From: Thermodesulfobacteriota bacterium
GTDB lineage: Bacteria; Desulfobacterota; Desulfarculia; JACQYL01
Assembly (NCBI GenBank): GCA_963675595.2
Contig: CAXXLZ010000002.1
Coordinates: 4,320,001-4,384,000 of the forward strand
Length of the DNA: 64,000 bases
Reading direction: 5' to 3'
The notes under the pieces are model-generated. The model ran no database searches. It saw only the letters and a program-made list of their open reading frames with translations, and was not told where the DNA came from. This document shows positions 1 to 64,000 of this stretch, one piece after another (positions within the stretch are counted from its first letter, which is position 1; each line of letters begins with the position of its first letter). The position numbers were made by a program, and so were the translations under genes.

Positions 1-8161: not shown

Positions 8162-10984
8162 CTACAACACGGCCGCCCGTTCCCGGTACAGGTCCGGCCG
8201 CACGACCGATGCCATGGCCGCGGGATCGCAGGCGTCATCCAGGAATGCGTTCACTTGTTTCGCCACGGTGTCGGGTTCCAATACGGATTGCCGATAATTC
8301 ACATACAAGGCAGGTATGCCGAACGATGCGAGACGTCTCTTAAGATCGCTCATCTGCCTTCTCATGACCTCTTCCACGCGGCCGCAGGCGGTTTCCGAAT
8401 CCGGTTTCCCGGTGTACTCGATCATCCTGGATTGGGACCGGATGATTTCCTTTAGATCTCTTTCCATGACGATCACCCTGTAAGGGATGCGCGGGGCCAG
8501 GTAAGCCGGCAGCGGGGCAACGATCTTGACGGCCTTGCCTTTGGCGACCGACAGCCACGAATTGTCACGGGCAATGGTTTTGACCTTCTCCAGCTCGAAA
8601 TAGCCTTGGGGGTTGCCGGTATCGGGCCGTCTTTTCCCGTCCGTCAAGACGGGGAAACCGCCGGCTTCCAACATCTGCATCATCAAGGACGTCCCGGACC
8701 GGGGAAGCCCGGACACGACGAGCACGGTCTCTCCCAAGCCGGGTAGACTATCCGCCTGTTTTCCGCCGGCCGACGAGTCGGGAACGGTACTCCCATGTTC
8801 CGCGGCATACGCCGGGTCGATCGTTTCCGTGGAGTTCGGGTCGACGTCCCCGGATCGGAGTCGTTTCAGTCGCTCGGATGACTGTCGGGCCTCACGTTTG
8901 AAACCCTCCGCCTGTTCTTCATCCTTCAAACGGTGTTGGTGAATATAGGCCAAGCGTTGGTAGGCTTGGGGAAAGTTCGGATTCTGAGCCACCGCCATCC
9001 GGAGGGCCTGAACGGCTTCGGGAATGCGTCCCATGCGGTGGAGGCCCACTCCCAAAACGTAGTGGGCCATGGGGAGCTGGTACTCGAGACCGATGGCGGT
9101 GAGGGCATGCTCCACGGCTTCGCGGCTTCTCTTGCGTGCCAGGCAAACGCGGGCAAGCCCGAGCCGACCTTGAGCATTGTCCGGATCGAATTCGAGGACT
9201 CGTCGATATGATGCCTCCGCCTCGGTTGTCTTTCCCATGGCGAGAAGCGTCTCTCCCATGTGCAGGTAGAGGCCCACGGTTTCATGACCTCTTTTCTCGG
9301 CGCGTCTGAGATGTGCCATCGCTTCGCTCGGCCGGTCCTCCGCAGCCAGGAGGCTTCCCATGAGAAGGTCGAGGGATGCGAGATTGACGCCGGCTTTGGC
9401 TCTGAGTTTGGTGACTTTTTTCCGGTCTTCTTCCTCTAGTTCCTGAGGACTTTCGATTTTTCGAACTTCAAGAAAACTCTTTAGTTCTTTTTCGGCCTCC
9501 AAGGCGGTCTTCTTTTTGGACTCGATGACTTGTTCAAGGCGATTCCGGGCTTCGGAGATCCGGTCCAGTGATTTCAGGCAATGGACCAGGGCGATGCCGA
9601 AGCGGGACTCCTCGGACCATCGTTGGGACAAAGTTTCAAGGATAGGAACGGCCTGCACGTGGCGGCCGGCATCCATGTAGGAGCGTGCCAGGTTGTAATC
9701 GAGTTCTCTGACGCACTCGGCCACGGCGTCCCGCACGTTGTCGGGGGGCTTTTCGATATATCCGAGGTCGATGAGCCGATCCAACATCATTTGGTTTTCA
9801 ATGGGTTGGATCTGCCGGTCCTTCGGGTGCATCCCGCAGTCACCGGAAACCCGGTCCCAACTGGGGAGTCTTGAGACGGAAGGCGGCGTCTCAAATAGGC
9901 CGAGGAGCGGAACCCCGTCCATGTCGTCTCCCACGGGAAGCCCGAAAAGGGTGAGAATGGTGGGGCAGATATCCAGGAGGCCCGCTCCGTGAATAATCTC
10001 GTCTTTCCTGATGCCGGGGCCCTTGATCGCAAGAATGCCGTAATGGCGATGTTGGACCGCCGGCCCGGCGGGCTCCATGGGAATCCGTCTAGGGCGTCGG
10101 TGGTCGCAGTGGAACCCGTGGTCTGAAATCAGGATCACGGTGGTTTCCTCACCGGCTTCGGCCAGGAGTCTGCCCAGCATCATATCGTGGTAGATGTAGC
10201 CGCTTCGGACCACCTGATTGTACAGTTCGTAGTCGGATTTCAACACCCAGTCAGGCCGGGGCGGGTGGTATTGCATGAAGGCGTGGGAAAAATGGTCGAT
10301 GGCGTCGAAATAGACGGCCGTGAAATCCCAGGGCTCATGATGCATGAGCGCAACCGTGGCTCTATGGATGGTAGTACAGTCGCAGAATATCCGGGCAATG
10401 GTTTCCAGGCGATGGTCCTTTTCCTGGTCGATCTTACCCGCCTCGGGTACAAAGGGGAGGATATGCTCCGCCGTCAGGTCTTGGGGATGCAGACGCAGGT
10501 CGGCAAGGTTCTTTTCGAGTCGTTTGGGGTGGACGGTGCCGGGCTGTAGAGGCCACGGCTGGTCGAGCGGCCGGTGCGCCCGCTGATAGTGGTTGGAAAC
10601 CATGGCCCCGTTGATGGGTTCCGCCGGGTGGGACGGCCACCAACACACCACGTTGCACTTCCTCCCATTCTGACTCAGGATGTTCCAGACGGCCTTGGTC
10701 TTTCTCGAAAGGGAGGTGACCGGCCGGATTCCCCCGCCGCCGGGCATGGGCTCGGTAAATCCATAGACGCCATGCTTCCACGGGCGTTTTCCGGTGGCGA
10801 TGGAGGTCCACAGCATGGGGGACAATTCCGGGTAAAGAGTTGCCAAGTTACCCATGACTCCCGCTGTGACGAGGGAATCAAGGTGCGGCATCCTGCCTTC
10901 GTCCATCAAGGGATTGATGATATTCCAATCGGCGGCGTCCCAGCCGATGAGAAGGACTCTTTTCGAGGAAGGGGGTGAGGTCAT
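8162..10984 (-). CDS. Alkaline phosphatase-superfamily (nucleotide pyrophosphatase/phosphodiesterase) + TPR + sulfotransferase fusion
   Basis: N-terminal LIGWDAAD, LSPMLWTSIATG, DHFSH, ISDHG. Central TPRs. C-terminal SGLPRSGTS (5'-PAPS loop) and VIVMERD..EIIRSQ (3'-PAPS motif). Confidence 0.85.
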   Translation of the reverse strand: MTSPPSSKRVLLIGWDAADWNIINPLMDEGRMPHLDSLVTAGVMGNLATLYPELSPMLWTSIATGKRPWKHGVYGFTEPMPGGGGIRPVTSLSRKTKAVWNILSQNGRKCNVVCWWPSHPAEPINGAMVSNHYQRAHRPLDQPWPLQPGTVHPKRLEKNLADLRLHPQDLTAEHILPFVPEAGKIDQEKDHRLETIARIFCDCTTIHRATVALMHHEPWDFTAVYFDAIDHFSHAFMQYHPPRPDWVLKSDYELYNQVVRSGYIYHDMMLGRLLAEAGEETTVILISDHGFHCDHRRPRRIPMEPAGPAVQHRHYGILAIKGPGIRKDEIIHGAGLLDICPTILTLFGLPVGDDMDGVPLLGLFETPPSVSRLPSWDRVSGDCGMHPKDRQIQPIENQMMLDRLIDLGYIEKPPDNVRDAVAECVRELDYNLARSYMDAGRHVQAVPILETLSQRWSEESRFGIALVHCLKSLDRISEARNRLEQVIESKKKTALEAEKELKSFLEVRKIESPQELEEEDRKKVTKLRAKAGVNLASLDLLMGSLLAAEDRPSEAMAHLRRAEKRGHETVGLYLHMGETLLAMGKTTEAEASYRRVLEFDPDNAQGRLGLARVCLARKRSREAVEHALTAIGLEYQLPMAHYVLGVGLHRMGRIPEAVQALRMAVAQNPNFPQAYQRLAYIHQHRLKDEEQAEGFKREARQSSERLKRLRSGDVDPNSTETIDPAYAAEHGSTVPDSSAGGKQADSLPGLGETVLVVSGLPRSGTSLMMQMLEAGGFPVLTDGKRRPDTGNPQGYFELEKVKTIARDNSWLSVAKGKAVKIVAPLPAYLAPRIPYRVIVMERDLKEIIRSQSRMIEYTGKPDSETACGRVEEVMRRQMSDLKRRLASFGIPALYVNYRQSVLEPDTVAKQVNAFLDDACDPAAMASVVRPDLYRERAAVL

Positions 10985-11498
10985 GATCGGGTCTCAGGTC
11001 CCGGAATGGATCCTATTTCGAGAATGTCAATTACGAAGAGGTACAACGATTCGGCCCCAAAACATGCATTTCTATGGGGCTCGGCCCAAGGGCGGTCGAA
11101 TGGAGCGCTCGTTCGTCCGATCGACTCGGCTTACCGCGAATTTTTTTCGCGGGGGCTTGGATGCTGAAGTACGTGGCGGGATTGAGGGAGTCAAGAAAAA
11201 ACGGCTGTAAATCAATCAAAGGTGGGGTGACGAAAAGGCCGAAGACACTCCGGCTCCATTGCCTCACTACGAAGCGCCGTGATCTTTCAACCCTGCAGCG
11301 GGGACGTTCGAAAGAGCCGTGAGTCGTCTTGTCGCTTCCCCGTACAACGATTCGTCTCGGGTGGCGAGGCCGTGTCGGGGAGTGTTTCGGAACGCCTGTA
11401 GACGCCTTTTCAGAAGCACTTTCTCAACATTGCCGACTTGCGCAATTGGACTCTCGTCCGCAGCCTTCCCATGGAAATTAGGCGGGATGACTCTCCGG

Positions 11499-12803
11499 CT
11501 AATACATCAGATTGGGTAACCACAGCACCAGTTGGGGAAACGCCACCAGCATCGCGGTGCCGACGATCAGCGCAATCAGGAAAGGAAGCACGCCCTTGAA
11601 AATGGTTTCGAGAGGAATTTCCTGTCGAATGCCGCTCACCACATACACGTTGATGCCCACCGGAGGCGTGATTACGCCCATTTGCGTCACCAGCACGATG
11701 ATGATTCCGAACCAGATGGGATCGTAACCCAGCTGGTTTGAGATGATGGGATAGAAGATGGGAATGGTGAGCATGATCAGGGCCAGAGCGTCGATAAAAC
11801 ACCCTCCGATGAGGTACACCAGGATGATCAGGGCCACCACGGCCCACCCCGGCAGGTCAAGCAGGGCGACCCAATTAGCCACTTCGAAAGGGATGCGGGT
11901 GACGGCCAGGAAATGGCCGAAGATGACCGCTCCGGCCACCAGAAACAGTACCATGCAGGAAGTGCGCAGGGACTCATAAACGGATTTGACGAAACCCGCC
12001 CACGAAATCCGTCTTCTGACCAAAGACACGAGAAGCACGGAGGCCGCACCCACGGCGCCGGCTTCCGTCGGCGTGAAAGCCCCCAAAAACAAACCCGTCA
12101 TGACCAGGATGAAAATGGCCAGCGTTTCCAGCGTACCGGTCAGGGAAAGGACCCGCTCTTTCCAGGAGCAGGCCTCGCAAGCGGGGCCCTGCTTGGGATC
12201 CAAGCGGCAGTACACCCACACGGCGGCTGCGAAACATATGGTGATGAACACCGCGGGCACGATGCCGGCCACAAACAGCATCCCGATGGACTGTTCCGTA
12301 AGGATTCCATAAACGATCAGCACCACGCTGGGCGGCATGAGCATACCCAAACCGCCTCCCGCAGCCACGCTGCCCGCAGCCAGTTCGTCTCCGTAGCCGT
12401 AGCGTTTCATTTCGGGAAGAGCCACCGTGGCCATGGTTGCCGCCGTGGCCGGCGAGGAGCCGCATACGGCCCCGAAAGCGGTGCAGGCCACCACCGTGGC
12501 GGACGCCAGCCCTCCTCTGCTCGACCCCACAAACTTGTAGGCCGAGTCGTACAGTCGGCTGCTGATGCCCGCATTGAAGGCGATCTGACCCATGAGGATG
12601 AACAATGGTATGATGGAAAGCCCGTAGGAGGAGTAAACCTGGTAGAAATCACGCGCCAGCAGCTTGAGGGCGGCGTCGGTGTTGACCACCACGGCGAACC
12701 CCAAAAAGCCCACCAGAGTCATGACGTAGGCCACCGGCATACGCGTGAAGAACACCACGACCAGGAGCACGATACCGATGATGCCGATGGTGTCCGGACT
12801 CAT
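11499..12803 (-). CDS. dctM: TRAP transporter large permease
   Basis: Likely start MSPDTIG overlapping the dctQ stop (ATGA). Motifs IIPLFILMG, GSSPATAATM, GMLMPPS, FTPTEAG, ITPPVG. Confidence 0.92.
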   Translation of the reverse strand: MSPDTIGIIGIVLLVVVFFTRMPVAYVMTLVGFLGFAVVVNTDAALKLLARDFYQVYSSYGLSIIPLFILMGQIAFNAGISSRLYDSAYKFVGSSRGGLASATVVACTAFGAVCGSSPATAATMATVALPEMKRYGYGDELAAGSVAAGGGLGMLMPPSVVLIVYGILTEQSIGMLFVAGIVPAVFITICFAAAVWVYCRLDPKQGPACEACSWKERVLSLTGTLETLAIFILVMTGLFLGAFTPTEAGAVGAASVLLVSLVRRRISWAGFVKSVYESLRTSCMVLFLVAGAVIFGHFLAVTRIPFEVANWVALLDLPGWAVVALIILVYLIGGCFIDALALIMLTIPIFYPIISNQLGYDPIWFGIIIVLVTQMGVITPPVGINVYVVSGIRQEIPLETIFKGVLPFLIALIVGTAMLVAFPQLVLWLPNLMY

Positions 12804-13285
12804 TTGGAGATCGCCTTTTTCAGATGATTCAGGAAACCGACGAAAATCACCGCCGTGAGCCCCAGAAAGGCGAGCGCCACGAGAAACACGATAAAATACG
12901 TGGGGAACTGAAGACTCATGGAGACTTCGCCCGTGCGCCGAATTTCCTGCGCGTAAAGGAACATCTGCCAAGAGACCAGGCCGAACAGCACTGTGGATAT
13001 TCCTGAAGTGAAGGTATCCACAAGGGCTTGATGCGCCGGTTTGAGACGCCTCACAATAAGGTCCACGCCCACGTGACCCTTTTCGAAATGGGTCGAAGGC
13101 ATGGCGCAGGCCAGCACAAGGGTGGCCAGAAAACTGACCACTTCGACGGCCCCGAAAATGGGTCGATCGAAATAGCGGAAAATCACGTCCACGCAGGTGA
13201 CCAGCATCATGCCGGTCAGAGCGGTTCCGCCCACGCGCTTCATCAGACTGTTGAACTTTTCTACGACCTTGGAAAGGTTGATCAT
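12800..13285 (-). CDS. dctQ: TRAP transporter small permease
   Basis: Four TM segments, DVIFRY and GHVGVD motifs, located between dctP and dctM. Confidence 0.9.
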   Translation of the reverse strand: MINLSKVVEKFNSLMKRVGGTALTGMMLVTCVDVIFRYFDRPIFGAVEVVSFLATLVLACAMPSTHFEKGHVGVDLIVRRLKPAHQALVDTFTSGISTVLFGLVSWQMFLYAQEIRRTGEVSMSLQFPTYFIVFLVALAFLGLTAVIFVGFLNHLKKAISK

Positions 13286-13419
13286 GCCGTGTCCCTGCTT
13301 TGTGCCGCCCCGGTCGGCGGCGCTTCATTATCCGGCCGGTGAAGAGGAATCTCCTGATGGAAATTTGGGGAATCGCCTTCGGCGAATTCCCCGTATCCTT
13401 CCTGAAACGTTCCAACAGG

Positions 13420-13563
13420 CCGTTGTGTAAGACGATATGCGGTGTTGCGCCTCACCCCTTGTCGGGACGACGTACTCGCATGTACGCCTCGCTCCTCAGG
13501 ATTTACGTGCCGTACAACTCATCGTTTTTCGCCGGCCTGTGATCATCCGACTTTTTCAAGGGG
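13420..13563. repeat. Degenerate dispersed intergenic repeat (MITE-like), copy B, inverted
   Basis: Reverse complement ccccttgaaaaag...cggcgaaaaacgat...gtacgtcg...tgaggcgcaacaccgcatatcg aligns by eye with 2390-2531. Confidence 0.5.
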
Positions 13564-13676
13564 CCGGTAAAGATTCCGACCCGCTTTTTCGCTACGGGGG
13601 TACCCGTTCCCGCTCGCCGCCGTGACCTAGCATACGGGAGCTCAGCCGGCTTCAACATTCGGGAATTCAGCACATC

Positions 13677-14696
13677 CTACTTCGTGAGTTCCGCCAGAAC
13701 CTCTTGAGTGTACGCGAGGGCCTCTTTGGCCGGCACGCCCCGAGCCTCCCCCGATTTGACGTATTCACTCAGAACGGGTTCATTGGCCGCTTTCCAGCGT
13801 GCGGACTCTTCCGGGCTCAACTCAATGATTTCTCGACCTTTTTCAATGAGGAATTGTCGGCCTTCCTCGTCGCTCTTGTCCCAGGCTTCTCCGTGTTTGG
13901 GTATCCACTCGTCGTTGATTTCCATAATGGTTTTGCGTACTTCCGGAGACAGGGAATTCCATTTGTCCAGATTCATGACCACGTAGAAAGAGGTGGTATA
14001 GGCATTGGCATAATTCAAAGTGCAGTACTTGACGACCTCCGCCATTTTCCAGCCTTTGTTGGTTTCAAGGGGATACAGGCTTCCGTCCACCACGCCGCGC
14101 TGCAGAGCCGTGTAAATTTCGGGCATCGGCATGGCCACCGGGGTCCCGCCCAGGGCTTCCACCACTTTGGCATTGGTGCCGTGGGAGCGGATTTTCAGGC
14201 CTTTGAGGTCTTCCATCTTTCGGACCGGTTTGTCCTTGGTGTGCAGGAGTCCGGGGCCGTGGGCGTGGAGATACATGACCGCCACATCGTCCAGTTCCTT
14301 GGGTTTGAACTTCTCATAGACCTTGTTCACCACCTGGGTGGCCGTTTTGCCGTCGGGATAGCCCAAAGGCAGGTCCACCACTTCCATCAAGGGGAAACGA
14401 CCTCGCGTATAGCCGAAGAGGCAGAAGCCCACATCCGAGAGACCCTGGACCACGCCGTCGTAGACTTGTTTGGCCTTGGTCAGCGTCTGACCCGGGAAAT
14501 AGTCGATCTTCACCGCTCCGTCGGTGCGCTTTTCCACTTCTTGACACCAGGCGGCCGCCAGTTGCGATTGGATGTGTGTGGGCGGGAAAAAGCAGGAGTA
14601 GGTGAGCTTTACGGTTTCAGCGGCGGGGCATGTCCCCGTTGCGCCGGCCAGGACGACAAGAACGGCACAAAGCGTGAAAAGACTCTTCTTGAGCAT
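13677..14696 (-). CDS. dctP: TRAP transporter substrate-binding protein
   Basis: Start MLKKS after an agggagga RBS; signal peptide; EDLKGLKIR, LGGTPVAMPMPEIYTALQRGVVDG. Confidence 0.92.
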   Translation of the reverse strand: MLKKSLFTLCAVLVVLAGATGTCPAAETVKLTYSCFFPPTHIQSQLAAAWCQEVEKRTDGAVKIDYFPGQTLTKAKQVYDGVVQGLSDVGFCLFGYTRGRFPLMEVVDLPLGYPDGKTATQVVNKVYEKFKPKELDDVAVMYLHAHGPGLLHTKDKPVRKMEDLKGLKIRSHGTNAKVVEALGGTPVAMPMPEIYTALQRGVVDGSLYPLETNKGWKMAEVVKYCTLNYANAYTTSFYVVMNLDKWNSLSPEVRKTIMEINDEWIPKHGEAWDKSDEEGRQFLIEKGREIIELSPEESARWKAANEPVLSEYVKSGEARGVPAKEALAYTQEVLAELTK

Positions 14697-15186
14697 AATT
14701 TCCTCCCTGTTGTGTCGATGGATTGGTGGACTTAGGCAAAGCCCCAGGACTGTAACAGTATTGTGCCGCGCAGACAAGACCTGTGTCCGGGCTTTCGACA
14801 AAAAATCGGGAACAGGGGGTCGGCGGCGTGGAGATTGCGATCACCAAAGGGATTGGATTCGGAGAGGCCGTTGAGGCCGAGTGTCGAAAAAGGCTTCACT
14901 TTCTTGTTCATGTCAATCACGAGAACCGGTCTGTAGTGACTTTTTGGATGGCGAGTGAGGCTGAGGAGTCCTTGTAATCCCATGATACAACGGAAGAAGT
15001 CTCGAACAAAGAGGGAGTACGCTTGCATCTGGTCACTGTCGGTCAATTTGACATTAAGGCGCATGAGGCATTGGAGGATGCTGAACGGAGGGATTTGGAT
15101 GTGTGGGGGACAGGGGCCCCATGCGGAACATGGGAGAGGATATCCTGGAAGTCGGTTGTTACGGACTCCACCCGTGCGCGGTCATG

Positions 15187-15215
15187 AAAAGGCCGCGGGC
15201 AAACCCGCGGCCTTT
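15187..15215 (-). terminator. Intrinsic terminator after the PEP-CTERM gene
   Basis: aaaaggccgcggg-caaa-cccgcggccttt perfect stem flanked by A/T tracts. Confidence 0.75.
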
Positions 15216-15237
15216 GGTGCCCGGCATATGAGAAGAA

Positions 15238-16086
15238 TCAAGCTCTCTTCGCGCGCCTGCGGAAAACGATGCCCGCCATACCCACCAAACCCACACCCAA
15301 GAGGGCCAGGGTGCCGGGTTCGGGAACGGGTGCGCTGGAACCAACTTCGAAATTGTCCCAAATGGTGTAGGGCTTAGATTCGCCCCAATCCGCTAAGGGA
15401 GCTTCAAACATAGTGTACAGTCCGATAGCCGTACCGAGATTGGTATAATCATTTCTGTAAGAGGTTCCTACCTGTTGCCCATCTACATAGAAGTGTATGA
15501 AGCCATCTGAAGAACTTAGCTGAAACATAAGGTTATGCCAATCATTCGTTCGTTCAACCTCCGTGTTTTGCCAACCTGGCGAATTTTCCCCCGCAGCCAC
15601 ATAGTAATAGTTGTCGCGCACATTAAATCGTCCTCCAAATTGGACGTCGGTCCAGTCCTCGCTGCCATCAATGTAGGGATTTACCCAATCAGGGACGGCA
15701 TAGAGTTGTCCCGCTCTTGCATTGGTCTCGGAGGACAGTTCATCATAGTACCAAACGCTGACGTACGGGTCGTATTGCTTTGCCAAGGCCGCGTGAGGAA
15801 GCGACTCAACCTCGACGGCCGCCCAAAACATCGTATCCTTCGGAGTGGAATCGGCGATCAATTGTAGCCCATAACTTCCGGCGTAGGCCGTACTCGTCTG
15901 CTGCATCATCTTTCCGACCGGAGCTTCTCCATGCCTGTAGTCGCTGTTCACCCAACCAGGAGCGTAGTCGCCAGTCCATGGAGTCTCAAAGTCATCGAAA
16001 AAGAGAACCACCGCCTGTGCCGGCGGTGCGGCCCAAGAGATGACAGCAGCCAGTACCAACAAACCGATGCATTTTCTCATATTCAT
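15238..16086 (-). CDS. PEP-CTERM surface protein, possible concanavalin/LamG-like beta sandwich
   Basis: Signal peptide (AQA). C-terminal VPEPGTLALLGVGLVGMAGIVFRRRAKRA. WHNL...IHFYVDGQQVG motif. Confidence 0.9.
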   Translation of the reverse strand: MNMRKCIGLLVLAAVISWAAPPAQAVVLFFDDFETPWTGDYAPGWVNSDYRHGEAPVGKMMQQTSTAYAGSYGLQLIADSTPKDTMFWAAVEVESLPHAALAKQYDPYVSVWYYDELSSETNARAGQLYAVPDWVNPYIDGSEDWTDVQFGGRFNVRDNYYYVAAGENSPGWQNTEVERTNDWHNLMFQLSSSDGFIHFYVDGQQVGTSYRNDYTNLGTAIGLYTMFEAPLADWGESKPYTIWDNFEVGSSAPVPEPGTLALLGVGLVGMAGIVFRRRAKRA

Positions 16087-16122
16087 GACATCCCCTTCCC
16101 ATGTTGTGTTTGGGAAGTGTTA

Positions 16123-16205
16123 AGCAATATTAATACCAAGATAAATAGCTAATAAAAGTAACAAGATATCGTTAAAGATGTGCTGAATTGGAAAGAAATC
16201 CGACA
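16123..16205 (-). promoter_or_regulatory. sigma54 promoter (16123-16138) plus upstream enhancer box (16189-16205)
   Basis: Minus strand TGGTATTAATATTGCT (GG-N10-GC), with TGTCGGATTTCTTTCCA about 52 bp upstream. Confidence 0.7.
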
Positions 16206-16587
16206 CCATATCCGACTTCGCTTCGCGTGAGGAGGCACCTATGAGGACAAAAATAGCGGGAACTCCTAATTGCGCGCTCCCTTCGGATCGTGCTACTTGT
16301 TGGATCGTGGTACATTCTCCCCGCCGGAATCAATGTGCCACCATTCCTCCGACCATGTGGGCGATTTCAACGCACCCCGCCGTCCCACATGGTCTTCTTT
16401 TTTTCAAGGTAATTCAGAAATCAGGCTCGGTAACCCCTTTGAACCGTGGGGAATTTCCACAAGGCAACCGGCTGGGAGGAAGGGTCGGCTCTTGCGACGA
16501 GAACGGAGAGCCCGCAGATGTCGGGGAACCTCAGAACGCAGCGAGGCAGTGCTGGAGAAGGGTGGGGAGAGAGTGAACGGAAGTCCT

Positions 16588-17322
16588 TCAGTCCGCGGTC
16601 AACAGGCTTAGAATGGGCACGAGGTTCAATTTGCCCACGGTCACGGTGGCTGTTTCCGTGTCGGTTCCGCAATCGGATTCGGCGGTGAGCGTGTAGGTCG
16701 TGCCGGCCGACGGCGATACCGCAACGGAACCCGACGAAGGGTCCACCACGCCGATGTCCGGATCGATTCGGGCGGAAGTCGCTCCCGAAAGACTCCACGA
16801 CAACACGGAGGATTGCGAAGAGGAAATTCGCGTGGGAGAAGCCGTGAACGATTGAATTACCGGGGCGGGGCAGTTCAAAGACAAAGGATTCGGCTGGGCG
16901 TCCAGAACGGCGGGATTTACCATGCCGTTGAGCTGGTATTCAGCCTCGGCGGTAATCTGCGCCGATCCCGTCGCGTCGCCGGGAACACGGGCGATGTAGG
17001 TCATCACCACCGGGCTCGAGGGCAAGCTCCCGGTCCAGATGACCTCCCCGAACAGTGCGTTGAACTCCGGATTCCCATCTCCGCCGACGCTTTCCACGTG
17101 CCATCCCTGGGGCAGATCGGGCCTCCACAACAGGGTGAGCAATGTTCCCGAATAGGTGAAAGTGTTGGTCACGGTAACCGTCCCACCCGGTTCGTAGGAG
17201 GCGGGTGCGGTGTGAACGGCGGTTTCCGTCTGGGCGAAGCACGTCGCAACCGGAAACGACATCGCCGCAAAAAGGAACAACACAAATAGAGCTGAAACAA
17301 AAGAGAATCCGTACCTGTTCAC
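16588..17322 (-). CDS. Secreted protein: one cohesin-like module, one Ig/PKD-like repeat, short hydrophobic tail
   Basis: GTG start with ggag RBS; signal peptide; shared module YEPGGTVTVTNTFTYSGTLLTLLWRPDLPQGW...GDGNPE...IWTGSLP; ends LVPILSLLTAD. Confidence 0.8.
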   Translation of the reverse strand: MNRYGFSFVSALFVLFLFAAMSFPVATCFAQTETAVHTAPASYEPGGTVTVTNTFTYSGTLLTLLWRPDLPQGWHVESVGGDGNPEFNALFGEVIWTGSLPSSPVVMTYIARVPGDATGSAQITAEAEYQLNGMVNPAVLDAQPNPLSLNCPAPVIQSFTASPTRISSSQSSVLSWSLSGATSARIDPDIGVVDPSSGSVAVSPSAGTTYTLTAESDCGTDTETATVTVGKLNLVPILSLLTAD

Positions 17323-17436
17323 AGGCTTCTCCTTGAATGCGTCGCTTCGGGACCTTCATTCTCCGGACGAGAATGCCGATCCGCGCCGGAAGCTCGAAAA
17401 TCTGGAGCCGTATCCAACATCATAACGTATCGCACT

Positions 17437-20400
17437 TTACGACTCACTCCCAACGAGCTTTTTTTCTTGTGCCGCGTCCGGAATCGCGAGAGTCCGGTTC
17501 ATTTTGAGTTGGTTCGAGGTTCCGTTGGAATCGGAGATTTCCACCAGATATTCCTCGCCTCCCAAGGGCGTGAGGGACAGCCGGCCGCTATGACCATCCG
17601 TTTGCAGTGTTCCTTCCACACCGTCGGACACGTCCCGGTCCAGGAAGGTTTTCCACTGGAGCAAGTCCGGGGTGAGAATCAACTGGACGGCGTCCGTGGT
17701 GTAGGTCTGAACGAATAGGAAGCTTCCGGATCCCCCTCTTTCTCTGTAGCAGCCGTCGACCCCGGTTCTTTGAAGACTTTCCGTGAATACCTTGCGGAGC
17801 GTGTAGTGTATGCTTCGGCCCCGTGGGTCCCGAACCACTGCGACCGCCCCGTCCTCATCGTTGAAGCGCATGGCGAGGGAGCCTCCGCCCGTCTCACTGG
17901 AAGCACTGATCCCGTCGGTCCAATCACTGTCCCGGTAGGCGGTCCAGGATGTGAGGTCGGGAGTCGCCAGAACCACGGCCGATCCATTGGTGTAGGTTTG
18001 TACGAAGAAGTTCATGACCGGATTCGAGGACTTGTAGATTCCGCCCACGGGCGTAAGAGAATCCCCGGGCATGCTTCTCAATGTCACCGGTCGGTCGGCG
18101 TGGCAAAGTCGATCATTGGATGAATCCGCCATGTGATAATGAGCTTCGCCGAACACCTGTTTGAGACCCGATGCATTTTCGGGGACGCGCACGGTGTATT
18201 GCAGGGTAACGGGGCTTTCGGGAACGGTCCCGGTCCAGACGATATCGCCTCGCACCATCTCGGGCGCACCGTCCCCGGACCAATGGATGATTTCCCAGCC
18301 TGCGGGCAAATTGGGTCGCCACAAGAGAGACAGCAACGCGCCGGAATATTCCAGCGTCACGTGGAAGGTCGTTTCCTCACCCGGAGTGTAAAAAGCTTCT
18401 CCCGTATGGCTTGCGGCGAATCTCTCGGATTCGTTGTTCGATGAGGCGAGCGCCGTCGTGGATCCGGCGTCGAACCCGGGGGCGAACCCGTCGGCTCCTT
18501 CCGCGTCGGGGTGATAACCGCCGGCGCGCCAGTAGGCGAGGGCCCGATTGATTTCCGTTCCATCGATGACCCAGGCGCTTTCCTGGAAGTCGGCTGAATT
18601 CCGTTCACAGGTTTGGTCGCCGGAACCCGGTGCGAATCCGTCGGACCCTAAAGGGTCACAGTGGTAACCGCCGGCGCGCCAGTAGGCCATGAGCCGGCTC
18701 GCTTCCGTACCGTCTATCATCCATAGCGGGTCCTCGTAGTCGCCGTCGTGCAGTTCCTCCAGCAGAAGGGAGGCGGGGTCGGCCCACAGAACTCCGGGAT
18801 GCGCCTGTCCATTCAAGGTGTATTCGAGCCGACCCGAAAGGGCCTGAGCCTCGTCCACGGCTTCCGGGACGTCCATTTCCAGGGTGACTTCCAAGGGATT
18901 GGGGGTGAGATCTCCTTCGAAAACCACCGCGGCGCCCTGGATGCCGGGTTGTCCGTCACCCACTGCGTCCACGAGAACCCAGCCTTCGGGCAGGGTGGGG
19001 GTGTAGGACAGGGATTCCAACGCCCGCTCCGCCGGGTAGGATACGGTGCATTTCACAAAAGCGGGGCCTGGAGACCGGTATCCCGAACCTTCCTGGGCGA
19101 CGTCGACCAAGGGGGGATTCACGGTGATGGTGACCGTGTCCGTCGAGGTGCCGCAGGAGTTGAGGGCGGAAAGCGTATAGGTGGTGTCGGCGTCCGGGTA
19201 CACAAGCGTTGTTCCCCCTTCGGAATTCACGTCGCCCACGCCGGAATCAATATCGGCGGAAGCCGCCCGGGAGAGGCTCCAGGAAAGCTCCACAGCTTCG
19301 CCCTCGTTGACTTCATTGGAATCCGCCGTGAAGGAAACCACCTCGGGAACGTTGTTCACGGTCAGCGTTACGTCGCTTGTGGTCGTGCCGCACTGGTTCA
19401 CGGCGCTCAGGGAGTAGACCGTGGTTTCCACAGGCTCGACTTGCGCGCTGCCGTCGAGGGACAAACCGGTTCCCACGTGAGTGATGTCCACACTGTTCGC
19501 GTAGGTGGTGGCCCAGGACAGTTCGGCGGATCCTCCCGTGCAGAGCTCGTTGGAGTCCGCGGTGAAGGAATCGATGACAGGCGCCGAATTCACGGTGACC
19601 GTCAACGTATCCGTATCGGAACCGCAAGTATTGGTCGCGGTGAGGGTATAAACGGTGGTGGCGCCCGGAGTTACCTGAGTCGATCCGTCCGCGTCGAGAC
19701 CGCCGGTTCCGTTAATGTCCACCTCATCCACACCGGTGGTGTTCCATGACAAGTCCACCGAAGACCCGGCGCAAATTTCCCCTGAGGTCGCCGTGAAGTT
19801 GTCCACGGAGGGCGCAAACAACACCGTCACCGTCACTTGGCCGGTGTCCGAACCGCATGGATTACTCGCGGTAAGCGTGTAGGTGGTTTCCGACGACGGA
19901 GAAACCTCGATCGTTCCGTCCGTGTCCAGCCCTGTGCCCACTCCCGAAATATCCACCTGGGTTGCATAGGAGGTGTTCCACGAAAGCAGGGCGGAGCCTC
20001 CGTTGCAGATTTGAGACGTATCTACGCTGAAGTCATCCACGGTGGGAGCGGCGCATCCCAGGGAAAGAGGGTTGGATTGTGCATACGCGGTTGCGGGATT
20101 CACCATTCCGAGAAAAGCGTAGACCACTTCTCCGGTGATTTCCCGCGAACCGGATTCGTCCTCCGGGACGCGTATGGTGTATTCCATCTGAATGGGACTT
20201 GCGGGCAGGGAGCCGGTCCAGAGGATTTCTCCGAAAACGGCATTGTATTCAGGGCTTCCGTCCCCCGTAACCTGTTCGATGGTCCAGCCTGTGGGAAGGG
20301 TCGGTTTCCACAGGAGGGACAACAAGGTGCCGTCGTAAGAGAAGGTGTTGGAAACGGTAATGGTTTGCCCCGGAACATAGCCCGAAGAGGTCGAATGCGT

Positions 20401-20499
20401 GACCGATTGGACGTCGGCTCCGGCGACGCCGGCAAGGCAAAACAGGAGAAATGCGAACAGGATCGCGGTCCGCCCGGAATGGAGAAATGTACTTTTCAT
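17437..20499 (-). CDS. Large secreted scaffold-like protein: 3 cohesin-like modules, 4 Ig/PKD-like repeats, duplicated dockerin-like motif, 2 C-terminal repeats
   Basis: Likely start MKSTF (20499) gives a signal peptide. Four repeats of P.vd.Fta...LSW...YTLtA.N.CG. Motif IDGTE..R..AYWRAGGYH....G.DGFAPG occurs twice. Module names are inferred. Confidence 0.8.
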   Translation of the reverse strand: MKSTFLHSGRTAILFAFLLFCLAGVAGADVQSVTHSTSSGYVPGQTITVSNTFSYDGTLLSLLWKPTLPTGWTIEQVTGDGSPEYNAVFGEILWTGSLPASPIQMEYTIRVPEDESGSREITGEVVYAFLGMVNPATAYAQSNPLSLGCAAPTVDDFSVDTSQICNGGSALLSWNTSYATQVDISGVGTGLDTDGTIEVSPSSETTYTLTASNPCGSDTGQVTVTVLFAPSVDNFTATSGEICAGSSVDLSWNTTGVDEVDINGTGGLDADGSTQVTPGATTVYTLTATNTCGSDTDTLTVTVNSAPVIDSFTADSNELCTGGSAELSWATTYANSVDITHVGTGLSLDGSAQVEPVETTVYSLSAVNQCGTTTSDVTLTVNNVPEVVSFTADSNEVNEGEAVELSWSLSRAASADIDSGVGDVNSEGGTTLVYPDADTTYTLSALNSCGTSTDTVTITVNPPLVDVAQEGSGYRSPGPAFVKCTVSYPAERALESLSYTPTLPEGWVLVDAVGDGQPGIQGAAVVFEGDLTPNPLEVTLEMDVPEAVDEAQALSGRLEYTLNGQAHPGVLWADPASLLLEELHDGDYEDPLWMIDGTEASRLMAYWRAGGYHCDPLGSDGFAPGSGDQTCERNSADFQESAWVIDGTEINRALAYWRAGGYHPDAEGADGFAPGFDAGSTTALASSNNESERFAASHTGEAFYTPGEETTFHVTLEYSGALLSLLWRPNLPAGWEIIHWSGDGAPEMVRGDIVWTGTVPESPVTLQYTVRVPENASGLKQVFGEAHYHMADSSNDRLCHADRPVTLRSMPGDSLTPVGGIYKSSNPVMNFFVQTYTNGSAVVLATPDLTSWTAYRDSDWTDGISASSETGGGSLAMRFNDEDGAVAVVRDPRGRSIHYTLRKVFTESLQRTGVDGCYRERGGSGSFLFVQTYTTDAVQLILTPDLLQWKTFLDRDVSDGVEGTLQTDGHSGRLSLTPLGGEEYLVEISDSNGTSNQLKMNRTLAIPDAAQEKKLVGSES

Positions 20500-20778
20500 G
20501 ACCCTACCTACCTGATCCCAATCTCGGTTAATCGCTTGCAGTAAATTGTAAACAAATGGACAAAAACAGCAGCCTTTGCTGAGCATATGCGGGGAATCCC
20601 TCTTCACGTCGTGTGGCTGCAGCGTATCATTTTCAGGATATCTCTCGAACCACCCGTGGCGTCGTGACGGAAAACGAACGACCGGACCATGCTCCGAACG
20701 AGTTTGAAGAACCGCTCCGATAGTGCATTGTGGTTAAGCCTCCCAGCCGCGGGGTGGGCCCCGCCCGCCCTGAACCGT

Positions 20779-23664
20779 CTATTCCTGCGCCGGAAAGACG
20801 ATCTCCAAGTCAAACTTCGTGGAACCGCCCGAGGGTTCGTAAATCGCGGCGGTATAGGAACCGCTTTGCTTTTCCGTCATGGTGAGGGCTCGGCCGGTTT
20901 CCGCCAGGTCTCCGGAAACGGAAATACCGTCCCGCCAATCGGGATCGAGAAATACGAGCCAGTTCATCAGATCGGGCGTGAGAATCGCCAATAGGGAACC
21001 CGTGGAATAGGTTTGTATATAAGTGTTCATACTCTGGTCGAGGGTCTTGTAAATGCCGTCGGGCGCGTCGTCGGACGCGGAGAAATCGAACACGCGGGAA
21101 AGCACCCGGGAATCCTCCGAACCGCCGGGAAAGGCGACGGTCGCCAAGAGGGTGACGTCGTCCGCGAAATCGAGGGAAAGTCGTCGGCCGAGTCCCGCCA
21201 TGTCGGGAACGTCTTCCACGCCGGCGCCCCATTCGGGTACCAGAAACGCTTGGAAGTTGACCAGGTCCGAGGTGAACAGAACGAGCATGCTGCCTTCGTC
21301 ATAGGTCTGAAGGAACACATTGACGGAATTGTCCAGGGTTTTGTAGATGCCGCTCGGATTGAACGGTTTCTCCGGAGCCACGAAGAGAGGATCGGGGTCC
21401 ACGAATTGAGCGGAAGGATTGGCCTCCCCCGGCAGATGAATTAGAACTTCGTTTCGGATTTCGCAGTCCCGTGTTTCGGTGGGAGGTACTTGGAGTACGT
21501 AGGACATGCTCACCGGTGAGGGCGGCAGGGAACCGGTCCAGAGGATGTCCCCACCGGAGAGCTCCGGATTTCCGTCACCCGAAACGCTTTGGATTTCCCA
21601 TCCTTCGGGCGGCGCCGGACGCCACATGAGGGACAGGAGATTGCCGGTGTAGGTGACTTCCGTATCTACCGTGACCGCTCCTCCCGCCTGATAGTAGTCG
21701 CCGTCCATGGAATGAGTCGCCTGAAAACCGTTCTCGGTCGTGCGAACTAGAGCGCCTCCCAGGGGTGCGCCCTCCAAACCGGGCGCATACCCGTCGGCTC
21801 CCGTTTCATCCGGGTGATACCCGCCGGCCCGCCAATAGGCGAGGACACGGCCGGTTTCCTGTCCGTCCAGAACCCAGTCCGGCTCCAGGTAATCGGCGCA
21901 GTGGAGATCGCAGGACGTATCTCCCGATCCGGCGGCGAACCCGTCCAGGCCCGAGGCGTCGCAATGGTAGCCGCCGGCGCGCCAATAGGACAGCACGCGG
22001 TTGACTTCGTTCCCGTCCATGGACCAGGCGGGAGCTTCCGTATCCGCGTCGTGCAGTTTGTAAACCGTAATGTAGTCGTACTCGATCACCGTGTCGGATC
22101 CGCCGGATCCTTCCACCGTGAGGGATACCGTATATGTGCCGGCCTCCTGGTAACCGTGCACGGGATTTGCCTCCGTGCTCGTGTCGCCGTCGCCGAAATC
22201 CCACGCGTAGGAGCTGATGTCACCGGTGGAGGTATTGGTGAAGGTCACTTGAAGAGGTGCGAGTCCGGAAGTGGCAGCAGCTGAAAAACTAGCTGAGGGT
22301 GAAGCGGCAGAGCAGGATTCCCGGAAGTTGGAAACAACGTAAGCGGTGTTGTTGAGTGTCTTTCGATTATCTGCGGCGTTAATTTCTCCCTCAGGCACTC
22401 CAAGAGGAGAACCTTCATATAGCAAGTTCGGATTTGACCAATAGGGTAAGCGTGTACAAGAAATACCTTGGTTGGCGCACTCAGTGTTGTAGGCCATAAT
22501 TGTGCGCCATTGCTGAGAGGCGTTTACGTACCCATGATTATACGTGTAGGGGCTGTTAGTCGTATCGTCTACATACCAGTCATGACGTGGCCCCATGGTG
22601 TGCCCGAGTTCATGAGAGAACGAAAGATTCCCAACTGCACATTCATCGGCAACAACAGACAATGCGTAAGGAGCCAAGGCAGTCAGGACAATCCACATTT
22701 GATAAGACATCCCACAAGAGTTGCCTCCATCATCCACAATAAGGACAATGTTATCGGCACAATATTCATCGCGCAAGCTGTGAACATCGTCCATGTAGCC
22801 GTCATCCTTCCGATAAAGGCGATACAGATCAGTATTAAGATCACCGGTCTCCGTATATGACACTTCGGCAGTATGGACTAAATTGATCCTTTGTGAGACT
22901 CCGCTGTTTGCATAAGTTGTGTTGGTCTGTTCAACTGCCAAGTCAATCAAGTTGAGGATGCCGCTCGCACCGCCACGGGCATCGCGAGCCGTGGGAGTAT
23001 AAACAACCAAAACATCGATGACCGAGCCGTCGTCGGCCATGGGTGCGGCTATGAAAGAAGGCGTGAGATCAAGACTCATCGTCTCGTCGGAAATAGGAGA
23101 AGGCTCGGACTCAGAGGGCAATTCCTCTTGGTTGACTTCCTTGATTACATGGATGCCTTCGCCTGCATAACTTATCGTGACTATGCAGGAACCCTGGGTA
23201 ACGATGCCTTCAAGAACACCATGCCGATAAGCCATGACCACACTACCGCCCCCGGAGTCTGCTGAGCTTCCGGAGAGAACAAGGGCTCCGGTCGAGGTCT
23301 TGCCGACTTTGTTGATCTTATACTCTTGTTGTTGACCTTCAAATAAGTTCAGCAGGATGGATCTGGGGAAGGAAACAGGACGTCTTTCAGAACCTCCGAT
23401 CTTTTCAAGAATGGAATCATCTATGCTCACGAAACGACGTCGTAAGACAGAGGGGTCCTGAGCCTCCTGAGCCACAAAAGAGTTGGGTTCGGCGGAAATG
23501 AATAGGGGTTTTGCCGAAAAGCTTGGAACCGTGGGGGTCTCCCAAGACGTGGCGGTTCGGGGAGAGCCGAACGATGCGGCCATTAGGCACGCCAAGGAAA
23601 TGCGCAGCGCGGTGAGGAACCCTATTTTCTGGAGTGAATATCCTGCCATCGCTTGTTTGATCAA
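20779..23664 (-). CDS. Secreted M12B/reprolysin-like zinc metallopeptidase with PKD, dockerin-like, cohesin-like and C-terminal repeats
   Basis: HELGHTMGPRHD (HExxHxxGxxH), Met-turn RTIMAY, IDVLVVYT. PKD motif YAWDFGDG...NPVHGY. Same YWRAGGYH pair and LMWRP module as the neighbours. Start is TTG 23664 or ATG 23649. Confidence 0.88.
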   Translation of the reverse strand: MIKQAMAGYSLQKIGFLTALRISLACLMAASFGSPRTATSWETPTVPSFSAKPLFISAEPNSFVAQEAQDPSVLRRRFVSIDDSILEKIGGSERRPVSFPRSILLNLFEGQQQEYKINKVGKTSTGALVLSGSSADSGGGSVVMAYRHGVLEGIVTQGSCIVTISYAGEGIHVIKEVNQEELPSESEPSPISDETMSLDLTPSFIAAPMADDGSVIDVLVVYTPTARDARGGASGILNLIDLAVEQTNTTYANSGVSQRINLVHTAEVSYTETGDLNTDLYRLYRKDDGYMDDVHSLRDEYCADNIVLIVDDGGNSCGMSYQMWIVLTALAPYALSVVADECAVGNLSFSHELGHTMGPRHDWYVDDTTNSPYTYNHGYVNASQQWRTIMAYNTECANQGISCTRLPYWSNPNLLYEGSPLGVPEGEINAADNRKTLNNTAYVVSNFRESCSAASPSASFSAAATSGLAPLQVTFTNTSTGDISSYAWDFGDGDTSTEANPVHGYQEAGTYTVSLTVEGSGGSDTVIEYDYITVYKLHDADTEAPAWSMDGNEVNRVLSYWRAGGYHCDASGLDGFAAGSGDTSCDLHCADYLEPDWVLDGQETGRVLAYWRAGGYHPDETGADGYAPGLEGAPLGGALVRTTENGFQATHSMDGDYYQAGGAVTVDTEVTYTGNLLSLMWRPAPPEGWEIQSVSGDGNPELSGGDILWTGSLPPSPVSMSYVLQVPPTETRDCEIRNEVLIHLPGEANPSAQFVDPDPLFVAPEKPFNPSGIYKTLDNSVNVFLQTYDEGSMLVLFTSDLVNFQAFLVPEWGAGVEDVPDMAGLGRRLSLDFADDVTLLATVAFPGGSEDSRVLSRVFDFSASDDAPDGIYKTLDQSMNTYIQTYSTGSLLAILTPDLMNWLVFLDPDWRDGISVSGDLAETGRALTMTEKQSGSYTAAIYEPSGGSTKFDLEIVFPAQE

Positions 23665-23701
23665 AGGAAGAGTTTATAATACATTGCGTGTATTACCATG
23701 T

Positions 23702-23730
23702 AATATAGTCGTGCGGTTTGAAGATGTCAA
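23702..23730 (-). promoter_or_regulatory. sigma70-type promoter for the protease/scaffold cluster
   Basis: Minus strand TTGACA-N17-TATATT about 40 bp upstream of the start. Confidence 0.65.
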
Positions 23731-23920
23731 GCGGAAGAGGTGCGAGGATGGGCGGCAGTGAATAATTTGATTCGCCGGGCCAAGGAGCCGAAGTGTTTCC
23801 AAGCGAACAGGTATTGCCGGCCGGGGATTCCTGAAGATGAAAAAGGGCGGGAATGAACGGCTTGCGGCCATCATTCCCCGCCCCTCTTAATTGTTGTCTT
23901 TGTCTCGATTGCGCGCCGGC

Positions 23921-24661
23921 CTAACCGTTCTTTCTTTTTCTCGCGTATCGGAAGGAAGCCAATCCGACAAGACCCACACCAATGAGCAGCACGGTGGAGG
24001 GTTCGGGGACCGGCTGGTCAGGAAAGCCGTCGGGGAGCTCGAAAATGTGCCCTTGGTTCTCCTCGTCGATGAAGAGTGCGAATGCGGCGTATTTCTCCGG
24101 TGCAGTACCCGTATAGTTTGATAGAGCCTCAAGGTAGGTATTCGCCTGGGCAACAACATCCGACGATCCGTTGATCATGAAGTAGTCACTACCTGACCCG
24201 GCTCCTGCGTTATCCGGAGACGAATCATAAATTACTTCCCAAATGGCTGCCTGTAAAGCGGCGGCTTCGGTGCCCGTATCGGCGTTGTCTATAAACAGGT
24301 TCATGAGAAACGCAGCTTTTTTCAGCTCATCCGGCGAGCTGTCGTCAATGTAGGTAAGATCATCACTCCAGAATGGAGTACCGTCCACATAGGTGCCCAG
24401 GTCGATGCAGAAGGCTCTTACATCGTTGAAGACTTCAGTGTCGACGGTCAGATTCCAGCGCATGATTCCGGCCTGGACCGTGTATGGCATGTTTGATTTG
24501 ACCTTGCTGCCGTTGTCATAGGCTATGATATTGATGTTTGACGACGGCGAGACATTAACATAGTCGAACTGCACCATGATTGCTTGGGCATTGGCGCCGA
24601 CAAGCAATGTCATAAGTGCAACTGCGGAGATAAGAATTCCCGTCCATACGTTTTTTCGCAT
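23921..24661 (-). CDS. PEP-CTERM surface protein with thioester-domain-like motifs
   Basis: Start MRKNVW after a ggagg RBS; signal peptide AQA; AFCIDL and ALQAAIWE motifs; VPEPSTVLLIGVGLVGLASFRYARKRK. Confidence 0.9.
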   Translation of the reverse strand: MRKNVWTGILISAVALMTLLVGANAQAIMVQFDYVNVSPSSNINIIAYDNGSKVKSNMPYTVQAGIMRWNLTVDTEVFNDVRAFCIDLGTYVDGTPFWSDDLTYIDDSSPDELKKAAFLMNLFIDNADTGTEAAALQAAIWEVIYDSSPDNAGAGSGSDYFMINGSSDVVAQANTYLEALSNYTGTAPEKYAAFALFIDEENQGHIFELPDGFPDQPVPEPSTVLLIGVGLVGLASFRYARKRKNG

Positions 24662-24706
24662 TTTACAGCCTCCCCTTAACGCGGTGGTGGTTTTTCCGAG
24701 AAGAGA

Positions 24707-24800
24707 AGCAAATGCCATGCCAAATAAAAAGATAGTGTAATATTGATTGGTTAAGGGGTATCGGGTTGTGAGGTGCACGGTGTTGTAGCCAATACCGACA
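24707..24800 (-). promoter_or_regulatory. sigma54 promoter (24707-24722) plus enhancer box (24784-24800)
   Basis: Minus strand TGGCATGGCATTTGCT, with TGTCGGTATTGGCTACA (TGT-N11-ACA) about 63 bp upstream. Confidence 0.78.
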
Positions 24801-25581
24801 CCTGAAATCTCTCGCATGGAGGGAATGATAATTCTCACAATACAGACATAATGCATGGTTATATTATAAATACATTTATGGATTGTTTCCGGCGTAAAGA
24901 AAACCGACAAGGGGAGCAGAGAGCGTGTCTAACCCATTGCTGTCCCACAAAATAAAGAAGGATAATCAATAAGAAACGGCTCTGGAAGCCCCATGTGTTA
25001 TAATGGTTGTGCGAAAAAGCACTAACAAAACAAGGGGATCCGAGCCATGGCACATCGTAACACAATCCTAAGTCAAGTAGTTGCATTTCTTCCGAGACAT
25101 GAATTCGATAGTTTTGCCAAGGTGCATCATGTTGGACGCCGTTTTCGAAGTTTCAACCGATGGTTTCAATTTATGGCGCTGATCATCGCTCAGCTTTCCG
25201 GGCGGGTTAGCCTGAGGGACTTGGTGGACAACATCGGCGCCCGGGCGCAAAGACTGTATCATCTGGGTATGCGGAGCCTTTCGCGATCGAATCTTGCGCG
25301 AACCAACGACAAACAACCGGCAGACCTCTACCGACTCCTGTTCGAGAGGCTCCTTACGAGATGTCGCAATTCAGCTCCGGGAAACCGATTCAAGTTCAGA
25401 GCCAAGCTCTATCTGCTGGACGCCACGATGATTGAACTCTGCTTGTCCGTCTTTCCGTGGGCTCGATATACCCGAAGCAAGGGGGCGGTGAAGATGCACA
25501 TGGGCCTGGACGCCGACGGCTACCTTCCCTCCTTTTTGTCGGTGACGGACGGCAAAGGACATGAAATCCAGTGGGCCAGGT

Positions 25582-26879
25582 TGGAATGCCCCCCGATAAT
25601 TGGTCCATGTATAATGAGAGTCTGAATGCCCAAAGAACGGAAGGAGACTTTTTGCATGGCCAAGAGAAAGAGACACAGCGCGGAGCAAATCATCCGGAAA
25701 CTTGAAGACGCGGACCGTCGTCTGACGGCAGGGCAGACGATAGCGCAGGTTTGCCAATCGCTGGAGGTGAGCGAGGCGACGTACCACCGGTGGCGAAACC
25801 AGTATGGGGGGATGAAGGCTGAGGAGGCCAAACGGCTAAAAGAACTGGAAAAGGAAAATGCACGCTTAAAAAAGCTGGTCGCCGATCTGATGTTGGACAA
25901 GGCAATGCTGAAGGATCTTGCGGAGGGAAACTTCTAAGCCCGGCGCGTCGTAGGAAAGCGGTTGATTATGTTCGAAGTGAACATGCCGCTTCAGAGCGTC
26001 GGGCCTGCCGCGTAGCCGGTCAACACCGATCCACCCAACGTTATGAGCCGAAGGAACGGGACGATGAGGTGGAACTGATCAAGGCTCTTCACCGGTTGGT
26101 TGGAGAACATCCCCGTTTTGGATGCCGTAGGATCACTCGGCTGCTGCGTGATGCGGGGTGGGCGGTAAACTACAAGCGAATTCATAGACTTTGGAAAGAG
26201 GAAGGATTCAAGGTACCTCGAAAAGCCAAGAAGAAACGCTTCCTGGGAGTTGATGCCAATGCGTGCAACAAGCGTAAGGCGGCTTTTGCAAATGATGTCT
26301 GGACGTTGGATTTCATTCATGACCGCTTGGTCGACGGCCGTCAGTTCAAGTGCTTGGCCATTGTCGACGAGTTTACTCGGGAAAACCTGGCCCTGAGGAT
26401 CAACCGCTCCATTACGGGTGAAGACGTTTTGAACGAGCTGAGCCGATTGATGGGCGAGCGGGGAGTTCCAACGGGCATTCGATCGGATAACGGTCCCGAA
26501 TTTATAGCCCAAAAGGTGAGAAACTGGCTGAAAGACCTGGGAGTGGGAACCCTTTTCGTCGAGCCGGGAGCCCCTTGGCAGAACGGGTACGTGGAAAGTT
26601 TCAACAGCCGTTTTCGGGATGAATTCTTGAACATGGAAATTTTCAACAACATCAAGGAAGCGCAGACTCTGGCCGCCAAATGGCGGAAAGCCTATAACGA
26701 GGAAAGACCGCACAGTGCATTGAATTACATGACCCCGGCCCAGTTCGCGGCGAGCCCTTGGGGCCTCGACTCCGCCTCGCTCAGCTCGGCTTCGCCGAGG
26801 CCCCAAGGGCCGGGGATGGAAAACCGCGAGTCATGATAAAACTCTCATAACTCCTGGACCAAAAACTGGGGGCTTGACA
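25582..26879 (+). mobile_element. IS3-family insertion sequence (1298 bp)
   Basis: TG...CA ends; imperfect IRs tggaatgccccccgataattggtcca / tggaccaaaaactgggggcttgaca; 4-bp duplication aggt at 25578-25581 and 26880-26883. Confidence 0.93.
25656..26836 (+). CDS. IS3 transposase OrfAB (orfA 25656-25937, orfB in the -1 frame)
   Basis: OrfA HTH plus zipper (LKELEKENARLKKLVADL). OrfB integrase core WTLDF, IRSDNGPEF, ESFNSRFRDE. Slippery G GGA AAC at 25925-25931. Confidence 0.88.
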
Positions 26880-28323
26880 AGGTCTCTGCAACTGCCCAAG
26901 GGCTCCTTCGTTGTGTTCGATCGCGGTTTCACCGACTATGACTGGTATGCCTCCCTCATGAAGAACGGTGTGTTCTTCGTGACCAGACTCAAGAGCAACG
27001 CCAAAATCCGGGTCGGCCGTAAGCGCAGTGGTCGCAAAGCCGAGGGGATCAAAAGCGATCGCGAGATTTACCTCGGCGGCCTGACCGAACCACTTCGTCT
27101 GGTGGAATATAGCGATCGGAAGACCGGCATGGAATATCGGTTGCTCACCAACGCCTTCCATCTCAAGGCCAAAACCTTGGCCGACCTGTACAAGGAACGG
27201 TGGCAAATCGAACTCTTCTTCAAATGGATCAAGCAGAATCTCAAAGTGAAGACCTTCTTGGGAACTTCTCTTAATGCCGTCCTGACTCAGTTGTGGGTCG
27301 CGATGATCGTTTATCTCCTCCTTGCCTTTCTCAAATTCAAAGCCAAACTGACCCAAACCCTCGGGGCCATCCTCCGGCTCCTACAGCTGAATCTCTTCTC
27401 ATTACGGGATATTATGTCTCTCTTCGAACCTACAAACTCTCAACCCATTGATAATAAACAACTATCTCTCTGGTAATCTTTATGGGACAGCAATGTGTCT
27501 AACCTAAGGTTAGTGTTGAATATGGCATGGATATGGTTATGGCAAGTATGAGTAAAAGAGTATAAATACGGTATTGAAAACTTATTTGATGAAGAGTGGA
27601 ATGGGCGAAGAAATATTTAGAAGTAAATTGGCTATATTAAGTTAACGAACCAAATGAAGTAAATAAAATTTGGACAATTTAGTAAATTAGAGGTAAATAG
27701 TAAGATGTATTAATGATAAGTAGATTATGTTATTATTAGTATTTAGAAAAGAATAAAAAACATTATATCATGATAATAAAGATAATGCAATTTCGGGGCG
27801 CTTGGAATTTGCGGTAATTTTTGAAAAGGCTTAATTGTGGATCTGATAGTTTATATGGAAATTGGCTGCGGATCTATGGTTTGATGGAATTGGATAGTCT
27901 TCAATTCCAATGTGGTTTGAGGTAAATCGCTTGGTAAATGCGTTAGGCGTTGCCATGGAGCTCCGTTCCGATAGATGCGTGTTATCTGTGAATTGTATAT
28001 GGGTTGTTTTCAAAATGGCGAAGTCGAGGCGGTCTTGGTCGAAAGGATGTCGATTACTCACCTTTTGATCTGTTTCTACGAGTCGATCTTCAGATGCAGG
28101 GCCAGGAAGTTGCAGAAGGCTTGACTTTGGACGCGTCGGAGCCTTTGGTGGAGCCGAGGCCTGAGTTCCAGGGCCGATTTTGGTCCCGGAAGGTTCTTTC
28201 CGCTTGCCACAGGCGTTTGTTGGTGACAACAGCCGACTTTGTCGGCGGGAGAGTCGGTACCGGTGAGGAGAACATATTTGCCGTGGAATCGAGTGGAAGC
28301 GTTCCGCTGATCCGGTCGACCTT

Positions 28324-28550
28324 GTGAAGACAGTTCGGCTGGCCACCGCTGTGGACCGTGGTTCGGTAGCGGCCGCAGCATCTAAGGACGTTCCTATCAT
28401 TGGCTGGTTCGACGGAGACGGCGAGGAAAAGATTCGACTGGACAAAGCAATGCCGTTGCCCCCAGCCCCGAACCCGGCACGGTGGCTTTCCTGGGAATGG
28501 GGATTCTGGGATTGGCGCTGGCGGGACGGAGAAAACTGCTGAAGAAGTAA
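28324..28550 (+). pseudogene. Frameshifted paralog of the small PEP-CTERM gene at 28963
   Basis: IGWFDGDGEEKIRLDKA matches IGWSDGNGEEGIRLDKA. After the C-rich patch ttgcccccagcccc the PEPGTVAFLGMGILGLALAGRRKLLKK tail lies in another frame. 5' end unclear. Confidence 0.7.
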
Positions 28551-28610
28551 ATTAAGCGTAGCGCTCTTCGAGGCAAGGCGCCTCGAAGCAACGAAAATAC
28601 CGGGAGAATA

Positions 28611-28648
28611 AGGGACGGGTCGGCTGAGCATGCCGGCCCGTCCCTTTT
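28611..28648 (+). terminator. Intrinsic terminator
   Basis: agggacgggtcggc...gccggcccgtccctttt. Confidence 0.65.
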
Positions 28649-28755
28649 CGTTTGGAGACAAAGTTGGTTGCGTCGAACCTGGGAAGGGAACAGGAACTCG
28701 TTGTTCGAGCCGCCTGGTGTTGATCGGTCGGTAATCGAGGCATCAGAACACCAAG

Positions 28756-28839
28756 TGTCGCCATTCTTTACAGTGGGTTGCATGGAGATGCTTAATGGTC
28801 TAATATATTTAGAGAATCAGGTCGGGCATGATCATTGCA
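28756..28839 (+). promoter_or_regulatory. Enhancer box (28756-28772) plus sigma54 promoter (28824-28839)
   Basis: TGTCGCCATTCTTTACA (TGT-N11-ACA), then GGGCATGATCATTGCA (GG-N10-GC) about 52 bp downstream. Confidence 0.75.
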
Positions 28840-28962
28840 TTACTTGATGACATGATGAGATGAACCGCTTGGTGGATGGAGTCGGTACCTTGGAACCCTG
28901 AATGAGGCTGAAGGACGCTTGAACCGGGTGACGGACAAAGAATAGGGAAGAGGAGGACGGAA

Positions 28963-29346
28963 ATGAAAGCTTTACGGTTTGCAGGTCTGATGATGATGCT
29001 CTGTTTGGTGGCGGGCGCTCCCGCCTACGTAGGGGCCGCCTATATTCCCGCCGACGGAGGTAGCGGCGCGGCGGATCCGGGCCCGGGGCTTCAAGGGTTC
29101 ATGCCCGACGGCGATGATTACGCGGGCAAGAGCCTGCTTGCCGGTGGTGCGGCCCAAACTCCGGAAGCGCCCGCAAGTTTGGGGGAGGTCCCGAGCATCG
29201 GCTGGTCCGACGGAAACGGCGAGGAAGGCATTCGACTCGACAAAGCAACGCCTGTGACCACACCCGAACCCGGCACCGTGGCCCTTCTGGGCATGGGAAT
29301 TCTGGGATTGGCGCTGGTCGGGCGAAAGAAACTGTTGAAAAAGTAG
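28963..29346 (+). CDS. Small PEP-CTERM protein
   Basis: gaggag RBS, signal peptide, TPEPGTVALLGMGILGLALVGRKKLLKK. Confidence 0.88.
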   Translation: MKALRFAGLMMMLCLVAGAPAYVGAAYIPADGGSGAADPGPGLQGFMPDGDDYAGKSLLAGGAAQTPEAPASLGEVPSIGWSDGNGEEGIRLDKATPVTTPEPGTVALLGMGILGLALVGRKKLLKK

Positions 29347-30077
29347 GGTCGGTTCCGGTCGCCGGTACTTGCCTGCCGGGTACCGGATGAACGCCACATA
29401 AGAAGCGAGCGGGCGGTTACGTCCGTTCGCTTCCGCGTCTGCGGCCGTGGAAAGACCCGGCATTGGATCTCAAGGCCGCTTCATCGAGGGCACAATCGGG
29501 TGTCGAATTTTTTGTCATCCGCTGGGACTGCTTAGGGGTGGGTATGAATCGTTTCAATCGCCGAAGAACAGGACGTTTTTAAGCCGGCAGCGCCCACGAG
29601 CCGAAACGTGGAGTCTCCGAGAACGCCTTTTGGGGTGTCGGAAAGACTTACGGACCGGGGTTCGAAATAACGGGTCTCCGGGACCGCGTGTCGATGGGGA
29701 ATGTCGACTGTTTTTACAGACGGAAACCGATTGCTCTATTTTATTTCTTCATACGGGTACAGATTTTATTGATTCGATTATAATACAGGCCTTTCCCGTC
29801 TCATACTCGATAACCGAATGCGCCCAATGTATCCACGAAAACTAGAGCCGGGGTTGAGCATTTCCAGCCCGAGTGGACTCTCCGAGCCTTTGGAGCGTTG
29901 CATGGAGCGGAGGAGCCTCGGTTGAATGCTCTTGGCCCGGCGGTCTTTCATCACGTTCTTGCCTTTTCGGAAAATGCCGGTCAACGCCCAATTTCTTCGC
30001 TTTTCGATTTTCAGACCCTTTCCCGTTTCTCCGCGGGTTTCCCTTGACACCTCCCGGTTAAATTGATACTCAGCAGT

Positions 30078-30235
30078 TACGTAGGTGCTGGAAGCTTAAA
30101 AGGGAACCCCGTGAAAACCGGGGACGGACCCGCCGCTGTGACCGGGGACGAAGCCCGCTGAACGCCACTTTCGGTCTGAGACCGTTGGGAAGGCGCGGGT
30201 GGTAGAATGATCCGGAAGTCAGAAGACCTGCCTAC
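30078..30235 (+). ncRNA. Cobalamin (B12) riboswitch
   Basis: AGGTGC...AAAAGGGAAcccCGTGAAAAcCG...CCcGCcgCTGTG...GCCACT...GGGAAGGC...AAGTCAGAAGACCTGCC (B12 box). Confidence 0.93.
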
Positions 30236-30299
30236 CGACCGGTTGCGCAAATCGTGGTAAGAACGCACCGGCCACATACGGGATGAAGAAGACGGGTGC

Positions 30300-30339
30300 A
30301 ATCCCCTAAGTCGTTGTTTTGGACTTAGGGGTTTTTTTG
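30300..30339 (+). terminator. Riboswitch expression-platform terminator
   Basis: cccctaagtc...gacttagggg followed by a T7 run. Confidence 0.8.
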
Positions 30340-30367
30340 TGCCGTGCCATGTTCCAAACTCCTTAGC

Positions 30368-30405
30368 TCGGGACGCCGAAATTGCCAATCGGCGTCCCAC
30401 TTTTT
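30368..30405 (+). terminator. Second terminator-like hairpin
   Basis: gggacgccga...tcggcgtccc followed by acttttt. Confidence 0.6.
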
Positions 30406-30469
30406 ACGGCACGGCGCGTATAAAACGCTGAGGACCCGCCAAGGCTCCTCGAACAGGCATACGGACCGA

Positions 30470-30570
30470 GATATCCAGGGAGCGCAAATCCCGGGGAACG
30501 AAACGCACATATGGAAGTACGTCGCAGTGATGCGGGATGAACGCAACAACGCGGATCGCGTCTTTCATTG
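30470..30570. repeat. Degenerate dispersed repeat (MITE-like), copy C
   Basis: gtacgtcgcagtga...tgaacgcaacaacgcggatcgcgt resembles copies A and B. Confidence 0.45.
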
Positions 30571-30606
30571 GTCCGGTAAGAGGTCGTTGCCATGGAGAAG
30601 AGATTG

Positions 30607-30933
30607 ATGCGTGATTGTTCTCCGGTTGAAGTGCTGAGTATACGAGGGCGGGAGATCGTTTATTTTTCCTTGTTGTACCTGGATGCGGCCGAGAGGCCGA
30701 GAGTGGCCACGCTCATGCGCTTTCCCACCGGCTCGTCCTACCTTGCTTACAGGGAGTGCGGTTCTTTGAGAGAGCTGCGCTCGCTGACTCGGTGTGTTGC
30801 GGATGAAATCGCGCGGTTTTACGAGAGCCCCATTCGTGTGGAGCCTTCGAGTGAGCCCTGGGTGCATGCTTTGGGGGCTTGGTTGGAGGCGAGACGCGTG
30901 GAAAAGGAGGCCGGCGGCCTGTTGCTTCATTGA
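30607..30933 (+). CDS. Hypothetical protein
   Basis: ORF with ggag upstream and globular-looking composition; no recognisable motif. Confidence 0.45.
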   Translation: MRDCSPVEVLSIRGREIVYFSLLYLDAAERPRVATLMRFPTGSSYLAYRECGSLRELRSLTRCVADEIARFYESPIRVEPSSEPWVHALGAWLEARRVEKEAGGLLLH

Positions 30934-31720
30934 GGAAACCGCTGATTCGAGCCGGACGTAGAGTTTCCGTAGCGCTTCCCCCGGATGTCGGCAGGTGCGG
31001 TTTATAGAGATTGTGATCCGGACCGTAAGCATTCACGGGGGAAACTTTCGAGAAAGTTTCCCTCTGTCCCCTTGTATAGCGTTTCAAGAGTGCCTCACCG
31101 CCTTCGGCGGAGAGGCTGCGGAAGAAAAGGGGTTGCTCGCTGATTTCCAGTGTCCTTTGATTAGCTGAATCGGCAAGAGCGAGCGGCATGTTCCGTCCAA
31201 CCTATTAAAACACCTGAAGGTTTTCAAAAAGGGTTCCCTCGGATCCCCTCTGAAGGCTCACACTTGGACCGAATTGTGCGACCGTTGATCTTCTTCGTCG
31301 GGGGCACCGGACCGGGCGGGCACATTTATAATATACTCAAAGTTCCATAATGGTCGGTTGCATCCGCAACTCTCCGTTTATTCTAAGCCTCAAACATGCA
31401 TCCGGGTTTTGTTCCCGCGATATGGAGGAACCCATGTCGCATAGGTGAACGACCATTCGTTTGCAGCCTTCCTCCTTGTGTGTCGAGGACCCTTGCCCAT
31501 TCTCTCCACATCGCGGCGAACCGCATAACAGCGTGAATTCTCTTGACAGGTTCAGTAGGGGATCGATAGACTTTTGACATTATTATGCGCGCGTTTGCGG
31601 GCTGGTACGCGCGACATAAGTATTTGAGGGTTTGGGGGATTTGATACTCCGAAGGATTCCCTCAAGCGGCCGACAAGCGGAACCATAATCTGCAACCTGA
31701 CGGGAAGAAGGAGAGACAAC

Positions 31721-33202
31721 ATGAAGAGTTTTGCAAAGCTGTTTTGTGTAGTCGCTTTGGCGGTGCTTCTGGGATTCACTTCCACTGCCTCGGCGCAAAT
31801 GGTCGCATGGGAATTGGATCATGAAAGTCTGGGCGTGAGCAAGGCCGTGGTTTCCGTGGTACCTGAATACCTTGGAGCCGGAGTCTACGAACTGGCCGGA
31901 TTCCTTTCCTACCGGACCATTGTTCCCGGGGCCGTGGAACAGACTCTTCCCGTGGACGGCGTAGGCGTCGTATTCAGCGGCGAGGTGCAGATTGCGCTGA
32001 GCGGTGCCGACCTCGCATCGGTATCCGACACCATCCTCGGTTCCGATATCAGCATTAGTTTGAATCCGGCGACGCTCAACGGCACGTACATTGTCGCCAT
32101 TACCGAAACCACGGAGACGACCTCCAACCTTTCGGAATTTTTCTCCGGCAACGCCACGTTCGTGGGAACGCCCAACAGAAATTATATGTTCAGCGGTGAT
32201 TACCTGGCGATCACCTATCACAGCAACACGGATGAAGGCGCCGCGGAAGCGGCGGCATATGAGCTCGCGGCCTACGGCGACGGCACGGGTTTGATTACCG
32301 TGGAGGCCGGTTGGCTGCCTTCCGTGGATATTCCCTTTACATATACCGTATATCAGGACGGCCGAATCGTACAAGAATCCACTTTGCCCGACGAAACCGA
32401 CTCCGGCGGAAAGGGGATCATGAGTTGGGATGGTAGCGTGAGCGTGGGTACGGACGATGACGACACCGACAATGTGTTCGGCCTTGAGTTCACTCTGAAG
32501 AAGTCTTCCGGCAAGACCGATGCGAGCCTTGACGGAGAATACGTGAGCGTGGGCTTCTACAGCGGCACCGACGGCTCGAACCCGGCTGCGGCCCGCACGC
32601 TGGCCACCTTCAACGGTGACGGCACGGGGACCGTGGGATTGCTCTCCCATTCCGAAACCGAGCTTCCCGAAATTTCTTTCACCTACTTGGTGGCCGACGA
32701 CGGTACCTTGACCCATGAATATACCTATCCCGACGAAACCGTTTCGTCCGGCGAGGGTATTGTGAGCGTGGACGACAGCGTAGTCGCCATTGTGGACAAC
32801 GACACCGCCGACGGTATCGTGGGTTTCGAGATCGGCATTAAGAAGTCGTCGGGCATGTCCAATGCGGACCTTCAAGGCACTTTCGTGAGCATCGGTTATT
32901 ACGCCGTCGCGGACGGATCGTATGCCGGCACGCAGGATGTTACCCTGGTGTTCAACGGGGACGGAACGGGCACGGTCTATTTTCCGGCCAACGGACTGCT
33001 TGAGGGCGTTTCGGATTCCCTGCCTTTCACGTACACCGTGGCTGAAGACGGCACTTTCAGCCATGCCTACACGCTGCCCGATGAGACGGTGGCCGGAGGC
33101 GCCGGTATCGTCAGCCCCGATGGTACGATCATCGCCTCTGTGGACGATGATCCTTCGGACAGCCTCATCGGAATCGAACTGGGCGTCAAGCTCTTCAGAT
33201 AA
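31721..33202 (+). CDS. Secreted, highly acidic protein with three ~110-aa internal repeats
   Basis: aggag RBS; signal peptide (ASA); repeats GDGTG...FTY.V..DG....T.PDET...G.GI.S.D...D.D..D...G.E...K. Confidence 0.85.
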   Translation: MKSFAKLFCVVALAVLLGFTSTASAQMVAWELDHESLGVSKAVVSVVPEYLGAGVYELAGFLSYRTIVPGAVEQTLPVDGVGVVFSGEVQIALSGADLASVSDTILGSDISISLNPATLNGTYIVAITETTETTSNLSEFFSGNATFVGTPNRNYMFSGDYLAITYHSNTDEGAAEAAAYELAAYGDGTGLITVEAGWLPSVDIPFTYTVYQDGRIVQESTLPDETDSGGKGIMSWDGSVSVGTDDDDTDNVFGLEFTLKKSSGKTDASLDGEYVSVGFYSGTDGSNPAAARTLATFNGDGTGTVGLLSHSETELPEISFTYLVADDGTLTHEYTYPDETVSSGEGIVSVDDSVVAIVDNDTADGIVGFEIGIKKSSGMSNADLQGTFVSIGYYAVADGSYAGTQDVTLVFNGDGTGTVYFPANGLLEGVSDSLPFTYTVAEDGTFSHAYTLPDETVAGGAGIVSPDGTIIASVDDDPSDSLIGIELGVKLFR

Positions 33203-33209
33203 GACCTCT

Positions 33210-33244
33210 CGGACGGGGGCGGTGCCCCCGTCCTTTGTTTTTTC
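33210..33244 (+). terminator. Intrinsic terminator
   Basis: ggacgggggc-ggt-gcccccgtcc followed by a T-rich tail. Confidence 0.75.
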
Positions 33245-33455
33245 CTGATATTCCTGAAGGGCGCGGTACACCACGCGTGGCTCGGCGACGGATGACGCTT
33301 GGAACCATGCATATTGTCGATGCTTCGTTCCTCCGCCTTCCATAAGGATGGAGCGCCCGGTGGGAGCGTCCCTCCCCGAGAGTTTCGCGGGCCGGCACGA
33401 TGTCGGCCCTTCCGTACGTCTTCAAAGGTGTGGATACACAGGCAAGGGGTTAAGT

Positions 33456-34226
33456 ATGAGGCGTTGGATTCTGGCGTGCGCAGTGATTCTGTGCTTTTCG
33501 ACTCCCTGGGTCGCTTCAGCGGAACCTTCCCAAGAAACGGACGCCCGAAAGATCATTTTGGATGCCTGGAACTACTATCGGGGAAAATCATCCATTGTGG
33601 TTACGGATATGACCATCCATCGTACCTCGTGGGAACGGTCCATGACCATCAAGGCATGGTCTCGTGGCTTGGACGACAGTGTTTTCCTGATTACGGAGCC
33701 GGCCAAGGACAAAGGGAACGGCACGCTCAAAAAGGGCTCCGAAATGTGGACCTACAATCCCAAGATCAACCGGGTGATCAAGCTGCCCCCGTCTCTTATG
33801 TCCCAGTCTTGGATGGGGTCGGACTTTTCGAATAACGATCTTGCCAAGGCCGACAGCATCCTGAACGATTACACACACCAGATCACGGGGAAAGAAACGC
33901 ATGACGGTCTGGAAGTCTACGTCGTCAAGGCCGTGGCCAAACCTCAGGCACCGGTGGTCTGGGGATCCCAAATACTAAAGGTGCGGAGCGACAAGATTTT
34001 GCTCTACGAAGGCTTTTTTGATGAGGACGGGGTTCTGGTAAAGGAAATGGCCGCCGACAAAATCGAGATGCTGGGCGGCAGACTGTTTCCCACGGTCTGG
34101 ACCATGCGCAAGTCGGAATCTTCCGGCGAATACACCAGCCTTCACTATAAGGAGGCGAAATTCGATACGGAGGTTCCGGACCGATATTTCTCCGTATCCT
34201 TCTTGAGAAGTTTCCAGGACGAATGA
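33456..34226 (+). CDS. Outer membrane lipoprotein-sorting protein (LolA-like)
   Basis: Signal peptide; PAKDKGNGTLK...MWTYNP and SWMGSDFSNNDL motifs; first gene of the ABC operon. Confidence 0.85.
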   Translation: MRRWILACAVILCFSTPWVASAEPSQETDARKIILDAWNYYRGKSSIVVTDMTIHRTSWERSMTIKAWSRGLDDSVFLITEPAKDKGNGTLKKGSEMWTYNPKINRVIKLPPSLMSQSWMGSDFSNNDLAKADSILNDYTHQITGKETHDGLEVYVVKAVAKPQAPVVWGSQILKVRSDKILLYEGFFDEDGVLVKEMAADKIEMLGGRLFPTVWTMRKSESSGEYTSLHYKEAKFDTEVPDRYFSVSFLRSFQDE

Positions 34227-34292
34227 GGGTGGTGGGATAACACCCGGTCGATTGATTTCCCTTCCTTTTCGCGGACGACGGAACGACCTCCT

Positions 34293-35531
34293 ATGCTTCC
34301 CGATCTGAAAATCGCCTGGAGGAATGTATGGCGCAATCCCAGGCGATCCATCCTTACGGCTTCGGCCGTGATTTTTTCGTGTGTTCTCCTGATCTTCATG
34401 GTTTCGTTGCAGATGGGGTCCTACTCCTCGATGATCGACAGTGCGGTGAAGATTCAGACGGGGCACCTTCAGGTTCAAGCCAAAGGGTACCAAAAGGACG
34501 GAAGAATCCGACAGGTGATTCCTCACCCGGAAAGGGTCTCCGAACTGCTCTCGAAAGACCCTCTGGTGGACGCTTTCACGTTCAGATCCCGTGCCTTTGC
34601 CCTGGTTTCTTCCAAGGATCGCACTTACGGGGCCATGGTTGTGGGTGTGGATCCCAAAGGAGAAGAGCGGGTGAGCACCATTCCCTCCGTGGTCCGAAAA
34701 GGAAGCTACTTCACGACGGAAGATGAGGCCCATGTCGTATTGGGCGAAATCCTGGCTGATAACCTATCCGTAGGTCTCGGAGATGAATTGGTGATCCTTG
34801 GACAGGGCTATGATGGTTCCGTGGCCGCCAACGTGCTGAACGTGACAGGGATTTTCAGCTCCGGCCAAACGGATTTCGATCGGAACGTGATCGAGATTCC
34901 CTTATCGGTATTTCAGAACACTTTTTCCATGGGTGATGCGCTCCATGAGATCGTAATTACCAGTGTGGATCTAGAGCAGGTGGACGTTCTGGCTTCCCGA
35001 CTCAACCGAGAGTTGGAAGGCCTCCCGGACGGCAAAGACTTGATCGCCCTCACCTGGGAAGAGTTGATGCCGGGGTTGGAACAGATGATCCGCATCGATA
35101 TGTTCAGTGCCTATATCTTCTACGGAATACTCATCGTAGTAGTGGCTTTCAGCATCATGAACACATTCATCACGGCCATCATGGAGCGAACACGGGAGTT
35201 GGGCGTGCTTTTGGCGGTGGGAGTCCGTCGAAGTCGTTTGATCCGGATGGTGCTCATGGAATCGGTCTTCCTGACCATGCTGGGCGTCACTGCCGGCGTT
35301 GTTTTGGGCTTGGCTTTGACTTCGTATTTCGAGATCCACGGGATCAACATGGGTGTTTCCAGTGAAGTCCTGGGAGAATATGGGCTGCCTTCGGTGATCA
35401 AACCAAAGATTACCTTGGGATCGGCGATTTCCGGTCCTCTGATCGTTTTCGTGGTAACACTGTGCACTGCGGTGTTTCCTGCGCTTCGCATACTCAAACT
35501 GCGCATCGTGAAGGCCCTTACGGCGGTATAG
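34293..35531 (+). CDS. ABC transporter permease (LolC/E, MacB/FtsX-like)
   Basis: AWRNVWRNPRRSILT; IMERTRELGVLLAVG. Confidence 0.9.
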   Translation: MLPDLKIAWRNVWRNPRRSILTASAVIFSCVLLIFMVSLQMGSYSSMIDSAVKIQTGHLQVQAKGYQKDGRIRQVIPHPERVSELLSKDPLVDAFTFRSRAFALVSSKDRTYGAMVVGVDPKGEERVSTIPSVVRKGSYFTTEDEAHVVLGEILADNLSVGLGDELVILGQGYDGSVAANVLNVTGIFSSGQTDFDRNVIEIPLSVFQNTFSMGDALHEIVITSVDLEQVDVLASRLNRELEGLPDGKDLIALTWEELMPGLEQMIRIDMFSAYIFYGILIVVVAFSIMNTFITAIMERTRELGVLLAVGVRRSRLIRMVLMESVFLTMLGVTAGVVLGLALTSYFEIHGINMGVSSEVLGEYGLPSVIKPKITLGSAISGPLIVFVVTLCTAVFPALRILKLRIVKALTAV

Positions 35532-35636
35532 CATCTAAGGAACGATGCGGCTTGATCACGGCGAGGGCTGAACGAGTTCGTGAGCTTCGCACTATTTGAC
35601 TTTGCCGCACTTCGGTTTCCATGGGGACATGAAAAT

Positions 35637-36854
35637 ATGCTCTGGCAGATTGCCTGGAAGAATCTTTGGCGAGTTCCCCGCAGGACCGTTGTCGTCTTGA
35701 CGGCCGTGGTGGTGGGGGTTTGGGCCATGCTGGCCTTGGGCGCTCTCAATCGAGGAATGATGGACCAGCTTATGGACAGTGCGGTACGGAATCTCACCGG
35801 ACATGTCCAGATTCAAGCCGCCGGATATTTCAATGACCCAGTGGTACGGCATACCATTCAAGATCCGGAAAAGGTGTTCGCTCTATTGAAGAGCTTACCC
35901 GCCAGGGTTCGTTGGGCTCCGAGGATCAAGGTGCCGGGAGCGGTGAGCAATGCGAGGAACTCGGCCGGTATCTCCATCGTGGGGATCGATCCGGAGCGCG
36001 AAAAGGACGTTTCATTTATCGGTTCGGCAGTGACTCAAGGGGTTTATTTGAGCGCGGATACTCCTTACGGGATTCTCATCGGGGAGAAACTGGCCCATAA
36101 GTTCGAAACCGGACTGGGGAAGAAGCTTGTGGTGATGGCACAGGATGCGGAAGGCAAGATTGCGTCCGGTGGATACCGTATCGCGGGCATTTTTTCCGCT
36201 GAAATGAGGGATACCGAAGAGCAAGTGGCCTTCGTGCATCTGGATTCCCTGAAAAAACTTCTCAAAGTGGGGAACGGGATTTCCATGGTTACCCTGCTCG
36301 CGCCGTCCCACGATATGACGGACTCCCTTGTGCGGGATCTCAAACCCAAGCTGCCCAAAGGTACGGCGCTCTTTACTTGGCGTGAACTCCAGCCTCTTAC
36401 CAATGCCATGCTGGACCTATGGAATTCCATGATGTACCTCTGGTATTTGGTGGTATTTGTAGCCATCGGCTTCGGGCTGGTGAACACCATGCTCATGGCG
36501 GTGCTGGACCGCATCAGGGAATTCGGCATGCTCAAAGCCATCGGAATGAAACCCGGGCGGATCGCACTGTTGATCCTTCTCGAGTCATTAGCTCTCATCA
36601 TTCTTGGTGCGGTGGTGGGTAACGCGGTCACCTTCGCTTTCGTCGCTTGGCTCGGCAAAGTCGGGATCAATTTGAGCGCTTTGGCCGAGGGCATGAATGC
36701 CATCGGCATTCCTCATATCATTTATCCCGCCTTGAGTATGAAGGATTTCCTGCCTGCCAACGGTACGGTGCTCATTCTTGGTTTGTTGGTTTGCCTCTAT
36801 CCCGCGATCAAGGGGGCGAGGATATCTCCGGTAGAGGCCATGAGGAGGACCTGA
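35637..36854 (+). CDS. ABC transporter permease (LolC/E, MacB/FtsX-like)
   Basis: AWKNLWRVPRRT; VLDRIREFGMLKAIGM; YPA...ISPVEAMR. Confidence 0.9.
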   Translation: MLWQIAWKNLWRVPRRTVVVLTAVVVGVWAMLALGALNRGMMDQLMDSAVRNLTGHVQIQAAGYFNDPVVRHTIQDPEKVFALLKSLPARVRWAPRIKVPGAVSNARNSAGISIVGIDPEREKDVSFIGSAVTQGVYLSADTPYGILIGEKLAHKFETGLGKKLVVMAQDAEGKIASGGYRIAGIFSAEMRDTEEQVAFVHLDSLKKLLKVGNGISMVTLLAPSHDMTDSLVRDLKPKLPKGTALFTWRELQPLTNAMLDLWNSMMYLWYLVVFVAIGFGLVNTMLMAVLDRIREFGMLKAIGMKPGRIALLILLESLALIILGAVVGNAVTFAFVAWLGKVGINLSALAEGMNAIGIPHIIYPALSMKDFLPANGTVLILGLLVCLYPAIKGARISPVEAMRRT

Positions 36855-37039
36855 GCTGAGAAAGGTCGTCTTTGTTTGGTTTGTGAGATTGAGGTAGGTT
36901 TTTTGGCGTTTTCGGTTTAGATCAAGAATACGGGTCGGGCGAAGGTCGGCGGGCCGGATCGGTCATTGGGGCACGCCGGGGTTTCCCATTTTTTCACCGG
37001 ACATCGTGCCGGTGCGTGATTTCGAAAAAGGGATTGCGA

Positions 37040-37729
37040 ATGCCCATGGTGGAATGCGAAAATTTGTCCAAGATGTACCTGCAAGGGGACACCCGAGTAA
37101 AAGCCCTTGACGGTGTGAGCCTCGGAGTGGAAACGGGTGAATTCATGGCCCTGGTGGGGCCGTCCGGATCGGGGAAGACCACACTCCTCAATTTGATTGG
37201 GGGACTGGACGAGGCCTCCTCGGGCGAAGTTCGTGTGGACGGAGATGAGATTACCCGCATGTCGCAATCCGAGCTCTCTGAAATGCGGCTGAGGAAGATC
37301 GGGTTTGTCTTTCAAGCTTACAACCTGATTCCCGTGCTTTCCGCCCTGGAGAACGTGGAGTTTGTGCTGATGCTCCAGGGGGTTGAAAAGGCCGTTCGGC
37401 TTCGAATCGCCAAGGAAATGCTGGAACGGGTCGGGCTGAAGGAGCAAATGAACCGAAGACCCGGGGAAATGTCCGGAGGCCAGCAACAGCGTGTTGCCGT
37501 GGCACGGGCCATCGCTCCGAAACCGGCTGTGGTGCTTGCGGATGAACCAACGGCCAATCTGGATTCACAGACCGGCGAGCACTTGATGGATATCATGGCG
37601 GATCTGAACAAAAAGTTGGGCATCACTTTCGTTTTTTCTACGCACGATGCCATGGTAATGGAACGTGCGCTGAGGGTTGTTCGCCTGAGAGACGGTCACA
37701 TCGAAGAAGACTCGTCTCGATCGTCCTAA
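37040..37729 (+). CDS. ABC transporter ATP-binding protein (LolD-like)
   Basis: GPSGSGKT, MSGGQQQRVAVARA, LADEPTANLD, STHD. Confidence 0.93.
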   Translation: MPMVECENLSKMYLQGDTRVKALDGVSLGVETGEFMALVGPSGSGKTTLLNLIGGLDEASSGEVRVDGDEITRMSQSELSEMRLRKIGFVFQAYNLIPVLSALENVEFVLMLQGVEKAVRLRIAKEMLERVGLKEQMNRRPGEMSGGQQQRVAVARAIAPKPAVVLADEPTANLDSQTGEHLMDIMADLNKKLGITFVFSTHDAMVMERALRVVRLRDGHIEEDSSRSS

Positions 37730-37856
37730 ATCTCGTTCACATGATCCGGCCGTGGCAGGACACGTTCATCGAGAACACGTCTCCACGGCCGGTTTCGGTT
37801 CGCTGCGGGGATCCCTTTTAATGAACGTAATCATTCACGGGGGGGACTCGTCTATT

Positions 37857-37882
37857 GTAGGGGCAGGCCATAGTGCCTGCCC
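37857..37882. repeat. GTAG-type REP-like palindrome
   Basis: GTAG-gggcaggc-catagt-gcctgccc. Confidence 0.5.
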
Positions 37883-38033
37883 AAAAGTCGGCCGAAGGCC
37901 CACCATCTCCCCTGTGCCCCAGTGCCGGCGTCCCTCTGGGGCACACCCCGTGAATAGGTGCGAATGGAGCGTTGGAGATTGAAGGGATACGAACCCAAGT
38001 TCTAGATTTCCTCGGGAAGGGGCGTGCTTGAAC

Positions 38034-38414
38034 ATGTCTGAGTCTTCCAAGAAAGCGGGCAAGTCGGCCGAGGCTGTGGCCTTTACGGTGATTCCGACTA
38101 TTGATTTGGAGACGGATCCCGAACGCGCGCTTCTGTTGGATGCGAAGAAGGGCCTTACCAGTGAAGAAGCCCGGATCTTGGCCGACATGAGGGTACTTCG
38201 TGATGAAGCTCTTTCCGTAAAGGCTCGTATTCGGCAATTGGAATCCGGAATGGAGGAGGCCCGTTCGTCGGAAGAACGAGCGGGCCTCAAGGAGCAACTG
38301 CAACGGGAGACGGATACCTTGGAGACCATGCGCGGGCGGTGGAAAATCCTTTCGAAAGCCAGGGATGAGGCTCGACACCGCCGAATGGTGATTCTAGGGC
38401 ACGAAGAGGAATGA
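38034..38414 (+). CDS. Hypothetical coiled-coil protein
   Basis: Charged helical heptad pattern; fills the gap before convergent thiE. Confidence 0.65.
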   Translation: MSESSKKAGKSAEAVAFTVIPTIDLETDPERALLLDAKKGLTSEEARILADMRVLRDEALSVKARIRQLESGMEEARSSEERAGLKEQLQRETDTLETMRGRWKILSKARDEARHRRMVILGHEEE

Positions 38415-38433
38415 ATCCGGAATGTGCCGACTC

Positions 38434-39090
38434 TCAAGCCCTGGGATAGGAAAGAATAATATCGCGCAGTTCGCGAACGCGCGCTCCTATGTCCGGGGCG
38501 CGGGTGACTCCCGTCACCAGGGCGATGCGTCGTGCTCCGGCTTCGAGTACTTGCCGTATGTTGCCTTCGTTGATACCGCCCATGGTGGTGTAAGGGATAC
38601 GCAGGCGCGGAGCGATGAGACGTAAGGCTTCCGGCCCCAGAAACTGCGCCACTTTCTCTTTTGTTTTCGTAGGGAAAATGGGGCCGATGTTCGCATAGTC
38701 GGCCCCGAGTTTTTCCGCTTCGAGTGCTTCTTCCAGGTTGTGGGTGGAAGCGCCGAGGATGAGATCGGGCGCGATTCTCCTGGCTGCTTCGATGGGCAGG
38801 TCTTCCTGCCCCAGGTGAACCCCGTCGGCGTCCACAGCCAGGGCCACGTCCACGTGGTCATTGATGATGAGCAGCGTACCGTGCTTGAGGGTCCGCTTCC
38901 TGAATTCCATGGCCAGTTCGAATAATGGTCCCTTTTCCCAATGCTTTTCGCGAAGTTGAACCATGCGGGCCCCGCCGGCGAGAATCCCGTCCAGCACTTC
39001 AAGATTGCTTCGTCCGTCCGAGAGAGCCTCGCAGGTTACCGGATAGAGGTCCACTTCCATCAATTTCTTGAGACGTTCTTCCCTGTTCAT
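38434..39090 (-). CDS. thiE: Thiamine-phosphate synthase
   Basis: VQLREK, LIINDHVD, DGVHLGQED, GPIFPTKTK, GGI. Confidence 0.95.
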   Translation of the reverse strand: MNREERLKKLMEVDLYPVTCEALSDGRSNLEVLDGILAGGARMVQLREKHWEKGPLFELAMEFRKRTLKHGTLLIINDHVDVALAVDADGVHLGQEDLPIEAARRIAPDLILGASTHNLEEALEAEKLGADYANIGPIFPTKTKEKVAQFLGPEALRLIAPRLRIPYTTMGGINEGNIRQVLEAGARRIALVTGVTRAPDIGARVRELRDIILSYPRA

Positions 39091-39293
39091 CCTCCCCCCA
39101 CAAATCGAATCAGTTCCACTTCGTCTCCCTGTTGGAGCGTTACCTGGTCGAGAGTATCTCTTTCAAGGATGGATCGGTTTCTTTCAACTACGACACTACC
39201 GGGGTTGACGTCCAGAGTGCGCAGCAATTCGAGGACCGAGATGGACCCACTGATGGGGTGATCCCGGCCGTTCAGCTGAATGGTGATGTTCAT
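39087..39293 (-). CDS. thiS: Sulfur carrier protein
   Basis: 68 aa, VVVERN, C-terminal FVGGG. Confidence 0.95.
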   Translation of the reverse strand: MNITIQLNGRDHPISGSISVLELLRTLDVNPGSVVVERNRSILERDTLDQVTLQQGDEVELIRFVGGG

Positions 39294-39371
39294 TCATCCT
39301 CCTGCAAGGAACCGGTTTGGAACGCCGCCCCCGACTTCGCATCATGGGTGAGGCGCAGCGGTCCGGGATCT

Positions 39372-40490
39372 TCAGGCAGTGGCCAGAAAGGCCGAGTCCC
39401 AGTCCTTCCAAACAGGATCATAGCCCATGTCGGCTATGGTTTGGGCCACTTGGGCGGGAGTGCGATGGTCCGAGACTTCGAACTGACCCTCGGCATCCCT
39501 GTGAACGGCATAGGCTCCAGGTGCGGTACGGCTTCCGGCACTCATTTGCGTAATACCCAACGGAATGAGGTTGTCCCGAAATTCTTGGGATTCGCGGGTG
39601 GACAAGACCAACCCCGCGTCCGGGAGCCACAAACGGAGGGCACACATCAGTTGAACCATCTGGGCATCGTCCACTGGATAAGGCGGCTCATATCCCCCGG
39701 CAGCGGGACGAAGGCGTGGGAACGACACCGAGATATGGCTTTTCCAGTATCGACGAGTCAGGTAGGCACCGTGTAGTCCCAGAAAAAAACCATCGACGCG
39801 CCATTGCGATAACCCCAGAAGGAATCCCAGGTTGAGTCTCCGGAACCCGGCGCGACCGCCCCGGTCCATGGTTTCCAATCTCCATAGGTAATCGCGTTTT
39901 CTGCCGGCGGGATGCACGTCAAGGTAGCGGTCTCGATTGTAGGTCTCCTGATAAAGCGTTAATCCATCAACGCCCGAGTCGATCAGGGTGCGATAATCCT
40001 CCTCGCTCATTGGATAGACTTCTATGGAGATGGAAGAGAAATCGGAGCGGAGCGCCTGAGCGATTTCTGCGAGATATTCAACCGGAGCATGAGGCGGTGA
40101 TTCACCGCTGACGAGAAGAATGTGACGGAAACCCTGCCGGTGGAGGGACATGGCCTCGGTAACGACTTCGTCTACGGTCAGGGTGGCCCTTTCGATCGGA
40201 TTGTGCCGGTTGAATCCGCAATAGACACACGAATTGGTGCACTCGCTGGAAACGTAGATGGGAGCGTACATCTGAATGGTCCGCCCGAAGTGATGAAGAG
40301 TCGCCTTATGCGAGAGCTTGGCCATTTCCTCCAAATAGGAAGCCGCGGCGGGTGAAAGAAAAGCCGCCAAGTCGGCTTCAGTCTTGGGGTGGGCGCGCAA
40401 GGCGCGCTCAACGTCGGAAGGTCGGCAGGCGAAAACCTGCTCTTCCACGGCAGCCCAATCCGCATCCAACATTCGTTGAACAAAGTTCAT
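39372..40490 (-). CDS. thiH: 2-iminoacetate synthase (radical SAM)
   Basis: [41 protein letters not shown]. Confidence 0.95.
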
Positions 40491-41272
40491 GATTCCGCCC
40501 TCCGGAGGAAGCCGGTGAGGGGAGAACTGGCTTCAGCTTTCCAGCGCAGGCCGCCAAGACCTGAAATGAAGGCCAGTCGACCGGCTTCGACGCCGAGTTT
40601 GAAAGCCTGGGCCATGGCGGCTGGATCCCCGGCCACGGCGATGGCCGTATTGACGAGCACTCCGTCGGCTCCGAGCTCCATGGCCTCAGCGGCATGAGAA
40701 GGAGCGCCAAGCCCGGCGTCGACAATAACCGGAACCGTAGCCTGTTCAATGATGATCTGGATGGAGTCGCGAGTCTTGAGGCCTCGATTCGTTCCGATAG
40801 GGGCGCCCAAGGGCATCACAGTGGCGGTCCCCACGTCCTCTAAGCGTTTGGCCAGAACAGGATCGGCGTTGATGTACGGAAGAACGGTGAAGCCGTCCTT
40901 AACCAGAATCTCGGCCGCTTTGAGCGTTTCGACGGGGTCGGGAAGAAGGTAGTGCGGGTCGGGCGTCACCTCAAGTTTCACCCAGGGTTCGCAGCCCGCG
41001 GCCCTGGAAATACGGGCAAGGCGAACCGCCTCCTCTGCGTCGCGTGCACCGCTTGTATTGGGCAGGATCAGATAGCGCTCGGGGTCGAGCGCGGACATGA
41101 TATCGTCTCCGGGATCGGCCAGATCCACCCTTCTCAGCGCTACGGTGACAATGTCGGATCCCGATGCGTTTATGGCTTCTACCATGGAACGAGAAGAAGG
41201 GAACTTACCGGTTCCGACCAAAAGCCGGGATCGAAAGGATCGGCCGCCTATGACTAAGGGATTGTTTTCCAT
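40487..41272 (-). CDS. thiG: Thiazole synthase
   Basis: [34 protein letters not shown]. Confidence 0.97.
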
Positions 41273-41278
41273 TCCGAA

Positions 41279-42049
41279 TCATGTCTCCTGTGAAGTTGAT
41301 TGAGGGAAAGCTTCCCGGCATAGAGCGCAAGAAAGCGGGGGTAACGTAACTTCCCGAAAACGGCAGTCCCCGGCGTCAAAGGTGATCATGCGGCCAAGGA
41401 GGAGTCGGCCGAAACCGGCGAGATATTTGACGGCTTCGAGAGCCTGAATGGAACCGATAATACCGGGAACCGCCCCAAGAACGCCGGCCTGATCGGCGCC
41501 TTGGACTTCAGCGGCATTTGGGGCCTCCTTGAAGACGCACCGAACGCATGGACCGGCGCCGGGAAGCACGGTCATCGTTTGACCGATGAGACCGATCACT
41601 CCGCCATGACTGAAAGGAACTCCGGCTCGGACACAAGCGTCGTTAATGCCGAATTTCGCCTCGAAGTTGTCGGTGGCCTCGACAACGAAATCGTAATCAC
41701 TGATGAGGTCCGCCCCGTTCTCAGCGGTAAATGTCTCAGGGTGAATCCTGAATCGCAGTGCCGGGTTCAGATCAAGAAGCTTATCTAAAGCGGAGTCGAC
41801 TTTGGGACGGCCGATATCCCGAGTAAAGTGCAGAAACTGGCGTTGGAGATTGGAGAGTTCCACTCGGTCGTGATCCATGATGCCGAGGGTGCCTACGCCG
41901 GCGCAGGCGAGTTGGTAAAGAGCCGGGCTTCCCAGTCCTCCCGCGCCCACGACCAGTACCCGCCCAGCCGCCAGTTTCGCCTGCCCGGCGGGCCCGAGTT
42001 CGGGGATCAGCAGATTTCTGCGATAACGCTCAAGGCCGTGTGCATCCAA
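41279..42049 (-). CDS. thiF: ThiF/MoeB family adenylyltransferase
   Basis: VGAGGLGS, DRVELSNLQRQ, PCVRC; TTG start; heads the thi operon. Confidence 0.9.
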   Translation of the reverse strand: MDAHGLERYRRNLLIPELGPAGQAKLAAGRVLVVGAGGLGSPALYQLACAGVGTLGIMDHDRVELSNLQRQFLHFTRDIGRPKVDSALDKLLDLNPALRFRIHPETFTAENGADLISDYDFVVEATDNFEAKFGINDACVRAGVPFSHGGVIGLIGQTMTVLPGAGPCVRCVFKEAPNAAEVQGADQAGVLGAVPGIIGSIQALEAVKYLAGFGRLLLGRMITFDAGDCRFREVTLPPLSCALCREAFPQSTSQET

Positions 42050-42088
42050 AAAAAAACCGCTCCTCTCTTTCCGGTAGAGGGCGGCTTC
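42048..42088 (-). terminator. TPP riboswitch terminator/SD-sequestering hairpin
   Basis: Minus strand gccgccctct...agaggagcgg followed by a long T run leading into the TTG start. Confidence 0.7.
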
Positions 42089-42107
42089 TGTAAATGGCCT
42101 TATCAGC

Positions 42108-42195
42108 CACCGTTTCCCTGCGCAAGGATTAACCCGATCAGGTTCGAAGGGTATGTTCTCAGCCCGGAGCGAAGCCGCCCGGCACCCCCAACGGA
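42108..42195 (-). ncRNA. TPP riboswitch
   Basis: Minus strand GGGGTGC...GCTGAGA..ATACCCTTCGAACCTGATCGGGTTAATCC..GCGCAGGGAA, upstream of thi genes. Confidence 0.95.
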
Positions 42196-42285
42196 AATTA
42201 GGAAGTTAGCAGATTGTTCACAGGATTGTCAAGTTTTGGATGGAAGAAAATTCTTCTTGGACCGAGTGAGCCGCACCCCAGGAAT

Positions 42286-42314
42286 TGAAAAGGGGAGCCG
42301 CAAAAGCTCCCCTC
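42286..42314 (-). terminator. Intrinsic terminator after the TPR gene
   Basis: aaaaggggagc-cgcaaaa-gctcccct. Confidence 0.65.
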
Positions 42315-42353
42315 GTAGAGTCGATGGAATTTAGGGCGGGCGTGGAGAGAAGA

Positions 42354-44855
42354 TCAGAAGGGGTCTTTCTCCGGCCTACATTTTAGATCGATGTATTTCT
42401 TGTAGGCTTCCAGGGAGGCCGCGAACAGTCCCACTCTTTCGCTCGAGACGGCCTTCTTGTAATAGGCGGCGGCATAATCGGGTTTAATCTCCACCGCCTG
42501 GATGAAGTCGGAGATAGCTTTGTCGTCCATGCCCATGCGGGCGTAGAGGACACCGCGGTGATAGTACACTTCCGGGAAGGAAGGAGACATTTCGATAACC
42601 GTGCTGAAATCGTCCACGGCCTCTTCATACTTGCCCTGGAGGGCGTAAGTCATACCGCGGCTGTAAAAGGCGGCGGCCAAGCCGGGATCCAGTTCGATCG
42701 CCTTATTGAAATCCGTGATGGCGTCGATGTACGCGCCCTGTTTCATGTGGGCGTATCCGCGGTTGTAATAGGCGTCGGCGGAGTCCCCCTTCATCTCGAT
42801 CGCCTTATTGTAGTCCTGGATGGCCTTGTAGTAGTCGCCTCGTTCGGCATAGGCCTGTGCGCGTTTGTAATAGACGTCCGTTCGGCCTTCATCCACCTCC
42901 AGGGTTTTGTCGAAATCGGCGATGGCCTTCTCGTAGAGGCCCTGCTTGGCGTAAGCAAAACCCCGATCATAGTAGACCGGAGTGAAAGCCGGATCCAACG
43001 CTATGGTCTTGTCGAAGTCTTCCACTGCGGATCCGAAATCTTCTTTGGTGAGATAGGCGATCCCGCGATTGTAATGGGCCTGAGCATGATCGGGATTCAA
43101 AGCCAGAGTCCGGCTGAAATCCGAAATCGCCGCGTCCAGATCACCCTTTTTGGCCTGGGCCAATCCCCTGTAGTAGTAGGCGTCCGTGTACTGAGGATTC
43201 ATCTGAATGGCCTTGGAGAGGTCGTCCAGAGCGGATGTATAGTCACCCCGTTCTTCGTAGGCCGCACCGCGTTCGAAACGGGCTTCGGGGGATTCGGGTT
43301 TGAGTTCGATAACTTTGGAGAAATCATCAACGGCCTGGGCATACATCTTCTCATCGGAATAGATCAATCCGCGTTGAAAGTATGCATCGGCCATTTCAGG
43401 ATTGAGCGCCACGGCGTCGGTGAAGTCTTTGATCGCGGCCGCTTTCTCCCCGAGACGAGCAAGACTCACGCCTCGTGCGTACACGGCATCGGCATGCTCG
43501 GGATCCAATTCCACCGCGGTGTTGAAGTCATCCACCGCTTTGGCGTCTTCCCCACGGAGGGCATAGATGGTTCCTCGGGCGTAAAAGGCTTTAGGCTGCG
43601 CGGGGTTGAGCATCAACGCCATGTCCAGATCTTCCAAGGCCTTTTCCTGTTCACCGCGGTCGGAATACACCAAACCACGGTGATAAAAGGCCTGCGCACT
43701 CTTAGGATCGCGCTCGATGACCTTGTTCAGGTCTTCAAGGGCTTTGTCGTATTCTTTGAGCTCCGCATAGGTCAATCCGCGGTAGTAGTAGGTGTCGGTG
43801 TAATCGGCACCCATGGAGAGCGACTTGTCGAAGTCGGTTACCGCCGGGGAGTAGAGGCTCTTCTTATAATACATGAGACCTCTGTGGTAGTAGGCGTCGG
43901 GCTGGTCGGGGTTCAGGGACAGAGACTTGTCGAAGTCTTTGGCGGCTGGATCGACCTCGCCCATACGTTCGTAAGCCAACCCTCGATCATACAGCGCCTC
44001 GGCGTTATCGGGTTGGGCTTCCAACACTTTGGTGAAGTCGGAGATTGCTCCCTCGTCCTTGCCCAAACCGGCCAGAAGGATTCCCCTCTTCATGTAAGCG
44101 CCGGTAATCGACGCATCCAGCTCCAACGCTTTGGAGTAATCCGCAACAGCCGCGTCCACCAAGCCCTTCTTGTCGTTGACCAAGCCGCGCTTGAAATAAG
44201 CCATGGCGAGGGATGGGTCCTTTTCGATGGCTTGGTTGAAATCGGAAAGTGCGTCGTCGAGCTGTTCTTTCTTCATGTAGGCCTTGCCGCGATACAGATA
44301 GGCGGCGGCGAACTCGGGATCCAGTTCCAACGCCTTGTCATAATACTGAACGGCCGTATCGTATTGTTTCTGCGCGGCAGCGGCCTTGCCCAAGCCGAGA
44401 TATGTTTCGGGTTGATCCGGCTTGAGCTGGAGGGAACTGTCGAAGTCGGCCACGGCGTCTTCATATTGTTCCAGCTTATAGTAAGCCTTGCCTCTGGACT
44501 GATAGGCTTCCGCAAACTTGGGATTGAGGGAGATCGCCTTGGAAAAGTCTTCGAGGGCCTTGTCGGTGGCTCCTGTTTCCAGGTATGCCGTCCCACGATT
44601 ATAATACGCCTCGGGAAATTCGGGGTCGAGTTTGATGGCTTCGGTGAAATCCTCTATCGCCTTGTCGTAATCTCCGTTCGATAGATACTCGTCGCCTTGA
44701 TTAAGATGACTCTTGGCCTTGTAGGAGGCACTGATTCCGCAGCCCATAAAAGATAAGACCACGAACAAACATAATAAGCTAATAGGCATTAACATCAATC
44801 GCTCTTTGAGTCTTGACGAATGGCCAATTAGTCTCATACTAATCTCCCCCTTCAT
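42354..44855 (-). CDS. Long TPR-repeat lipoprotein (more than 20 TPRs)
   Basis: Lipobox FMGC; continuous 34-aa repeats AYY.RG.AY...G.Y..AI.DF.KAI.L.P. Confidence 0.92.
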   Translation of the reverse strand: MKGEISMRLIGHSSRLKERLMLMPISLLCLFVVLSFMGCGISASYKAKSHLNQGDEYLSNGDYDKAIEDFTEAIKLDPEFPEAYYNRGTAYLETGATDKALEDFSKAISLNPKFAEAYQSRGKAYYKLEQYEDAVADFDSSLQLKPDQPETYLGLGKAAAAQKQYDTAVQYYDKALELDPEFAAAYLYRGKAYMKKEQLDDALSDFNQAIEKDPSLAMAYFKRGLVNDKKGLVDAAVADYSKALELDASITGAYMKRGILLAGLGKDEGAISDFTKVLEAQPDNAEALYDRGLAYERMGEVDPAAKDFDKSLSLNPDQPDAYYHRGLMYYKKSLYSPAVTDFDKSLSMGADYTDTYYYRGLTYAELKEYDKALEDLNKVIERDPKSAQAFYHRGLVYSDRGEQEKALEDLDMALMLNPAQPKAFYARGTIYALRGEDAKAVDDFNTAVELDPEHADAVYARGVSLARLGEKAAAIKDFTDAVALNPEMADAYFQRGLIYSDEKMYAQAVDDFSKVIELKPESPEARFERGAAYEERGDYTSALDDLSKAIQMNPQYTDAYYYRGLAQAKKGDLDAAISDFSRTLALNPDHAQAHYNRGIAYLTKEDFGSAVEDFDKTIALDPAFTPVYYDRGFAYAKQGLYEKAIADFDKTLEVDEGRTDVYYKRAQAYAERGDYYKAIQDYNKAIEMKGDSADAYYNRGYAHMKQGAYIDAITDFNKAIELDPGLAAAFYSRGMTYALQGKYEEAVDDFSTVIEMSPSFPEVYYHRGVLYARMGMDDKAISDFIQAVEIKPDYAAAYYKKAVSSERVGLFAASLEAYKKYIDLKCRPEKDPF

Positions 44856-45211
44856 TCTTAGCAGCAGCGATTATGCCGAAAGCCACCCCATCCCGACTTC
44901 AAGGTGTCCTATTTTCTACTGATTAGAGGCTAAAAAAGCATGATATCTCTAACATGAAAGAGATGCGATAGCAACCAAAAAATGAGTAAATCGTAGTGGT
45001 TGCTCCCTCTTCCCTCCGCTGTTCCATGATCGGTTTCCGATACATTCCCTCCCCAAAAAAGTCATGGTTCGTTCCCCAGTATCAGGCTTGGGGGAATGGA
45101 TCTCGACATTGCGATCCTTTCGAGAATCTTGCCGCGGTTCACGCAATCCGGAACAATGCCGCATGTCACGGGATTGAAAAGCGGTTATACATTGAGAAAT
45201 CAGTGATGAAG

Positions 45212-45997
45212 TCAATCCCAGATGATTTCTACGGAGGAGCCTGCCTCGGCGAAGTCGGAAGCTCTTCCCTGATTGACGGAAATTTCGACAAAATCGGAAC
45301 TCCCGATCAGAGCGAGGGGCGCACCGGGACGAACGTCGCCGTAGGTTCGGCGGATGCCGTGGAGGAGACGGTCTTCGCAACGCACGCGCAGCAACTCGGG
45401 CGGGATGTGGAGGGGAAGCGATTGCCGAGGAATGTTGGTGACCAAGTTCCCGAAGTGGTCAACGTGAAGCACCCGCCCGGATATTTTGCCGGGTTCCGTT
45501 TCAATCCGAGGCAGCGGGAAGCGTACCGGGTTCTCCAGAAGTGACCCCATGTCGCCCGGAGACGTCCCAGAGGCCAAATGCGCAGCTGCGGAGGCAAAAA
45601 CGTCCCGTCCGTGAAAGGTGGCGCTCACTTCGGGAAGGAAGCAATGGGGCCGATCAAGATGGAACGCCTGGAATTCGGGAAAAGACTGCAGAATCAGAGA
45701 AAATAGACCGTTGTCGGGCCCCACGAAGGTCCCGCCCTGGGTTTGGATCACCACAGGCTTCCGAGAGGTGCCCACGCCGGGATCCACCACTGCGACGTGG
45801 ACGGCATAGGGGGGAAACCATGGACAGGAAGTCCGGAGCGTCAAGGCACCGGCTTGTATATTCCCCGGAGCAAGCTCGTGTGTGATGTCCACGAGGTGCG
45901 CCTCCGGACAGATGCTCAGGATCACGCCCTTCATCGCTCCCACGTATCCGTCCCGGGTTCCGAAATCGGTGGTAAGCGTTATAATCGGAGGGCTCAT
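45212..45997 (-). CDS. SAM hydrolase / chlorinase-fluorinase family (DUF62)
   Basis: ITLTTDFG, VDITH, VVDPGVGT.R, GPDNG, SATFHGRDVF, VDHFGN. Confidence 0.92.
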   Translation of the reverse strand: MSPPIITLTTDFGTRDGYVGAMKGVILSICPEAHLVDITHELAPGNIQAGALTLRTSCPWFPPYAVHVAVVDPGVGTSRKPVVIQTQGGTFVGPDNGLFSLILQSFPEFQAFHLDRPHCFLPEVSATFHGRDVFASAAAHLASGTSPGDMGSLLENPVRFPLPRIETEPGKISGRVLHVDHFGNLVTNIPRQSLPLHIPPELLRVRCEDRLLHGIRRTYGDVRPGAPLALIGSSDFVEISVNQGRASDFAEAGSSVEIIWD

Positions 45998-46397
45998 CCC
46001 TATCCTCCCTTCAATGCCGTGCGGCGAAAGCTCATCCCTCGGACGCCCTCCGGGACCTCCGAACGCCGGAACAGGTCGGGGTACGACCTTCGACCGACTC
46101 GGCACGGCCTCAAACATCTTTGCCCGATTGCATCCACATCGTTAAGCGTTGGGCAAAAGATTCTTTGACTTTTTTAGTTTCGTTTAAGATATATTCTTAT
46201 CTTGGAACCACTTTCAAACCGTTCCGAACGTCCGCCGGGGGCTGCCGGGGGACCGCTCTCAGCCGTGCGGCGGAGCGTTCGCGTCCGGATCCTCTCAAGA
46301 CCGCGGCGCCTCCAATCCGATCGCACCAATCCAAGGAACCAACGCCGGGGACGAACCGGTGAGTATACCCGTTCGACCCCAGCCGCCGGGAACGATC

Positions 46398-46925
46398 ATG
46401 TCCAAAGGATTTATTCGCGTTTATACGGGCAATGGAAAAGGCAAAACCACCAGCGCCATGGGCGAGGCCCTGTCGACCCTGTTGGAAGACGAACGCGTTT
46501 TCATCATGCAATTCATGAAGCCGACGCTTGGCAAGGGGGAACAGCTGATCATGCACTGGTTTCCCCTGAACATCGTATTCCTCCCTGTAGGAAGGCGTGG
46601 CTTCATCCTCAAGAAGAAAGGGCAGGATCCCCTGGATTCCATTATGGCGGTGCGCGCTTTGGAACTGGCCAAGGAGGTCATGCAGCGTGACGTGTACCGT
46701 CTCGTTGTACTGGACGAAATCAATATGGCCGTGTGGTTCGATTTGATCCCGCCGGATCAGGTCCTGTCGTTCATAGATCATAAACCGCCCGAAACCAATC
46801 TGATTCTTACGGGAAGGAACCTGCATCCCGCCATTGCCGGAAAGACCGAGGAGATTATCGAGCTTCGCGAGGTGAAACACTACTATAGAAGAGGGATTCG
46901 AGCCAGGCACGGCATCGAGTTCTGA
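46398..46925 (+). CDS. cobO: Cob(I)yrinic acid a,c-diamide adenosyltransferase
   Basis: VYTGNGKGKTT, QFMK, LVVLDEI, LILTGR, KHYY..GI.A..GIEF. Confidence 0.92.
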   Translation: MSKGFIRVYTGNGKGKTTSAMGEALSTLLEDERVFIMQFMKPTLGKGEQLIMHWFPLNIVFLPVGRRGFILKKKGQDPLDSIMAVRALELAKEVMQRDVYRLVVLDEINMAVWFDLIPPDQVLSFIDHKPPETNLILTGRNLHPAIAGKTEEIIELREVKHYYRRGIRARHGIEF

Positions 46926-47030
46926 GGGCTCCGGCGCGCGGTCGGTTGTCGCCGACGTGCGCATCACCCCGATTCTCGATACGGAAATCCGGGAAGACGA
47001 CCATTTTTCACAGATCTGTCGGAGACGGAA

Positions 47031-47513
47031 ATGCCGATTTACGAATTTTACTGTGAGCGATGTCACAAGATTTATAATTTCTTTTCGGGGAGCGTGAATA
47101 CCGAGGCGCGTCCGGATTGTCCAAAGTGTGGCGCGAAAGGGTTGAGCCGGCTCATGAGCACCTTCGCTTCTCCCCGTCGTGGAGAAGAAGACGACGCGGG
47201 TTTACCCGATCTGGACGAGTCAAAGCTGGAAGGAGCGTTAGGGGCCCTGGCATCGGAAGCCGACCGTTTGGATGAAAACAACCCTCGCCACGCGGCGCAA
47301 CTCATGCGCAAATTTTCCGAGGTTACGGGCATGAACCTGGGACCCCATTTCGAAGAGGCTCTGCACAGGCTGGAGAAGGGCGAGGATCCCGAAGCCGTCG
47401 AGGCGGAGATGGGGGACCTTCTGGACGACATACCTTTCACGGCCGAAGGCGGCGCCAAGGGAAAAACCAAACGTCGCCCTCCGGAAGTGGACGACCAACT
47501 TTACTTCCTCTGA
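47031..47513 (+). CDS. FmdB-family zinc-ribbon protein
   Basis: MPIYEFYCERC...CPKCG...LSRLMS. Confidence 0.88.
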   Translation: MPIYEFYCERCHKIYNFFSGSVNTEARPDCPKCGAKGLSRLMSTFASPRRGEEDDAGLPDLDESKLEGALGALASEADRLDENNPRHAAQLMRKFSEVTGMNLGPHFEEALHRLEKGEDPEAVEAEMGDLLDDIPFTAEGGAKGKTKRRPPEVDDQLYFL

Positions 47514-47634
47514 ACGGCGCATCGCCCATTGCCGGTGAAATGACCTTATCAAGGACAAAGATCAAGTTTCCCGCTCCGATGTTGCAGACTTCGGTTCACT
47601 TGGGGTTCGCCCTTCCCCGCTCGCTTTCGCCGTC

Positions 47635-48456
47635 CTAATCCCGGTCCGAGTCGGCCGTTTCCCCATTCCATTCCCAAGGCCACAGATCGGTAAGGGTCCG
47701 CAGGCTGGTCCAAACCCAGTCCTCCCGATGAGCCTCCAGAGTCACAATGGGGCGCCGACCTTCGGCGGCGAGGTCCCGGAAGAAGGGCTCGAATGGGAAC
47801 GTGCCTTCCCCCACGGCTCGGTGCTCGTCGAAATCTCCCAGATTGTCGTGAACATGAATCTGTCCGAGGCGGTCTCCGAGTTTCTCCATCCATTCCTGCC
47901 AGGTGATCCGGCTGAATGCGACGCAATGGCCCGTGTCGAAGCAGAAGCCCATATCCTCCGGAGGGATACGGTCGAAGACCGCTTCGAACACTTGAGAGTC
48001 CCATTCAAACACGTTTTCGATATTCATGCGTATCCCTTGTTCCCGGAACAAAGGGCCGCATTCCTCCCAGAAGTTCAGCCAACCATCGACCCATAGGTCC
48101 AGTGACTCCAAGTGCATTCTGGGCTCGAACCCAAGATGACAGACCACGGATCGGGGATGGAATTCGACTATGAGATCGAACGCCCGGCGCAGCCGGTCAC
48201 GGGAAGCTCTTCGGATCAACGGGTCCCGTGAAGCGGGACAAAGGTCCATGAAAGGAGCGTGCAGGGTGGTGGAAAGCCCTTCGGAGGCAAGCCTTGCGGC
48301 AACCGTCTGAAACTCCTTGAAGGAGTATCGGTCAAGGGCATCGGCGGACAGTCCGATTTCCGGTTGAACCCGGTTCTTCAGCACCAAATCGAAGTAGCGT
48401 TCCATGAGGTCTATGAAGGGCACCGCCACTTGAATCTGCGACAAGATGGGGACCAT
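47635..48456 (-). CDS. Sugar phosphate isomerase/epimerase (AP endonuclease 2-like TIM barrel)
   Basis: LHAPF.DL, NIENV, FCFDTGH, IHVHDN.G..DEH, TLE. Confidence 0.88.
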   Translation of the reverse strand: MVPILSQIQVAVPFIDLMERYFDLVLKNRVQPEIGLSADALDRYSFKEFQTVAARLASEGLSTTLHAPFMDLCPASRDPLIRRASRDRLRRAFDLIVEFHPRSVVCHLGFEPRMHLESLDLWVDGWLNFWEECGPLFREQGIRMNIENVFEWDSQVFEAVFDRIPPEDMGFCFDTGHCVAFSRITWQEWMEKLGDRLGQIHVHDNLGDFDEHRAVGEGTFPFEPFFRDLAAEGRRPIVTLEAHREDWVWTSLRTLTDLWPWEWNGETADSDRD

Positions 48457-49225
48457 GATTCTCTCCCGGGGCGATAGGTTTGATGGGTTGCGAATTTATA
48501 TTAGCGACGGATCAGGGACAATCAAGACACCTTTGTCCGGGATTCCGCCGGCGCCGGGAAGAAGGCGTGAAACGGGGGCGTCTATGAAATGATGCGAGCA
48601 TCAGCCGAGGCGGCCGCAAAGCGGACACGACTTCGGAGAAGTTGGAGGCCTGAAAAACGAGCCGGCGACTGACATGGATCCTCAGCCGCCGGCTTACACC
48701 AGGAGAAATAATTGTGGCAGGGACTCGGCCTCCGCCACACGTCGATTGTTGGTCCCCATCCGTCGCCCGAAGTCCCCGGCGCTTCGTTTTTCGTGATGCC
48801 CTCGTCCTCAACGAAGATACTTCGGAGGGAGGTTCACACAAAGATGCACGCAAGGCTGAGTGACTCTTCCCGGGGTCAAGGAATGGGACCCGACCCCCTG
48901 CGGGGAATTAAGTACAGGGGGCCACCCTCGATTTTTAAGAAGCAATAACCATACCAATGCGGTACGGAGTTCAAATCCTCAGAACCGGCCTCGGAAGCGG
49001 GTTGGGCGACCGGTGAGTTTGGGGGATTCGGGAAAGGTCCGAAAGCTGAGCCAATTCGGCCAGACTCGATCACCGGTGCGGTCGGATCCGGCCGGCGGCA
49101 AACGGGAAAAAGCCTAAACCCCGTTCCCCCCGGTACGGTCATAAGGGCTTGACGGTGCCGGCTTCAATTACCTAATATCCGACTTTTGACGCCAAATCGG
49201 CGAAAGACCCAGTTGGAGGCATACT

Positions 49226-50395
49226 ATGACAACGAACAATCGACTGTTTACTTCCGAGTCGGTCACCGAGGGACATCCCGACAAAGTCGCGGACCAGATC
49301 TCCGACGCCGTGCTCGATGCCATTATCGCCCAAGACAAGGATTGCCGCGTAGCGTGTGAAACTTTGGTCACCACGGGCATCGCCTTTATCGCGGGAGAAA
49401 TCACCACATCCTGCTGGGTGGATATTCCGGCCATCGTACGCAATACCATACACGACATCGGCTATAATGATTCCTGCATGGGCTTCGACTGGGAAACCTG
49501 CGGGGTCGTCACCAGCATCGACAAACAGTCTCCGGACATCGCACAGGGCGTGAATGAAAGCACGGACAAAGAGATGGGCGCGGGTGACCAAGGGCTCATG
49601 TTCGGATACGCCACCAATGAGACCGAGGAGCTGATGCCGCTTCCCATCAGCTTGGCCCACAAGCTCTCCATGCGGCTGGCCAGGGTCAGGAAAAAGGGAG
49701 TGCTCAATTTTCTCCGTCCCGACGGTAAGACTCAGGTCACGGTGCAGTACAACGGCGGAGGCGACTGGCGTGTGGATACCGTGGTGGTCGCCACCCAGCA
49801 TACTCCGGATGTGAAAGACAGTATCCTGAGGGAAGCGGTCATTGAGGAAGTGATCAAAAAGGTCATCCCCAAGGATCGTATGGACGGAGATACCAATGTG
49901 TTCATCAACGCCACCGGCCGATTCGTGGTAGGCGGACCCCATGGGGACTGCGGCATCACCGGCCGCAAGATTATCGTGGACACCTACGGAGGACACGGGA
50001 GTCACGGGGGTGGCTGCTTCTCCGGAAAGGATCCCACGAAGATGGACCGTTCCGGGTCCTATATGGCGCGACACGTGGCCAAGAACATTGTGGCCGCCGA
50101 ACTGGCCGACAAGTGTGAAGTGCAATTCGCCTACGTCATCGGTGTGGCCGATCCCGTGTCCATCATGGTGGACACCTTCGGCACGGGCAAGGTTTCCGAA
50201 GAGGGGCTGGTTCAACTGATTCGGGAATTCTTCCCTCTCAAACCCAAGAAAGTGATCGAATATCTGGACCTGCTGCGTCCGATTTACCGGAAAACTTCCT
50301 GCTACGGCCATTTTGGAAGGAACGACCCCGAATTCAGCTGGGAGGACACCCGGCGGGCGGCGGAACTGAAGGAAGCCGCCCGATCCGTCAAGTGA
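49226..50395 (+). CDS. metK: S-adenosylmethionine synthetase
   Basis: [38 protein letters not shown]. Confidence 0.98.
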
Positions 50396-51664
<1,269 letters not shown>

Positions 51665-51711
51665 TCACGTCGCTCATCCCTCCGCGCGTTCGGAGGAGTC
51701 CATAATTTCAG

Positions 51712-51753
51712 AACAAAACACCCTCTCCCGAATCCGGAAGAGGGTGTTTTGTT
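51712..51753. terminator. Bidirectional terminator between ahcY and fabH
   Basis: aacaaaacaccctct...agagggtgttttgtt. Confidence 0.8.
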
Positions 51754-51830
51754 ATCTTGGGGCTTTCGCGGGGATGCAGCGCCTCACCTGAGAGGGAGGC
51801 CTGCGAGGGGCCGCGGAAACCGAGTTCCCC

Positions 51831-52820
51831 TTACCAGCGGAACAAGGCGCTTCCCCAGGTGAGGCCGCCGCCGAACGCCGTCAGCAGCACCAAGTGGTCC
51901 TGCTCTATCCGTCCGTCCCTCACCGCCACGTCTAAAGCGACCGGGACGCTCGCGCTGGACATATTCCCGAACTTATCAATGGTCAGGACGAATTTATCCA
52001 TAGGGGTGTCGATCCGCTTGGCCACGCCCTGGAGCATGCGTAGGTTCGCCTGGTGAGGCACCACCCAGTTCACGTCGTCCATGGAAATATCGTGAGTCGC
52101 AACGGCCTCGAAGCACGAGTCTCCGAAGTGCTTCACCGCCACTTTCACGGAGGCGCTGGCCTGAATCATTCTCAAGTAGTGCTTCTTGGCGTCCACGCTT
52201 TCGTGACCGATGGGCGTGGTCAGGGAGCCCCCTCCGGGGACCAGCAGGTTCTGACCGTTGGCGCCGTCCGTGTGCACATGCGTCGAAAGCATTTGAGGAC
52301 CGGCGTCGTCGCGGGTCAGAATGACCGCCCCGGCCCCGTCGCCCCAAAGGATGCAGGAGGTGCGGTCCGTCCAGTCCACCGTACGGGTCATGATCTCCGA
52401 GGCCACCACCATGACGGTTTTGAAGGTGCCCGCTTTCAGATATTGCTCGGCCACGTTGAGGGCGAACAGGAAGCCGCTGCAGGCCGCGGTGACGTCGAAA
52501 GTCAGCGCATTGGGAATGTCGAGCTTGGCCTGTAGGAAATTCGCCGCCGCCGGACAAGCCATGTCCGGGGTGATGGTGGCGAACACAACGAGCTCGATGG
52601 CGTCCTTGTTGAGGTCCGCCGCTTCCAATGCGCGAAGACAGGCATGATGGGCCAGATGGGAAGAGGCCTCGTCCGGGGCGGCCATACGCCGTTCCGAGAT
52701 ACCCGTGCGCTGGACGATCCATTCATCCGACGTATCCACGATCTTTTCCATGTCGAAGTTGCTCAACACGCCTTCGGGCACGTGCGATCCCGTGCCCAGG
52801 ACCCGGATGCCGGAACGCAT
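51831..52820 (-). CDS. fabH: 3-oxoacyl-ACP synthase III
   Basis: TSDEWI..RTGI.ERR, AACSGF, GDGAGA, PHQAN, GNMSSAS, FGGGLTWG. Start 52820 or 52877. Confidence 0.95.
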   Translation of the reverse strand: MRSGIRVLGTGSHVPEGVLSNFDMEKIVDTSDEWIVQRTGISERRMAAPDEASSHLAHHACLRALEAADLNKDAIELVVFATITPDMACPAAANFLQAKLDIPNALTFDVTAACSGFLFALNVAEQYLKAGTFKTVMVVASEIMTRTVDWTDRTSCILWGDGAGAVILTRDDAGPQMLSTHVHTDGANGQNLLVPGGGSLTTPIGHESVDAKKHYLRMIQASASVKVAVKHFGDSCFEAVATHDISMDDVNWVVPHQANLRMLQGVAKRIDTPMDKFVLTIDKFGNMSSASVPVALDVAVRDGRIEQDHLVLLTAFGGGLTWGSALFRW

Positions 52821-52981
52821 TTGCCGGAGTCTATCTTGAGAAAGCAATGATCGCTCCTTTTTTATTTCAATAGGCAACTCGGTTCGGAAACCCGATTCGG
52901 GGACTTTCCAGAGGAACCGGTTGTGAAATGAAACTTACGACAAAACCGTGAAGGCGCTTCCTCCGGCCCGAATCATCAGGG

Positions 52982-53950
52982 CTATCGATAGCGAAGCCCC
53001 ACCCTCTTTCGAACCTCTTCGAGGGTCACGGAAGCCAGGGCGCGCGCCTTTTCGGCTCCTTTACTCAGGACTTCGTAAACGTAGTCCATGTTGTTGACGA
53101 GTTCGTCTCGTTTTTTCCGGTAAGGTTCGAAATAGTTCCAAATTCGGTCTACCAGATCCTTCTTCACCTCGCCGTAACCCAATCCGGGAGCGCGGTAACG
53201 AGCGTCGAGTTCGGAAATTTCTTCGGGGGAGGCAAAAGGCTTGAACACGGCGAAGAGGTTGCAGGTGTCGGGGTCCTTGGGCTGATCCACGGGGGTCGAG
53301 TCCGTGACGATTCTCATGACTTTCTTCTTGAGCGCTTTGTAATCCGTGAAAATCTCGACGGTGTTTCCATAGGACTTGGACATCTTCTTTCCATCGATGC
53401 CCGGAATGACGGCCAGATTCTCGTTGATTTCGGGTTCGGGCAGGACAAAGGTTTCACCGAACTGGTTGTTGAACCGTTGAGCGATGTCCCGGGTGACCTC
53501 GACGTGCTGTTTCTGGTCTTTACCAACAGGGATGATGTTCGCCTGGTAAAGCAGGATATCCGCCGCCATGAGCACGGGATAAGAGAACAATCCGTGGGTC
53601 GCGGGCAGACCTTTGGCCGTCTTGTCTTTGAAGGAGTGGCAGCGTTCCAGCAGCCCCATGGGCGTAACGGTGGAGAGTATCCAGGTCAGCTCCGTCACCT
53701 CCGGCACGTCCGATTGAACCCAGAAGATGCAGCGATCAGGGTCCAGCCCGAGAGCCAGGAAGTCCAGAGCCGCCTCGATGGTGCCCTTGCGAAGAGTTTC
53801 CCCTTCGTCCACGGAAGTCAAGGCGTGGTAGTTCACGATGAATATGAATGTTTCATGCCGGGTGTGGTAGTCCAACATGGGTTTCATCATACCGAAGTAG
53901 TTACCGATGTGGAGTTGACCGGACGGTTGTATACCGGATAATACGCGCAT
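52982..53950 (-). CDS. trpS: Tryptophanyl-tRNA synthetase
   Basis: SGIQPSG.LHIGNY, YPVLMAADIL, VGKDQKQH, KMSKS. Confidence 0.98.
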   Translation of the reverse strand: MRVLSGIQPSGQLHIGNYFGMMKPMLDYHTRHETFIFIVNYHALTSVDEGETLRKGTIEAALDFLALGLDPDRCIFWVQSDVPEVTELTWILSTVTPMGLLERCHSFKDKTAKGLPATHGLFSYPVLMAADILLYQANIIPVGKDQKQHVEVTRDIAQRFNNQFGETFVLPEPEINENLAVIPGIDGKKMSKSYGNTVEIFTDYKALKKKVMRIVTDSTPVDQPKDPDTCNLFAVFKPFASPEEISELDARYRAPGLGYGEVKKDLVDRIWNYFEPYRKKRDELVNNMDYVYEVLSKGAEKARALASVTLEEVRKRVGLRYR

Positions 53951-54277
53951 CGTGGTATCGTAGTCCTTTCGTCGGGAAAAGTAATCAATTCAGCGCCATA
54001 CCCGATGGGCGGGCGCTCGGACAATCAGCGGACGGCTTCTGGGATAACCATGAGGCGGAACTGCCGCAAAGCCATGAGAGAACCTTGGGATACACCAGGG
54101 ACCTTGAATTGGCAAGAGAAAATCGTATACTGTTGCACACGGTGGGCACCGGACCCCAAGTTTCCGTCCGGGCGTCGCCCGCCTTCCCAACGGAAGTATT
54201 TACAACAGAATTTCTTCCGGGGCAAACCGATCCCGTATTCCTTCCATCAAGCCTAACTCATCCTGGAAAGCGTCGCC

Positions 54278-55984
54278 TTGCTGTCTCGTCTGGCCATTCG
54301 CAATTTTGCCATCATCTCCTCTCTGGATTTGGCTTTCACGCCGGGTTTGAACGTACTGACCGGGGAGACGGGCGCCGGTAAGTCCATCATTCTTAACGCC
54401 GCTCATCTCCTGTTGGGCGGCAGACCCTCGACGGATTTCATTCGTACCGGGGAAAAGGAAATGAAGGTCGAAGCCGTATTCCTCGTCCCCCCGTCGAGCC
54501 TCTCGGAAGAGAGGGGCGGCGCGGCAGGGCTGGAATCGGCGGAGTTGCGTGTGGGACGGGTGATTCTCTCCGAAGGCCCCAACAAAGTCTTCATGGGCGG
54601 AAAATCCGCCACGGTGGCGACTCTGCAGGAGCGGATGCCGCACTTGATGAGCATTGTGAGTCAATTCGATCACCAGACGCTGCTCCACCGAGAAGCCCAT
54701 CTGGACATCCTGGATGAATACGGGGACCTCATCCGGCGTCGGATGCGTTACGAGGAGCGGTTCCTCTCGCTCGAGGAGCTTCATCGCCGACAACGCAATT
54801 TTCTGAGAAATCGGGCCCGCATGGCGGAGCGCCGCGAACTTCTCGAGTTTCAACTCAAAGAACTCGACAATGCCCGTATCGAGGCGGAGGAGGACGACCG
54901 CCTTCACGAGGAGCGGGAGCGTCTCAGACACGCGGGGCTGCTTTTCGAGCTTGCGGAAGGAGGATATCAACGGCTTTACGGCGAGGACCGATGCCTGCTG
55001 GACGACCTCCACGGTATCGGCCGGGACCTGGAGAAGATCGGCTCTTTGGACGGGTCGGCGTCGAGCATGAAGGAACGGTTTTCGACCCTGCTGGTGGACC
55101 TGCAGGATGTGGCGGTGGAACTCCGCGACTATGCGGAAGGCATCGTGGTGGACCCCGAGCGATTGGATCAGGTGGAGGAACGGCTCAACCGGCTGGAGGG
55201 ACTCAAGAAGAAATACGGTCCCACACTGGCCGATGTCTTGAGGCGCATGCAGGACATGCGATCCGAATTGGCGGGGCTCGAGGAACGGGACGTGGGGCAG
55301 GGGGAATTGGCCGAGCGAATTCGCGCGGCGGAAGACGACCTGGCCCGCGAAGCCCTGGAACTTTCGGACTTACGCAGGGAAAAGGCGGATACATTGGCCG
55401 GCTTGGTGGAGGAGGAACTCCGCTCCCTGAATATGCCCCATATGGTGTTCAGGGTGGATTTCGGGAGATTCACGCCGGACGACAAGGACGCCGTTGCCTG
55501 CGGTGACGTTTGGCTGAAACCCACCGGCATGGACGAAGTGGAGTTCACCATGGCGCCCAATCCGGGAGAGGAGCTGCGCCCACTGGCCAAGATCGCCTCA
55601 GGCGGTGAGCTGTCCCGGATTTTGCTCGCGGTGAAACGAATTCTCGCGGGGCGCGCATCGGTGGAGACTTTGATCTTCGACGAAGTGGACGCGGGCATCG
55701 GAGGCACCACCGCGGAACTGGTGGGCAGGAAGTTGCTGGAGATTTCCTCGTATCATCAGGTGCTCTGCATCACGCACCTGCCCCAGATCGCCTGTTACGC
55801 GGACCATCATTTCAAGGTTTACAAAGAGCTCCGGGAAGGGCGGGCGGTGACGTGCGTTCAGGAGCTGGGCGAAGAGCATCGCATCGCGGAAATCGCCAGA
55901 ATGCTGGGGGGTGGGGAAGACGATGGAGCCGCCCGCGATTACGCCCGGAAAATGATTGAACGACTGAGAAACGCGGCGCGGTGA
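54278..55984 (+). CDS. recN: DNA repair protein RecN
   Basis: TGETGAGKS, long coiled coil, ASGGELSR, LIFDEVDAGIGG, ITHLPQIA. Confidence 0.97.
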   Translation: MLSRLAIRNFAIISSLDLAFTPGLNVLTGETGAGKSIILNAAHLLLGGRPSTDFIRTGEKEMKVEAVFLVPPSSLSEERGGAAGLESAELRVGRVILSEGPNKVFMGGKSATVATLQERMPHLMSIVSQFDHQTLLHREAHLDILDEYGDLIRRRMRYEERFLSLEELHRRQRNFLRNRARMAERRELLEFQLKELDNARIEAEEDDRLHEERERLRHAGLLFELAEGGYQRLYGEDRCLLDDLHGIGRDLEKIGSLDGSASSMKERFSTLLVDLQDVAVELRDYAEGIVVDPERLDQVEERLNRLEGLKKKYGPTLADVLRRMQDMRSELAGLEERDVGQGELAERIRAAEDDLAREALELSDLRREKADTLAGLVEEELRSLNMPHMVFRVDFGRFTPDDKDAVACGDVWLKPTGMDEVEFTMAPNPGEELRPLAKIASGGELSRILLAVKRILAGRASVETLIFDEVDAGIGGTTAELVGRKLLEISSYHQVLCITHLPQIACYADHHFKVYKELREGRAVTCVQELGEEHRIAEIARMLGGGEDDGAARDYARKMIERLRNAAR

Positions 55985-56036
55985 GTCCGGGCCGGGTGTA
56001 TTCACAGGGGCGTGACGCGACGGGCGCGCCCCACGG

Positions 56037-56993
56037 TCAATTCACATATCGAACCGTATCGCCCACATGCACCGGTGTGCCGTCCAGCGGCTCGCCCACG
56101 CAGAACAGCTCTTTGCACTCCACGAGCCGGACCCGACCCAAAGGCGGCCCGGGCATGAGGAAGGTTTCTCCGTAATAATTGGTGATCTCCTCGCCCTTTT
56201 CCCGCACTTCCAACACCGCTCCCTCCGTCAGCCCCACTTCACTCCCCGAGCTGATTCGGAAGGTGGAACCAGAGCTCTCCACCACAAAAGTCTTCCAAGG
56301 CTGGCGCTCCAGGGCTTCCACGGCCTCCTCGGTCAACTCATCGAGGCTTTCGGCCAGCAACGCTTCGGGAGGCGACTTTTTCTCCTCGATGTACTGGAGA
56401 ATGTTGTCGTAACGGTTGTCGATCTTGAGGTAGGGGGATCGTTGACCCTGATAGAGCACCGTTCCGGTTTCAGGGTCCACCACTTTGATCTGGATCACCA
56501 CCTGCATGGTGGGCACTTCGTCCCGGAAACCATAAATGCCGAATTTCTTTCTGCGGTAGGTGAGCTCGGATATGGAGGCCCTGACAAAGGCGTTGAGTCC
56601 CCAAGTTCGACCGAATTGCAGCACGGCGTGACTGTCGTCTCGCCCGAAGTCGCCGCTATCCATGAGGAGCGCCAGGGTATCGGAATCCATCACTTTAAAG
56701 CGCGGGTTCGCCTCGATCATCTTCGTGAGCCGCTTATCAAGGGACTCGGCGTACGCGTTCATTTCCTCGGACTGGAAAAAGGTGCGGTTGGCCACACCCA
56801 CCACGGCGATCTTCTTCCGATAAGGGGCTTCGTCCGTGGAATCGAGGCCCACGGTATCCTTGGCCCATCGCACCGCTGAACAGCCGCCGGCGACCAGAGG
56901 AATGAGCAACAGGCACATCATCAGCATTGCCGCGCGTGCACGGAATCTTGCAGGCAAAGATGGAGAATCAGTAAGCGATGGAAAAATCATCAA
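56037..56993 (-). CDS. Lipoprotein, CsgG/FlgT-like
   Basis: Lipobox AGGC; [28 protein letters not shown]...GEEI. Start uncertain. Confidence 0.65.
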
Positions 56994-57246
56994 ATTCGTC
57001 CTTAAATGGTTCCCATTCCACCTCCACGCGGGTCACTCGCGCGGAACTCGGACCCTGGTGGCACCATTGGATCAATCTTTCGACCGCGGCGCGGTCTCCT
57101 TCCGCCAAGGCTTCCACGTCGCCGCTCACCATGTTGCGGACCCACCCGACGACTTGAAGTCTCCGAGCCTGGTCACGCGTGGAAGCACGAAAAAACACGC
57201 CCTGCACCCTTCCGTGAATCCGCAGTCGGGCTCTCGCTTTTTCCAT
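56968..57246 (-). CDS. acyP: Acylphosphatase
   Basis: [23 protein letters not shown]. Confidence 0.95.
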
Positions 57247-57554
57247 AGGTCACCTCCGAACGGTTTCCCCGGCCGAGAACAACGCCATGTGGGTCGTCCA
57301 CACGGCGAATCGGTTGCGTCGGCGGCGCAACATCCCCGTTTTCAACGGATTGATGCGCGGAAATCCACCCCACCGAAGGAACGCCGAGTGTAACAGGAAG
57401 CCGGAGTGAAATCAATGGATGAGGGCCGCGCGACTACGCTTTGTGCTACAGAGCCGATTGCGGAGGAAAAGTTCCTGAAAATCGGCGATGAAAAGGGACC
57501 CGGCCCGCGCGAGGCGAAGGCCGGGGACGACGTGGACGGGAAAAGGCCGTGCCG

Positions 57555-60500
57555 GGCCTATCCCCGCGTGTGCGGGGGAATCTCCTTCAGCACGCCGCCT
57601 TCCCGGATTTTCATAGGCCTATCCCCGCGTGTGCGGGGGAATCCCGTGTACCTGCTGTCTCAGCTCGATGCCGCACGGCCTATCCCCGCGTGTGAGGGGG
57701 AATCCAAGCGCCCAACTCTGCGACCGCCCTTTTCGTGGGCCTATCCCCGCGTGTGCGGGGGAATCAGGCTGCCGGAGGGAGTGACTTCGTATTCGTACGG
57801 CCTATCCCCGCGTGTGCGGGGGAATCTGCCACGTGGGCTTTTCGGCTGCCTCAAGCTGCGGCCTATCCCCGCGTGTGCGGGGGAATCCTTCGGAACATCG
57901 GCCTCGGTCTTCCACACGACGGCCTATCCCCGCGTGTGCGGGGGAATCGGCGGACAAAGCCGACACCAGGGCAACGACTCGGGCCTATCCCCGCGTGTGC
58001 GGGGGAAACGAATCCAGATGCAATCGAGTATTCGGGAAGAAAGGCCTATCCCCGCGTGTGCGGGGGAAACATAGCGAAGAACCGGCGGAGACGGTGCAGG
58101 ATGGGCCTATCCCCGCGTGTGCGGGGGAAACTCATGGGCATACTGGATCGCGGATCGCCGCAGCGGCCTATCCCCGCGTGTGCGGGGGAAACCGGAGACG
58201 AGAATGGTATATAGTAAAACGGAAAGGCCTATCCCCGCGTGTGCGGGGGAAACAATAACATGGACTTCGTATTAGTATTCGGTTCAGGCCTATCCCCGCG
58301 TGTGCGGGGGAAACTTTGATTATGATAGTGATAAGAAGATCTATTCAGGCCTATCCCCGCGTGTGCGGGGGAAACTGCGTTCGGAGGGAATTCGGCGAAG
58401 TCGAAGGAGGCCTATCCCCGCGTGTGCGGGGGAAACGGAAACAAGAGCTTGTGAATACAGGCTGTACAAGGCCTATCCCCGCGTGTGCGGGGGAAACGCA
58501 CTGGCCTTGCTTGCTCAAGAACTTCTTCCAGGCCTATCCCCGCGTGTGCGGGGGAAACTTTCAGATGATGGCCCCAAACACCCCGGCATAGGGCCTATCC
58601 CCGCGTGTGCGGGGGAAACCGGTCGGTGACGATTTGATATACGTTCATAATGGGCCTATCCCCGCGTGTGCGGGGGAAACTGCCTTTACTTCACTATACG
58701 GATTTCCAAAGCAGGCCTATCCCCGCGTGTGCGGGGGAAACCGTCAAGGAGCCCCCCGGGGCTCTGTCTCGAAAGGCCTATCCCCGCGTGTGCGGGGGAA
58801 ACTGGCTGTTTTGCGCACCCCTGCGCAGTGCCATGGGCCTATCCCCGCGTGTGCGGGGGAAACTCTATCAGAAGCACTTCAGCGTAGGGATTCAAAGGCC
58901 TATCCCCGCGTGTGCGGGGGAAACAAAGCGAAAATGAGTGAGAATAGAGGGCGTATAGGCCTATCCCCGCGTGTGCGGGGGAAACTACGGGAGGCGGGAT
59001 AGATGGGCCGGGGGAAAACGGCCTATCCCCGCGTGTGCGGGGGAAACCCTCGAGGGCCGGGTATGATGGCTGCGTAGGCAGGCCTATCCCCGCGTGTGCG
59101 GGGGAAACTGGCGATCGTGACTAAGCGCGATCTGGGCGTCAGGCCTATCCCCGCGTGTGCGGGGGAAACAAAGGCACATTTATAAGAGCACTACTGGCAT
59201 GAGGCCTATCCCCGCGTGTGCGGGGGAAACTCGGCATGATCTTTTATTTTCTTCCTGGTACGAGGCCTATCCCCGCGTGTGCGGGGGAAACTGGAAATGA
59301 AAAAAAACCGAAACTGAAGGGGAGGGCCTATCCCCGCGTGTGCGGGGGAAACCTTTATCGCATTATCGGGCGCGATACTCTCTTGGGCCTATCCCCGCGT
59401 GTGCGGGGGAAACCATGGATCTCATCCTCTTGCTCCCTTTCTTATAGGCCTATCCCCGCGTGTGCGGGGGAAACACATATAGACTGGTATCGTAGATGAA
59501 GCAACGGGGCCTATCCCCGCGTGTGCGGGGGAAACAGAGCTTTTCACAAAGTAGGTCATACGATCATAGGCCTATCCCCGCGTGTGCGGGGGAAACCTTC
59601 GCTTCCTGCGCTTTCTGCGCTTCCCTGCCGGCCTATCCCCGCGTGTGCGGGGGAAACCTGAATATTATTCTACCCTATTCCATGAACTAGGGCCTATCCC
59701 CGCGTGTGCGGGGGAAACGTGAATGGTGGGTTGAGCAATGGGGTTGTTCAAGGCCTATCCCCGCGTGTGCGGGGGGAAACGACTGTTAATAGTGGATATC
59801 CCGAATAAGAAAAGGCCTATCCCCGCGTGTGCGGGGGAAACGTACGGCAAAACGAGGAAGAAGCAAGCCAAAGGGGCCTATCCCCGCGTGTGCGGGGGAA
59901 ACTTCGGGATGATTTCCATGACACGCATACGTACAGGCCTATCCCCGCGTGTGCGGGGGAAACCTAAGAGCGGCCTTCTGGGCGGCTTCCTCATGGGGCC
60001 TATCCCCGCGTGTGCGGGGGAAACCTAAAAGAGTACTATTCTTTCCCCTGGGAAATGGGCCTATCCCCGCGTGTGCGGGGGAAACTCGACATGATCGAGG
60101 AAAAGAGGCAATCGTATAGGCCTATCCCCGCGTGTGCGGGGGAAACTATACGCTAATCTCTATAGTGGATACGGTTTGGGGCCTATCCCCGCGTGTGCGG
60201 GGGAAACTCCTTATTAGTGTTTCAAAAAGACTATAGGTAAGGCCTATCCCCGCGTGTGCGGGGGAAACGGATACTCATATTCACCATTAAGAAGCAAAAC
60301 GGGCCTATCCCCGCGTGTGCGGGGGAAACCTTCATCAGGCATACCGTCTAGTGTCTCCCAGAGGCCTATCCCCGCGTGTGCGGGGGAAACTTCTTTACTT
60401 CTGAAATGGATCCGATAGCATGGGGCCTATCCCCGCGTGTGCGGGGGAAACTTCAGGCTCCGGCAGTCCTTCGACATCGCCGAAGGCCTATCCCCGCGTG

Positions 60501-63500
60501 TGCGGGGGAAACCCCTCTGTTTCGCCGCCTTGATCATCTCGTTCAGGCCTATCCCCGCGTGTGCGGGGGAAACACTACATGGGAATCAAGGGTAAATAAT
60601 ATGTCAGGCCTATCCCCGCGTGTGCGGGGGAAACCTGAAATATCAATTTCCTCTAATGTATTAAGAAGGCCTATCCCCGCGTGTGCGGGGGAAACGTAGC
60701 TACGCGGAAATTGAAAGAGACTTGGACGGGCCTATCCCCGCGTGTGCGGGGGAAACTCCATTCACTATAATGCCCAGCTAGTGCTTTCAGGCCTATCCCC
60801 GCGTGTGCGGGGGAAACCGATTTTTGATGCATCACCCCGAACGGATTTAAGGCCTATCCCCGCGTGTGCGGGGGAAACTGCGAAGCAGGCTTTCTTCTGA
60901 GGCTTCAAGCCGGCCTATCCCCGCGTGTGCGGGGGAAACTCAACGGATATCAAGAGCACTACGGAAGAAACAGGCCTATCCCCGCGTGTGCGGGGGAAAC
61001 CTACTACGTATTCAATCGATCTCAAATTGATGGGGCCTATCCCCGCGTGTGCGGGGGAAACGTTATCACGTGATATCACATAGTTACAAGCGGCGGCCTA
61101 TCCCCGCGTGTGCGGGGGAAACATGGTACGGGGAAAAACAGAACGGAATACCCGGGGCCTATCCCCGCGTGTGCGGGGGAAACCCTTCGGCAAGAAATCG
61201 ACGCATGGAAGTATGCGGCCTATCCCCGCGTGTGCGGGGGAAACAGATAGGTATGAGATTATTTGAGTCATGAATAAGGCCTATCCCCGCGTGTGCGGGG
61301 GGGAAACTTACGGGAGGATTACGATAGTCTTTTACAATCGGGCCTATCCCCGCGTGTGCGGGGGAAACAAGTAGGTTCGTTATTGCATCAGCGCTTCAAC
61401 AGGCCTATCCCCGCGTGTGCGGGGGAAACTATGCCGCGGATCGTGGAACGAGGGTGCATGCAGGCCTATCCCCGCGTGTGCGGGGGAAACGTTTCCGGTT
61501 GTCCGCGAAATCAACCGCTATCAGGCCTATCCCCGCGTGTGCGGGGGAAACTTTCTTTTCCTGAAGGGATACTGTCAAGGGCGGGGCCTATCCCCGCGTG
61601 TGCGGGGGAAACTCGAGTGCTGAAGAGCTTTAGTGCTTTCCAGTAGGCCTATCCCCGCGTGTGCGGGGGAAACGGGTATTCATGTTCGCCGTTCAGTAGA
61701 AGTACGGGCCTATCCCCGCGTGTGCGGGGGAAACCAAAAGCATATACTTCTCTAGACGTGCCTTCCAGGCCTATCCCCGCGTGTGCGGGGGAAACTCTGG
61801 AAGGGTTGGGAAATCGGCGTATCCGTGGGGCCTATCCCCGCGTGTGCGGGGGAAACGCCTATTTCGGCGACTAACTCTTCATAGCTATAGGCCTATCCCC
61901 GCGTGTGCGGGGGAAACTCCTGTGAAACGATTGTAGCAGGATATCATAATGGCCTATCCCCGCGTGTGCGGGGGAAACATGGCACTATGCCTTTTTCCAA
62001 CTCCTGGATGAGGCCTATCCCCGCGTGTGCGGGGGAAACCGTAAAAATGCGGAGGTGAGGCAGTGGCAAGGGGGCCTATCCCCGCGTGTGCGGGGGAAAC
62101 CTCCATCTACGATACCAGTCTATATGTGAATCAGGCCTATCCCCGCGTGTGCGGGGGAAACCATCCGTGGTCGGCTCACAATAGAGAAGAGTCAGGCCTA
62201 TCCCCGCGTGTGCGGGGGAAACACCATCTCCCAATCGATAACTGTGATACTATCAGGCCTATCCCCGCGTGTGCGGGGGAAACGCGCCGGAGAATGCCCT
62301 ACAATCAACGAAAACCGGCCTATCCCCGCGTGTGCGGGGGAAACGCTCTTATCCGGGAACGCCTAGGTAAGGGGAAGGGCCTATCCCCGCGTGTGCGGGG
62401 GAAACTTGGCATGATCTTTTATTTCCTTCTTGGTACAAGGCCTATCCCCGCGTGTGCGGGGGAAACAAACACGTTTCGAGCATACCACAAGATATAGTGG
62501 GCCTATCCCCGCGTGTGCGGGGGAAACGCCGCTTGTAACTATGTGATATCACGTGATAACGGCCTATCCCGCGTGTGCGGGGGAAACTTGGTGAAATACT
62601 CGCGATCTTGCCGGTGATCGGGCCTATCCCCGCGTGTGCGGGGGAAACTGTATGATCTGCTCGACCTGGATATCAGCCCGGGGCCTATCCCCGCGTGTGC
62701 GGGGGAAACTTCGCATGCGCTTGGGATGGTAGGCTGGTCTGGGGCCTATCCCCGCGTGTGCGGGGGAAACCCGCTTGGTCGGCATGGCCATTGCCTATGC
62801 CAAGGCCTATCCCCGCGTGTGCGGGGGAAACGAAACGCAGTGGATCCAGGCCGAGCGGAGGGCGGGCCTATCCCCGCGTGTGCGGGGGAAACACGGCTTC
62901 CCAACCGCCTTTTCGATACGCCGCGGGCCTATCCCCGCGTGTGCGGGGGAAACCTGGCGATATCCACCAGTGCGGATGACAGGTGCGGCCTATCCCCGCG
63001 TGTGCGGGGGAAACGCTTCTCCTGAACGGCGAGCACGAATACCCTGAGGCCTATCCCCGCGTGTGCGGGGGAAACCAACGGCGCGGCTGAATTTTTCGAG
63101 CCGGAGAAGGCCTATCCCCGCGTGTGCGGGGGAAACCTAATACTATCATGGCATATATTCCGATATAGAGGCCTATCCCCGCGTGTGCGGGGGAAACGCG
63201 ACGAACCGGACGCCGGCGTCAACATCAATAGGCCTATCCCCGCGTGTGCGGGGGAAACCGCGCGCCCTTCCCGGATTGCACCACGATGAGAGGCCTATCC
63301 CCGCGTGTGCGGGGGAAACATCGTTAGATGGCTGTAAAGTGGAACCAGACGGGGCCTATCCCCGCGTGTGCGGGGGAAACCGTTCGGAACGTCGAACCAT
63401 CGACCCGGAGAAGGGCCTATCCCCGCGTGTGCGGGGGAAACTCTCATACCTATCTTAGAATGTAAAGAAAAAAAGGCCTATCCCCGCGTGTGCGGGGGAA

Positions 63501-63624
63501 ACATAGACTGGTATGATGGATGGAGCAAGGGTTTGGGCCTATCCCCGCGTGTGCGGGGGAAACTGTTCCACTACATGGGAGAAGTCGCGCGAGCCAGGCC
63601 TATCCCCGCGTGTGCGGGGGAAAC
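57555..63624 (-). CRISPR. Type I-E CRISPR array, 100 repeats / 99 spacers
   Basis: 28-bp invariant core GGCCTATCCCCGCGTGTGCGGGGGAAAC (minus strand GTTTCCCCCGCACACGCGGGGATAGGCC) with 61-bp period, counted by hand. Variant repeats lie at the low-coordinate end and cas2 at the high end, so transcription is on the minus strand. Confidence 0.98.
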
Positions 63625-63708
63625 CCTTTCCGGAACAAACCAATTTTGTTCCCTTTTTCGGGCATGGAAATCAAACCCCTATGTAACTACCCGATATGCT
63701 TCAATCCG
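63625..63708 (-). promoter_or_regulatory. CRISPR leader
   Basis: 84-bp relatively AT-rich segment between the cas2 stop and the first repeat. Confidence 0.7.
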
Positions 63709-64000
63709 TCAATCCGCGACTTCCGGAGTGCCGTGAAGGCCCAACCGGGCGTACGTCTCCAGCGCTTTCCATTTTTCCTTTGTGGGTTCCGACCGGGTGG
63801 CCACCACGCCGTCCATCACCACGAACTCGCGGGGAGGGATGCCCAGAACCCGGAGAGCCTGCCCGCCGGGAAGGGCTCCGTCGTCCCAGGTCATCACGAT
63901 GGAACCGCCGCCCAGGTCCAGGAACCAATCCTCCAGCACCTTCCATATCCGCTCCCGCACTCCGGCCGTCACTTGAGGCCCGGTATACACGCCGGGCCCG
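63709..64000 (-). CDS. cas2: Type I-E Cas2, 5' end outside the window
   Basis: GVYTGPQVTAGVRERIW...GSIVMTW...LG.P.REFV.MDGV, adjacent to an I-E array. Confidence 0.92.
   Translation of the reverse strand, partial: GPGVYTGPQVTAGVRERIWKVLEDWFLDLGGGSIVMTWDDGALPGGQALRVLGIPPREFVVMDGVVATRSEPTKEKWKALETYARLGLHGTPEVAD

Follow-up and report, generated by a model that had tools for sequence, protein, structure and literature searches.

We propose that a three-gene locus in a Thermodesulfobacteriota genome encodes a protease (P961), a scaffold-like protein (P1056) and a small third protein (P244) that dock to one another through two modules: A, which would be a divergent cohesin-like socket, and BB, a tandem repeat which would be a divergent dockerin-like plug. 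Unlike a standard dockerin, BB would bind A at two equivalent sites, one on each repeat. The preceding A would occupy repeat 1 and the following A repeat 2 in the common A-BB-A cassette, whilst where the first A is absent, or its face has decayed, site 1 would be open to an A carried by a different secreted protein, most often the one encoded by the next gene. We give this reading as a whole, a two-site clasp with inter-protein docking where a site is vacant, a probability of roughly 0.55, on the basis of architecture, predicted folds, covariation, conservation and gene-order statistics.

Gene layout and modules of the locus

The window is the whole stretch of DNA analysed (64,000 nucleotides), in which the three secreted-protein open-reading frames lie co-oriented on the minus strand, with the following features:

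23702..23730, minus strand: candidate sigma-70-like promoter (TTGACA-17-TATATT) ahead of the protease gene
20779..23664, minus strand: P961, secreted M12B (reprolysin-like) metalloprotease, by Pfam and module comparison
22309..23022, minus strand: M12B catalytic domain, HELGHTMGPRH at aa 351-361
22063..22299, minus strand: PKD domain of P961 (PF18911, 1.2e-18)
21763..22056, minus strand: BB of P961, a dockerin-like tandem repeat of loop, helix and hairpin, with no A of its own for site 1
21373..21726, minus strand: A of P961, post-B type, binding-face score 8/10
20782..21366, minus strand: CC of P961, tandem module C, independent family
17437..20607, minus strand: P1056, secreted scaffold-like protein, in the order signal, A1, four Ig-like repeats, A2, BB, A3, CC
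20050..20409, minus strand: A1 of P1056, free N-terminal A, binding-face score 9/10
19114..20049, minus strand: four ~78-aa Ig-like spacer repeats of P1056, weak I-set match
18754..19107, minus strand: A2 of P1056, pre-B type, degenerate binding face, score 4/10
18460..18753, minus strand: BB of P1056
18064..18423, minus strand: A3 of P1056, post-B type, binding-face score 8/10
17473..18057, minus strand: CC of P1056
16588..17322, minus strand: P244, signal, free A, one Ig-like unit and tail
17223-16867, minus strand: free A of P244, binding-face score 10/10
16866-16630, minus strand: Ig-like unit of P244
16629-16591, minus strand: short hydrophobic tail of P244

P961 is 961 aa long from a TTG and 956 aa from the ATG at 23649; P1056 is 1056 aa counted from a GTG, its more likely start being the ATG at 20499 ahead of the hydrophobic signal core; P244 is 244 aa long. 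Comparison of the open-reading frames by BLAST bore out the module count of the earlier note, five A, two BB and two CC: A occurs once in P961, three times in P1056 and once in P244 (pairwise E 1e-11 to 1e-30), the divergent copy being the middle one of P1056. The statement that three modules are common to all three proteins stands for A, whilst B and C occur only in P961 and P1056. The ~78-aa Ig-like repeat is a fourth shared unit, overlooked in the earlier note, with four copies in P1056 and one in P244. PEP-CTERM is absent from all three proteins, as had been claimed, and present in both genes flanking the set. The candidate promoter matches the consensus at 11/12 positions and is the best of six sigma-70-like sites between 15000 and 25500, where 5.4 were expected from shuffles. 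Contigs of related strains gave no cover of the protease region 22348-24685.

P961 reads signal-like N-terminus, prodomain, catalytic domain, PKD, BB, A and CC, without the A that usually precedes BB, an order shared by its relative P0017. Its identification as a reprolysin protease held: the catalytic domain matches Reprolysin_5 (3.5e-13) and Reprolysin_4 (1.7e-11), PF13688 scores 50.7 bits against a cut-off of 27, and the zinc motif HExxHxxGxxH is intact with a Met downstream, so that zinc motif, Met-turn and Pfam score all place it in M12B. The catalytic region also matches that of Mep72 (NF052434), a biofilm-associated metzincin, with which it shares the zinc motif (E 4.7e-30); unlike Mep72, P961 has PKD-BB-A-CC as its C-terminal half, and it falls short of the full-length equivalog model (104.7 vs. 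645 bits). P1056 has a relative in P0001. P244, whose relative P0165 retains its architecture plus a similar tail, may be a cap or anchor, the latter role by analogy. The tail was rejected as a genome-wide family, a strict pattern finding one open-reading frame and a loose pattern six, mostly unrelated.

We reject module C as part of the A/B system. It has 121 copies in 72 open-reading frames genome-wide, with A or B present only in P961 and P1056, and it recurs in two genomes of the same family (78 and 33 matches) in which A and B were not found. On these sequence counts it is an independent genome-wide module, unrelated to A/B. A search of the ESM Atlas with CC returned no cluster at >=0.9.

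Predicted folds of A and BB

The model of A has nine strands by order and reads as a nine-stranded sandwich. It superposes on the whole of the C. perfringens cohesin 2vo8 (Z 12.4, rmsd 2.9, 119/135 residues aligned), with tied scores for the CnaA pilin domains SpaD (12.8) and BcpA (12.4) and for CLIPPER (12.1); as modelled, the fold sits level between cohesins and CnaA pilin domains. The earlier proposal of A as a cohesin finds support in the superposition and is tempered by these ties and by the profiles: the Cohesin Pfam profile matched 0/79 A members at E 1 and is absent from their nine matched families, hhalign against 13 cohesin stretches was not significant (P 0.16), and the A profile returned nothing meaningful among solved structures by sequence. 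NPCBM_assoc was matched weakly by 25 of the 79 (best E 1.2e-4). In CnaA-like isopeptide domains (SpaD D2, BcpA, CLIPPER/DUF11; Z 12.1-12.8 to A), the Lys-Asn bond is reported to need a first-strand lysine (bioRxiv 10.1101/2025.04.25.650565). Unlike these, A has no conserved first-strand Lys that could bond to a penultimate-strand Asn, the top Lys share of any column across 424 A copies being 22%, outside strand 1. Conservation of the binding face against the other sheet, with face positions set by strand order and alternation rather than by model coordinates, is 0.61 vs. 0.40 in post-B copies and 0.65 vs. 0.41 in A of B-less proteins (n = 67), whilst pre-B copies keep the face less (0.44 vs. 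0.35). A thus has a conserved putative partner face on strands 8-3-6-5, as cohesins do.

BB consists of two ~50-aa repeats with helices at 17-28 and 67-79 of its model (pLDDT 96), the tandem loop-plus-helix duplication of dockerins. In the VIA structure comparison of BB alone, dockerin chains made up 10/15 top rows and 11/43 rows overall, at Z <=3.7, a range that common helix pairs also reach, and the top three Foldseek rows were dockerins at E 0.8-2.3; in the model, the nearest solved folds are dockerins, at weak Z. Canonical dockerin Ca loops have 12 residues with ligands at positions 1, 3, 5, 9 and 12. All four loops at the locus have 13 residues and no acidic residue at position 5, so the BB copies here lack the two canonical loops; across the family 333/387 loops are of the 13-residue kind (R/Q at 3, P at 5) and 29/387 have the canonical length, with the first Asp and last Glu retained. 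A true dockerin with an atypical loop is on record (PMC5429695). The description of B as a divergent dockerin is supported in part by the closest solved folds and qualified by its non-canonical loops. Searches by sequence were negative: Pfam at E 10 matched no family to a BB copy of the window, Dockerin_1 is absent among the 25 listed of the 34 families matched by 58 BB members, BB had no PDB sequence match, and hhalign against 40 dockerin stretches was in register over 17 columns and not significant (P 0.049). Cassette and BB profiles returned nothing meaningful among solved structures, the beta-lactamase rows being short chance matches (E at least 0.02). In the ESM Atlas, BB-A reached dockerin and cohesin clusters at scores of 0.76–0.78, which we treat only as a lead.

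Covariation within the cassette

In a DCA of 127 cassettes, the first and third ranked pairs were inter-domain (G204-N331 and I186-V290). Size-compensating pairing had odds ratios of 52 for B2 with the post-A and 34 for B1 with the pre-A, against 4.6 and 1.6 for the crossed pairs. In independent tree pairs G204-N331 went the same way in 6.5 and the opposite way in 0 (median p 0.016; control 0.7 vs. 0.9); with the tree accounted for, the 186-290 and 136-62 pairs went ~3 the same way and 0 opposite (p 0.25, not significant). The BB positions that covary with A are 183-186 and 204, and dockerins contact cohesins at loop end and helix; the covarying A positions lie in strands 3 and 6 and loops 6-7 and 8-9, described as the dockerin-contacting parts of cohesins (PMC5429695). 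These patterns point to each BB repeat pairing with its own flanking A, on the cohesin's dockerin face, as in A3 of P1056, which covaries with B repeat 2. We consider an A-B contact of some kind very likely. As the covariation is with A of the same chain, the default A-BB-A unit is probably self-capped, although within-chain covariation does not separate cis from trans contact.

The AF2 model of A2-BB-A3 (pLDDT 93.7, pTM 0.86) has a disordered linker at residues 216-224 (<50), and such a pTM across it implies a fixed relative placement of the domains; the model draws in part on that covariation signal. Foldseek with the three-domain model returned multi-sandwich proteins only, at high rmsd. 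An uncontrolled model of P961 BB-A in complex with the A of P244 and two Ca gave no verdict (score 0.30, mark 0.32) and is counted neither way.

Distribution, gene order and alternative readings

A and BB are mostly fused as A-BB-A, mainly in PVC bacteria and Chromatiaceae, and ABBA is the commonest architecture (81/163 proteins, 43/86 locus open-reading frames). The cassette query at E 0.001 returned 1,796 clusters (50% identity), many via A or B alone; on contigs, matches were found with an alignment as query and none with a single protein. Among 301 genomes of the Kiritimatiellia-class sample, 22 had both modules, one B only, five A only and 273 neither. The earlier expectation that A and B co-occur and interact holds in so far as they do co-occur and covary at positions of the cohesin-dockerin type, but they are usually fused and most sites look self-occupied; since same-chain fusion largely explains the co-occurrence, we do not count it as proof of binding.

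The likeliest alternative is that A-BB-A is purely an intramolecular clasp, acting as a joint that is stiff or bears load, or as a tether that outlasts a cut in the B2-A linker, with free A copies as partnerless duplicates and no assembly. The predominance of ABBA and covariation with the chain's own A copies are as it would have them; 6/22 A+B genomes in the Kiritimatiellia-class sample hold a single A-BB-A with no extra A, as does genome G152, so a hetero-partner is not required, and 42 of 58 scorable ABBA clusters are without a downstream A gene. We nonetheless think it unlikely, as A in B-less proteins keeps its binding face, strong A matches occur in only 3/278 B-negative genomes, and gene order speaks for a partner: the next gene begins with A repeats in 5/5 scorable BBA clusters (probably close kin), where it is a multi-A gene, in 16/58 ABBA clusters and in 0/6 BB-only clusters. 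The order of a BB gene followed by an A-first gene recurs in other phyla, and three-gene chains (BB gene, A..BB gene, A gene) recur in Kiritimatiellia loci. In three loci where B1 and B2 differ (L012, L048 and L049), B1 is matched by the opening A of the following gene rather than by the post-A of its own chain; one locus (L044) breaks the size rule, and the rule does poorly here (P961 B1 V against A1 L; P1056 B1 A against P244 I). Together, the gene order and the binding face retained by A in B-less proteins suggest inter-protein binding at vacant sites.

Domain swapping between copies of the same protein would instead give homo-oligomers or chains, with free-A proteins as terminators or branch points. 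The covariation does not separate cis from homo-trans, the B2-A linker is variable and disordered, and R. bromii Amy4, which has both modules, is reported to aggregate until its dockerin is removed, presumably via inter-copy cohesin-dockerin contacts (PMC12663171); but the single-chain AF2 model is confident and the pairing of each repeat with the A next to it is in keeping with single-chain closure, and we judge swapping improbable. Least probable is that A is a stalk domain of a generic CnaA/NEW3-like sort, with BB as an unrelated small module that binds metal or plays a structural part, the two travelling as a block with no plug-socket binding: CnaA domains among the top structural rows of A, its NPCBM_assoc matches and the lack of cohesin or dockerin Pfam among the families listed would suit it, yet A has no conserved isopeptide lysine, its surface conservation is one-sided and the top covariation pairs join A and B.

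Under the two-site docking that we favour, the vacant site 1 of P961 would take a free A, either A1 of P1056 or that of P244, and P1056, its A2 decayed, would dock on P244. The outcome would be a protease-scaffold-cap chain, kept at the cell surface by module C, the P244 tail or both. The missing first A of P961 and the degenerate A2 of P1056 fit such a protease-scaffold-anchor chain, although steric blocking of site 1 by A2 may persist despite the decay, and we put assembly of the three proteins at slightly better than even odds. What we infer from the evidence above is that the modules bind physically, that both sites are used simultaneously, that binding joins separate chains, and that there is metal dependence and attachment to the surface.

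Relation to known systems and significance

In a largely open-access library, the titles and abstract openings of the dockerin-related literature yielded no publication describing the A-BB-A cassette, although supplements could still list such a module. The closest solved counterpart is the C. perfringens X82 cohesin/dockerin pair (NagJ-NagH; 2vo8, 2w1n, 2o4e, 2ozn), source of the best cohesin match of A and of the best BB match (2ozn_B, Z 3.4), a system reported to link secreted hydrolases without a classical scaffoldin (PMC12997984). Unlike that pair, to which they have no detectable sequence similarity, A and BB lie in one chain with a separate A per BB repeat, and BB, at ~98 aa, follows each helix with a hairpin and has loops of 13 residues. 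The type I cellulosomal pair (PF00963/PF00404) shares the nine-stranded sandwich and the tandem loop-helix, and the putative A face equals its 8-3-6-5 sheet with loops 6-7 and 8-9, as described in PMC5429695. In its dual binding mode, one symmetric dockerin is reported to bind a cohesin in either of two orientations (PMC12270676), whereas the covariation here indicates two A domains per BB; A/BB also differ in failing the Pfam and profile tests and in carrying protease or adhesin-like cargo rather than cellulases.

A cellulosome-like complex sets enzymes on a non-catalytic surface scaffold, and P1056 carries three copies of A whilst matching no catalytic Pfam family. The 'Planctosome' of freshwater Planctomycetes is a proposed anchor-adaptor-peptidase complex with M12B reprolysin-like enzymes, joined by cohesin and dockerin; unlike A/BB it has recognisable domains of both kinds and a lamin-tail anchor, and is itself hypothetical, according to the description drawn on here (PMC6461901). 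The in-silico complex of 'Ca. Stygibacter', a diderm anaerobe, combines dockerin-bearing peptidases with a multi-cohesin scaffold; it differs in its canonical domains and C-terminal attachment domain, and the description drawn on here reports no self-capped cassette (PMC8542988).

Cohesin- and dockerin-like modules are widespread outside cellulosomes, with a mostly proposed role in Gram-negative bacteria, and the A/BB family is invisible to Pfam. The A/BB model predicts both the vacant site and the pairing residues. More tentatively, and with the odds somewhat against it, BB may be a bivalent hub that holds two cohesin-like domains at once, in which the filling of its sites would set self-capped against chained forms and operons would specify surface assemblies joined head to tail in a set order, here protease, scaffold and cap, in PVC bacteria, Chromatiaceae and this lineage alike. 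If both BB sites work at once, the mode of binding would be one that the literature surveyed does not describe; if true, gene splitting would offer a way of turning an intramolecular clasp into a multi-protein assembly, and protein engineering might gain a new orthogonal connector.

Architecture of the three-protein locus

The locus comprises three minus-strand genes, P961, then P1056 and P244, with a PEP-CTERM gene on either side and a predicted, near-consensus sigma-70 site upstream of P961. Modules found in two or all three of their products are a cohesin-like module (A), a tandem dockerin-like module (BB, repeats B1 and B2), a tandem module C (CC) and a ~78-residue Ig-like repeat (Ig).

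23664-20779, minus strand: P961, prodomain, M12B peptidase (zinc motif intact), PKD, BB, A, CC
20607-17437, minus strand: P1056, A1, four Ig, A2, BB, A3, CC
17322-16588, minus strand: P244, A, Ig, short hydrophobic tail
21366-20782 and 18057-17473, minus strand: CC copies of P961 and P1056, from self-comparison and profiles

Self-comparison and profiles recovered every module claimed by the earlier note (five A, two BB, two CC) and added the Ig-like repeat, which was absent from its list. All three proteins begin with a hydrophobic, signal-like stretch, from which the likely start of P1056 was placed at ATG 20499. Metagenomic relatives with identical layout were found for each protein separately (P0017 for P961, P0001 for P1056, P0165 for P244). 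Related-strain contigs from two runs of one sample (X4 and X6) cover P244, P1056 and, within P961, the BB-A-CC tail, but diverge into unlike sequence at window position 22268, at the start of the PKD domain; this hints weakly at an exchangeable N-terminal cargo in P961.

Just upstream of the locus lies a gene that we take to be transposase-like (25047-27476), apparently split by a second, presumably IS3-like element (25626-26836); an ORF near-identical to one from this region occurs at C2:793407-794420. Elsewhere in the window, a small secreted protein, presumably with an IPTL-CTERM-like tail (7236-8018), adjoins what we take to be a sulfatase/TPR/sulfotransferase-like fusion (8162-10984).

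Predicted folds and family membership

The AF2 model of A2-BB-A3 from P1056 (pLDDT 93.7, pTM 0.86) has a disordered B2-A3 linker. The proposal that A is a cohesin gained a full-length match to the C. perfringens cohesin 2vo8 (Z 12.4), but SpaD D2 (12.8), BcpA (12.4) and CLIPPER (12.1) matched at full length too, and cellulosomal cohesins scored about 10-10.5; as pilin-type domains and cohesins match alike, fold alone is not decisive. The isopeptide lysine was not found in A copies, and sequence profiles linked neither A to PF00963 nor BB to PF00404. For the companion proposal, that B is a divergent dockerin, BB alone (pLDDT 96) had dockerins in 10 of its 15 top structural rows, led by C. perfringens 2ozn_B, but every dockerin match was weak (Z ≤3.7). 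The first Asp and the last Glu are retained in BB loops, but all four loops in the window are one residue longer than canonical and without the acid at position 5; canonical length occurs in 29 of 387 family loops, and is present in the distant relatives P0035 (Hydrogenedentes bacterium) and P0036. On loop features, fold matches and the missing profile link together, the most fitting reading of B is a dockerin-like offshoot, one that may or may not bind calcium. The A/BB system belongs to neither the Pfam dockerin nor the Pfam cohesin family; its proposed working is like that of the C. perfringens cohesin-dockerin pair, of the proposed planctosome (PMC6461901) and the proposed Stygibacter complex (PMC8542988).

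Distribution of A and BB

Separate searches of 150 relatives recovered neither A nor BB (0 of 150 for each), which makes the pair's occurrence within the lineage patchy. Outside the lineage the pair is common. There were 58 A/BB loci in named genomes, chiefly Verrucomicrobiota, Lentisphaeria, Kiritimatiellia, Planctomycetota and Chromatiaceae, and 55 in metagenomes, with 1,796 clusters (50% identity, many matched via A or B alone) at E 0.001. The commonest form is the fused A-BB-A cassette (exactly that string in 81 of 163 proteins), usually close to the C-terminus and followed by a lineage-specific end domain; among the cargoes seen in a scan of 15 locus proteins are Ig arrays, propellers, beta-helices and a papain-like peptidase. 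Among 301 genomes of one class, sampled around a genome picked for carrying A/B and with 14-16 candidates scored per genome, 22 had both modules, one B only and five A only (two weak), a co-occurrence mostly explained by fusion.

The window's own genome has one more A/B protein (C2:781600-785988, minus strand; A, A, BB, A, Ig, Ig), which may be an additional partner for the proteins of the locus. Its 1462-codon ORF has propeller-like repeats before these modules and a hydrophobic, then basic tail, and adjoins flagellar hook and rod genes. At L022, L024, L032, L042, L049, L050, L157 and L158, the gene directly after a BB gene encodes a secreted protein that carries between three and five A modules, often N-terminal; within the family these proteins come nearest to a true scaffoldin.

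Candidate anchoring modules

Module C (~95 residues, usually paired) is distinct from the A/BB system and occurs in 121 copies in 72 secreted-type ORFs of the window's genome, at N-terminal, C-terminal and internal positions; two same-family genomes gave 78 and 33 matches, 58 more distant genomes searched gave none, and the module could not be matched to any named family. After A it sits in the slot filled in other lineages by their own end domains, which makes it a candidate surface-retention tag.

By analogy, P244 may be an anchor or cap. Its short, hydrophobic C-terminal tail is retained in P0165, and small proteins that combine a canonical cohesin with a signal and a tail of similar kind are encoded in the window's genome and two same-family genomes (L079, L126, L128). 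One relative has, in four places, a small cohesin gene immediately after a dockerin gene. In G099 (contigs C42, C23, C16, C3 and, more loosely, C12) there are repeated pairs in which a dockerin-ending gene precedes a ~190-residue cohesin gene with a lipoprotein-like N-terminus (L115, L118, L121-L123, L125, L127, L129, L132, L133). The window's genome itself encodes two canonical cohesins (C1:1106050-1106358, C1:1230563-1230850) and one canonical dockerin (C2:1297829-1297978), one cohesin being in a small hydrophobic-tailed protein and the other in a 692-codon ORF ending in CC.

Covariation between A and B

Mean-field DCA was run on 127 non-identical cassettes (positions numbered as P1056 residue minus 500), a shallow alignment in which lower-ranked pairs are mostly noise. 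Ranks 1 and 3, G204-N331 and I186-V290 (z 12.4 and 10.5), both link B repeat 2 to the following A, with pairs between the two A domains reaching ≤5.7. A size rule governs the second pair, Ala at 186 occurring with Leu at 290 and larger residues with Val (odds ratio 52), and the same rule joins repeat 1, at position 136, to the preceding A, at position 62 (odds ratio 34), compared with 4.6 and 1.6 for the crossed pairs. In a tree-aware test the 204-331 association holds, with 6.5 pairs in the same direction against 0 opposite (median p 0.016; 0.7 vs 0.9 in the control); 186-290 and 136-62 went in the right direction in about 3 pairs each, not significantly. On A, the covarying residues map to strands 3 and 6 and to loops 6-7 and 8-9; in solved cohesins these elements contact dockerin (PMC5429695).

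The simplest reading of this covariation is that A-BB-A forms a two-fold clasp, in which each BB repeat would hold its adjacent A. The repeat-specific covariation favours the earlier suggestion that A is the partner of B and alters its picture in one respect: most BB sites are probably filled from within their own chain.

Possible binding between chains

The putative binding face is conserved in A of B-less proteins (0.65, a set including some fragments) and in post-B A (0.61), against about 0.4 for the other sheet, and this conservation is lost in pre-B copies (0.44). Gene order was compared for 119 BB ORFs from 113 loci (90 clusters). Among scorable clusters, an A module opens the downstream neighbour in 5/5 BBA, 16/58 ABBA, 5/7 ABB and 0/6 BB-only cases, where the BBA rows are likely kin and the ABB rows may include frameshifts; nine more of these four types had too little flank to score, and five of unjudgeable type (one yes, three no, one unknown) were left out. 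A signal-like peptide starts all 13 downstream genes listed. Pre-B face scores (of 10) were 3.0 with an A gene downstream vs 5.7 without, but post-B scores fall alongside (5.1 vs 6.8), so lineage confounds the difference. At three loci it is the size rule for B1 that the downstream A obeys, rather than the one for the post-B A of the BB gene; L044 violates the rule, and L042 and L043 were not scorable.

In the locus studied here, P961 has no pre-B A, the face score of A2 in P1056 is 4 (of 10), and those of the free copies, A1 and the A of P244, are 9 and 10; the proposed partners fit the size rule only loosely. Six of 22 genomes have one cassette and no spare A, which counts against a general need for partners. 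New here are the A/BB family itself, a repeat-specific pairing that would imply two binding sites per BB, and a vacancy rule in gene order.
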